A stretch of 63,946 nt of DNA, filler included, from Sarea resinae (GCA_026026165.1; 5 parts of 5 records of this genome joined end to end with filler, not necessarily neighbours in it), one strand, 5' to 3'. Counted from the whole stretch's first letter, positions 1 to 63,946 are shown. The notes: generated by a model not told the origin, from the sequence alone. Program-made: numbers and translations.

Positions 1-126
<126 letters not shown>

Positions 127-304
127 GACTATCCGTCTTTCTGACTCTCGTTCTTTCTTTCTATCGAAGGCAAATGATTGTTTGTTTGTTTGGTCTCTTC
201 CTTGCGTCTTCCTTAATGCAGCTCTGTAGTCACCCGTCTCCAAATCCCACTTCCGGCTTCTTTTTTTTTTCCATCCACCTGTCTGCCTGCCTATACCCAC
301 CAAC

Positions 305-1915
305 CTACCTCTTCGCCCTCCGAATCTCCTTCATCCCGCCCGGCATCCACCGTCTCAGCACCTCAGGAATAGCAACCACGGCCCGATCCTCATCCCACCC
401 GTTCTCCAACAGCGCCGCCACGACCCTCGGCACCGCGACGGCCGTCCCGTTCAGCGTCCAAGGATAGTCCAAGCGCGAGCCGGCTCCCGCCGCTGCTGCT
501 GCTCCTCCGCCGACCTTGGCATTCCCGCCCTGAGCACCATTGGCTCGAGGACCCGAAACCCGCACGCGCGTGCCCAGGCGCCGCGTCTGGTAGTCCGTGC
601 ACAGCGACAGCGAAGACAGCTCGCCCCAGCCGTCGCTGTGCGCGCGGCGCGACGGGAAAAAGGCCTCGATGTCGATCTTGCGCGTGGCCGAGGCGCCGAG
701 GTCGAGAGACGGCATCTCGAGGATGCGGCAGTGCAGGTTGAGGGACTGGAGGAACGTCGTCTGCAGCGCGAGCATCTCGTCGAAGAGGGCGGTAGACTGC
801 GACTCGGTGACGGCGCCTTCATTCGCATCCGCCGCGTCCGGCATCGTCCAGGCGAACATCTCCACTTTGGTGAACTCGTGCACCCGATATAGCCCCTTGG
901 TGTCGACGCCTCGGGCACCCGCTTCGGCCCGGTAGCTACGACTCACGCCGATAGTTTTGAGCGGCAGCGCTTCCTCGTCCAGCGTCTCGGTTGCTTTCAT
1001 CGCCGCCAGTGGGATTTCCGCCGTGCCAGCTAGACTGAGCTCGGGTTTCCGTTTGTCTTTCTCTGGCTGCTCGAGGGCGTAGATCTGCTGCTCGCCATTC
1101 TGGTCTCTCGGACGGAAGCCGCATGCGTTGGCGATGTGCGAGTAGACGATCGAGGGGGGCGAGACAACCCTCCACCCCTTTTCGATGGCGAGACTGAGCG
1201 CGTATTGGATGAGGGCTTGCTCGAGCAGGGCGGCTTCGTTGACGAGGTAGTACCAGCCCCAGCCCGTAGATTTGGCCGCGGCCGCGAAGTTAAGTAGTTC
1301 GAGCTCGCTGCCGATATGGACGTGGGAGCGCCACACGCGGTCGGAGGAAGAGGGCGAGGGCTCAGGGTGTTCGTTGATGTAGCCCAGAAGCTTCGGCTCG
1401 GCACCCGTGGGTGTGTTGGGGGAGGTGAGGTTGGGGAGTTCGAGGGCGAGATCCTCAATCTCCGACGTGAGAGACTCTTCTTTGGCTTCGATCTCGGAGA
1501 GCTGGACCTTCAATGCTCTGGCTTCTTCCAGTAGCACATCTCTGCTCTTGGCCTCCGTTGACGACTCTCCGCATACCGAGGGAGGGTTCGTGAGTCTCCT
1601 GCGCAAGTCATTGTTTCGCTCTCGTAGTCCACGAGCGCTCTTCTGTAGACTTTGCCATTCGTCGAAAAGCTTGATGATTCGACTAGAACTCGAGCTCTGC
1701 GCTTGATAATTGCGGTCCTGGCAGTTCCTGGTGTAGAGGTCGGGGTTCTGGCGAATGTGTTTGATGTCAATCGAGGGTTTCGGCGCATTAGAAGGTCTGT
1801 TTGCGATTGCAGCGCGAGGTGTGCAGGACGAGAATGGGCGGCGGAAGCATCCTTTGCCAGCAACTCGCAAGTGACAAGAGAAGCATTTGTATGGAGCCAT
1901 TGTTGACGAAGCCAT
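305..1915 (-). CDS. DIA4: Seryl-tRNA synthetase, probably mitochondrial (Dia4-like), intronless
   Basis: Class II aaRS motifs LAGTAEIPL, YRAEAG...GLYRVHEFTKVEMF and TLNGTAVAVPR; N-terminal coiled-coil arm; Arg/Ser-rich presequence-like N-terminus. The ORF track starts at TTG 1939; the first ATGs are at 1915 and 1900. Confidence 0.9.
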   Translation of the reverse strand: MASSTMAPYKCFSCHLRVAGKGCFRRPFSSCTPRAAIANRPSNAPKPSIDIKHIRQNPDLYTRNCQDRNYQAQSSSSSRIIKLFDEWQSLQKSARGLRERNNDLRRRLTNPPSVCGESSTEAKSRDVLLEEARALKVQLSEIEAKEESLTSEIEDLALELPNLTSPNTPTGAEPKLLGYINEHPEPSPSSSDRVWRSHVHIGSELELLNFAAAAKSTGWGWYYLVNEAALLEQALIQYALSLAIEKGWRVVSPPSIVYSHIANACGFRPRDQNGEQQIYALEQPEKDKRKPELSLAGTAEIPLAAMKATETLDEEALPLKTIGVSRSYRAEAGARGVDTKGLYRVHEFTKVEMFAWTMPDAADANEGAVTESQSTALFDEMLALQTTFLQSLNLHCRILEMPSLDLGASATRKIDIEAFFPSRRAHSDGWGELSSLSLCTDYQTRRLGTRVRVSGPRANGAQGGNAKVGGGAAAAAGAGSRLDYPWTLNGTAVAVPRVVAALLENGWDEDRAVVAIPEVLRRWMPGGMKEIRRAKR

Positions 1916-2108
1916 TGCTGAAGCATCCAAAAAGTGCAATTGCTGATATCAATTGCGGATGCTTTGCACCTGGCTGTCAGGTGGCACTCAGTGGACTGTT
2001 GAACAGGTGAATAAACAGCTGAGGGCTGGATCTCCCCGGATCAAAAGATGCGCGGCGATTGGATCGATAAGATAACGGAGGGTCCAAAAATAAAATATCC
2101 AAAAAATC

Positions 2109-2211
2109 TGGCGGTGCCCGGAATCGAACCGGGGTCTATTCGGATCAATGATCCAATCGAAGATGATTACATAACCACAACGAATCGTACTGACCACTAT
2201 ACTACACCACC
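2109..2211 (-). tRNA. tRNA-His(GUG) with a 31-nt intron (2144-2174)
   Basis: Minus strand reads GGTGGTG TAGTATAGTGGTCAGTAC G ATTCG TT GTG G [intron] C CGAAT AGAC CCCGG TTCGATT CCGGG CACCGCC A. It has an acceptor stem, A box, anticodon GTG (2176-2178), intron at the canonical 37/38 position, B box and a T-run terminator (A6 at 2101-2106 on +). Confidence 0.93.
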
Positions 2212-3232
2212 GTTGTGATAGAATGGAAGATAATGTACTCTATGTATCTGCATTGGCACCACTGCGTGCGTCCAAATCAAATGCGAGATGCTGCAAACCA
2301 AATACCGAATTTGGCACTCTATTTAGAAGTGAAGTACCTAGGCCACCCAAACAGCCAAGTCTTCCAACATTGCATATCCTCAGGGGTCGGCATTGACTCG
2401 CAGGCTATGTTTCATGGGACAGAGACCTAACAAAAATCCCTGGATATTCTCGGATCCGTAGGACTCGAGCGCAATTCTGAGGCAGCAGTATCTCGTGGAT
2501 CTCAACCGGGAGTGTCACACCGCAGAGGTTTGGAAGAGCCCCTGGAGTCCATCCTCCGTGGCTTAGATGGATAGGAAACAGGCTTTTGAAGATGCCTACA
2601 AAGGATTGTTTGACAATGTATCCTCCATCTTTACCGGTGATGACTCTTCCGAGACTCTCTGTGACGAATCTTTCGATTCTAGCGTTGTTCGCCGCAAGCC
2701 TTCAGAATTTCTCAAGATATTATTAAAGCATGATACCAACTGAGCGGCAGTAGAGGCGAACTTCCCCCCCCTTCCCCTCCCCCCTCCCCCTCCGATCCCC
2801 AGCGCCGTGCCAATGTCTCTAGAATACGCCTCGAGGCCTCTAAACCACCTGGGCGATTCTAAACCAAATACATTCCATTCTCCCAGAACCCGAGTTGATG
2901 GAAAGTTCAATTGCAAGCGGAGAGTCGCTTCTTGGGTACTTTGCAAACATCGAAAGAATCGCTGACAGAATCTAGACTTTTGAAAACCGGAAAGGCTAAT
3001 CATGCTCTTCAATGCTTGAGAATAGATGATAGACGTCAACACACCAGATGATCTTTCACGTATAAGAAGGCGATTGATATAACCTAGCCGAAATAGCCCT
3101 TTACGTGTTAATAGCACAGCTTTCTAGTTTGATTGCGTTTTGATTTTGATTTAGATCGAAGGTGGAGATATACCCCTTAGATTGTTTCGGAACGATACTT
3201 TTCTCTCAGATGCAGGCGAGACTAGACAAGCT

Positions 3233-6200
3233 CTACCTTAAGAAAAGCCTTTTAAGTAGTTTGTAGCGTTTTGATCTTGATAGAGATCTTTCGGCACCAA
3301 GATACAAGGCTTCTCCTTGGAGGCTCTCTCTTACACCTGCTAAAATCTTGTCCTCTATCGCAGCCTCTAAAGCACGAAGTGTATCCTTTATCCTCTGAGA
3401 ATCCGGATGATCAGATCCGAAGACTCTCCAATTCCTACCAGAGCCTTTATATACATGACCCTAGCTTTTTTGATATAGCTTGGCGTCCAAAGAAAGAGCC
3501 AATACCCTAGATTGCGTTCAGCGCTTAATTTTAAGTAGCAGCATTGTCTGCATCAAGAGCCTGCTTGTATCCTTGCAGCGCTCGCTGTCATACTCCGGAA
3601 TATCTGCTGGTACATCTGCTCTGCCTTGCCAAGCTTGTCCTGGTCAGTGTAGAGGAGGCCTAAGTTGTTGACTGTGTCGAGTGTAGACGTGTGCTCAGCA
3701 CCAAGGGCCCTTTCGTATCCTTGCAGTGCCCGCTGATACATCTTCTCTGCGTTACCCAGCTTGCCCTGGTCAGCGTGGAGGAGGCCTAGCGAATGGACTG
3801 CGCTGAGTAGTACATCCTCTTCCTCTGCCGCGTTAATCTCTAGGCTTGACTTGTCCTGAACTCTAGAACTTTCGCTTCCTCTGGCCTGTTGATATCCATC
3901 GAGAACACGCCTGCGCGTGAGGTAGGAGCCGGCGCTGTATAGTAGAGGATTCCCGGGATATTACGGCGCAACCAACGATGATCGCCGCCAGTTGAGCTAG
4001 CTGTTCTCTGCAATCCTCGCCCTGGAAGTAGTACGCCCATCTATGGACGACCGGATGAATAGCATAGCTAGCTGTATCTCTGACATCCTCGATTAGCGAG
4101 TAGTTGCGTAGCAGTCGAACCGCCTTCGCGAATTCTAATTCATTGGCTACAAGGTCTCCGATCCATTCGGACAAGCTAGTGGCAGTAGCTGTAGAGGCGC
4201 TGCATGCTGCTGCAAACAGACCATGCCAGAGGTCTTGGCTGTCAAGATGTGCCCAGAGTAGAAGCAGGTTGGCTGCAGCCACATGCCTTTCCCGAATGGC
4301 ATTGTATGTGATAGTCCATGTTGTCCAGATACAACTGTGGTAGTCCTGGAGCGGGGCGTCGGCCAGGTCTCCTGAACCCATAAGCTCCTCCCACTGTTGC
4401 TCATAGAAATCGATATAGGCCTCAATCCCAATTCCACTTTCCTGTAAGTAGCCAGCGGCCTGCGCAATTGCTAGCGGGAGACCGTCGAATAAGCCTAATA
4501 AGCGCTCGCCCTGGGCCGGGTCTGTAAGAGTATTGTGAGCTTTGATGTCTGTATGTTACCATGATAAAGTCTGTTCTTACTATACTTTCTCGTATACCGG
4601 GTCCGGAGAATAGCTTCTGCTTGATCTCCATCAACCTTGCCTAACTTCCGCGAGCCTCCCAGCTGCTCTAATTTAGCTTGTCGACTGGTGATCAGAACAG
4701 ATCCATGGTCGATGCTAGAGAAGTAGCGCCTCACATCGTATGCATCAGGGTCGTAATGTTGAGAGCTATATTCTCTATCGACATTGTCGAAGATAAGCAG
4801 CCAGTTAGTGTTGTCCTTCTGAGCAAGCCAGCTTAAAACCTCTCGGACGACTATATTAATGTCACCATTACTGTCTGCAGAGTACATCTTACTCGACTCG
4901 GAAATCTGGCCTCCTGGGATTTTGCTCGCGGAATTGGAAAGGCTCTGCTTAAGGCTGTCCTCGGTCCTTCCATCTATCCAGAACACAGCACTAAACTTGC
5001 AGTGATGCTGCCGGGCAAACTCAACGGCCAGCTGCGTCTTGCCTATGCCACCGAGCCCATGAAGCACAAATATCTTCTGCCGATAGCTCTGCCGTTCTGG
5101 TAGGAGCACTCGTTCAAGCTCTGCCATCTCGGCTGGTCGGTTCACGAATTTGTTTACTCTCGGGACATCTTCGAGGCTAAAGACCGTTCGATATTCTCCA
5201 AGATCTATATAATCGTTTAGCTAGATGACAGATGAGGCATGCCTTGATTGAACATTTGGGACTGACATTCTCGTCCTGCCACATTGTCTGCGCATGCCTG
5301 CAGTTGCTTGAACACAGCCTGGGATCCGACATAGCGCCGCGTAGCTGCAACAATCTCCTTCCTCTTCTTCGACTCCTCGAGCCCAATCTTCTCTAACCCG
5401 CGAACAACGTTAAATCGGTAATACTGGCCATTATCATCGAGGTGTGACTTGTCTCGGCGAAACCTCTCTGCAGTCTGCTCTGTCTCCGTAGCAATTGCAA
5501 CGAGCGTCTTGCCGATGTGGAAGACCGCATCCCCAAATGGCTTTATCGAAGGGACGCCGGTACCGATCGAGACCAGACATTTGATCCTGCCCTCAAGCGG
5601 CTGCGGTCCCCACATCAGCTTAGCCTGATTCCATACCTCCCATACCGGATTGTTGGCTCCTGCGGTGCCTACCACAAATTCTTCTTCATACCGACCGATA
5701 GCAACAGGATCAAAGAAGGAGGACGCCGCCGAAGTTGCACGGCAGGCTTCCCATATCTTAACGCTGTTCAGGAGGTCACTATTCCCGCGCGGCGACCTGT
5801 AGCTTGTGAGACACACTGTTTCGCTCGTCTGTTTGCTTGTCGCGCATACGAATCTGTGTTGATTAGTGCTTAAGCACCCAAAGCAAATATAAGGCTGATA
5901 TACACTTTGCATGCATCATCTGATACGTCCTTTAACAATATATCTTCTTGTAGTCCTTGTGCTATTACCACCTCCTTCACAGCGCGCGCTAGCTCCTCGG
6001 AGTCAAATCTGCCTTGAATTTTACCCTTTATCGTGACGCGATGCCGCTTCTTCTGGAAGACTCGGTCTGAAAGGGACAGGTAGGCGTTGATACAGTCGCC
6101 AATGCTCATCTTCAGCCGGCCGAGCATGATTGCGATAAGCCTGGTCAGTCAGCATATACGTCTATCTGCGAATACTGCTATAACCTACCCGCCAGTGCTT

Positions 6201-6349
6201 GTTCCTCCAATCATGTCAAAGTAGTCACACGGCTTCGGAGGGTTCTCTGGGTCGATGGTTTCCATGAGTTGCTCCAGGATAATGAGCGCAGACAGGCCGC
6301 GCACCCCACCGCCATCAATCGCAAGCAAGCAAAGGTCCTTGTCTGGCAT
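3233..6349 (-). pseudogene. Fungal NLR (patatin/PNPLA - NB-ARC - TPR) with a disrupted C-terminal TPR region
   Basis: ATG at 6349, four GT-AG introns. Patatin motifs DGGGVRG and GTSTG; P-loop GLGGIGKTQLA; Walker B WLLIFDNVD; GLPLA; HPVVH; TPR units (LGLLYTDQ...MYQRALQGYERALGAEHTSTL). The upstream frame stops at 3863 and the TPR frame is shifted. There is a 22-bp insertion near 3584-3609 and several stops in the last repeat; the original end reads SKRYKLLKRLFLR* at 3233. Confidence 0.88.
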
Positions 6350-6436
6350 ATCTAGGAAGTGAAAAGGCTCTCAGTGACAATTTCGCCGAGTGAAGATGCC
6401 AAGTTGATTGTCGAGTTTGGAAGTGGAGTTGGATCC

Positions 6437-6491
6437 AGGCTGGCGCCTCCATTGAGGCTGGCGCCTACATCGAGGCCGGCGCCTACACCGA
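6437..6491. repeat. Three imperfect 18-bp tandem repeats upstream of the NLR start
   Basis: AGGCTGGCGCCTCCATTG / AGGCTGGCGCCTACATCG / AGGCCGGCGCCTACACCG. Confidence 0.85.
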
Positions 6492-7864
6492 CTCAGCTGA
6501 ACGGCATCCTCGTGTAGAAGTAGCCAACTCATGGCGGAACGTTGTAGGAGGACATGGCTGTCTGTGCATCCCGATTAGTGTCGGGACTGATCCCTGTTTC
6601 ATCATGGACTGCGCGGCTACTCACATTGGGCAACTCAGAGGCCGACCTGATAGCATCGGCATTGACAGGAATTCTACCGCGTCTGAGAGCAAGGCATGTG
6701 GTCGCAGGGCCTGTATCCTTCAAGGTAGCCTCGCCATACCTTGATTTCGTGGGGTATCGGGGTTTAGCGTGAGGTTTAGGATAAGGCTTAGACCTGGAAG
6801 AAGAAAATGTGAGTCCGAGAGAGTAGAATGTAGAACGTACTCCGATACGATTGACCGACCTCCCGAGACAAGGGCCTAACAAGAAGACGTAATCAAAACA
6901 AAGCTATCAACTCCATAGCTTCCACCAACCTCCGTTCGGAAATGCACCAAGCACGTATCTATTGCGCTAGAGATAGCAGATCTCAACGCAGCACAGTGAC
7001 TTGCTTTCATCGTGTATTCTTGAGTTGAATATAAAGTGCTGCCTTGATAATAAAAATATCCTTGTATCTCTCAAAGCAGAAGGGTTTGAGACTAGATATA
7101 CAGGCTTTATTCAAACCCGAAAGGACCTAGAAATTCATTAGAAAGTTGATTATTGCAACCAGTAAAAGGCTGACAGGGCGCTACTTGAAATCGTTCAGAA
7201 AAAGTTTGATAAGGTTGAGGCACAACTGATAGATATGGCCAAGGTTATGCATACACTCATTTTCACTCAGGAAGTCAGTGTCAGAAAAATGAAAGCAATT
7301 TAATCGTACGTATCGTACGTACGTAGGAAACAAACCACACCTAAATTCCCAGGTGATCGCAAGGTAAACCGCAGCTGCTTGGTGGAGTAGGTTATTGGCG
7401 GCGATGAAGCAGTGAGTTTGGTGGGGTCGGCTCGCGAAACCTCTATTGTCCGGAAGCTCGATTTAGGCGGCCATACATCAGCAACCAACGTTCCTCATGC
7501 TCTTAGTCCTTACACTCTAGAAATGGATATTTAACAGGGAACGTGTTTTCAATATTCTCAAGTTACAGCCCAACGTGCCCTACGCGAAGAGAAATGTTCC
7601 AAAAACTATGCCTTACAGTGAAGAACAGCAGCGCGATCAGTGGAGTTTATGGGTAACCCAGAAAGAAGAAAAAAGTCAGGAGCATATGAGTCGAGAAAAT
7701 ATCTGAATTTCTTTAACGAGAGTCCAAAGCTTCTGAAAACTATCTTCCCTTATTCCTGGATACCAGGTTTGGGAAAGCAACACAAAAAATCCCCTGAAAA
7801 CCAACATCTGCTACCATGACAACGATTCCGTGCCTCAACAAAAATAAACCGTACGCCTGAATAC

Positions 7865-9169
7865 TTATCGATACCTCGGTGGCGTTTGTGTTTCACTGGC
7901 CAAGCTTGATCCCGAACGCCTTTTGTTCCGCGCATTCAAAGCCTTTCCGTGCTCGGGTGAGTGTCTCTCTGGCACAGGGTCGTAGCCTGCATACCAAGGA
8001 GAATTCGTTCGGAGAATCGGCGAAAACTTTCGCTGCACGGGCGAAGATGCTCCTCGAGACGCAGATGGAGAGCCTCTGCCAGCCATGAACGGAGAGACTC
8101 CATCATAGCCAGATGATGAGCCTTCGCCCTGAAGCACAGGTGAAGACGCTCCGTCATAAGTAGCAGGTCCTTCTCTAAACCTATAGGTAGACTCTCCACA
8201 AATGCTAGGACACGCTGCTGTTGGAGTCGAAGGTCCCCCTAGCGCATCGGGAATTCCTCCCTCTCCTCGATCATCATATCCGTCCACTGAGTCATCGGAG
8301 GCAAATTGTACCCTTTTGCTCTGTTTGCGGCTGTTAACAACTGTCAGTCATACTCCTCTTTGAAGGCCTCTATGCCGCCATCGTGAAGCAAGGTCTTCGA
8401 ATAGAAAAGTATGGAAGAGAGGATTCATTCGCCACTTACTTGAAGCTGAACTTTGCCGGATCAATCCCAATTAGAGGAGCTAGTCTGTGCGCCTCGTTGA
8501 TATGCCATTGGATATTCTTCCTCAATAATTTCTTGCAGTCGAAAAACGACTGAATACGATCCTCTACGTATCTAGCCTCGCGACGTCGAGCTGTTTCTTC
8601 CTGAAGCCTGTTCATGACGATGATATCGAGATCCATGCATTCATTCAAGTAGTGGACGCGATTGGCAAGTGTCTCCTGCTGTGCAAGATGGTAATTCAGT
8701 ACCCCTTCAACGTCTTTTTTCAAGCGTGGAGTAGGGTCGGGCGGGGGTGTTCTCGGACGTCGTGGAATTCTGACTGGAGGTTCCTTGGGTGGTTTCTTGG
8801 GCGATACCTTGGGCGATTTCTTGGACCTTCCGGGCAGCGATATGCGCCCGCTGGCGCTACGAGAGATCATTTGACCGGTATTAGACACCAATTCCATCGC
8901 TGTCAAGATCAGCATGAGGCGCCAAATACCTCATGATAGGTGTGTTTGTTCATGTTGGCAGAGGCGGAGTGAGAGGCTAGTGGCTGAACATTGAGGTCTA
9001 GGAACTTACTCCATTCTTTAGAGCCAGGGCGGCGAAGAGCTTTTTGACGTTTCACTTCAGCGATTTCTTCCGACGTGGTTGGAGATATAGTAGTCGTCAA
9101 CTCTGGATGGAGGTCCGGCAACTCTGGAAGGTTCACGGTATCGGGGAAGAATGATGGGTCCATCTTCAT
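7865..9169 (-). CDS. Hypothetical three-exon protein (orphan)
   Basis: Introns 8900-9009 and 8331-8439 (GTAAGT donors, CTGAT/CTGAC branch points, CAG acceptors) join three separate ORF-track segments in frame. No family recognised. Confidence 0.6.
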
Positions 9170-9680
9170 GTAAACATGAACGTCAAGCAGAAGGAAATGA
9201 GATTCGAAGTTAAAAATCCAATACAAAGAACAGTACCACAATGGTATATATAACGATGGCCGGTACGAGCCTTTTGCGAGTAGAAGTGGATGCCGTGATG
9301 CTCATGAAATGTTTCAGCGCGTACGGGTCGAAGAGCAGCCCAGAGCCATGTTGTGGGGTAGGTCACCAAATCATGGCTAAAGAGGGGAGGAGCGACAGAG
9401 ACAAGAATGCAAACAAGGATTCGATATCCCTTAGCCGCGCAGTACAATCGATCTCTCGGAAGGACATGTTTTCGTAGATTGCGCTATTGTACGCGAAAGA
9501 AGAGGGGTAGTAGCGTCCATAGAGATACTCGGACACAAACATTGAGATGACTTGAGAGAGGATGCCGAAAGATGACGCCGAGAATGAGGAAGTCGCTGCT
9601 GAACGGGGGGCTTGAACGGGATTGGAAGTCTCTCAGAACATAGATCAATTGTGAACAATCCGTAAATATATCATTCACAG

Positions 9681-11426
9681 TCATGCCCAAATGCCCAAGG
9701 TCCAGCTCGAGCGATCTCCCGTCCCGCTTCTAAGGGTGCCAGCTGTGACACTCTGTCGCTGCGGTACTACACTGACTTCGGCTTCTCTGTTGGCGCCAGC
9801 TAACCCGTGCTGCAAATACCTCTCCCGATCAATCTCCACCACTCCCCTGACTTTCAAGCCAGCAGCAAGACTTCCTCCAGCCCAAGATCCCAGTGATTGA
9901 ACACCCCGTACAACTCCATGTACAGATGGCTTCGAGATCTTTGCTTCTTCCCGACGTAGTTTTTCCTCGGTCGGATCTGGTTCAGGGTCCATGAGCCCTG
10001 GTTGTAGGACGGGCATTTCGTCCATTTCGCCGTCTGTCTGCTCGCCGGTCTTGCGTGTTTCGAAGGGATGTATAGCGGATTGGCGGTTCTGACTGCGCTC
10101 CTTCAACCTTCGTCGATGCTCATCCGCGGCTTTCCCACGGATAGCATCCCAACCTCGTTCTTGCACGAGCGCCGCCACCTCGTCCACAATTCGACGCTTG
10201 ACGCCTGGAATGTTCGCACCGCCACCAGTGATGACGATACGAGACACGCAAGTACCCCGAACATCCAAGGGAAGAGCAAGCAGAGCATTGTACGTAAGGA
10301 GATGCAAAGGTTGCTCGTCATCATCCAGGTCTCCTGGAATTCTGTCCGCAGCAAACCATGCGGATTCAATAGGATCAGCGAGCTGACTGAATGGGATGTC
10401 CAGATATGTGAATGGCGTAGCGGACTGGAGTGGTATTGAGATACTTTTATCTGCTGATTGAGCAGGTAAAGTCAAAGGACTTGCGCTTTCATCCTCAGCA
10501 ACGTTGACGGATGCTGCGTGACTTCCAGCTTCTGAAGCTAGTGGGTCGACCTGAGAGCCATCCGCTATTCTTTGCCTGGCCCCATCGTAACTTCGACACC
10601 AGCCCACTTTCGCAATGATTTCTTCGCAGTCTTCGAAACTCAGCTCATCCGGTCCGTTCTTCTCCGTCCTTGGACCTCGGCCCTTAGACCTTCCTCTCTT
10701 CTCCTGGAGCTTTCGAGAAAGCATATCCCCCATTTCTCGACTCAGTATTCTTCCCGCTCGCTTGCTCCAGCTGTGGTGCACCTCCCTGTATTCGAAGACG
10801 CCAGTCACTGTGGTCTCGGCCCAGCCAATGTCGACGACTAACGCTGAACGGAGTCCAGCCCCGACAGCGGACAAAACGGGACTTGGGAGTAGAGTAATGT
10901 TAGGAAAATAGAAGTTACTGAATAGCGTTGACAGCAGGGTATCTAAGAGTGGATGTGGCATGACTGGGGGAAGGACGAGCAGTAATCGCCGCGGCCTTGA
11001 GTCCGTCAGAAGATATTTTGTGTATGCTTCTCGGACAGCCCGCTCCACCTTGTCCTCCACCAGGCCCAGATCGACGCCTCTCAGATCCATGCGCCACAAT
11101 TCATGCTCCTCTCCCCAATCGCTAGTCCTCTTTCTCTTCCTACGATACGGGTCGTAGCTTGGTTGCCATTTCCTATAATCGCCCACTCTCCGCTGTTCCT
11201 CGGGTCCGAAACCTAGAATGCATCTTGGAGTGTTCTCGCCTGCAACACCGGCCCTAAAGAATCGCGCACCAAATTCGAATATGAGGAAATCCTCATCGCC
11301 GCGAAAGCTGGTGGAGGGTGAGGGTGAGAAAGTGGTCGATATGTTGCGTTGCGGAGTGTGAGGAGCTCCTGAGAGTGACGAGGGTTGATAGTGAGATAAT
11401 GAGGGTCGAATGCTAGATGAGGCCAT
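9681..11426 (-). CDS. ARP10: Actin-related protein of dynactin (RO7/Arp10/Arp11 family)
   Basis: 581-aa actin-fold ORF with FEFGARFFRAG, ALVVDIGWAET, IVITGGGANIPG and GSWAGGSL; C-terminal WTLGIWA typical of fungal RO7. Confidence 0.85.
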   Translation of the reverse strand: MASSSIRPSLSHYQPSSLSGAPHTPQRNISTTFSPSPSTSFRGDEDFLIFEFGARFFRAGVAGENTPRCILGFGPEEQRRVGDYRKWQPSYDPYRRKRKRTSDWGEEHELWRMDLRGVDLGLVEDKVERAVREAYTKYLLTDSRPRRLLLVLPPVMPHPLLDTLLSTLFSNFYFPNITLLPSPVLSAVGAGLRSALVVDIGWAETTVTGVFEYREVHHSWSKRAGRILSREMGDMLSRKLQEKRGRSKGRGPRTEKNGPDELSFEDCEEIIAKVGWCRSYDGARQRIADGSQVDPLASEAGSHAASVNVAEDESASPLTLPAQSADKSISIPLQSATPFTYLDIPFSQLADPIESAWFAADRIPGDLDDDEQPLHLLTYNALLALPLDVRGTCVSRIVITGGGANIPGVKRRIVDEVAALVQERGWDAIRGKAADEHRRRLKERSQNRQSAIHPFETRKTGEQTDGEMDEMPVLQPGLMDPEPDPTEEKLRREEAKISKPSVHGVVRGVQSLGSWAGGSLAAGLKVRGVVEIDRERYLQHGLAGANREAEVSVVPQRQSVTAGTLRSGTGDRSSWTLGIWA

Positions 11427-12357
11427 ATTCAGGTTGCAATTGAAAGGGACTGTGATGCGACGCCTTTAACATCTTCCTCTGACCTGCTTCCCAATTGCTG
11501 GAAAACGTCTCAATTCAGTGGCACCTCATCCATGGATGAAGTTCGTAAATGTCGGTGGTGTTGAAGCTTGCGTTTGCTTCATCTGTGTCCGGCCGTATAG
11601 GCTCACCGCCTTCATCATTGCTTACCTCAGCATTTAATTAGGTACTCCGTAGACCCTGCATGACAGTGATACGCGCGCGCTCCGCGCTGACCCAAAAGAG
11701 CGATTTGTATACCTACTTAGAGCAGCACAGCAATTCATGACTTTGATGCATAGGAGATCTACAACTACTATACTTGCTGCAGTTTTCCTTAGCTTAAGCT
11801 CTACCTCTGTCCTGTTAGTTCATAAATATCGCATTACTATCTGTTGCACCATACATGAAGAGGAAGACTTAAACAATAAAGTACACAGTGGTATTGATTA
11901 GTGATAATCACCTCCGAGCAATCCTGGTTAGTGGACCCCTCATGGGCGCATTATTTACTGATTTTTCAAACAAGGGAGATGGGTTATCCTCTCTGGACCG
12001 CGTGAGTACAGGTCTCCACGGTCAGCCTATAGCTGCTTCATTTCGAGGCACAGAGTTGCTAAGAACCCCCCAAAAATCTGCACTAGGCAGGAATGGGGCG
12101 AATCTTGTGGCAGCTGTTGAGGACATTGAGAAGAAGGCAGAGGAGACAATAAGTACCTTACAGCATCGAGCTTCTCACTCGACATGCAACTGATGGCCTC
12201 TAGTACGGCGCCAAAGCCTCATACTTCAAGATGCAGTCGGCATGTCAAATACCTGCATGTCGCCATAGCTGACTTGGAATTCGGAGGGACCAAATTGCAT
12301 AGATCCTCAAAAGACCTTAACGAAACGAGGGAGGTGCTTACCGCACGTAATGTGTAC

Positions 12358-13867
12358 TTATTCATCTCGTACTATCTCTCCCGACTCAATGAGATCCGCA
12401 AGAAGCCATTCATCAAAGAATGTCTCCTTGCAATCTGCCCTATCCTCTGGCCTCCATTGCAGCATCTTCCTTATGAAAGCCAGGAACTGTTTCTTCTCCT
12501 CACCCTGAAGTCGTAGCTCTGAAGATTCCAGGCTGATATCTGGGATTGCTGCTAACCCTTTCCATTCTCCTGCTCATATGTTAGCGCCGAGTATGGCTAA
12601 TTTGAAAACTCAGGAGCACTTGCCATCTTGGTACCAGAACTTTTCACTCTTCTCTGATCTCTGTAAGAAATCCAGAGGGGGAGGACCCAGAATAGCTACC
12701 ATCTTTGCCAGATGATATGACTCGGAATATTGGTTGTCTTTAGTTTTCGCTACGAAGAGCCGATTTTCCTCGAATAAATCCCATATCTGTTTTGTAAGCT
12801 TAGTCATTTGATGAAGTTGGAAAAAGGTGCAGAATATAGAAGAATTTCAAAATGCATAACAGGATAATTATGTGATGACTTACTACCATCCCAAGACCCT
12901 AGATGTCGACTGGGTAACTCCAAGGCATGCCCAAAATAACTTCCGGTGCCCTATAGACGTCTGGCATGATGAGGTCAATATGCTCTGAACCTCCAAATCT
13001 GGCCTCGCTCAAGTCCGACAAAAGGGGAAGCCCTTTGGACAAAGGCATCGGTCGTGACATGTATATGATGCGGCCGTCTAGCTCTTTCCGCGGGACTGGG
13101 CTCTCAGCCTCATATTGCTCGAATTTGGCGAAGATGGAAGGATCGTCGATGCCCATCAGCATATTGTTGGGTTGGAGATCTTGTACCACATTAACAATTG
13201 GGCTCGTATCTATATTCTTTGACTTACCGGTATGGATGACATGTGCTTCGTGCAAGCATTCAAGGCCAGCTAATATATGCCGAATTGTCTGCCGGATCAG
13301 ATCCACACCGAAGACACCATCTGGAGTCAACTCTCTGAGCTCATCAAAACTGATGCCCAATGGTTGGTGGACGAGGCAGATATGTCTGCCATGTGGCCCT
13401 TCAAGCTCAAAAGACTCCAGCAACTTTCGCACATGAGCACGGCCGCCATGCTCTAATTGGAGGCTGTTGATATGTTTGTAGATCGGGAGTTCGCGGTGGA
13501 CCTTCGAGCTGTTGACATATACTTTCAACGCCACATACCCATTTTCTTCGTGGAGGTCTCGACAGAGCCAGACGGTCGACGCCGAGCCATACCCAAGCTT
13601 TCCGATCACCTTGTACCGGTCGTTGAATACTTGCCCAATCTGGACAGGATAGTAGCGTTCCGCTTTGTAGTCGCGGAGGGTCTCTTCTTCTATGCGACAA
13701 GAGGGATCTATTCTCTCGAATTGCGGTGACGTGGTCATCATCGACGAACCTCTGGTATCATGGGCGAAGAATCGTTTAAAGTTGCAACCAAGTCGCATCA
13801 ATGGACGCTTTGAGATAGCGACACAGCAGGATCGTAGTATGCAGCGTGGGCCCAAAATATGTGCCAT
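12358..13867 (-). pseudogene. SRPK-like Ser/Thr protein kinase with an in-frame amber stop (nonsense allele or pseudogene)
   Basis: YYPVQIG...KLGYGSASTVWL, VALK, HT|DLQPNN (intron-split), YRAPEV and MLQWRPEDR. Subdomain IX reads D-I-TAG-G at 12899-12901 where DIW is expected. Downstream exons stay open to TAA at 12358. Confidence 0.8.
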
Positions 13868-14090
13868 GTTGCGCAGGGGACAATTAGGAAGCCATACAGT
13901 AGGACTGCTAGCTACTTACCGTAGCTATTTGGAGTACTTCGTACTTTGTACGGGTCACCGCCTTCATCATCGCTTCAAAACAACCCAGTCGCTCGCCCGG
14001 GCTCGTCCTAGGCAACGAATGTAAACAACATCATCTCAGCAATTGCCCCGCGGAGTGCAAAGTAAGCTTTGCGCCACTCAAGGGCAGGCA

Positions 14091-17055
14091 ATGGGCATCA
14101 AGGGGTGAGCATAAAGCCTCAAACTCTCGTGCTTTCCATCAATTGACCTCCATACAGCATTTTCGGTGAGATCGGGCCTGGTCAGCGCATTGCACTGTCC
14201 AAACTCGCTGTCGAAACATACGAACGCCTTGGACGGCCACTGCGCGTTGCGGTCGATATATCAATTTGGCAATTCCAGATACAGTCTGGACAAGGTAGCC
14301 TATCCTGCTTTTTGGTTCTTGGTGCCTGCTTTGCAATGACTAACGTTTCTGAATTTACGAAGGCGGCACGAATCCTGCCCTACGAACTCTGTATTACCGT
14401 CTCGTACGCCTCTTGTCTCTTTCTATTCAGCCACTATTCATTTTCGATGGACCCAATAAGCCACCCTTCAAACGAAATGTACGCACGATTCCGAATGCTG
14501 CCTCCTTGCCAAATCTGCGCGCGAAAGAGCTACTCAAGCTCTTCGGATTCCCCTATCGCACTGCGCCCGGCGAGGCCGAAGCTGAATGCGCAATACTTCA
14601 AAAGGACGGCGTGGTTGACGCTGTCCTGAGTGAAGATGTTGATACCCTCATGTTTGGCTGCGGCTTGAGCCTGCGAAACTGGTCGAGTGAGGGCACAAGA
14701 GGCAATAAGAGCCCCACCCATGTCAATCTCTACGACGCAATAGAAATCCGTAATGGCAAGTGGAATCTAGATCGAGATGGAATGGTGCTTGTAGCACTCA
14801 TGAGTGGTGGCGATTATATACCAGCCGGGATCCCCGGATGTGGCATCAAGGTAGCTTGTGAGGCCGCCAAAGCGGGCTTCGGCAGAGAGCTTTGCAAAAT
14901 ACCAAGGGGCGATTCTACCTCACTAAGGCAGTGGAGGGAGAGACTTGGGGATGAACTGAGGACAAATGAAAGCCGCTTTTTTCGCGTCCGACATAAGTCG
15001 TTGAAGATACCCGACAGCTTTCCAGACAGGACCGTGCTAGGGTATTATACCCACCCGGCAATCTCTTCGCCAGAGACAATTCAGAGGCTAAAAGCGGAGC
15101 TGAATTGGGAAGATAGCGTGAACGTTCAAGGCCTGCGCAGATTTGTGGCCGAAGCATTTGAGTGGTCGCATAAAGCAGGAGCGAGAAAATTTATCAGAGG
15201 GCTAGCACCCGCCCTTCTGGTCTCGAAGCTCAAAGCCCGAGCTAACGGGGCAGAAGCAGGATCCGATGATTTAGGAGATATTCAAGAACAGGAGGAAAGA
15301 CTGGTCAAAGTCATATGCGGCAGACGAAGCCATTTCGACACAGATGGCACACCAGAGTTGAGGGTCGGGTTTATCCCTGCAGATATCGTTGGCCTTGACT
15401 TGAATCAAGAAGAATCAGACGACGATCATGAAAAAGTGGGAAGTGCTTCCGAAGCAGAAAGCCTTGTCGCTGAAGTTGATGGTGGCATACGCGACGTCCC
15501 AAGCAGCCCGAGAAAGACACGGCCGGTTGCTGTATATGATCCAAAACAGCTTGAGAAACTCTATGTCTTGGAAACGTACGTCAAGCTTGGAATTCCACTG
15601 ATGGTGGAGGACTGGGAGGAAACGATGCGAAATCCGAAGAAAGGTTTGGTACTGAAGGCTACGACGAAGAAAATGATTCCAAAGGAAGGGGATAATGGGA
15701 CGTTAGATGGATTTTTTAGAGTCAGCAAGCCAGCTGGCTCAAGCCAAGGAGCTGAAAGAGGCGATTGTCTGCATTTCCCTCAATCTATCGAAGCCTACGA
15801 GGATAATACACGGGCGATGATGCCGCCGGCCTCGAGAAGACCACCGAAATCGAAGACTAATACTAGAGCAACAGCCTCTAAAGGCCAGCCTTCCACTCGC
15901 AGAACCAGACAGGACACAAGCACCACGGCAAGCAAAACGAGGAAGCCAACCGAAGTCACTAGACCTGAAATCAACACCCGAAACCCTTGGACTCTCTCGC
16001 AAAGATCTTCAAACGCTCATGATGAACCCAGCCACAGGCCTCCTCCCTCCCCTAGTAAATTCTCAGGAGGTATCAACACCGCGATACCAGCCCTGGACGA
16101 CGATCGGACCGAGCACTCCTCACCTACATCACGTAAGTGCCTCCGACGACGGTCTTCGCGCTCGCGGAGCAGAAGTCTCAGCGACGTACAGACATCCCAG
16201 CGATCTCCCTCAAGAGACCAAGTGCACCACCAGCATCTGTCCCCACGTAGGAGATGTTCGAGCAACACCCCTACACCATCTACAGCTAATACAACAAATA
16301 CCCGTGCATCACAAGCACCCCAGCTCAGGTCACCGACTCGGACACTGCAGCGTGCTCGGCCCAGGCCTGTTGTCTCGGACGCTATAGTCCTATCATCCGA
16401 CTGCGAAGAAGCAGCAGAGGATGCAGAGATCGAAACTGCACATCGCAATCATGACAGCCAGCGATCCGGCCCAGAACCCGAACCTCAGATCTACACTTCT
16501 TCTTCTCGCAGGGAGCCCGACTTAGATATTCCTTCTTCTCCGTCTTCCTTGCTTTCATCCTCGCCGCTGTCGTCACCACCGCCTACCTCACAGTCAGAGG
16601 CGCACGAAGAAGGAGAGGAAAATGAAGAGGAAGAGGAAGTCCCCCTCCCCCTTCCACCCTCAAACAACACACGCAAACATCCTTCAACGAGCCGTTCCCA
16701 GCAGACTCATCCGCCCGCAAACATCGTCCTTTCCTCTTCTCCTGTACCGGACGAAAAACCCGCCCCTCCACCCAGCGGGAACCAAGTGGCAAGGCTCACC
16801 ACCACGACGCGCACAGTCACGCTCCGCAAGAGCATGGAGGGCTGGTGGAAATACGTCGAGGTTGACGTCGATGTCGATGTCGATGTTGACGGTAGCGGGG
16901 ACGGTAACGGTAACGGTAGTGGTTGTGCTAGGGATGGCGATAGTCGTCCTGCTGGCCCTGATGTCGTGGGCGGAAAGACGGGGCGGTTGGGCAAGAAGAC
17001 AACGGTGTTTACGGCGGTCGAGACGCTGGATCTGACGGGTTGTTCTCGGGATTGA
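14091..17055 (+). CDS. YEN1: XPG/Rad2-family nuclease, GEN1/Yen1-type Holliday junction resolvase
   Basis: MGIKG start followed by two short introns; RVAVDISIW, FIFDGP, GEAEAECA, SEDVDTLMFG and GGDY motifs; long disordered C-terminus. Confidence 0.85.
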
Positions 17056-17530
17056 GTTCAGTTGGGTTGAGTTGAATTAGGTGGGTGGGTGGGTGGGTGG
17101 TGTTGTGCATGTCTATTTTGATGTCGAGTCGATGTCGCTGTCTTTTACTTCGGCGGCGGGTTGGGCGTTTTGTCTTATTTGGTCTGGTCTGGTCTGGTAT
17201 TATCTGGCATCATCTGGTTTGAGTCGGTATGATCTAGTTTGACCTGTGTCGATTTGGTCGGGAAAGGGATGGAGAAGGGCAATTTCGGGCAATGGGCCAG
17301 TAAACATTCCACCACAAGGCTTTCTTTCTTTCATACAGGTCAATTTCGAGTCCACCAAGACACATGCCTCTGATCAGTGACGGAATGCAACATGGAGAGA
17401 ATTCTCGTAGATAATTATTTGCTCGTAAATGCTCAAACTTCACTACACTATATACCGGTATGTTCCCCGAAAAACCAGCTCCACCAGCAAAGCAGCAAAG
17501 CAGCAAAGCAGCAAAGCAGCAGAGCACCCA

Positions 17531-17883
17531 CTAGTCAAACCCGGCCCACTCCTCCTCCTCCTCGGCCTCCTTCGAGATGGTCCTCTTCCGGACTTTTTCC
17601 AAGAGGCGCTTCAGCTTGTCCTCGTCCTCCTTCTCGGCCGGCGTCAGCTTCGCCACACGGCTCGCTTCGCGGCGCGCGTGTTTCTTCTCTCGCCGCTCGT
17701 CGCGCTCGGTCTTCTGCGCGGTTTTCTCGCTCCATGCTTCCGAGCGCTTGGGGGGCCGTTTGCGTTTTTTGTCGTTGGTGGTAGTAGTGTCGGGGTTGAG
17801 GGTGCGGCTGCGGCGGTAGGCCTCGAGGTCCTTGAGTCGGGCCGCTTCGCGGGCTCGGTCCTTGTAGGCGTAGGAGTCGAAGT
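17531..17883 (-). CDS. SPB4: C-terminal fragment of DEAD-box RNA helicase Spb4 (truncated by contig end)
   Basis: Translation DSYAYKDRAREAARL...AWSEKTAQKTERDERREKKHARREA...EEEWAGFD* resembles the characteristic Spb4/DDX55 C-terminal extension. Confidence 0.7.
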
Positions 17884-17983
17884 NNNNNNNNNNNNNNNNN
17901 NNNNNNNNNNNNNNNNNNNNNNNNNNNTTAATTAATTAANNNNNNNNNNNNNNNNNNNNNNNNNNNNNNNNNNNNNNNNNNNN
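17884..17983. other. Artificial contig linker
   Basis: N44-TTAATTAATTAA-N44, with stops in all six frames. Confidence 0.99.
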
Positions 17984-18108
17984 ACCCTAACCCTAACCCT
18001 AACCCTAACCCTAACCCTAACCCTAACCCTAACCCTAACCCTAACCCTAACCCTAACCCTAACCCTAACCCTAACCCTAACCCTAACCCTAACCCTAACC
18101 CTAACCCT
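17984..18108 (-). repeat. Telomeric repeat (CCCTAA)n on +, i.e. TTAGGG; chromosome end
   Basis: About 21 perfect CCCTAA units at the very start of the contig. Confidence 0.97.
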
Positions 18109-18421
18109 GAGACGGGGGGTTACCCGGGGATGCCGCGGGGGGTTACCCGAGGACGCCACGGGGGGTTGCGCGAGGGGTTACCTGAGGTTCGCGCGGGGCG
18201 TTACCCAGGGGTGCTGCAGGGGGTTACCTGGGGGTCGCTCAGGGGGTTACCTGGGAATGCCGCGCGGGGTTACCCGGGGATGTCGCGCGGGGTTACCCGG
18301 GGATGCCACGAGGGGTTACCTAGGGGGTTACCTAGTTTTGCCACAGGGGGTTACCCGGGGGGTTGCACGCGGCGGTTACCCAGGGGGTTACCTAGGGATG
18401 CCACAGGGGGTTACCCGGGGC
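18109..18421 (+). repeat. Telomere-adjacent GC-rich satellite with a GGGGTTACC core
   Basis: About 14 GTTACC cores, mostly at 22-23-bp spacing (e.g. GGGGGTTACCCGGGGATGCCGCG). Confidence 0.9.
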
Positions 18422-19769
18422 GCGCTCGCCGGCTCGCTCAGTCGCGCGGTCGCGATGCGGTCGGGGTACAAGTTGAAAGTAGCCCCAACTAAGGTCGAGC
18501 AACCCTAGAGGGTTCAGTGGGCCTGAACAGCCTCAACAGTAGGAGAGAATCGATCAAGTCGCATAGAAAGGTCGCTCCTAGAGGGTCAGAGATCTGGCAG
18601 GCGGTGAAAAAAGCGAGGTTTAGCGACCCTTTTCGAATCGCAATCCTACTTAGCGCAATCCTACTTTCTGCCGGCCGGGCCGGCCAATCAGCGTCGAGCG
18701 GTGAGGCTACGTACCAGGTACGTACCGCGCAATCCAAGTAGGATAGCGACCTGCAATGCGGTTAGGCCATCCAGTGGGCTCGAGCCAGAAAACATTCGGT
18801 CATACGACGAAGAGCCGCATTCTGCGCACGAAGGGAACCATTCTCCGCATGCAACACCGCCAGTGTAGCGCTTTCGTCAATGGCTATGCCATCCTCCCCA
18901 AGCGAAGTGGTCTAATCGTCGTTGGAATCCTCCTCTTTCTTGCGTTTCAAAAGAGGCGTGACTCGGTCCTTGGATGGATAAGCCACTATATCATCGTAAC
19001 TAGCGAATGACTAGGGATGGAGATTCAGTTTCTTAAGCTCGTCCCAGAGCAAACGTCTAAGCACATCCTTATCAAGGCCATCAAACTTCTTCAGGAAGCG
19101 GATATATCTGTCTTGACCCGAACCTGCCTTTCCTAGACATATCTATCTTTATCTTGCCAGTCGACCTTTACCCCATCAAGAGTAAAATCACTGAAAGTGC
19201 GCCAAACCTAAGGGCTTTGATCAGTAACTCGAGAGAAAAGGATAGATGGCTCTCTATACTTCACCACCGCCCACATCTGAGAAGAACGCAATAGCAGCCC
19301 TCTTTGGATATAGGTCATTTTGCCATGACTCTAATTCTCACACCAGCCTTAGGCATATTTGAGGATTCAGTCACGAACGGAAAGGAAGAGATGATTAGAA
19401 GAATGAAGATTTGATGACAGAAATATGATTGGATAGAAGAAGAGATGTCTGGTAGATTTCAGTCGATTTCAGTCGAGGAGAATGTGAGGGAAAGAAGTGG
19501 TGATAGAAAGAAGTGATAGAAAGAAGTGAGGTGAGGTCAGGACAAAGTCAGCGAATGGAAAGAGATGAGTTGAAGAATCAACCGATACTAGGAACCATGC
19601 TTCCACCAGAGACCAAGATTACAGATCACCTTGGCAAATATTCTTACCTAGCCGTTCCGTTGAACCTCGATGTCGCTAGACCTCGCTGCTGCTCGGCTTG
19701 GCTGCTCCTCGACTTTGCCGTTGTCTGTGTCGTTCAAACTCGCTGCTGTTCAACATCGCTACCGCTCGA

Positions 19770-20753
19770 CAGAAATTAAACCGATGCTCCGTTATGCACA
19801 CGATCAGCGTGTGCACTTCGCCGAAGCGATAACGTCGGATCGTCTACGAAGGGAGTTCTATTGGCCTACACGAGTGCAGGACGTGCAATAGTGGTGCCGA
19901 AGCTGCCACAATGTCAAATCGGGTGTGGACCATTGCATCCCAGTGCCCCGATGCATTTTGGGCCCACGGATCTAATAGGAATCGATTATATTGGCCGATC
20001 AATCCTTCTTGTCCGACAATCAGGAATGAATATGTGCTACTAGCTATCGACTACTTCGCGCTGTGCGTCTGGACCAGTGCATAGCCGCTAACAATATACT
20101 CAGATGACGGTGAGATCGGTCGCAATACCTTTGGGAAGTCAGTGTCTCCATCAATTATCGCTTCGTCCGAGTTCATGGATACAGCCTGTCCCGATTGATG
20201 TTTGGATTCGACCCAGTGTTGCCCCATATTGCTATTCCAGAGGACATGGATCCTGATGCCTTCGATACAAGTATCGATGAACGGCCCGCTCACGTGCACG
20301 CCATACATATGGCAATGCGATATGGCAATGCAAGATAAGGATGGAGAGAAAAGCATCGATCGTCTGAACCTCTGTCAGACTCTTATAGCCAACTCCAAGG
20401 CAACAAGGCATCAGTCACCAAAAGAGGGAGGCCTAGTTCTCATCAGAAATATTTCTCATCAGAGATTTCGAAAGAGACAAAGCCCATGGCGGAAGTTGGA
20501 TCGACGATAGCAAGGACCAAAGCTACTAGTCAAAGTCACACATCACAGGCCTAGTGCCCACGTCAAAGACCTTTACGAGGATGGTACGCAGAAGAGGTAT
20601 CATATCGGCGACATGAAAAATTACACCTCAAGAGATGATCAAGACAAACCTAATGAGGAAAACCTTCATGGACTAGGGACCACTGCCAATCGATCTGCTA
20701 TGATCTTCGCTGGATATCAGGATCAGAGAGCTTTCACTCTGAACCAGTGCTGA
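19770..20753 (+). mobile_element. Degenerate Ty3/gypsy integrase
   Basis: HHCC region (AHD..HF...FYWP...WCRSC), core DLIGIDYIG and YVLLAIDYF, C-terminal KLDRR*QGP...RYHIGDMKNY. Broken by stops and frameshifts. Confidence 0.8.
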
Positions 20754-20882
20754 TCAGGACGAGAGACTTGCTTCTGTAGTCTTGCACTACATGCTCTGAT
20801 TGTCATATCAGTCAAAACCTCACCGATTCTATCAGGTCATACCCTCACTACATCTATCGGCACAGCTATCTATCTCGGCACC

Positions 20883-22199
20883 ATGGCTCCTCGTCAATCC
20901 AAAACCGCCAAAATTCACGAGAATGACATCGCTCGTGGGATAGCGCCTTCAAATCCACTTAAGATCGAGGATAGCGTCATAGTGGGAAGCCTCAGGAAAG
21001 ACCCTACTGGACGAAAGCGTTTGGTATACGCGAGTCTTGCCAGAAGCGGTGAGATAAGGCGATACTTCGGACATATCGATGATAACGGAAACCGGCTTGC
21101 ATGGGAAGAAGATCCGGCCTATGCAGCAAACCCAACCAGAAGTTCAATCATTGACATACAAGATATCGACTTCTACCCTGACTCACGTCCTGATCGATTT
21201 GCCAGTATCGCAGAAGAGAAGTTACAGATCTATCGACGACTGCAAATCACTGCTGGATACCCCCTCCCCTTCGACTCCGAAGAACTGATGCTCAGTGCGC
21301 AGCGACAACCACGCAAAGTCAAGGACAAAGGGACTGGCCAACAAGGATCAGACCGCACTTCCGTTCCCAGGGCTTCGCCTATATCTCCTAGGATCAAATC
21401 CGAAACCGGGGAAGCTGTCCAGGAGGACACCAAGCAATTGCTGGGCAAGGGAATCGTCGTTATCTCGGACGACGAAGAGGAAGCGGCAGATATCATCGAT
21501 GAGGGCCGCTTCACCGTCGATGAGAACCGCTTCAATATCGATGCAAGTCGCTTCAATTTCGGATTCCCGTCTACCGCCTCTTCTGCTTCACGATCTATTG
21601 GTCGGCCGTTTATGGCGGAGTCTCCCTTGAAGCCGTCTACGTCTTCTGCTCGACGAGCTATCGGTCAGTCGTTCACAGCGGAGTCTTCCTTTAAGCCGTC
21701 TCCCGCTTCATCTTACAAGCCGTTTACTGCTGGTCTCCCGTCTGCCGTTTCACAATCTCCTGATATCACTGATATCGCTGATATCGCCGAGTCTCCCTAT
21801 AAGTCATCTGGAGGCGCTATCGGTCAACCATCTATCGCTAAATCTTCCTTCAAGCCGTCTACCGTTTCACGGCTTATCGATGCCACGGAGCCTCCTCACA
21901 AGCGGCAAAGACAGCTCATTCCTTCGGGACTACAAGGCACCGCGGTTCCCTCGCTTCAAGTGGAAAACCAAATCTTGAAAGAGCAGGTATTACGATACAA
22001 GGAGGATGGCGATGTGTTTCTTGCCATAGCGAACGATATGCTAGGGACAGACCAGAAAACAGGAGAGATGTTTCGGTTGGGATACGCGTTCGATCGTGCC
22101 GTACAGACCCGACTCGATCACCATGACGACGTTTTCCTCAGCATTCGGCAAGGAGAGCGGATCATCAAAGATGGTATCGATGGGAAGGATGCTCGTTAG
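20883..22199 (+). CDS. Intact 438-aa hypothetical protein downstream of the gypsy integrase
   Basis: Stop-free ORF with a strong start context (GCACCATGG); globular-looking N-terminal ~130 aa, Ser/Pro-rich internal repeats and a C-terminal heptad segment. Confidence 0.7.
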   Translation: MAPRQSKTAKIHENDIARGIAPSNPLKIEDSVIVGSLRKDPTGRKRLVYASLARSGEIRRYFGHIDDNGNRLAWEEDPAYAANPTRSSIIDIQDIDFYPDSRPDRFASIAEEKLQIYRRLQITAGYPLPFDSEELMLSAQRQPRKVKDKGTGQQGSDRTSVPRASPISPRIKSETGEAVQEDTKQLLGKGIVVISDDEEEAADIIDEGRFTVDENRFNIDASRFNFGFPSTASSASRSIGRPFMAESPLKPSTSSARRAIGQSFTAESSFKPSPASSYKPFTAGLPSAVSQSPDITDIADIAESPYKSSGGAIGQPSIAKSSFKPSTVSRLIDATEPPHKRQRQLIPSGLQGTAVPSLQVENQILKEQVLRYKEDGDVFLAIANDMLGTDQKTGEMFRLGYAFDRAVQTRLDHHDDVFLSIRQGERIIKDGIDGKDAR

Positions 22200-22374
22200 G
22201 CCCAAAAAATGGGAACCGGAATGGCTAGGATGGTTTACTTTCAGAGGGGTTATGCTGCTCTACGCTGCCCTCTCTCTCTCTACATTGCTTCGTGTTACTG
22301 TCTTTTCTGGGGGATTACTGGGCTTCTATTGCTGCGATTGGCTTGATCTTTTTTTTTCCGGTGGTCCGAAAATC

Positions 22375-22603
22375 AGAAAATAGGGGATGTCTGTGGGCGG
22401 TTTTCGGCAGTTGTGCAGTTTTTGCAGTTTTCGATGACCAATCAATAGTGCTAAGCAAAGAAAGCGGTAAGCAGCTAATACGGAACTTGCTAGGATGATT
22501 TTTCGTGTTTCCTAGATCATCTGCCTAGCTAGCGAATGACGCCGATCATACCAGTTTTCGCTGCTTGTTATGACTCCTGATTATCGGGTCTTCAGTGCGA
22601 ACA
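22375..22603 (+). mobile_element. Candidate polypurine tract and 3' LTR of the + strand gypsy element
   Basis: AGAAAATAGGGGA (22375-22387) followed by TG...; a segment TGTGGGC...GCGAACA (22392-22603) has TG/CA ends. No second LTR copy is visible in the window. Confidence 0.4.
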
Positions 22604-23149
22604 AATGCGAGTAAAGGCTCGCCAACCGGCCGAGTACCGAATAGATCAGGTCTCATCAATCCCCTTGCCGTTGCAAAATCCTGGGATACACGTAGAACAA
22701 CTTTTGATATGCTCTCTTGTAGCTCACATACCGTGCCATTGCCGGCCGTGTAGGCACCTTCCGCTATTCAGTGTTTGTCCCGGTTCACCTTCCAGGCAGT
22801 GTGGCGTCGCAAGGGAATTGTTTCTCTAGCCTACAGCACTGCAACTCAGTCAACTCTAGTATGGCTGTGTCATAAACAAGGTAGTGACGACTCTCGCCTC
22901 CCCCAAAGAACGGTATTCACCGGTAATTCGAACGTCTATTTCCGCTTCTTACAATTGCACGTTAGTCGCAAGCGTGCCGCTATTTCCCAGGGCGATCAGC
23001 TTGCCTACCTTGGTCATTCTCATCGTATCTCTCGCCGCTTCTCTACTTATCTGATCTATCAAAATCTTGCAACGGGCGTTCTTATGCCAGCTCAGGCCGA
23101 CCGAGGAGGAGTAGTTATATTCTGACAACTGCTAGCTTCTATCACCATG

Positions 23150-26100
23150 TCCTTTCGCTCATCACTGCCTCCACCGTCCCATCCGAACTCTTCAGAAAGG
23201 TCCTTATTTCCCACCTCGTATAGCCAGGTCTACCACGATCAATACGACGGCCCTGAGGGACTCCTGTTCCCCACTAAAGACTGGACTCAGTCAGCCCTTT
23301 GTCTAGTATCTCTAACGCCTTATCTACTGACCTATACTCTAGACAAGTTGTCATAACCCTCATCACCCTAGAACCGGGCGCCATTATCCAGAGCCGCATC
23401 ACCATGTTCTAGCAATGGGACAGAAGCTCGCCTGATCTTGCACCTGGTAGCATCCGCCTTGCTAGTAATAGCATTGGCGGCGGACGGTTTTTCTGGTCCG
23501 AGAGAGATCCTTCCGGTAAGTTTTCACTTCAGCCAAGTCCTTGACGAAGTATACCTATTCATTTAATGGCACAGCCATCACCTTCGGACCGTAAGGCTCT
23601 ATTAGATCTATGGGTCCTATGTAATCTAACCCGAGCATTTCCCTGGGTTGGAACCGGGGTATTAGTACCAGGGAGGCGCTTCTGCGTCGTGCTCCCACTA
23701 GCTGACAGGTATATTTTCTATATCTACGGTCCGGGTAGGCTAATAGAATTGTCCATGGTCTTCAAGGCGGTGGCAAAGTATGTATTTGACTGCTTTCCAT
23801 CTCTTTCGACGTACAATCTCTTACGACAGACAGCAAAAGGTTATCCCCAAGGATGTATGGTTTTATTGCGGTAATTCCACTCCATGTTCTGCCTTCCAGT
23901 CCATCCAATCCATCTAATCCATGTCGTAGATAGGCAGTGACATCCGTGTACATATTGCATTCCATCCACTGCGTCCATGGTCCATCTAGTTCGATGACCT
24001 CCGGGGCCTGGACAAACTCATGGGTAGTCGTGTCTTCTGTCACGTTCGCGGCCATTGTCATCCTGTCAGCATCTCTAGCTTTGCAGTCGCTGGCGTACGA
24101 TCGAGGCATTCGATCGAGGTCATCGGCAATTCTCCTTATGTTTGTCCTGCCAAGTCTGGGGTGCACGGCGTAGTCGTATTCGGACAGTCTATCCTGCCAA
24201 CGGGCTATCCTTCCATGAGTGTCTGTACCGTTATTGCGTATGGTCTTCATTGTTTCATGGTCGGTGTAGGCTTTTGTGTGGTACTGATTCCTCATCATTA
24301 GCCACTGACTCTCTGTCAAACATTGGCTCCATGTGTCGAGGTCGCCAATAATGGTTGGCTTGCATGGAATCTCTCCGACAGAAGGTAGTGGGCCAGATAC
24401 CAGGTCTGAAACTTGCGAACATGTATGTGGAGCGCCCTTTAGGCCCTGTCCCATTCGTCGATACAGGTATTGACCATGAAGAGTGGTAAATGCCCAATAT
24501 CCATTGCTAGCGTCGGCTGAGATGAAACAGTTGAATTTGGATTTGATCATTGTTTGTAGGACTTCCTCCAAAGTATGCATCGGATAGACTGATTTCACGG
24601 TGTAACGACCTCACGGTGTAAAGGAATTCAACGGTCGCACTAAGTCAGTGCTAATAGGCTGAACAATCTAGGAACATCACGAATAGAGAGGCAAGTGATC
24701 GCAACTGTATTGATTGGAATGGAAGGACTGCGTATGCGAAACCCTACTCCAAGAAACATATATCCCGAGATCAGGCCAGACCACACGTGGCAACCCTGCT
24801 GACTGATACCCCATCGAATCTACTCCGCGACATCGGTTTCCTTATCAGTGGACCACTCAGCTCCCCGTCCTTTTTCGGTGGGAATAGTGTTTGAACTCCC
24901 CACTCACTACTTCTCCGAGTGATGAATCCCGCTTCCCCGAGTGATGACTCCCGCTTCTTCCATTGCCGGAAAATCTCTGCAGCGAACGGGGTCTCTATAG
25001 AATTATATCTGCTATGCCCTTGCAGCGCGTCAGGCTCATCCCCGCTGATATGGCGCCTGGTCCATATCAGCGGGGCGCGTCTCCCTGGTGTTCGACGAGG
25101 TAGCCATAACTGTCGATCTCATCTAGAAGACGCTCAACTTCTTCGTTGACTAGTGTTTCGTCCTCTGTGGTCATTGACGGTGGTAGGCTATAGTCGTTCT
25201 ATCCGGGATTCGGAATCAAGTCTGTACGCTCAGTGGTGGCGGAGGTCCCTCCGACTGTATGCTCTATCCCATCATGTCCTTGGAAGGTCTATTTATCATT
25301 CTGATGGTTATGAATGCATCCGACACGTCTATGCCAGATTCGACTCAATAATAGGTCGAAACCTATCGCGCTAGAAATAATGAATGCTCTGTGGGTGGTG
25401 AGGACTCCATCCAGATTGACCGAGACCCATACTAGTTGGTCAAAGTATGCGTGGTATCGTTAGGCAGACGGATTCGCCAGTGTCTATCCTTAGGATGTGA
25501 CGCCAGTCCTGGGATGCTCTTCACTAAATCTTGGCTGATGAGTCCGACGACTGCTCCGCTATCGACCAAAGCCTTATCAGTGCGCGTATTCCCAATCCCA
25601 GCGGTGATATAGACCGGTCAGCTCGCCATCGTCCATTGCTTCGCTTGTGATTGGTGGTGGTTTTGAGACTGGTTCAGTCTGCCCTCTATCTTCGGTGCTG
25701 CAGCTACCTGGGCTGGAGCCTGTTGATTCCGGTTCCTTGGCCCTCGTCGCCTGACTATGGATGACTATAGCTAGTACGCCAATCGTCGTTGAGGGGAGGA
25801 GTCTAGAAGCTGACTCAATGGAAGATCGACTATCATTTGATCGAATGCCGCTGTCAGGTCAAAACGATCGCCCCCGGCCAGCATATGAATTGGAGCGGGC
25901 ATTGCAAAGTTCTTCCTTGTCGCTACTCACGTGCCTTGTGATCGTGCATTTCTGGTTTGCGTCCCTGTCCTTGCCTCCGCGGGAGGTGTTGGCATAGGTT
26001 GATCGTTATCTTCTTCAGACGTGGGCTGACGTGGCACGGATGGCCCTCTAGCCATTCCTCTGTCTCCGGATGGAGGCAAGTCCATAAACTGACTTGGACC

Positions 26101-26430
26101 AGCGTGATCATCCTGTCTCACAGATTGACGTGGAGCGTATGGCTAGCCTTGTCCCGTACTATGGGCTCGCTGATGTCGACTCCGAGTAGCGGGCATACCA
26201 GGAAACTCTCTCAGGTATGGTACATCCTGCAAACCCACCTTCCGGATGTGTAAGTAGCCCTGTAATGGCTGCGGCGGGAGCAGCTGTTGTAGCGGTTGCT
26301 CCTTGTCGATCTAGCTTCGCTGTCTCTCGTTGCCTTATTACTTCCACTGTCTATGGCTAGCAAGCGATGGCTATATCGAGCTCCACAGTAAGAAGGCAGG
26401 CAGCGTTGATATAATTCCAAAGCATCGTCA
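23150..26430 (-). mobile_element. Degenerate Ty3/gypsy gag-pol relic (protease, RT, RNase H, integrase)
   Basis: Protease KALVDSGAVV (~25545-25575); EWGVQTLFPPKK; RT FISADASNGYWA and RRMGQGLKGAP; RNase H YTDH...RIARWQDRLSEYD...IADDLDRMP; integrase EMLGLDYIGP (~23610-23645). Order PR-RT-RH-IN; internal deletions and stops. Outer boundaries are approximate. Confidence 0.85.
24601..24832 (-). mobile_element. Solo LTR nested in the RT region
   Basis: 232-bp segment TGTCGCGG...GGTCGTTACA (minus) with TG/CA termini, TATA-like GATATATG and AATACA; flanks CCGA/CCGT form a near 4-bp duplication; it interrupts the pol relic. Confidence 0.6.
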
Positions 26431-26620
26431 AGCGAGGCGAGGCGAGGCGAGGCGGTGTGGTGGCAAGGCAAGGCAATACCACAGCAAGGCGAAGCAAATC
26501 AAAGCACTCGGACGTAACGCACAGCCAGGGCGGGCCAACGTAGCAGCAACAGAGGCCCGGATCCAGACGAGCCAGGCATGCGTATGGCTGAGATAAGGGT
26601 GTATGGCCGGCGGGAAGCAA

Positions 26621-28175
26621 CTATTCGCTCTCTTCCAAATCATTCTGTCTTACGCGCCGCCTCCTTCCGGCTGCAGACCTCGCTAGGCTTTGATGGATGC
26701 GTTCGCCGTAGGCCGCGATGAAATAGCGGCGAAAGAATCTCCCGATTGCGGAGTTGGGAATAGTATCGCCAGCAAGGCATTGGGCTAAGTACGCAAGGCG
26801 GATGTGCAAGTAATCAAACCAAGCTATGTCATATACCTCGCTGAAACCAGAGCTGAGATACCTGTCAGTTCGGAGAAATCTTCATTAGAGACAGCAGCAG
26901 CGACTTACCGTGCGACATTTTCGACATTGATCCTAAACACCAACCAGAGTTCGTGGTTGACAGTGTCCGCCAATTCCACCCACGCATCACGATCGACTGT
27001 GATTCCCTCAAGACCTTCGATGATAACGATCTTTATATTCGATGTTTCAGTCATTTGTTGGAATCCAGGCCATGATGCGAACGTCCTTTCTACCGGGGTA
27101 CCGGAATCTGTGTTATAATTCTTGGACAGGTTCCGACACCATTGAAAGCCTCTTTTCGCCGATATTTTTTCCCATGTGAGTGAATGCGATATAATTGAAT
27201 GCCCGGGTAGACCTCTCTGCGCCAGGTATCCACTGACTAGCTTCATATTGCCCATCTGGGCTCGGATCACGTCTTCGGTATAGTCGAAAGAATACCGGGA
27301 GCACACACCTAATTGGCCTACAGTTCGCGCCCAGAAAATACTCAGATTATTGTCTTCAGTCGGGTCATCGGCAAGTATCGGCCGCGCACCGTATCGAGTG
27401 CTGGAAACCCTTTTCGGATTGAACGGATGCAGGTTCGTGATATGTATTTTCAATGATTGCTCCCTGGTCCCTTTTGTTCCCTTATACTGGTAACCTGACG
27501 GGCAGGGTTTGTACAGACACTTCTTGCCTGTATTCGACGCGAGATGTCCCATTCTGTGGTCATGCCAATCTTCTTTCGATGTCAGGGTCGCATTGCAATC
27601 ATCCCAAGTACACACATCATACGGAGAGGTGGAGGGGAGGGCGGAGGCACTCGCAGTATCGGGCCTTTCGATATCGACACGCTCGACATCCTGTTTGCCC
27701 AAGCACGCAGTCATTAGCATGATACCAAGATGCTGCTTTATTTTGTTTCACTTACCACCATTTCCTCGTCGTCTGTATCGTTCACGAAAAGTCGGCCCGA
27801 GAGTACTGTTGGTCCGGCCGAAGGCGCAGCGAGGGATTGCGGGGACGGGGACAATTTTGCTCCACTCATCTGTATTTCCAAGCTCGGCGGCTATTGTCAG
27901 TATCGTTAGCATCATTCAACAAAACTTATCGACGAGCCTTTGCGGAGGAGCATTCATTCAGGTAGGAGGCTCTATCGACAAGCTTCATAGGGAAACCTGC
28001 AATGGGGTAGGACACATACTTCGTGCTCTTGTCTGTTGCTAGGGCCGTCTTCGTCCTCGACAGCGGTTTCGATCTCTGGTATGACCTGAGCGAGGAGTGG
28101 ATCAGCAATCACTACTGTCATCTCATCGAGGGCATATTGCTTCAAAGGCGTACCTCGTGATGCTGTCTCTTCCAT
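26621..28175 (-). CDS. Multi-exon C2H2 zinc-finger protein (3' exon structure unresolved)
   Basis: CTWDDC...HRMGH and CLYKPC...HITNLH fingers; two phase-0 introns with GTATGT/GTAAGT donors and GCTAAC/GCTAAT branch points join upstream exons to ORF 26905-27720. Confidence 0.6.
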
Positions 28176-28243
28176 TCCTTCTCCCGGCGTCTGGCTGCCG
28201 GAGACTTGCGGTATTTCTTTGGAGGCATCTCGCAATCGATCGG

Positions 28244-28307
28244 TCAATTGATCAATCAATCGATATCAATCAATCGATAGATAGGTCAGTCAATCAAACA
28301 ATCAATA

Positions 28308-28350
<43 letters not shown>
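28244..28350. repeat. (ATCA)n degenerate microsatellite
   Basis: TCAA/ATCA tandem run. Confidence 0.9.
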
Positions 28351-31300
28351 TCATAGGTTGTTTGCCAACGAGAGAGAAAAAGAGGATGGAGGGCTTCAAC
28401 GAACGATACACAGACTGGGACAGTCCTGTTGTCGTTGAACTAAGGTTTGTTGAGTGTCGTAATGGTGCCTTGCAATTGGGACGAAACCGTCCGACATTCT
28501 TTGGCATGTCGACCAAAGCGAGATATGCTATACCCAAGAACATCATGGTGGCGAGGGCACAGCAAGGGCACCTACCCTTGCCAGTCTGTATCGCACAAAG
28601 ACAGTGCCAGCTCAGAGCTAATTCCGGTGTCGTTGAAGATCGGGTATACAGATGTCGTTGAGCGGTGATCTAGTGCAATGATTCGGACAAGTCGGAAAAT
28701 ATGATTTGGACTCTCTGTAATCCGTGTACGCAGACATCATCTTTATAGATACGGCACGATGCTTTGTCACATTTGACTCTTGAGATTCTATTGCTATCAT
28801 GCATGGTAGACGCACGAAACGATCAACCCGATCCAATCCATCCTATATTTGGCAGGTATTGCACTAGCCATTACTCGCGCAACTCCAGATTGCTCTGATG
28901 CGTGGGCGAATGCTGTTGTAGTGACTGCCAGATAGGGTGGTTGGTTCTGGACAAGAGCCGCCGTCTGCTGGGGCTGTGATAGAGTCGGGATGATCGAGTG
29001 AGATGCCGATAGGGTGGCGAAGACGACCGAGACATGTGCCGAGAAGGAGGTTGAAACAGAAGTTGACGAATGTGGACGAGTTTCGATGGTCGCTGGCGAA
29101 TTTCGAGGGAAGTGGCAAGTTCTGAAGAGATTAAGAGTCCCATTGTGACACGGAAAGAAGAAATCGGTCTGGCGCGAATGAGGCTCATCGGGTTGTTGTA
29201 CAATCATGTTTGAACCATGAAGCATCACTGACTCCACCTCATCAGTGGCGGCCGCTTCGCAGACCGCAGTCGGTGAAATCCTGGTGGGTTCCTGATGACG
29301 AGCTGTAAGAAACCCCTCGAAGAGTTGAGACGGCAAATTGGCTTGCCAGATGCGAATTTCAAGGACGCGCGGACCCTAAGACCTTAGCGCGTCATCTGAA
29401 GTGAGCAAGGAGTGAGCAGCAGCAGCCCGACGGTCTATCCATTCTAAAATCTGATTGTATTTGACCGTTGGACTGCCGCGATCGAGGCTCACAGCGGCCA
29501 TGATTATTCAGACTGAAAAGGTAAAGGATGAAAAATTGAGAAACTGTATTGAGAGACTGTATCAAGAGGGAAGTTGTGTCAACAAACGTACCTAATTGTA
29601 GATAATGCTAGAAAGCACCTCGCAAATCAACTATCGCAGTGTAAAGGCCATGCTAGAAGTTTAGAAGAGTTAGATTAAAGAGGTAGGTAGATGGAATAGA
29701 CAGACATCCTGAATAGACCGTGCCTTACAGCCTCATTAGGCCGCTTCCGAATGCCACTTCTATGCAAGAGCGACAGGCTGCAGGAATCCACCACTATGTA
29801 TGATAGAGGATTCAGTTGATTCAGTGAGGTTGTGGGCATTGAAATGACAAGGGTGGTTTGATGATGGTGAACTCGGTGTCAGTGTTAGAGCGCGATCTAC
29901 TAGGTAAGCCGATTCGAGTGAATACCTTAGTTGATCGCGCTGGTAGAATCGACTAGGTAGCTGTGGTTTAGTACGAAGTACTCCTGCTGTTGTTAGTGAG
30001 GCCGCATCCTCTGACCTTATCTTTAGTCACCTTACCTTTAGCCACCTTACTTTTGGTTCGGTTTACCTTACGTTTGGTTCTGGATTAGCAACTGCAGGCT
30101 GGCGATACAAATCGTGCACTCTCTTACAACCTCCTAGAAGGTTAAGCATCGTCAACCTAAGAGTAAGAGGTAGAGGTAGAGGTAGGTTGATTTACAGTAG
30201 GTAGCCTGTCACTTGGCGCTAATTTGCCGAATAACAACGTTGTAACCTCACGCAGATTGATTAGCTAGTAAAGGATCGCGTATGATGTTATGATGTTACT
30301 AATACACAGAAACTAGCGGAGCCAGGATGTACTGCGTAGTACTTCGTACTCCGTAGACGAAATCATTCTTGAACCATGTGCCATAGCATGCAGAGGTCCA
30401 CATAGTACTGAAAAGGCTGAGTCGTGGATGTCACGTACGGAAGTAGAAAGGTGTTGAATGAAGCTATGATCCGAGCTGTGGTTTTATCCACTCCTCAGCA
30501 CGTGACTAATTACGGTATCCACCATGAACCATGCCTGTAGCCACTTCCTAGCTCCACAGTACCTTCTTCTACTCCGGAGTACTGAAGAAAGACCGAGTCA
30601 TGGAATCCACCAATGAGGTGGTGATGATTGAATCTACGTGCCGACCGGTGGTTTTAATCGTCGCCTAATCACGTGCCGTACGGGCCTAACTACGGTAGCT
30701 CATTCCTCCGCTCCACAGTACTATCAGGAGCGATAAGCGAGAGCCATACTTAATACCTTGTGCCTGTGTGTACTTTTCATCCTTGGTTACCAGTCAGATC
30801 CCTACCTCCATTAGTCGGCAGCCCCGATCTCGCGTGACTGGACAAGGTAACCGGATTAGGCAATTGATGCCGCGCGATGCCGCGATGCATAAGGTAGGCA
30901 AGTCATTAAAAAGTCATCATGAGAGGGATTATGTCTCCGCCGCCAGTGTTAACGATATCTACGTTCGTCTCAGCTGCTTCAGATGTCTCTACCAACGGTC
31001 AGTGATGTGAGCAGAGGAATAATGCTTTATCTGGCTGTAGCGATTATTGCGGCATCTTATTCTTTTCCATGGAATATCTACATCTAAATCCACTTGCGGT
31101 CCATTTTAGACATCCACCAACAGCCAATCTATGATCTCCGACAATCCACCGGCGTCTACAGACGCCATCTGTACCATTTCCTGCTCTTGCAGCCATGCGG
31201 CTTATCAACGAGTCATGGGAGGTCGCTGTCAGACCCGGTAACGAACGATCTCCACGCTACGAGGACTATCTCGCTTGATCCGACGATCGATGAACAGGCT

Positions 31301-31377
31301 TTATCCAGCGGTTCAAAGAGAACTGTAAAGACCTCCTCGGAGGCAAATATAGGAAGAAGCGAGAGAAAGAGAAATTA

Positions 31378-32028
31378 GTGCAGAACATTGAGGTCGACAA
31401 AGGGGAACTAAATTCGAGATTTGACAAAGTTCATGGGTCTGATGGCCTGGTCGAGACACTCCTGCTGTCTACAGCGGCGATGATAGAGCTGCGCATCTTT
31501 CTTGAATATGGAGACTATCTGGCTGTAAGCCTTGAGAGCTTAAGAAGGCCAACTTTCAGTAGCAGCATGTGGAGGTTACACCCGGAATTAAACTGGCAAG
31601 AGGTTAACACAAGGCTTGAAGCCGAAGAAGCTATGCTTACGACATACCACAAAAGCCAGCCTCACCCTATCATCGCTGTAAGGCGTGACACCCCATGGCT
31701 TACGGATGTCTATAAGGCTGCACAGCAGCTTAATATAGAGTCATCGGACCTTCGTCACGAGATTCAGGCATATGCCCAAAGGAACTCCCTCTGCTATAAC
31801 AGCATTGAAACATTAATCAACAAGTGCGACTTTTCGGCCCTAGGACGCAAATTGCTCAAGGACAAGGCAGCACTTGATAGCATCTTCCAACGAAGCCCGC
31901 ACGAGCAGATAACGGTGCGGAATTGTATCACGCGGATACAGAACGAGTGGTTTTCGGCTCTTATTGGAATGGACCAGGGGTGGTGTCGAACCCGAGCGAG
32001 AAGGCGAATTAGAAGATGCGAAAGTTGA
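31378..32028 (+). CDS. Hypothetical all-helical protein or relic, possibly HEPN-like
   Basis: Open 216 codons of helical amphipathic sequence with EIQAYAQRNSLCY; start uncertain (GTG; first ATG at 31480). Confidence 0.45.
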   Translation: MQNIEVDKGELNSRFDKVHGSDGLVETLLLSTAAMIELRIFLEYGDYLAVSLESLRRPTFSSSMWRLHPELNWQEVNTRLEAEEAMLTTYHKSQPHPIIAVRRDTPWLTDVYKAAQQLNIESSDLRHEIQAYAQRNSLCYNSIETLINKCDFSALGRKLLKDKAALDSIFQRSPHEQITVRNCITRIQNEWFSALIGMDQGWCRTRARRRIRRCES

Positions 32029-32429
32029 AAGCAAGACTGGCAAGCCGCAGGTCCGACTCGGCAACGACTGTCGTTTTAGAGGACTGATCTAGTGTGAAGA
32101 GCCGATTCCGAGGGCGATCATCCAAGGGCAGAAGCTTTGAGCCGCCTCGAAACTCGTTACCTTTGTCTTTTCTATAGGAATTGAATCTAGTTGCTATCTC
32201 GTTCTGCGGGAGAATTGATCAAAAAGGGCCCGCTTCCAGGTTCCATTTTCACGTTACTTTTTGGGTTCGTCCGGACTATTTCATGAGGTAGACGGATGAA
32301 GATTGCATGATTCTGGAACGACACCTTGCAGGAGGGGGCCTTGCTTGGCTTGCTAGATAGGGGAGTTCTGTAGTTGATTGTCTTGATAATCTAGTAGGAC
32401 ATCAGGCTGCAACAAAGGAGTAGGTACAT

Positions 32430-32529
32430 NNNNNNNNNNNNNNNNNNNNNNNNNNNNNNNNNNNNNNNNNNNNTTAATTAATTAANNNNNNNNNNNNNNN
32501 NNNNNNNNNNNNNNNNNNNNNNNNNNNNN
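32430..32529. other. Artificial contig linker
   Basis: N-TTAATTAATTAA-N. Confidence 0.99.
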
Positions 32530-33340
32530 GGTTAGATTTTGGTAGTGATGCTTGCGGGAGGGGAGGGAAGAGGGATATCATATGATTAAGGGCCGCGAGG
32601 GGGGGGAAGGTGGGGGGGAGATCATAAGGATAAGGGCCGGGAGGGAGATGATAGGGATAGGGATGGGCATGGTTGATGTTGTGCACTATCACCACCATCA
32701 CCATCACCACCACGACAACAGAAACGACGGCGACGATGACTACAAAAACAGAACAGACGACGACGACGACCTCGACAACAACAACAAAGACAGAGACAAA
32801 GACAGAGACAGTGACAAAGACAAAGACAAAAAACTACGTCCACGCCCAACAAAAACACCGGCGTCTAGAAACATCCGTAGCACACCACAGAGCAGTGGAA
32901 GGAAAACACAGCGCAGAACATTGGGATGTGGAAGGATGGGCTGGTATAGTTGTGTTTGTGGTAGTGGCGGTGTTGGTGGCAGTGGTGGTGTTAGGGTGGG
33001 TTAGGGTGGGTTGGATCAGTAGGAGTATAGGTCTAAGTATGAGTATAGGGGGGAGATACGGTAGGAGAGGATAGGATAAGATAGGAGAGCAGAGGAGAGG
33101 AGAGGAGATAGTAGCTGTCTACCTACCTACCTACCTACCTACCTACCTATCCGTCTGTCTGTCTAAGCTCGGAACATGGGCGTCAAGGAAAGAAGGGATG
33201 GGATGGGATGGGATGAGATGGGAAAGGAGAGGAAGGAGAGGGGGGAGGGAAGGAGAGGATAGGAGGGGAGGGGTCTAGATTGTTGTACGCAAGTCCGTTC
33301 TTCTTCTTCTTCTTCTTCTTCTTCTTCTTCTTCTTCTTTT
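32530..33340. repeat. Simple-repeat-rich intergenic tract (CAC/GAC/AAC, CTAC, GGGAT, TTC arrays)
   Basis: Multiple short microsatellites in succession. Confidence 0.85.
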
Positions 33341-33647
33341 AGAGCCCTCTCTTCCTCCTTTACCTATCTCTCTGTCGAGAAACTCTTACACAATATACCT
33401 CTAAAACGGTATATGACTCAACAGCCAGGACCCCACGTGCGGCATGGCATGATATGGGATTCCTTGCTCTTCGAATGCTCCGGCTGGGTTCCACGATATC
33501 TAGTTCCAATCTTTTCCATTTTGGGCATGGCACGTATAATAGCTGGACTAAATACAACTCTCCCTCTCTCCCTGTATGTCGCTAGAGAAATGCTATGCTC
33601 TTTTCTTCCTTCTTTTTGCGCGGACGTATTGCCCAGACCTATCAAGA

Positions 33648-35048
33648 TCATGCGAAAAACTTCTTCAGAGCTTCCTTCTCCTTCTTCGCCCGCTCGGCCT
33701 TCTTCCGCCTCACGGCGTCCAGTTCGCGGACGACGGCCGCGTCACCAGGCACGCACTTGAGCGCGGCCTCGAGGTCCTTGACCGCCTCGTCCTCGTCCTT
33801 GAGCCCGGCCAGGGCTTGCGCGCGCCTGAAGAGAGCCTTGCCCTTATCGGTCGCGGACACGAGCGTCGGGTGAGAGGTGGCGATCTCGACGGCATAGTCG
33901 GCGCTCGATTTGGCGGCGTCGAATGACTTGAGCTTGAGCTGCAGCAGCGCCGAGTTCGAGTGCAGCGTGAATTTCAGCGCCGTCATCTTATCGCCCAGCT
34001 CCGCCGGGTCCGAGTCGAGCGGTTCCGGGTACTCGTGCAGGTAGCGCAGCGCTTTCTGGTATTTGTCGAGCCCGACACTGAGGTCGGACGCCTTGAACGC
34101 TGCGTTTCCGTAGCCTTTCAGCGCGGTCGCGATCGTGAGGTATTCTGGCCCGGTGAGGGAGGCCGCGTTGGGTGCATCTTCGGGAAAGTCTTCGTATGGG
34201 TCGCCTGTGCTGTCGGGGATCTTGTCGGCTGCTGTGCGGGCCGCGTCGCCGGTGAGTTGACCGCAGTCTGGAGCATGTTAGATTTGTGGCTTTGGAGTTG
34301 ATAGAGACAAAATGGCTGCATGTACCAATAATTTTGACTTCCTGCTGCGGCTTGTCGCCTTGGGTCGGGAGGTTCTCGACTTTACGGATCGTGCTCTTGC
34401 CATTCAGGACCTCGCCGAAGACGACGTGTTTTCCGTCGAGGTGGGGTGTGGGGACGGTGGTGACGAAGAACTGGGAGCCATTGGTGCCTGGTCCCGCATT
34501 GGCCATGGAGAGCAGAAACGGTCGCTCGTGCTTCAGCTGGAAGTTCTCATCCTCGAACTTCTCGCCGTAGATCGATTCACCCCCTGTGCCGTTGCCTGCC
34601 GTGAAATCGCCGCCCTGGATCATGAATTGCTTGATGACGCGGTGGAACACAGACCCTGGATGGAGTTAGCTTCGTACTTCCGATCCTTCATCCTGCTGTT
34701 GCTGTTGCTGACCCTTGTAATGCAGAGGCTTCCCTGATTTCCCTACACCTTTCTCTCCGGTGCACAAGGCCCGAAAATTCTCCGCCGTCTTCGGGACGAC
34801 TGTAGCAGCTGTTAGAATCGCTATATGCGTGTAGGATCGTAAGCCTTACTGTCATCGTACTATCAAGGCCGTCAGTTTCTACTCAGATACGATGCACGCT
34901 TCACTCACCAATTCAAAGTTGACTCTCTCCGGCTTCGATCTGCCAATTTGAATATCGAAGAAGACGCGACTGCGCCCTACCTGTGGGTCAGCCTTGGAGG
35001 TTGATTCGATTTGATGCCTGGCCGCTTACCTGCTGTCTCGGTGGCCAT
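33648..35048 (-). CDS. CPR6: Cyclophilin 40 / peptidyl-prolyl isomerase D (cyclophilin + TPR)
   Basis: [37 protein letters not shown] and NGSQFF motifs; C-terminal TPR (KALFRRAQA) ending LKKFFA*; multiple introns including a 10-nt microexon. Confidence 0.92.
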
Positions 35049-35458
35049 TGCGAATGATGTGTAGATGAGAGGATGTCAAAGTCTTTGCAAGTCTGTCGTA
35101 TGATGCAAGCGCAACGAAAGTCGGGGCAGTGAGGTGAGATTGGGCCGTGTCTGGAGTTGTAGTGGGATTTGAATTGGTATTGTTGGAGCTTCAGGAAGCT
35201 TCCATACGTACTGTTTCGCATTCGGTGGGGTGTGAATAGTGTGTGGTGGGGGTGGTGCGTGCACAGTCCCGTCGAGATCTAATCTATTCAGGGCCGCGCA
35301 CATGGAGATCGCCCCGAAACGGGAATGCGACATTGGGATACAGAGGCATCATCCACAGTAATCTATGCCATACAGAGATGCATTGATTGATAGGATCATG
35401 ATGAAAAAGTCTACATTGGATATTGGAATTGATAGATATATTTACACACATATGGCCC

Positions 35459-36386
35459 TTACTGCAGAAGAGAGTCCGGAAGGGTAAAAGTGGTCTTACC
35501 TCCTGGTATGGTATACTTGGCCTTGTCCTCTCCACTCTCCGAAGCCCCTGGGGTGCCAGACTCGGCCGTGCTCGGACCCGAGAATCGGCTTGATTTGGAC
35601 TTGCCAAGTTCACCGAGAGTCTTTTCGAGAGATAGACCGTCGAAAGATGGTATAGGATTGTCCTTGAATTTCATCGGCGGCGGTTCCGTGTCTACCTCGA
35701 CAGTGACCTGGACGTAAAGATGGTCAGTTACGCCACGATCTGGTTCCAAACTGGCAGGATTTACCGCGCCGTCTTCGCAGCGGTAGTCAAGACCTACCGG
35801 CCCGTCGTTCACCAGTCCCACCTCCATCATCGCTTGGAAGACGCCATTCTTGACCTTGTCCTCTCCATAGATTTGTTGAACGGATGCGAAGAAATGGTCA
35901 TAGAGCTCCTTGGCTTGGCTTCCCTTCATCGCTTTATGGAAGTCCGGCTTGTTCTTCTTCAGCGAAGCCAACAGCGTGAACTGTGAGACTGCATGATATA
36001 AGCAAAAGATAAAAGAATCAGCAGAATCAAGGGAACCCCACCACACAGGACTTCGCCTTGGATATCTTGTACGCTTCGTTTCCACTTCCAATGCGTTAGC
36101 ATGATTTCACGGATAACTGCATATCCAGACATGCGCACTTTACCACCCGCGTCGTCCTCCCACAGTTTGACCTTCAGCACCTTTTTGGCCATGGCCTCCA
36201 CCGAATCCTTGGTGTCTTCCGGAGCCACAGCCGCAAAGACCAGCAAACCCTTGCCGATGGAGGATATCAACTCCTTGTCCACCGTGACCGACGCCGACGT
36301 GACGCGTTGGAAGATGGCTAAAAGATGTTAGATTTCCACATGTTCTGGCGCAGAGCGGGCAGGCACAGCGACGAGTCACCTTTCAT
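35459..36386 (-). CDS. DTD1: D-aminoacyl-tRNA deacylase
   Basis: MK|AIFQRV, SQFTL, KPDFH, GVFQAMM and NDGP|VT motifs; four introns. Confidence 0.93.
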
Positions 36387-37106
36387 GATGACGGTGAGGG
36401 CTAGCCAAGAGACATAGACGCCGTTGCGGGCTGCGACTTGATTATCGTCTCTCCACCAGCAAACAACTCATGTCGTCCCCACTTCAAGACACATCGTACT
36501 TGGCCGTGATATTTGATGGCAATGAAGAGAAGCAAGTAGTGCGACAGAAGACCGGCTTTGAGTCCTCGAGTTGTTTTCGGTTGTCTACTATCTACTACCT
36601 ATGACACCGGTGACGAGGAGACTAAAGGTCCGGCATCTGCTGCTTCTGGAAATGCAAGCGAATGGATGAGAATGCCAGCGGCGGAGATGTCGGCAACCGT
36701 AGAAGCACGAAGCTGCTGAGAGGTGTCGACGGCAATTACCAGAAGCACAAACGGGAACTGATGACGGTGACTCTGGTGCAATTAAATGGGAACCCGATAT
36801 GTTCTGTATCTGTAGACTAGACGTGGAGTGAATATGCAGTCCTCGTGAGCTCGAGACCAGATTTGATAGCTATACCTGCCTCATCTGCTGCTATCAAGAC
36901 CTCCGATACGCGCGCCTCATGCTCCGTCACCCTCACTTCACTTCACTTGCGACAACTAGGTATACTTCACTTCCTTGCCGCGGCCTCTAGCTCTTCCCTC
37001 ATCATCAAAGGCCCTTTCATGCTCAGCTCGTCTCCCCCACTGGTCTCTCATCCACGACTGGTGCCTCTATTTGCTGCTCAATTGCCTCTCATCCATCCGC
37101 TTCAAT

Positions 37107-39230
37107 ATGGCGCAGCGGAAGCTCCAGCAAGAGATCGATAAATGCTTCAAAAAGGTCGCCGAGGGCACCCAGGCCTTTGACTCTATCTACGAGAAGATAC
37201 AACAAACGTCAAATGCGTCGCAGAAGGAAAAGCTTGAGGATGCCCTCAAGCGGGAGATCAAGAAATTGCAGCGGCAGCGAGATCAGATCAAGGCCTGGGC
37301 GGCAAGCAATGACATCAAGGACAAAAAGCCACTCGTCGAGCAGCGGAAGCTGATAGAGTCGGTATGTGGAGAGGACATTTGGGGGCACTGTCCTGGTGTT
37401 AAGCTGACTTTGTCTCCTCTTAGCAAATGGAAAAATTCAAAGCGGTCGAAAAGGAAATGAAGACGAAAGCATATTCGAAAGAGGGATTATCAGCCGCCTC
37501 GAAGCTCGATCCGAAGGAGAAGGAGAAGCTGGAGGCATGCAATTTTCTCTCCTCGATGGTAGAAGAACTAGATCACCAGATCGAAACCTTGGAGGCCGAA
37601 GTCGAATCGTTACAGGTCAACATCAAGAAAGGCAAGAAGGATACGTCGAAAGCCGATCGAGTCGCTGAGATAGAACGAATCACTGAGCAGCACAAATGGC
37701 ATCAAGGAAAGCTCGAGCTGATATTACGATCACTGGAGAATGGCAACGTGGAGGTGGATCAGGTCAACGGACTGGAGGAGAACATCCGCTACTACGTGGA
37801 AAACAATCAGGATCCCGATTTCATGGACGATGATACCGTCTATGACGATCTGAACCTCGACGAAGACGAAGACGTGTTTGGCATGAACAACGACAACGAT
37901 CGGGTATCCTCACAAGATACACAGTCAATACAGGACGAACCGGAAAATGAAGGCCGATCTGGAAGCATACCAGGCGGCAAATCTAAACAGTCGTCAGTAT
38001 CAGATTCTCAAGCCGGACCTGCGCGGAGACCATCGACACAAATGAAATCCCCACTACCCGCATTAGCAACACTGCACACTCCGTTAACCAATGTCACCAA
38101 TGGCGCATCGAATAACACCATGAAGCCGGCACCTTTACCTACCCGTGCCCCGGGCGAGACGCTGAAATATGCTTCTGCCGCCGCAGCCGCTGCAGCGAGC
38201 GATAAGAATGGTGTTGGAATAGCGCCATTACCTCCTCCACCCACAGCCGCTTTGGCCGCAGCTGCGCATAGTGGAATCGCTCCCTTACCCCCAGCAGCAG
38301 GTGCCAAGGCTAGCGCGATCAATTCCCCCAGCCTGATCAACTCTCGTCCGGTCAGTGCAAGCCATACTCCTAACCAGAGAGCAGCTGTGCCGGCTATCGA
38401 GAACATGCAAGCGCAGTCCCGATCTCCAGCCCTGAGCCATACAAGCGCGGCGGCACCTGCCAGCGTCCCTCAGAGTCCTGCGCTAGACAAAGTAGACAGC
38501 GTGTCCGCGAAAGCTGCTCAGGGAGATACCGTAGCGAGCCCCGCCGCAAAACCACCATCGGCAAATGCAGAACAATCTCCTGACACGAAGGTGCAAACAC
38601 AGCAGGGCGCAGCTCCTCCAGCTAATGGCCCGGTCGCGACCGCACAAGACCTCGATGAATCAATATACCACCTCCCTCCTGGACTTCAAGATCTCATTCA
38701 ATCCTTCGAAACGACCAAAAGCCGTGTCTCGCTCAATCCTAGCCCATCCGTTTCGCGCCTCCTAAGCGCCTCGCACGCCATGTGCCCCGAGTCCATCGAT
38801 GCCGAAAAACCTCGCCATTACATGCCACAGACACGATATGCTACTCCCCCGCACTATCCACAAGAGCCATTGACGATATTCGAAGACCCTCGCCTCTACC
38901 AGCGTATCGATACCGACACACTATTCTACGTTTTCTATTATCGGCAAGGCACATATCAGCAATATCTGGCGGCCAAGGCATTAAAGAATCAAAGTTGGAG
39001 ATTCCACAAACAGTACCAAACGTGGTTTCAACGGCACGAGGAGCCAAAGACAATTACAGATGAGTATGAGCAGGGGACGTATCGGTTCTTTGATTATGAG
39101 AGCACATGGTATGTTGATGTTATCCCCGCGTCGGTGTTTCTCTTTACAGCAATCTGACACTTTTGGCAGGATGAATCGACGAAAACCCGACTTCAAATTT
39201 GCCTACAAGTTCCTCGAAGACGATCTATAA
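37107..39230 (+). CDS. NOT3: CCR4-NOT subunit Not3/Not5
   Basis: [13 protein letters not shown]-terminal domain; NOT box (DTLFYVFYY...[15 protein letters not shown]...[13 protein letters not shown]); two introns. Confidence 0.93.
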
Positions 39231-39848
39231 GCTCGAAATTATGGTATTGCATATTGGGCATTTTTCCATGCTCAGACTATGCAGTTTATCTGGGTCACAT
39301 AATCGTCTGTTTGTTGGTCTTTTATCTCGGCGCCAGGGATCCAATAAGACAATGGCCCCGTCCAGCGGGGGTTAGGTCTTCTCTATTTACTTTTCTTATT
39401 CCTCGAACTGCTAAAGGCAGAGGACAAATGGGGGCTGAGGGTACGGAGAACAATTCCTTCGGTCCATATGAGCCATGGATAGCATGGTCAAAGGTATATT
39501 TAGGCTTGGGCAAACCTACCCAATTAGCTCAGCCCAGCTAGGCACAGCTCACATAGCTTCAATCAACTACTTATGCCTATGATGTGATTTGATTTGTGTG
39601 AAAACAAAATATGAACAATGCGATAGAATGGGGACCGTAAAGTGGTATTATGGTCTACTATGGGTACAGGGACCGAGGCGGCCAGGGGTACTTTGCACTT
39701 CGTAACTTCGTACACGGACTTTGCGCAGAGCTGGCCGACTCGGCAAAAAGTTGGGAAGCTTCCATAACCTCGACCTCAGAAGCCGGTCTTCCACTTCTTC
39801 CACCACCCTTTACACTCAGCAATGTTGAATCTCGCAAACTCATAGCGG

Positions 39849-42311
39849 ATGTCCCTGGGAAGTCGTTTTTGCTCTCAGAGCAGGCAGGTGAGGTCTGCCG
39901 CTGACAGCCTCTTCGCAGCTCCCAGGGATCCTCTCCTGTTTCTCTACCCTCGATGGTTTTCTAGCCACGCCAGAGCAGCTTTGGATTTATCACAGCAGAC
40001 GACTGCCCGAACTGGTGACTCTCTAGCAGACCTAGCGTCCGCTAAAGGGAAAGAGGCTCCAGACTCGTCGAGCCAGATTGAAGGCCAAGGGCGGCGGGAA
40101 GGAGGGAAAGCGGCAACGGCATCATGGAATACGCCCGGTCACAGAATGAGCCTCGGTCCGACCGATTTCCCACAAGCTTCTCTTAACAAGTCTGTCGATG
40201 CCTGCTACAAGACAGAAGATAGAGGTCCCTTGCGCGTTTCCGACGATGTATCGATTGCCGAAAGCGACGTGGAGGGGATCGCCCCCCGGAGATCAATAGA
40301 TCCATCCAAGCCTCGCAGGGTCAGGAAATCGGCAAAGGGCCGCGCGAAGCACAAGGCCGACAAGTCTTTCGTCAACCAGCAGAGTAAATTCCAGAGCTAC
40401 CTCTCTATAGACTGGCGCGTGCCACTGGCGGAATTGGAAAGGCACACCGAAGAGGGCGGCAACGATCGCGTCGAGCGGGTGGAGGTTTCTCAGAAAGTGG
40501 CTCCGAAACTCAAGGAGGTTGTCAGTAGGAATGAGACGGAGATTCGATTCAAGACTGGGTGTTGTGTCCGTGTGCAGGACGGCGGTGAAAGCAATTGGGC
40601 TGTACTTTTGAGGGGCTCTTCTTCTTCAATTGACATGGCCAAAGAGCTCGTCGCTCGAGTTGTCAGCACTGGCAAGTCTCGATCAAAAACAAATCAAACG
40701 ACAAAACCATCATCCGCGCTTCCCTTGAAGAGCAACACAGACGTGTCGATGAGAACAGAGTGGAATAGATCCTCTCTAGAGCGCCAAATCAGAGCCGACA
40801 GGATACCGCGGCCGGAGAAATGGACGGTCGTGAGCTTCGCAGACTACGTAGAGCGACTCGCTCGATCAGAAGTCTCCGTTTCGATGCATCGCCATCTCTA
40901 CGCCGAAGGAGAAACTCATAAAGAACTCGTGGCAAAGCTCCTCAAAGACCTGTTGGGGGATCCGCAGAACAAACCCTACATCTCCATCCAGGCCTTCAAC
41001 TCGGCCCTTTCGTTTTTCGTCTCGCACAATATGATTGCGGCTGCACGCTTGCTTTTCGTCAAGATGGACTTGCAACAAATTGGTTTGACAACCGAGACTT
41101 TCAACATTCTCATCCGGGGCGCAGCAGCAGCAAAGGATCTTCACAACTTCACTTTTCTTCTGCGACTTATGATCAAGCGCGGTATCAAGCCGAATGGAGC
41201 TACCTGGGTTGCTTTTCTTATGGCCATTGAGACCAAAGAAGTCAAAAAGCATGTCATCAAGAGCATGTACTCCAAGGGCCTATTGCAAGATATATCGATT
41301 GTCCAGGATGTCATGGTGCAGACGATTCCGGACCACTTCTCTACTTTCCTAGACTCACAGCAACAGCAAAGCGGAGAAGGAGAGTCCAACAGCATTGAGG
41401 TCAGGGATAAAAATAACCATGTCCTCGAATTCGTCAAGCAAATCGACTCCGTCTTCCACCAGTCGTGGCTCACGGTGTACTCCTCCAACTGCCTTCTCAA
41501 CATACTTGGGTACCGCGGGCTTCTCTCACAGTGTCTCTCACTCATTGAGCTCATGCACAAGCGCAATATTTCCCCCGACGTCGTCTCGCTCAACACTCTG
41601 CTCGCACATTGTCTACACCACCACAATGCCAACGGCGCCGTCGAACTGACACGGCTCCTGACCTCACCGCCATACAACATTGTCCTCGACGATACTAGCT
41701 ATGATCTGTTGTTCATGCTGGCATGGAGATTAGGGTTCCACAACATGTCGAGGGTAGCTTGGGCGTACGCGTGTGTGGCCGGCGCCGTCTCGAATCGCAT
41801 GTTGCGCAAAGTCGCCGCTTCGCTCGCTCTTGCGAGGTCCTCTGCTTCTGATGTCCGTGATGAAGGAGACAAACGGGAAGAAGAAAATGACAAAGGATCA
41901 ACTTCCGAGTCTGATCCGGCTTCAGTCTCGTTTACGCAGTTTTTCGCTGAAGCCTTTCCGCGCGACGCCGGCCTCATCGTCGCAGGCGCAACGTCTCCCA
42001 CCGTACCCACATTGAAACCTAAATTGACTTCCACATCAATCTCCACACGGATACGCACAACAGAGTCCAACTCCAGCCCGACCTCTTTCTCAGCAACCCC
42101 CTCCAAATATCGTCCCAACCACGATCCCCACGTCGCCGCCGATCTCGCCGCCGTGTTGACCCGTCGCCCTACGCGGCCTTTCACCGAACTGCTCGAAGAG
42201 GCTCTCAAAAGAGATCGGCAATGGCGGTATCATTCCAAGACATGGCAGCTCGCGAAATCGGCGCAGTGGCGGCGAGACAATGCCTTGGACGTTGGATTTT
42301 TGCGGAGGTGA
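39849..42311 (+). CDS. Mitochondrial pentatricopeptide-repeat (PPR) protein
   Basis: PPR-like helical units (TTETFNILIRG...MIKRGIKPNGATW; PDVVSLNTLL); presequence-like N-terminus with PLLFLYPRWF; intronless 820 aa. Confidence 0.8.
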   Translation: MSLGSRFCSQSRQVRSAADSLFAAPRDPLLFLYPRWFSSHARAALDLSQQTTARTGDSLADLASAKGKEAPDSSSQIEGQGRREGGKAATASWNTPGHRMSLGPTDFPQASLNKSVDACYKTEDRGPLRVSDDVSIAESDVEGIAPRRSIDPSKPRRVRKSAKGRAKHKADKSFVNQQSKFQSYLSIDWRVPLAELERHTEEGGNDRVERVEVSQKVAPKLKEVVSRNETEIRFKTGCCVRVQDGGESNWAVLLRGSSSSIDMAKELVARVVSTGKSRSKTNQTTKPSSALPLKSNTDVSMRTEWNRSSLERQIRADRIPRPEKWTVVSFADYVERLARSEVSVSMHRHLYAEGETHKELVAKLLKDLLGDPQNKPYISIQAFNSALSFFVSHNMIAAARLLFVKMDLQQIGLTTETFNILIRGAAAAKDLHNFTFLLRLMIKRGIKPNGATWVAFLMAIETKEVKKHVIKSMYSKGLLQDISIVQDVMVQTIPDHFSTFLDSQQQQSGEGESNSIEVRDKNNHVLEFVKQIDSVFHQSWLTVYSSNCLLNILGYRGLLSQCLSLIELMHKRNISPDVVSLNTLLAHCLHHHNANGAVELTRLLTSPPYNIVLDDTSYDLLFMLAWRLGFHNMSRVAWAYACVAGAVSNRMLRKVAASLALARSSASDVRDEGDKREEENDKGSTSESDPASVSFTQFFAEAFPRDAGLIVAGATSPTVPTLKPKLTSTSISTRIRTTESNSSPTSFSATPSKYRPNHDPHVAADLAAVLTRRPTRPFTELLEEALKRDRQWRYHSKTWQLAKSAQWRRDNALDVGFLRR

Positions 42312-42939
42312 TGCGGGGGGGCCACATGGAAAGGAACGAGAGAGGGATGATGGAATGATGATGGGGCCAAGGGGAGGCTTTTGTCTATCTTGTAGGATAA
42401 TATCCCGAGTCGAAAGGAAAGATCTGGTCCATGGGAAGGGTGGTGTTGCATATAGGTCGCTGTGTATATCATATCATCTTCACAATTTCAAATCTTCAAA
42501 TCTTCACATCTTCACATCTTCACATCTTCACACCTTGTCCTTCTTCTCCTTCCATCTCCTATCTCCTACCAGGATAGATAAACCCGACCGTCTGTCTCTT
42601 CTCCACGTGATATTCATCGCCTTCGTGACCCCTTTACCCCACGCTCCCCTCTTCGCCCGTTTCGGTCTTTTTCCAAACCCGGAAAATGTTTGACGTTTGG
42701 GGGGGAGGGAGAGGGACGGGCTACGATGGATTGGAGTTTTTTCTCTGCTTGGATGATGGATGATGGATGGTAGATGGGTCGGCCATGGCGCAAGCTTCAT
42801 GGTCTTGGTCATGGTCATCATACTCGTCAATCATTAATGGAGAGTAAGAAGGAACGGGGGACGAGGCCATCATTTTCATTCAGTGCGCGGCGGAGACAGT
42901 TCCTCGCGCGGAGAGAGGCCCCGGAGAGAGAGAGGCCCC

Positions 42940-43482
42940 GGTGAGAGGGGGGGGTGGGGGGGGAGGGGGGGGGGGGGGGGGGGGGGGGGAGAGGGAGGGG
43001 GGGGGAGTAGAGGGGCCACGGACAGGGACAGGGGGACAGGGGGAGCGGGGGGCCGGCGGAGGGGAGGGGGGGATGGCGGTGGCATGTTGGTAGATAGATA
43101 AGGAGATATCTTTATGTCATTCTCGAGTACGAGGACGAGGACGAGGACGTGGACGGGGTGGTTTATGGGTATGAAGTACAGTTTGAAGCAAAGACAGGAC
43201 AGGACTCGACAGGACACGACACGACACGACACGACAGAGCAGGACAGGACACGACAAAGGGGCTCGTAGGTAGCTAGCTAGCTATTCCAACTTGTATCGT
43301 ACCACTCATCACTCATCACTTGGCAAATCAAAATCAAAATCAAAATCAAAAGTAACAGACCATAGTCATATATTCCCATCTCCTTTTCTGCCTCTTCTTT
43401 TCTTCTTTTCTTTCTATTCGAACGAGGCGAGGGCTTTCCCATCTCTCAGAGAACCGCGGGGGGGGGGGGGGGGGGGGGGGGG
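42940..43482. repeat. G-run and simple-repeat tract
   Basis: Long poly-G runs (42966-42989, 43458-43482) and (GACAC)n, (GGACA)n and (AATCAA)n arrays. Confidence 0.85.
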
Positions 43483-43582
43483 NNNNNNNNNNNNNNNNNN
43501 NNNNNNNNNNNNNNNNNNNNNNNNNNTTAATTAATTAANNNNNNNNNNNNNNNNNNNNNNNNNNNNNNNNNNNNNNNNNNNN
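43483..43582. other. Artificial contig linker
   Basis: N-TTAATTAATTAA-N. Confidence 0.99.
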
Positions 43583-44463
43583 ATCTCTCTATGTTACAAG
43601 AAAACATATACAATACATACGATATCAAGATATCCATCTCAGTGATGCGGAACGTCGCGCAGTCAATCAGTCGGACACTCAGTCAGTTAGTCAGACCGTC
43701 AGTCAATTAGTTCACAGACGCCTTTATTTTTTTTCTTTTATATTTCTTCCTTCTGGAAAAGTCTCACGTGATTACACACGTAAACGGATCGTTACTCTAG
43801 AGTAGACCTGTACGGTGCTGCGCGCCTGCGTCTTTCTTTTCTATATGTAAAGATAGAGAGGAATTCAGACGGAGAGGTAGTCAGACGAAGACAAGACAAA
43901 GAAAGGAAAAAGTCAGACGAAAAGAGCGTGCAGGCGATAGAGCTCAGAGAGGATTCGATGCTATTCCTCATATTCAGTTTCTCACTGTCCCGATTCCTAC
44001 TTGCCATTTTCGGTTTTGTTTTCTTCTTCTTCTTGTTTTGGAACGTTTTGCTTTGGCTCAGCTTGATTGATACCTTTATTTATCTCACTCTCTGTGTCTC
44101 TGCCTTCCTTCCGAGAAAGCCAACGGAAGGGTGATGATGAGAATGCTAATGATGATGGCGATGATGGAAAAGCCAATGGAACGCGGACACGAGGAAAAGA
44201 AGAAAAGAAATGAGAACGCCTCCTGAACACCAACCACAACTAAGCAAAAACACGCTCGGTTTTGGGTACATCAATGGCATGCGATGGTGGCAGACCGACC
44301 AACCGACCGATTGACCGACCGATTGACCAAGTCGGAGAGGAAGAAAAGCAAGAGACAAGAATTAATTCAGACATTGAAAAGAAATTTAGATTCTGAACCT
44401 CTCTGCCGTTCTCCTCCCGCATCTCCCCCGGCTTCAATAGTGGCACCCACTCCCTTTACACCC

Positions 44464-47400
44464 CTACTCCCTCTCCCCACTCAAACACCCCAGCGCAGAA
44501 TCCAGCTCTGCCACAACCCTCTCTTCGAGTCTATTCTCGGCCGTCGCCACCGCCGCCGTTGCCGACGCCGACGTACTCCCAGTAGAAGGTTTCTGTCGAG
44601 CGAGCTCGACCTCACGCTCATTAGTCGCGACGATGCGATCGCGAAGACCACGCCGGCCCTCCAGCCAGCCTTCGATATCGTCCTTGACCTGTGCGCGATC
44701 CCACTTCAGCTCGGCGATGTCGCTGGCCACCACCGCCGCGGCCGCGCCAGCCGCGCGGAACGTATCGAGGATGACGGAGATGAGGGCCAGTGAGTGCACC
44801 TCGGATGCCATGCCTAGCGTAATACACCCGGCCGTCGGGTCTGCGGCCGTAGGTACGGGCTTAGTGTCGAAGGCGTTGGCAGCACGCGCGAGCTGGGTGG
44901 GGAATTGGTTTAGGAACGTAGCGATTTCTGCGGCTAGGGGGCCCCCGACGGCGGTGAGGAGGTTAAGGCAGAGGGGGAGGATACCGCGAGTCCAGATGGC
45001 GTAGAGGCGGGGCCGGTTGCTGTTATTATTGTTGGGGTCGAACGGACCGATGCCCGTGGTAGAGCGGCGAAAGTAGTTCATGAGATTTGCGCTCGAAAGG
45101 TGTGCGAGGACTCCCTCGACAGCAAGTTGTTCTGCCATCGTGGGGATACTGGAGAGTTCAAACAAAAACAAAATGCTTAGTTCCCCATAGATAGGATCGT
45201 TGTCGATGCAGAGCTGATCTGACCACGAGAAGAGCGTTGTGGCGTATCGGGCCACTTGGCAGTCACAGAAGTTGGCGACGATTTGGTTGTGGAGTTTTTG
45301 GACACCTGGGATGCGTAGAGCGGTTTGGAGGATTGCGGTGATAAGGGCGAAATCAGCTGGAGATGATTGCTTTGGATCGTCATGGAGAATATTAGATAGG
45401 GAGCGAAAACCGTTGCCGACTACTACCCGAAGTATTTCGACAACCGTCCGCACTGTTTCGGGCGAAGCGGTCTTTGCTCCAGGGGATATCGAGGCAACTG
45501 ATTCTCTTCGCGAGGACTGTGAGGTAGTGTCGGGGAGATGTGGGCAGAGGGCCAAGAAGAGAATCTTGAGTAGAGTTCGAGTGTATTCGGCATCACCACT
45601 CGTCAAAGAAAGCTCGAGACTAGTGTTAGAAATTCGAATGGTATTCCATGCGATGGCTAAGATGGCTTGAACCTCTGGCACCCTTGAATTGACTTCGACC
45701 AACCGCTGCATGAGAACGAAGGCAAAATCGGCTCGCAATTGGACCAGCCTGCCGAATATTGTCTCGGGGAGATTGGTCTCCGAATTTGATTTCAGACAGT
45801 CGCCGACAACCTTAGCCATGGACTTTTGAAGCTTGATTTCCGAGGAAAGTATACTGCTCAGCTCCATTGCAAGGAACTTCCAACCATGAAGAAGAAACTA
45901 GTTATGGTAATGAGCACTCATTCAAGCGTACACAAAAGGAAAAGCAAAGCTTACCACTTGAGACTCCACGACTGACAAATTAACATTGGCCCTGGCAACC
46001 TCTTCGGCGAAGCCTTGATTCTTCGGTCCGGTCCAAGCACGGTCGAAACTCAACATTTTGCCTGCCAGTTCAAGATCATAGAAGTATTCGCGTCCGAACT
46101 GCTTCCTCTGGAGTAAAGTGCGTTTAAAGCTTAAAAGGCTACATCCAGGGAATTTCATCTCAAAGTTCCTACGCAAGTTTGCATGAAGTGAAGTGTTGTA
46201 GCCCGGAACAGTGACTGCATTGTCCGTGAAATAAGTCAAGTTCGTGGCGACCTTCTTTGCGAAAGAGATGTCACCCATCTGCCTCGAGTGGTGCATATAC
46301 ATGGCCAGAATCTCGGCAATGAAGGAGGCCATTCGAGTTTTGTCGCACTTTTCCACGACCCTGGATGGAGTATGTAAAGTCCGATCAGATGCCAGGCTTC
46401 CCACAAAATTTAGTATAGCGGTCAGGAAGGTTGGATGTTTATGTAGGTCGGTCATCGCCCAAGGCCAGTAATCTTCAGCAAGCGCGACAAATTCGAGCAT
46501 TGCCAAGGCTCTTCGAGGATGTAGAGAGTGCACCTCTGACAACGCATCCAGCGCGACAGTCAGCAACGGTCTGCCCATCAATGACCGAACAGGTCCGCTG
46601 CCTTCTTCCTTCTTGAGAGAGTCCCGAGGCGTGCTTCCGGTAAGAAGGTAGATGGCGAACCATTGCTGTCGACAGCTAACGACAGCGGATAGCAAGTTCC
46701 ATATACAGACATCCAGATCGAGGTCATCGAGAGGTCTATCAAGGCTTGACAGTACGCTCAAGAAATGCTTGGCCGTTTCCGGGCCCAAGTGCCCTAATAG
46801 CGATGGTGGCTCATCATCTGTAGAGGCGGCACTAGATACTAGGGCCTCGAAAAGTGAAGCCACGGGCAGTTTGTACGTCTCGTGCGCCGCATACAGGCGC
46901 GCAAGAAGGGGAGAGGCTTTGAAAAGTTGTCGCTGCAGATGTGAAGTGGGAGACTTCAGGAGCCGTCCAACCTGGATGACCATCGTAGAGAAGTCAAGTA
47001 CAGAACGGACTTGCGCCGTCCAAAACTCTAGGTTGCATAGGAAAAGAGTGGAATTTGGTGTACCAAGTCCTTCGTAGAAGATCTTCAATAGCGGCTGTAG
47101 TGGAAGGTCATTAGAGGTAGGAGAGAGGAATATATCGAGTAGGTATTCAGCGGAAGGAGCCAAGACTGCGTTGATCTTCTTGCTCGAGTCAGTCGTGTCG
47201 TCGATACCGTACGAGTACTGAAGTATGTTGGTGAATGTGGTCGTGATTCGTGTATTGATCTCGAGTCTGTCCTCGAGAACGGCGAACCTCCAATTTGGTA
47301 GGCTCTCCAGTACACCAACCATTGTCCGCTCAAATGTGAGGAGGACCTTGCTCATGCTCCTATCAGGGACTCCAGTGCCCTGTGCCTCAGCATCCTTGAA

Positions 47401-50343
47401 TCGCCCAGGAGCCTTGACAGCCGACTTGCGAGCGACAGCATGGATGATTGCATCGTCCACAAGACTATCGAAGATGCGTACGCATCCAATGAGAAAGTCA
47501 TAACGACCAGTTACCATTTCCGCGGAGGCGACTATAGAGGCAAGCTGACCGCCACGACCATCGATCTCGAGCAATGTACTTCGTGCTAAGAAAGGCCAAA
47601 CCCTACCAGGTAGCACAGGAACCACGGCCTGAACGAACTGAACGCAGTTGATGAGAAGTTCGAGCGAGCCGTCGCCTGCAGATGCCGACTGTCTGCCTTG
47701 AAGTTCTCCTTCGAAAATGTCAAATATGACAGAGATGATATCTCGATTACGCCCTAGTGCATCACTTGCCTCCTCTAATATCCTCTGTGCTGCGTCAATA
47801 GCGGCAGAAGAGCCGTGACTGCCCCCCACATGTTTAACAGAGGACTGAATAAGGACTGTAAAGAGGCCGACTATTTCAGTCACAGTCTCCCTATCAACTT
47901 CGAATCCAATTGCTTGGTCAGAATATCCGGTGCGACTGAGGGCAGTTTCAAGCGCCCGCCCTAGGTAACTTAACCCCGAATACTGATGTTCCCATACCGT
48001 TACTAGCGGTTTCGAGTCGGAGATCACCCGGCCGAATGTGCCCACGGGAATCGTGAACGTTTCTGCGGAAGATCCATCTCCTGCCAAAACCAGCGCAGAT
48101 TGATCGCCAAATCCTGAGTCAAGAGATTTCCTCCCAGTAAAGAGCCGCAAGCCTTGAGTCAACATAATGACATTGACGTTTTCATCCTCCCGCACAAGCT
48201 CGTAGCCCCTAAATGTCTGGGGTATAACTTGCGTGAAAGAAGTCATCCCTTGAAGCATTTGGAGGATGAAAGAGGGCGGCTCATCATTCTTGACGTTACT
48301 CGTGGCGAGCGCTCTGCATAGCTTTAAGAATGGCAACGATTCATACGGAAATCTGGAAAGCGCAACATAGAGGAGCTTCTCTTTGAGGAGTTCGTCGCCA
48401 AGGAAGACAGAGACTGGATCGATCACGCTGTTTGCGGGCTGTCTATCGGCCGATTCCCAGTACCTCTCAAATCCTGTTAGAACGGCTAGGACAGATTGGA
48501 TGACCTCTGGTAAATAATTGACCATGGTAAGACTCATGCGTATGAGGTCCAAGAGGGAGATGCGCATCGTAAGTGCGAGTTCATTGTCGTCGTTCGAGGC
48601 ATAAGCAGTACGACACTGCGTAGCTAGACTGGTTATCACATCATAGACGTGACAGCCGTTGACGGCACTTTTCGCTAGGTATAAAATTGGGTCTTCCTCG
48701 AGAGCAGTATCCATGATGGTATCCAAGATCTCTTCGTAAACGCTTGGCTCTATTGAGATGTCACTACCACCTGAAGTGCGCCGTGATGGTCGCGTGCCCG
48801 AGCCACTTTCCGTTGCTGAGGAATCGCCGCCTTCGGTCTCGGATTCTGATGCTGCAAATCCATCAACAGCACGCTGCGACTGTCGGACCTCACGCACTTC
48901 CTTCCTGGAAAGCGCTTCGCCCCGTAGAGTCTGAAGGATGATCCCCCAAGCGTACACGATTGGACTTGCAATAGCAAGGGAAGCGCTCGCCGCATCGAGC
49001 AGTATTGCATTGACTTCATTGATCGTCGTAGGATTCAAGAGATACGGAGAAGAGTCTGGCAAATCTGCTGCCGGAACCGGCTGATCTGATGGACCATAGA
49101 GATGAGCCATAGCGTGGGACAGCTTTAATATGACGAGGGAAGTGATGGAAATGAGTGATTGAAAGGGCATTAACAGAGCTTGTTGACTGGGATAAAGCTA
49201 CATGGCTGAGATCAGTATTAGACCAGGCATCGGATGCTTTGAGCACTCACCGGCTCGAATTGCTCAAAGAAGTTGTACTTGCTCATCAATCGTAACCAGG
49301 ATAAAACAACACCTGAGGAGGGCAGAGTGGTTGAATGGTCGAGGAAAATGAATACAAGCTGCATGATGTGCATCATCTCCACGATTTGATTCCGGCCCCA
49401 GCGGTCTTCGATTTCTGACTTTCCGCCCTCATCAGCGAACCACCCACTGCCATTCTCGAGATTACTGATGCGAGCTTGCAGAGCTTCAACCAATTCCACC
49501 AAATATTCCTTTTTATCCTTTCTAGGCTCGGCTCCGACTCCACATGCTTTCACCGCTGCCTTCCCGAGCTCTTGGATCCAGTCTCGAGAATGCCGCTCAT
49601 CATTATTTGCGCTCGGCGATCGCACATCTGCAAATTGTGGAGAAAGCCCTGCCCTGATCAACAACTCGCTGACTCGCAGAACATATCTCCTCTCCGACAG
49701 GTATTGTCTTAGCAATCTCACACGCCGGCTCTCGGTCGAATTGAAGGCGGTAGGGTCAGTGCCCTGTGTCGTAGTAGTCGCAGAAAGTATGGAAGAGGAT
49801 GGCAGAAATATCGACGAGCCTAGACTGGCTCCCCCAGCAGCGCTTTGCACGGTAGCCGACTCCTCCTCCGAAAAACCGCTCAATAATTGGATAGCAGGCC
49901 GCGTCTGCCATTCAAGTATGGCGATTCTTAATGCAGACACCTCATCTATGCCACTTTCTTTGCTCAGCCAGAGGCTGTCATCCTTAATCTCCTTAATATC
50001 ATAATGCCCTTGCGTCGTCGGGGTAACGTTGATGGCCGCAGTCCTGGTCTCGAAGCTGGACTTTGTTTGCGACGTGGGAGATCGAAAGGTATCAAATGGT
50101 CGACTAAGGAGCCGAACAACCTCTTGGTCGGAGAGAAAGCGCCGCAGATTAGTACTGTTGGCCACGTATTTCCGATCAGATAGCCCAGTCAGGACAGTTT
50201 TCCACGATCTATAGATGCATTGGCATTTCATCCCATTCAAGTTGCATGCACCATCGACAAACTTACAATAGCTGGTACTCTCCGCTGAGCAATTTGTCGA
50301 GCGGGGGAAAATAGACAGAATCGCCCAGTGGCGCCGGCGCCAT
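44464..50343 (-). CDS. NUP188: Nucleoporin Nup188 (Nup184)
   Basis: About 1900-aa helical protein over 4 exons: MAPAP...YFPPLDK start, SFETRTAAINVTP, IDEVSALRIAILEWQ, FGREYFYDL and NVNLSVVESQ. Confidence 0.88.
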
Positions 50344-50835
50344 GACAGCGGCACCGATGTAATGGGCCTATTTGCGCCGTGGTGCTGCTGGTGCTGTTGG
50401 AGGTGCGAACAAGAATGTTGTAGGCATGAGGAACCCAACGCGTCTTGAGTACAGCAAGTAACCAACGTAGGTAGAGAATAGAAATGGTAGACGCAGACGC
50501 AGACGAGGAGGACCGGGCTGGAGCTGGCGCTTGACGGCAAAAAGATAATCCGAAGCCGTCCGGTTTCGATTCACTCCGAGATTCGCAACACCAAAGAAAT
50601 TGGTCGAGTCATCGATCCTACCGCAGAACTGCCTCAAACTCCCTCCATTGAACGTCGACGCTCCTCCTGGCTCTAGCCATCACAGTAGGCAGTAGGGGCT
50701 CTACTATACTCTATACCGCCGAATAATCGGTCTCGAAACGGTCGAGTGCCTTAGAGAGGCGCATATATTAGTCTCCCTTCGCCGTCTCGAATCCTTGATC
50801 ACACAGCCATACGCCTACACGACGCCACCGTCAAC

Positions 50836-53220
50836 ATGCCCAGTCTTGACCTGATCGACCATTCTCCCCACCATCCCTCGCCAGCGGCCCCTCTCCCGAC
50901 CGCCACCAATCTGATCCTGATCGACAATTATGATTCCTTCACCTGGAACGTATACCAATACCTGGCCTTGGAGGGCGCGAAAGTAACCGTTTTCCGCAAC
51001 GACGAGGTCACGTTGGAGGACATCATTGCAAAGAATCCTACCCAGTTGGTCGTAAGCCCTGGACCTGGACATCCGGAGACCGACTCGGGAATCAGTAGGC
51101 AGGCGATCAAGTACTTCGGTGGCAAGATACCGGTGCTGGGTGTCTGTATGGGGGAGTATGAGGCGCATATTCTTTAGAAGAAATCAACTCAGCTAACCTG
51201 TATTTTATCTAGGCAATGCATATATTCCGTCTTCGGTGGTCGAGTAGATGTGACCGGTGAGATCCTCCACGGCAAGACCTCTCCTCTTCGCCATGACTCC
51301 AAAGGCGTATACGCCCAACTGCCACAAGATCTACCCGTCACCCGATACCACTCTTTGGCTGGCACCCATCCTACGCTTCCCGAATGTCTCGAAGTGTCTT
51401 CCTGGATCGCAGAAGGTCCGGATGGCGGTAAGGGTGTCATCATGGGAGTCCGGCATAAAGAATATATCGTGGAAGGCGTACAATTCCACCCTGAGAGCAT
51501 ACTCACCGAGGAAGGAAGGACGATGCTGAAGAATTTCCTTGCGATGCGTGGTGGCACTTGGATAGAGAACGAACGGCTGAGTAAAGAGCAAGGAGCTGAG
51601 GCTGCCAACGGCACGAGCGTGTCCTCAAGCAAGGCAGAGAAGAAGGTCTCGATCCTGGAGAAAATCTATAACCATCGAAAAGTAGCCGTAGCTGCGCAGA
51701 AGCAAATACCGTCTCAAAGGCCTGGCGACCTTGAAGCGGCTTACAATCTCGGGATCGCACCGCCGCAGATCTCTTTCCCAGACCGCCTAAAGCAGTCCCC
51801 CTATCCGCTTTCATTAATGGCCGAGATCAAACGCGCCTCTCCCTCGAAAGGCATCATTTCTCTGTCCGCTTGTGCACCAGCGCAGGCGAGAACCTACGCC
51901 TCGGCTGGCGCGAGCGTCATCTCTGTGCTGACAGAACCTCAATGGTTCAAAGGTAGTATTGATGACTTGCGCGCCGTGCGGCAAAGCCTCGAGGGCATGC
52001 CAAACCGGCCAGCTATTCTGCGGAAGGAGTTCGTCTTTGACGAGTACCAGATCTTAGAGGCTAGACTTGCTGGGGCTGATACCGTCCTTCTCATTGTTAA
52101 GATGCTAGACGAGCCCACACTGCGACGATTGTACAACTACTCTCTCTCTCTGGGCATGGAACCGCTAGTGGAAGTCAACACTGTCGAGGAGATGCGAGTG
52201 GCTGTTGCGCTCGGCTCGAAGGTCATTGGAGTCAACAATCGTAATCTTACGAGCTTTGAAGTCGACTTAGACACCACGAGCCGGCTTCTAGATCAGGTGC
52301 CCACTGGCACCGTCGTCTGCGCACTGAGTGGCATCTCTGGCCCGAAAGATGTTGAAGCATACAAGAAAAACGGCGTCGGTGCTGTCCTGGTTGGCGAAGC
52401 GCTCATGCGCGCGTCGGACACGGCCAAATTCATCAGGGAGCTACTAGGCGGTACCGAGGAACCCATCCAGTCTTTCCAAGTAGAGAGTAACATACTTGTC
52501 AAGATCTGCGGGACACGAAGCCCAGAAGCCGCAAAGGCAGCCATTGAAGCCGGGGCAGATCTTATCGGCATGATCCTCGTCGACGGCCGGAAGCGCTTCG
52601 TGCCCAAAGAGACAGCTCTCGCCATCTCCGAAGTGGTTCACAAGACACCAAAGCCGTCATCTCAAAAGCAGTCGATCACAGACACGATCAATTCCACAGC
52701 AAAAGCAACAGACTTCTTCTCGCACACTTCAACGAACTTCCTTACCCGTCCTTCCCGCGCCCTTCTCGTGGGAGTCTTCCAAAATCAATCCCTCGCGCAT
52801 ATCCTCTTCCTCCAAAAACTCTACAATCTTGACGTCGTCCAGCTCCACGGGTCCGAGCCCCTGGAGTGGGCCTCTCTCATTCCCGTGCCCGTCATTCGAA
52901 GTTTCAAGCCGGGCGATATCGGCATTCTCAAGAGGGGCTATCATGCGCTGCCCCTTCTGGACTCTGGAGCCGGCGGTACGGGACAAAAGGTCGATTTAAA
53001 AGAGACGAAATCACTGCTGGATGGTGATGAGGGGTTGAAAGTTTTGCTTGCAGGTGGGCTAGACGCAGGCAATGTACGAGATGCCGTCGTGCAAGCCGGG
53101 AGCAGCGTTGTAGGCGTGGATGTGAGTAGCGGGGTTGAAGAAGGCGGGGTGCAGAGCGTTGAGAAGGTCCGAAGATTCATCCAGGCGGCTAAGAGCGCGA
53201 GGTCGTCTTCTCCCAAATAA
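50836..53220 (+). CDS. trpC: Trifunctional tryptophan biosynthesis protein (anthranilate synthase GATase - IGPS - PRAI)
   Basis: [23 protein letters not shown] (intron 51156-51212), [26 protein letters not shown] and GVDVSSGVE. Confidence 0.96.
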
Positions 53221-53950
53221 AGACAGGAAGGAAAGGAAATTCGCTCTTGGCCTCTTTGACTCTCAGGAGAAGGTGTTCTCTCCGGCTTTGACTCTAGCGA
53301 TTTGAATTGTGAGGATTGGCTTCGATATGATATACTCAATCAAGATCTACGATTCCATATTTCAATGAGAAATTCAATTTACGTCCAGCCACATCATTCA
53401 ATACATTACCAACTCCTCTTCATGGTGATCTTCACTCTTCTTTCCCAGCTATTGATACGATACGAGAATCTCTTCTTCTAGGCTTCTTTCTGTCTGGCTC
53501 TCGAATCATACGTTTATCATTCATCATTTACCTCACCCTATCCTACCCTACCTTTGCCAACCTACCCTCCCGTTCTTCTCTTCTCTTGCATTCAGCACAC
53601 AACGAATCTCATCTCGCCTCATCTCGCCTCATCTCACTTCGTCCTCGCATCGTCACTTACTCCATTCCGTGTCCGCATGCCATCCGTCTCATCTCATCAT
53701 ATCACCGGGTACAGGTTCCGCTACCGCCATAGCTCCATCTCACAACCCGTCCGGCGCATCCATCATCATCAGCTCAAGAGATAGCGTTCCCCAAGACGCA
53801 CGCTTTGGTATCCACAATTCTATCTCCGAAAAACGCGCACCCCCCAAAGGTTCTCCAAGCTTCCTGCATTCTCTTGCTCTCTGCTCACACCTTGCTCCAA
53901 CTTCTCTTCTCCCCCTCCATTGATCCCTTTCCAACCGCCCCATCACCAAC

Positions 53951-54182
53951 ATGAGGAAAACTCTCCTATCCCCCTTCACCATAAGCGCGGCCGGCGACTT
54001 CCCCAGCGCCAGCCACGCGGACATCAAACGTTGGGTTGAAGCGAACGGGGGCGTCTTCACCGCTGTGTCCGATCTCGATGAGGAGAATCGCGGGACTGGA
54101 AAGCAGGGAAGGAGAAAGGGCATAACGCATCTGGTATGTTCGGATGAGGAGTGGAAGGGGAGGTTTAAGAGGCGTTCGATAG
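53951..54182 (+). CDS. BRCT-domain protein, 5' fragment (truncated by contig end)
   Basis: IKRWVEANGG...ITHLVCS BRCT signature, followed by a GTATGT donor at 54183. Confidence 0.6.
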
Positions 54183-54214
54183 GTATGTTTGATATTTTCA
54201 GTGTATTGGGTTAG

Positions 54215-54314
54215 NNNNNNNNNNNNNNNNNNNNNNNNNNNNNNNNNNNNNNNNNNNNTTAATTAATTAANNNNNNNNNNNNNNNNNNNNNNNNNNNNNN
54301 NNNNNNNNNNNNNN
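54215..54314. other. Artificial contig linker
   Basis: N-TTAATTAATTAA-N. Confidence 0.99.
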
Positions 54315-54425
54315 ACATTTACTGCAACTCGTCCAGCTAGCCATCCTCGTACCCATGCATGCATATGCATATATCCATCTATCCATCTATCAACCAGCAA
54401 TACAGCAAGGACAACAAGTTCTCCA

Positions 54426-56314
54426 CTACTCGTCACCGCCGCCGCCAATAGGACCCGAGGCCTGTTGCGCGCTCTTGGCGCCACAGATATCATCGACGCG
54501 AAGCAAGAGACAGGCGCTTTCGATGGCCGTCTTCAAGCTCTGGGTCTTGACGGCCTCGGGCTCCCAGACGCCGAGGACGTGCATGTCGGCCAGCGAGCCG
54601 CGGTCGCCGTCGACGCCCCAGCTGTGCAGGCCGTCGGCGTGCTTGGCGCGCAGCTGCGTGAGCACGCGCACGGGCGATGCGCCGGCGTTCTGGACCAGCG
54701 TGCGCGGGATGACCTCCATGGCGTCGGCGACGGCGCGGTAGGGCCACTGGGCGACGCCCTCGATTGACTTGGCCGTCTGGGCCAGGCGCACGGCGACGGC
54801 CATCTCGGTCGCGCCGCCGCCGGGGCTGAGCCGCGGGTGGAAGAAGACGTTGCGGGCCACGCCCATGGCGTCGTGCAGGTTGCGCTCGATCTCGTTCAGG
54901 ATGTCCTTGGACGGCCCGCGGAGCAGGATCGTGCAGGCCTTCGGGTTCGCGCACCGCGTCAGGAACGTGAAGTATTCGTCGCCGATCTTCGAGATCTCGA
55001 AGAGGCCGCACTGCGTGCCGACGTCAGAGGGCTGGAGGTCGTAGACTCGATTGACGATGGTGGCGCCCGTCGCGCGCGCGATGCGGTTGTTGTCTGTTTT
55101 GCGGACCCGGCGGAGTGCCGTGATGTCGTGTTTCACGAGGTAGTGTTGTGCGAGGTCTGTTGAGCGTGTCAGTAAATATGAACGTAGCAGAGGAACGAAA
55201 TCAAAAGACTCACCAGACACGCCCTTCTCGGTGATGACAAGATCCGGTTTCACGGCAATGATGGCATCGCACATGGCCTTGACCTGCTCCTCCTCGATCT
55301 GCAATATCTTGTTCCAGTCTTCTTCCTTGCTGATCTCGATGTTGGTCTGCGACTCGCCCTTCTTGTACTCGAGCGTGCAATCCAGCAGAACGATCCGCGG
55401 GTTCTCTATTCTCCTCCTCATCTTCGGGTGTGTGATGTCCTTGTTCAGCATCACCCCGTCCAACACTCTGCTCTCTTCGATCTCGCCGCCGGGGATCTTC
55501 TCAACCCGGGCATACCGCTTAATGTCAACTTCCCGCTTGCCACCACCGACTTCTTGCGAGACCGTGCGCACGGCTTTGAGTGCCAGGTCGCACATCAATT
55601 CTGACCAGCGTGATACGAACTTGGTGCCGATTGACGACGAGATCAAAGAGTACATTGCTTTGTCGTCGTTGATGTCGACGGGAAGGGAGATTTCTTCGAT
55701 GACGGCGAGGGCGTCGGCGAGAGCGCGTTTGAAGGCGGAGATGATGACGACGGGATGGATGTTTCGTTCGAGTTGAGGGAGAGCCTGGGCGAGAATCTCG
55801 CCAGCTAGATAGATCGTTCTCAGCCTTGCAATCAATACGATCCGCGAGTCCTCTTACCCAAGATGATGACCGTAGTAGTTCCGTCACCGACTTCCTCATC
55901 TTGCGTCCTGCTCAGCTCGATCATGCTCTTGGCGGCAGGATGTGCGACTTCGATCTCTCGGAGGATGGCATGGCCGTCGTTGGTCAGGACGATACCGCCC
56001 ATGGGGTCGAGTAGCATCTTCAGCATGGCCTTGGGTCCCAGACATGATCGGATGATATCTGCCACACTTTTCAAGGGTTCAGCTGCTGTTCTCACAGGAA
56101 GGGGTTGGCTGGGTCAGAGGTGGCGGCTCACGTCTTGGCTGCGGTGATATTTGAGAGCTGAGCTTTGCGGCCGACCTGCCTCTCCCCACTCTGGGTGTCT
56201 GTGCAAGACGTCAGTTTCGTCGATTTAGGGGCCGTTGGAGATAGATGAGGTAGTCATCAAGACCACAACAAAAGAAGCTGGCCACATACTCATAACGACC
56301 ACCGGAGCCTGCAT
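54426..56314 (-). CDS. CCT3: T-complex protein 1 subunit gamma
   Basis: MQAPVVVM start, LGPKAMLKM, TNDG, GDGTTT, VDIKRYARVEKIPGG and LLLRVDDI; four introns. Confidence 0.96.
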
Positions 56315-57151
56315 CTTGCTTCACGCCGTCGCAGTCCTGGGCTGCTGCTTGCTATGTAGTGTCGTTGGAGGAACAAACAGTGGTATTTCGGGTTGAACAA
56401 GAATCAATTCCTTGAGGGATCGGCCTGCGGTTTGAGGAGTTCAATGTTGGTGCTGAATGAGAGAGAAGATGGAAGCAATAGATCATGCACAGTCGTCAAA
56501 TCATCTATTCACAGCTCCCACACGGATCACTTCACGATATATTGATTTGTCGCGTCGTTTGCCGTAAATTTCGATGTTTCTTTCGCCTAATCCAGATCCA
56601 TCCTAGTGTCGTTGCTGCCAGGGGATCGGCTGACTAAGCGGTGATGCGACTATGAACTTGAAGGAAACGAAAGGAAAGGAAATACGCAACGCCAACAAAG
56701 GAAAACATCGCGAGAATCATCATCATGACCTCTTTCAATCATTATCATCAGCAAGACCCTGACGCTCATATCCATATCAGTTCTCGATTCCCAGTCCTCA
56801 GTTCTCGTTTCTCAGTTCGTAGTCTGCGGTCACAGTTGGCGGCTTGCAGTCCACAGTTCCCTTCATGTTGATCTTCCTCTTCCATTATTCGTCTGTCATC
56901 CGTATCGATCATCATCATCGTCATTATTCATAGTCAATCATCTCTCGAGATGATAGGCGTTAATTATCACCAGTTCTGCTGGCCAGATGATCCGTTCCAT
57001 GCACGTTTCTCCATGTCTCGCCGTGACCAGTTGCTTTTCGCTTCGAACTTGAGAAAATGCTGAAAAGGCCTTTTCGTTCGAGCTGAGCTCTTCCATTTTC
57101 ACTATCACTGAGTCAGCGTGATTTATTATCGACTCCAGCGGAAGCACGTAC

Positions 57152-58393
57152 CTAGTCGTAGTCCTCAACCTGTCCGCGATATGTCATGCCTTTCTTTGGC
57201 TGACGCTTCTTGCCCTTGGCCGACCTTCTACCCAGAGACTCCGTGCTCAGGTTCGGTTGACTAACGTGACGCCGGCCGCCACTGGGACCACCGATTTCAT
57301 ACATCGGTTGTCCTGAATTGAAAAGCTGCCCAGGCTGATTCGAAGAGTCCGTCCGTCCGAGATGCTCTTGGGAGCGACCTGAAGGCTGCTGCTGCTGCTG
57401 CTCTTGCATCGGGTCGGCAGTGTTACCGCCCGAGCCAGCCTCTCTGTCTTTCCTGCCGACCTGGAACGGCCGGCGCAAACGGTCCCTGATGGACTGCAGG
57501 GCGCTCTTGAAGTGGCCGCGGCCACGAGAAGGGAGTTGGGAGGGGAGGGTTGCCGTGCTCATTCCGAACCCTTGCATCCTGGGCTGGTTAGGCCCGGGCA
57601 GCTCGCCCTCCGGCGAGACTGCCATCCCGATGCGTCGGGCTTCGTTCTTCCAGTGCCTCATGGGCACGATATCCCCCTCGCTCTCCTCGCTGATTGCCGA
57701 CTGGCCCATGGGGAGCCGAAAAGTCCGATGGCGTCTCCGCCTCTCCGCCAGGCTCTCTTCCGCCGGCTCCTCCATCTCTGGAACCAGAGACAGCCGGATA
57801 GCTTCCCTCCTGGCGTTCTCCCGCCGCACCTCCGCCAGCATCTCCAGGTCCGCCGATGTTACTGGATTGCTCGTCAATGGCAACCTCGCCCGGATTGCTT
57901 CTCTCCGCTTCTCGACGCTGCTTTGTGGCTCCACCGGCGGCGGCGGCGATACCATCATCGACGTCGGGTCGAACTCATCACTCGCATTTGATGAGCTAGA
58001 CTCAACGTCCGGATTCATGACTCTGAGGCGTCCTAGCTTCGGCTCGGGGCTCTCACCTCCCCTGGCCGGCTCGGCTGACTCGTTTTGTCGGTCCATTCGT
58101 TCGGCGTGGATCTCTGCCAAGTTCTTTTGTAGAACACGCGGGAGTGACGCAAAAGCAGCTTCGTCGAGCTCACCAAATAGTTCTGATTCGTCAGAAGCTT
58201 CTTCAGCAGATGGCCACTTTGAGAGGCGCTTTCCCTTTCGTGACTTGCCCAACCAATGCGAGCCAATTCGGAATTCTGATGACGGGTCTTTGGATGGTGA
58301 GGGTGGTAAGGCTGGTGAGGAAGGTGAGGAAGATGAGGATGAGAGGGAAATCGAAAGAGGACCGAGTTGATGAATCGCTCGAGAGGCTGCCAA
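57152..58393 (-). CDS. Hypothetical low-complexity or disordered protein (5' end unresolved)
   Basis: 413 open codons; the ORF-track start is TTG, so an upstream exon or an internal ATG is needed. No family recognised. Confidence 0.5.
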   Translation of the reverse strand: MAASRAIHQLGPLSISLSSSSSSPSSPALPPSPSKDPSSEFRIGSHWLGKSRKGKRLSKWPSAEEASDESELFGELDEAAFASLPRVLQKNLAEIHAERMDRQNESAEPARGGESPEPKLGRLRVMNPDVESSSSNASDEFDPTSMMVSPPPPVEPQSSVEKRREAIRARLPLTSNPVTSADLEMLAEVRRENARREAIRLSLVPEMEEPAEESLAERRRRHRTFRLPMGQSAISEESEGDIVPMRHWKNEARRIGMAVSPEGELPGPNQPRMQGFGMSTATLPSQLPSRGRGHFKSALQSIRDRLRRPFQVGRKDREAGSGGNTADPMQEQQQQQPSGRSQEHLGRTDSSNQPGQLFNSGQPMYEIGGPSGGRRHVSQPNLSTESLGRRSAKGKKRQPKKGMTYRGQVEDYD

Positions 58394-59517
58394 AGTCGGT
58401 TGAGCGAATTGAATTCCTGAACGAACGAGTCAGCGACCGTGTCGGCGACCGTGTCAAAACGATCGTGCGTGCTTTGGTGCAAAGGGTATGGAAGCGGATG
58501 TCAAGTTGTGAGCTCAGAGGGTGTGAACAAAGAGGATTGAAGACTTGTCAAGGCAGAAGAGAGTTGTTGACGAGCGTCCTCGAACAAGGTCAAAGTGGAT
58601 TCAGACGAGAGAAGGTTTGCTGAGTGAGGACAGGAATGTTGAAATGGGACGGAGCTCAGAGAGGTTGGAAAGTTCAGAGACGCTTGTTTGAGACTCTACT
58701 CTGAGTGCACGAAAGCTGTCGAGCAAGATGAGGCATAAATCGAGTACAGATAGATGCAGACAGCAGAGCTCAGAACGAGGAGGAACGGTCGCGGACGAAA
58801 GAGCTGAAGAGGACTTACCGGCCGCCAACGCCTGGTTCATCAGCGGGTGATCAGACATCACGGTGATTCGTTAAGGGGTTATCTCGATGAGTTTCTGATT
58901 GATCAAATAGCTGATCCGTTCGTTGCTTGCTTTCAAGTACTGTGGGTGAGGCGGTTATGTGATGTCAAGAGAGGTGGTGATCTTCAGTTCGAGGTGTGGA
59001 GGTGTGATTGAATCAGAGTGAAGGTGTTGTGGGCTAAAAGCTAGCCCTAGGGGTTGAATAATAGCTGATGTTGATGACTTCTCTGGGCACTGGTCAAGCA
59101 AAATTCACGGTATTGTCAAGAAATATCGCATCTACAAGTGTACGACTTTTGCGTTTCTAACTATTCCACTAAGGAGCTATCAAGCAATGAAGCAAGGAGC
59201 TTCGTTGATTTTTACTAAAGAAATCCTCGACGCGGAAGAACACCAACGAGGTCCACAAGGAACAGAATGTCCCGACTCCACGAGGTGAATCCTAACGACC
59301 CAGCTCGTGGAGATACTCGAACGAGCATCTGTTTTTTGCTATGGCCTCCAGAATAGGCCCCCAGAACCTATTCTCAACGCCGTCACCATCGAAGATCGGC
59401 AACCCTCCGCTCGCGAGGTGGACGGAAATGCACTCCACGTCCCGGATTTCTGTCATTTGCAGCCGGTGTCAGTCAAATAGGGCCACTCCTCTTCAATAAT
59501 TCGTAGAGGAAGAAGCG

Positions 59518-62200
59518 TTACTCACTGTTGTCCCGGCAATATCTCTCTACCACCAGCCCATCTGCAGTGATGGATCTCATTGGCAAGGTGAAGCAGACGG
59601 ATCTACCTCCATCTTCAGCCTTGCGCTTGATCGCCATCCACCACCACTTCCGGCCGTTCGAGCGGCCACTATTCGGCATCCACGTGAAGCCATGTTCGAT
59701 GGTTTCCACATCTCTAGAGTCGATGTGCGCGAGCCATTTCTCGGTATAGCCTCCCGTTTGCACCTCGTTCTCGAATTTCTCCTTTATAGAAAGCAAGAGA
59801 AGCAGCTTGGGTGGATTCTCGTTCCTGCCCCTGGCATTAGCCAGCAAGGATGCGTGCAGGCCCGGAATGACCCTCGGCGTGTACTCTATCACAGAGGCTC
59901 TCGGGTTGGCTTGGAGCGCCAACTGCGATGTTACGCCAGCTAAGATACGGTCGATGGTAGCCCTCGGAAGAACACCGCGACGCAGTTTTGGTGGCTTGAA
60001 CGCCTTGAGATGTGGGCCGTTCTCAGCACCTGTGGTCCCCGCAGCTGAAGATCCTGCCTCGGCGTCGCGAGATGAGCCAAGGCCGAGATTTGTTTGCTGG
60101 CGACGGGTCCCCCTCAAGGCAGCGGGAAGGACGCGGGCAGGCTGCTCTTCGACTGGGTCGCCAAGCATCCTAAGATGGGACCGTAAGCAACTAACTCATA
60201 GAGGTAATATGGTATCTGATCAAAAAGGAAGGAATAGGAAGCACATACCTAATATTAAACCCCATGCGGATACGGTGGTCAGCTTTATCGCCTGGATCGA
60301 TGTTTCCGGTTGCCTCAGCATCTTCATTTCCATATTCGGGGAATCCTTGCTGCATAGGGCTGCCACAAACAGTCCCTTCCATGTCTGCAGAGACGCGTGC
60401 TTAAATTTTTACATCCGCGGTAAGTGGTAAGTGTCACGAAAAGATGGGGGCTGCATTGAGATTGGTCGATGATTACTTTTGAAGGCAAGCTTTCAATCAT
60501 TCGAGAGTTCAAGTGGAAAGTAGGTTCATTAAAAAGTGATTGGTCTTCTGCCTTGTGAATCACGCCTGTGAATCTACTACGCCTGTCTTCATGTCCTCAG
60601 AAGGAGTATCTTCGTGGTCAGGATCAGACTTCAGAAGCATTGGAATCTCCTGGATCAGCCTCTTTCTCGGAACTTGGTTCTGGTTGCGTAGTCTCAAGGT
60701 CGTCGGCATCAGCATCTCCTCCCGGTACAGCTTCCTCGGAAGAGTCTTTGTTGTTGTCAGCTTTGGTGCCTTTGCCGGGCTTGCCATCGTTGGATTTGCT
60801 GTCGTGAGGCTCAGATTCCGAATGGGAAATTGGCTCGCCATCACTGGGACACTCTAGGCGACAATATTGAAGCTGTTCATTATCGAAGACTTCGTCAAAA
60901 TTCCACTACATGGCCAAAGTGTTAGCTGTCTTTCTTCACTGACTCAGTAACCGGGTGTTTCTGAAATCGAACACAGCCCAGTCAAGCCAAACGAGTGATT
61001 AGATCAAGCAAGCGTGACGCTATAGATGATAGAGGGGATATCTCTGTTTATTAACTTACTTCTTCATTCACCGGATCGTGGTCGGCCGTTCTCTGCAAGA
61101 AGTCGGTGGCTAATTCAATATGGCTGAGAGCGAGTCGCTCAAAGTCATGAAAATCTATGATCTGAATTGGTCGGTTTCTCGGCGCACGAATAGCTGAGAA
61201 GTGAATAGCTTGAAAGTTCTGTGGGAACTGAACGCATTCAGACCGTCGGTCAGCCAACGAGCTCCAACAGGCCAAAGGGCTATTGGCTCGACTTTCGGAT
61301 CACCGGACTCACCTCTTCGTCCAAATCCTCGCTCGTGGGCCCCAGGGCGGTTTCTTCGTTAAGACTTTCAGCTTGTTCAGGCAACTCGTCGTCGATACTA
61401 CCGCTGTCGAGCGGTTCGAATTCAGTGTTTGGGCTAAGGTAATGTAGCCAAGCCAAGACTCTCCAAGCCAGAGGGTCTGGAATAGCAGTTCCTACCAACG
61501 AGCGTGGCGTATCATCACCAAGATACTCGTCAAACCCTGGCCCAGACCCTTCCGGCGAATGAACTTCAGGGACACTTGCATGAACCTGGCTTGCTATTTC
61601 GGGACCCGCGTTGCCCTGATCGGCAGTTGTCTGATTCACTGCGTCCATGTTGTGTAACTTTCTCCATAGTGCAAGATAAGCGGGACTGTCCTCGATGTCC
61701 ACTTCATCGTTCCCCGAATTCCAGTCTTCAGCATCACTAATATCGGGCTGGATCGCGGCTGTCTCGGCTAGGACCTGAGGAGCGGCATGCTCAGCGTCCA
61801 CATCCGTGGGTTCAGTCTCCTCGATCACATCACCTGCAACGGCATTGCCAGGAAGAACACCACTGGGGGTACTGTCGACGAAGCTGGGTGGACGAGGTCT
61901 GTACCAATTCTTATTTAGCCCTTGCTCAAGTGAGATTAGGGGTTGTGGAAGGGCTTCAACTTACTGGACTTCAGTTTCAATTCCCGCGTCCTGGCCAAGT
62001 GATCCGTAGTACTCGTCGAGTACTTCATCGATCATCGCTCTATCAAATTCCCGGCCGTATTCTTCATTCAACTTTGCTTCTTGCTCCTCTTTAGCCTCGT
62101 CGTCATATCCCCATTCCGCTTTCGGAACGTTGGAGAAAACCATCTCTTCATCATACATCCAAGTCATAATGCCTTCGGGCGGGGTGATAAGAGAATCCAT
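59518..62200 (-). CDS. Hypothetical multi-exon acidic protein (orphan; may be one or two genes)
   Basis: ORFs 61961-62200, 61280-61828 and 61051-61275 join in frame through GTAAGT/GTGAGT...CAG introns. The link to 59518-60168 is not resolved. Confidence 0.45.
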
Positions 62201-63200
62201 GACTTTTGTTCGCGGGGCTTTCCTCTCTCCTTTTTACAGGTTATCTCGGATCATAACTGTTGTTTCGACAAAAGATCTTCTGCAACGGAAGTTGCGTGGT
62301 CGACTTCGATGTGTGGAGGATGTGTTGGTGTTTCAAAAGAAAGAGGAGGTTCGTTCAGGTCTCACTGAATACAGTGAAGACTGCTTCGATCCGTACAGAC
62401 CGCAGCGGCAGAATGCGTGTCGAGTTCGTGATGTGCGTACCGGCAGATCGAGGACGTTACGTCTCAGTCTCAGTTCGCTGAAGTGAAACTATGACTTCTG
62501 TTCTTCTTTGCTCGCCGAGTCGAATGAGTAGGAAGAGGCTGTATGCGGGGAGTCAGGGGGGAAGGATAGAAAGAGAGTGGTCGAGAGAGAGTCTCTCCTC
62601 CTGATGGATTTGGGATGCAAAAAGGATCTTGGCTTGCTTCCTGATGAGAATCTTGCCAATGAGGAGGAGGTGGTTTCTTCGAAGCAGAAGAAAGGTAAAG
62701 GGTTGAATCTTCAGAAGAGGTATGAGAAGAAAGAGCAGGATGGAAGTATGAGATGGAGTGAGATGGAGTGGTGCGGAAAAAGGATAGGCGTCCGATGAGT
62801 GGAGGTTTGGAATGATGGTCGAAGTATGAGAGGGTAGTGGTTTGAAAGGATGGTGGAAGTGTGAAGAAGTGGAAGTGCAAAGGAAGGGTAGAAGTGCAGG
62901 AGAGTTCAGCAATACTCTGTGGGCGAACGACATCATCGCCGAGCAAATCGCATCGTCGTGAAGCAGACCACACGATTTCCCGGAAGAAAATCACCATGGA
63001 CGAGAACAGCAAATGCGGGAGACAGCAGCATCATCGAGGATTAGTGGACGCCATATTCACGATGGAAGACTACTGCAGACCTTTAGACAGAAATTCAAGG
63101 GTGCACAAGATAATTCAATTGCTATTTTCCTTCTCCCCTTTTACCCCTTTTGTATTGATCCTCGTCGACATGACTGGCTAGGGATGGGTAGGAAAGATAG

Positions 63201-63946
63201 CTAGCTAGAAGGGTTGGCGTTGACGGAGAAGTTATAAACAGCTTGCAACACGTATGGCCCGTCCCCGGGACCGAAGATCTGTTTCTTGCTGCGCTGCCAT
63301 TCCGGCTGATTGATGGCGTCGATCCAGTCCTCGACCTCCATGACCACGCAGCCATACTGCTCCACCACGCGAGGACGACCCGTGACGTTGTGAAGGCCTT
63401 GCGTATCCTTCAGCGTCAGAGAGCCTACCGAGAGTGTCGTCAGCAAGGGGGTCCGTATTGATAAAGGCATAGACATGAGGATAAGCAACGCCCGCAGCAG
63501 TAGCGGTAGCAGTAGCAAGAGGGTTTGAGGGGGCACAGGGAAGGGAAGACTACGGGGAAAAAAGGGGTAAGGCCTCACCATTCTGCGAATTACAGCTGTA
63601 GACCTGAAAGGCGTCCTGATCGGTATAGACATCGACACTGATGCCGGAAAACGCACTGGCGAGCGTAGCCACGGGCTTGTCCCTCCAATCATCCGGCCCG
63701 TTCTGGGCCCTGTTGACCAAGAAACACGTATCGTAGCCCGTGCAATTGGTACCGCAGTTCCCTCGCGCGTCGTCCGCCGCTGCGGATGTGAGATTGGCGC
63801 CGATCTGCTTCGGGGCCGTCCAGAAGTCGTTCAGCGAGTTGGGCTTGTTGGGCAGGATGGTGCCGTCCGGGATCAGGTTGCCGTCGACGCCGACGCGTTG
63901 GCCGGAGTAGGGCAGGTGGAGCGTGTGGTTGAGGATCGTGGGCGTG
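63201..63946 (-). CDS. Aldose 1-epimerase (galactose mutarotase-like), 3' part
   Basis: HTLHLPYSG...LIPDG, GYDTCF, YTDQDAFQVYSC and YGCVVMEVEDWIDAIN.PEW motifs; one intron; runs off the window end. Confidence 0.85.

Follow-up and report, generated by a model that had tools for sequence, protein, structure and literature searches.

Contig C41 of Sarea resinae carries an intact 438-codon open reading frame behind the remnant of a gypsy integrase. We conclude with considerable confidence that this is ORF3 of a chromodomain-less Ty3/gypsy lineage, encoded in the sense orientation between pol and the PPT/3' LTR. Taken as a whole, our preferred reading is that the gene is element-borne, that its product is probably a nuclear regulator, and that its intactness in two immobile copies suggests retention at the level of the host; we regard this combined reading as an even call. 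Coordinates refer to the window, the whole stretch of 63,946 nucleotides that was analyzed, in which contigs are joined by N spacers; C41 (G000:C41) occupies positions 17984-32429.

Results

An intact ORF behind a decayed integrase

C41 opens with a telomere array and the integrase/ORF locus lies 1.7 kb behind it, in agreement with the subtelomeric placement proposed in an earlier note on this DNA (Table 1). Between the two, across about 18450-18770, read depth is raised and many variant contigs are seen in run X1. The integrase remnant matches Pfam Integrase_H2C2 (PF17921) above the cut-off (E 1e-6). Lesions were called by frameshift-aware alignment of the remnant to the pols of two other elements in the genome, on contigs C52 and C42. 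The same three stops and four frameshifts, over 865-868 bp, were obtained against these two different intact pols, and the description of the integrase as broken by stops and frameshifts is therefore correct (868 bp). Identity is 41% to the C52 pol and 34% to the C42 pol. A 13-nt tandem duplication at 20307-20331 inside the remnant has a period that breaks the frame. RIP was rejected as the cause of the decay, as the RIP indices are normal. No similarity to gag, PR, RT, RH or a 5' LTR was found on C41 upstream of 19766. Since the upstream DNA resembles no gag, RT or RNase H, we take the C41 element to be a 5'-truncated remnant, cut inside the zinc finger of the integrase. No chromodomain was seen after the integrase tail, the end of which resembles the ends of the C42 and C52 pols by eye. 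A second decayed gypsy element, on the minus strand at 23600-26208, lies head-on to the one that bears the ORF.

The ORF starts 129 nt past the integrase-tail stop (20751-20753) and is, as had been claimed, free of lesions over all 438 codons; a run of 438 random codons would lack a stop with a probability of about 7e-10. It shares the reading frame of the pol tail, and read-through of the pol stop codon was considered and rejected because another in-frame stop lies in the corresponding spacer of C42. In run X1, the source of the reads used for depth (possibly also the assembly's own source), the ORF has a depth of 376 on one 7767-nt contig and its neighbors 345-358, which indicates a single copy. 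Two further runs, X2 and X3, yielded nothing here, which does not prove that the sequence is missing from them. A DNA search of the same genome found no sister copy of the C41 element. Search, depth and truncation together describe a single-copy locus in an immobile context.

Downstream of the ORF, the purine tract, TG and CA reported in the earlier note are all in place. Repetition of the segment as an LTR elsewhere was looked for and not found, so that this refuting condition named in the earlier note went against the LTR. In another part of the window, PPT-like sites followed by TG recur at about three per kb. By eye, the tract resembles the junctions of purine tract, short spacer and TGT in C42 and C52. 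The candidate LTR is close in length to the 203-nt LTR of C42. The interval 22200-22800 matched only itself in a search of the same genome (one candidate), and comparison with C41 and with the LTRs of relatives gave the candidate LTR no credible counterpart (best score 30 versus a shuffle maximum of 27). A pair of LTRs on C41 is not to be expected because the 5' half of the element is missing. The segment is thus a plausible, unproven, 3' LTR of the C41 element.

Table 1. Features of the C41 locus, in window coordinates
Feature	Position	Strand	Remarks
Telomere repeat array opening C41	17984..18108	.	6-nt unit repeated 20.8 times with 100% matches
Subtelomeric 23-nt repeat array	18112..18420	.	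Tandem repeat; similar sequence near the end of C65
Decayed, 5'-truncated gypsy integrase (zinc finger, core, tail)	19766..20753	+	PF17921 match and frameshift-aware alignment
Spacer from pol stop to ORF3 start	20754..20882	+	Ends in a CACC-ATG-G context
Intact ORF3, 438 aa (P0001)	20883..22199	+	438 codons plus stop, lesion-free
Conserved N-terminal domain, about aa 26-99	20958..21179	+	Common to all family members; predicted beta-rich, low confidence (pLDDT 46)
SIM-like hydrophobic core with acidic flank, aa 191-200	21453..21482	+	Pattern compared with shuffles
Low-complexity middle with three tandem arrays (period 21, 63 and 9 nt)	21495..21787	+	All frame-preserving
C-terminal region; contains a basic patch (aa 337-343), helices predicted	21864..22196	+	Marginal similarity to C-terminal domain of C42 ORF3; model pLDDT <50
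Purine tract, candidate PPT	22375..22387	+	Sole such site in 22200-23600
Candidate 3' LTR, 212 nt, TG (22392)...CA (22603)	22392..22603	+	No second copy; unproven

The ORF3 family in the Sarea resinae genome

A search for full-length relatives, which the earlier note had proposed, placed an ORF3 homologue inside a complete LTR element on C42. This element comprises an LTR, a PBS-like site, gag, a PR-RT-RH-IN pol, a 437-aa ORF3, a purine tract and a 3' LTR; ORF3 (C42:152-1462) thus follows the pol stop and precedes the PPT/3' LTR. Its LTRs are 100% identical across the 127 nt visible before the contig ends. Residues 13-99 of P0001 are 31% identical to the C42 ORF3, a score reached by 0 of 2000 shuffles; the C-terminal similarity is marginal, with 58 and 260 of 2000 shuffles reaching the score.

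The third intact member, C137a (C137:11865-13268), occupies the same position behind pol sequence and ahead of the 3' LTR, encodes 470 aa and is 68% identical to the C42 ORF. The element around it is internally deleted, its gag and pol stubs being joined at a 7-nt microhomology; this is not a splice junction, and an origin as a retrocopy of spliced RNA was rejected. Its LTRs are eroded: most of the 5' LTR is gone, the remainder has a 15-nt gap and the 3' LTR is shortened. The PBS region and 5' leader are 85% identical to those of C42, and the purine tract is kept. A TATA-like element and a pyrimidine-rich leader precede ORF3 in both C42 and C137a; no TATA-like hexamer was found in the spacer (20754-20882) upstream of the C41 ORF.

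Three further copies are decayed. One on C86 is 57% identical to P0001 across 44 aa, another (C137b) lies behind a gag fragment on C137, and the third is on C65; profile matches cover all three. Alignment A1 includes C86 and C137b, and alignment A3 adds C65 to these two. Near the C86 and C65 remnants tblastn gave no trace of gag or pol, and the test for an integrase tail upstream of them was not significant. The genome therefore holds six clear family loci, three intact and three decayed, and 4/6 follow pol or gag sequence. A weak match on C63 (E 0.28) was not recovered by the profile and is excluded from this count. The ORF3 of a chromovirus on C108 was rejected as a relative (hhalign probability 0.1%), and no ORF3 was found near the LTR-like matches on C124 and C56 in the flanks fetched.

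The complete element on C52 is related and has no ORF3. A chromodomain family was absent from the Pfam matches of both the C42 and the C52 pol. The genome also contains intact helper-type elements whose LTRs are 99-100% identical. Mobile multi-copy families tend to be RIP-damaged, with many TAG/TAA stops. The C41 integrase is nearer to that of the ORF3-less C52, and in C137b a gag fragment of the C42 type (63% amino-acid identity) accompanies an ORF3 just 30% identical to that of C42; both observations suggest that ORF3 has been gained, lost or swapped between gypsy subfamilies.

Properties of the ORF3 protein

The three intact proteins share the order N-terminal domain, SIM-like core, low-complexity region and basic patch. 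The earlier note had singled out the motifs IKSE, IVVISDDEEE and PPHKRQR in P0001, and all are present; the SIM-like pattern alone is unusual when compared with shuffled sequences. It occurs in 2.2% of 2000 shuffles of P0001 (19-25% for the other two intact members), whereas the SUMO and NLS patterns occur in 18% and 11%, which is chance level. Both other intact members (C42 and C137a) have a VIDL core after the N-terminal domain. The SIM-like core and the basic patch are each found in 3/3 intact members, individually mostly at chance level, and the SUMO consensus is absent from P0002. An anti-silencing or targeting function and a nuclear location may be proposed from these motifs, which are mostly at chance frequency.

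None of the three intact proteins has a signal peptide-like or transmembrane segment by hydropathy. The highest 19-residue value is 0.55 in P0001 and 1.38 and 0.28 in the other two, and the N-termini are polar. The protein is accordingly not env-like, in agreement with the earlier note. The N-terminal part of P0001 (aa 26-140) is not basic overall, with 16 K+R versus 19 D+E. AlphaFold models (pLDDT 46 and 32) are too weak for fold assignment; both place a three-stranded beta-meander in the N-terminal domain, at low confidence. In the tail of P0001, called coiled-coil-like in the earlier note, a low-confidence model shows short helices. A fold search with the N-terminal model (pLDDT 46) against 48161 chains gave a best Z of 3.3 and no hit of at least 5.

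Searches beyond the genome were word- or single-sequence-limited and fungi-poor, so that the following negative results do not imply an absence of homologues. P0001 found itself alone among 8000 scored candidates from 5.8 billion proteins, and itself alone among 1.84 billion representatives. The C42 ORF3 region gave 261 candidates, of which two were confirmed, both from the same genome. A domain profile run against longer proteins returned the same three proteins among 8000 scored. No metagenome contig was confirmed (0/230, and 0/36 pattern matches), nor any viral contig (0/37 for P0001 and 0/2 for the C42 pol). Pfam has no family for P0001, the C42 ORF3 or the C-terminal parts, and the N-terminal piece drew two weak matches (E 0.07 and 0.13). 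The best PDB sequence match, a bacterial protein (E 0.012), was rejected, and the ESM Atlas gave no usable match. The pattern of the N-terminal domain may resemble a repeated domain of filamentous-ascomycete proteins, a likeness that the pattern search did not confirm: in the same genome it matched the C42 protein itself and two others unrecognized by the profile (three matches), with no host-type homologue. No description of the ORF3 protein family was found in the literature searched (repeat databases, supplements and subscription papers were outside its scope).

Selection and probable survival after element decay

Between C42 and C137a, dN/dS of ORF3 is 0.17 (bootstrap CI 0.12-0.23) at a dS of 1.2 with eight in-frame gaps, a value that concerns these two copies alone (P0001 is too diverged) and that may date from the phase when the element was active. 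By part, it is 0.12 for the N-terminal domain, 0.33 for the linker and 0.09 for the C-terminal domain. Judged from sequence comparison, the ORF3 family is a real two-domain protein under purifying selection. The constraint, together with the 4/6 loci (complete element included) that follow pol or gag, bears out the suggestion that the ORF encodes an accessory protein belonging to a lineage of gypsy elements.

The distribution of lesions points to survival beyond the death of the element. On C41, seven lesions fall in 868 bp of integrase and none in 1314 bp of ORF (conditional P 0.0016), a test biased by the choice of this ORF for being open. The C137a ORF was found by homology; here three lesions fall in 488 bp outside and none in 1407 bp of ORF3 (P 0.017). 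Taken together, the two copies give a joint conditional probability of about 3e-5 before ascertainment is considered. All three tandem arrays within the C41 ORF (21, 63 and 9 nt) keep the frame and the 13-nt array of the integrase breaks it. RIP indices are normal in these ORF3 copies, unlike in RIP-type repeats nearby. The proposal that the gene was kept under selection after pol died thus has statistical support in two copies, and we lean slightly towards retention of ORF3 after immobilization. Three of the six clear loci have decayed, so retention is not general.

Discussion

The earlier note offered an element-borne accessory protein and a gene kept after pol decay as alternatives. These are not exclusive, because the gene is element-borne and was then probably kept after the decay of pol. 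In the mechanism that we favor, ORF3 would be driven by its own internal promoter, so that the gene could outlive the 5' LTR; gene23 of maize Grande is a precedent for a nuclear accessory gene of this kind. The product would be a soluble nuclear regulator that acts in trans on the element, most likely on its expression or chromatin state. Its beta-rich N-terminal domain would bind the DNA or RNA of the element, the SIM-like core of the disordered linker would dock on SUMO-marked chromatin, and the helical C-terminal domain would serve in oligomerization. In an active element, ORF3 would most likely promote expression against host silencing. We hold the role of nuclear regulator of the element tentatively, at a little under an even chance. 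Selection at the level of the element offers no advantage to a single copy that cannot move, and we therefore infer that the C41 and C137a genes most likely owe their survival to selection on the host, for instance by restraining or modulating related elements in trans. A bolder form of this proposal has an undescribed, fast-evolving accessory family with a new beta-rich nucleic-acid-binding domain moving between chromodomain-less gypsy subfamilies, and co-opted by the host twice independently, from the dead copies on C41 and C137, to keep its retroelements under control; we think this unlikely.

The main rival, which we rate as rather doubtful, is that the copies are non-autonomous carriers: pol would have decayed while a helper moved the copy in trans, ORF3 would have been kept by element-level selection, and the insertions would be too recent for ORF3 to have decayed, with no benefit to the host required. 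The C137a copy is consistent with such a history in keeping its PBS region, 5' leader, gag and pol stubs, ORF3 and purine tract, and the intact helper-type elements described above could have supplied the activity. The erosion of the C137a LTRs argues against it, as does the C41 element, which has no sister copies and lacks its whole 5' half; furthermore, the RIP damage usual in mobile multi-copy families of this genome is not seen in the ORF3 copies.

It is improbable that ORF3 acts instead on the RNA or particle of the element, by Rev/CERV-like export or by control of copy number, and survives in dead copies because it dominantly restricts related elements that come in. This role would suit a soluble protein of two domains whose basic patch recurs in 3/3 intact members, and a parallel reportedly exists in the nuclear-export accessory protein CERV of Cer1 in C. 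elegans. No link of sequence or fold to such proteins was found, and the N-terminal domain is, by the residue counts given above, not basic overall.

We consider it very improbable that a host gene or domain was captured into the 3' region of the element, or that an unrelated subtelomeric host gene merely lies beside a scrap of integrase. The lack of detectable gag or pol near the C86 and C65 remnants and the possible likeness of the N-terminal domain to the ascomycete repeat speak for it; against it stand the position of the C42 homologue inside LTRs and the failure of both the protein searches and the own-genome motif pattern to produce a host-type homologue, which leaves the captured host gene of the earlier note without support. 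Least probable of all is chance survival, in which the ORF, once an element gene, would evolve neutrally and would so far have escaped a hit. It was picked as open and three family members have already decayed, which favors this reading; against it stand the joint conditional probability given above and the tandem duplications in the ORF, all of which keep the frame.

Returning to host-level retention of an element-borne gene, the genome offers a small natural experiment: a complete young element with ORF3, a relative without it, two dead copies in which it alone survived and three decayed ones. If retention is real, the fungus keeps an accessory gene of a transposon for its own use, which would hint at a previously unrecognized retroelement regulator in a genome that shows RIP-like damage. 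If it is not, there is still a new ORF3 family with two strongly constrained domains. The twofold co-option, were it true, would mean that an accessory gene, and not gag, pol or a transposase, had been domesticated.

Relation to known systems

Extra ORFs are common in LTR retrotransposons and nearly all of them have no assigned function. The env gene of errantiviruses and retroviruses occupies the same slot in the element; ORF3 differs in having no signal peptide-like or transmembrane segment, and nothing indicating a spliced form was seen. VANC of the Arabidopsis VANDAL elements is a transposon anti-silencing protein. As element-encoded, trans-acting accessory factors, VANC and the CERV protein of Cer1 are possible functional analogues of ORF3, with no link of sequence or structure found.

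Fungal Gypsy elements are described as split mainly into chromoviruses and Ylt1-like elements (PMC2864245, PMC3248453, in the text covered). The Ylt1-like lineage has the PR-RT-RH-IN order and no chromodomain, as do the C42 and C52 pols, a likeness by domain content; an ORF3 or third ORF is not described for it in the parts of these two papers covered here. Co-option of fungal transposable elements has been screened through known TE domains fused to host domains (PMC10799480, in the sections drawn on), and we infer that such a screen would miss the domain-less ORF3.

Among plant Ty3/gypsy elements, the sections of PMC7264820 consulted describe aORFs, in either sense or antisense orientation, that lie between pol and the 3' LTR, for example gene23 of maize Grande. 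Like ORF3, these lie in the pol-3' LTR position, are conserved across copies and have no database homologues (PMC7264820, same sections). Grande gene23, which is antisense, is driven by a promoter of its own and its product is nuclear; the plant aORFs in sense orientation resemble env and contain transmembrane segments (PMC7264820, as far as covered). ORF3 differs from these in being sense, soluble and fungal.

Extra ORFs, likewise of unknown function, are known from fungal gypsy elements. One is drawn as an additional ORF for fungal Gypsy elements in the Fig. 3 legend of Novikova et al. (2010, PMC2864245), which does not name the carrier elements; retention in dead copies goes unmentioned in the text covered. 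Another is brtn, an extra ORF in the Botrytis element Boty/BcGypsy1 (10.1101/2021.04.13.439636; PMC7264820, in the parts covered). The Boty ORF is described as antisense in the covered part of PMC7264820 and the C41 ORF3 is sense, which sets the two apart by description. The slot is already known, and the ORF3 protein family that fills it in Sarea resinae appears to be undescribed.

Conserved 5′ Leader

The complete chromodomain-less gypsy element on C42 and the internally deleted copy on C137 both carry an intact ORF3. The PBS-like site and downstream 5′ leader of the two copies are about 85% identical, despite synonymous sites in ORF3 that are near saturation. This points to constraint on an RNA element in the region, acting in packaging or through its structure.

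A Separate ORF3 in Another Element

The complete element on C108 has identical 144-nt LTRs, and its pol end is chromodomain-like. Its sense-strand ORF3 encodes a 435-aa protein bearing a CxxC-CxxC motif and showed no homology to the P0001/C42 ORF3 family on comparison. A stop-riddled copy of this ORF3 lies on C2.

Surroundings of the Intact ORF

The second gypsy remnant on the telomeric contig, kin of the complete C52 element, is oriented toward the intact ORF3 (20883-22199) and retains gag, PR, RT, RH, and the beginning of integrase. The integrase-like short stretch is absent from the genome-wide PF17921 matches, and neither of the contig's two further open frames matched any Pfam family significantly. 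The possible decayed coding sequence, which includes a coiled-coil-like stretch, occupies the interval from the subtelomeric repeats to the integrase remnant. The repeat and its flank are shared with sequence elsewhere; depth over them is elevated, and variant contigs are numerous. Contigs on either side of the N spacers are unrelated, and no feature is to be read across a spacer.

Feature coordinates (window unless prefixed; G000, the S. resinae genome)
Feature	Position	Strand	Remark
Complete element	G000:C108:124069-132586		ORF3 in sense
PBS-like site, 5′ leader	G000:C42:8305-8507		
PBS-like site, 5′ leader	G000:C137:10541-10826		
Artificial N spacers	17884-17983, 32430-32529, 43483-43582, 54215-54314		
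GC-rich 23-nt subtelomeric repeat, flank	18112-18770		
Possible decayed coding sequence	about 18770-19150	-	
Integrase zinc-finger-end-like short stretch	about 22680-22760	-	By eye, one frame
Decayed second gypsy	23600-26208	-	
Open frame, 280 aa	26908-27747	-	Same telomeric contig as ORF3
Open frame, 244 aa	31294-32025	+	Same telomeric contig as ORF3
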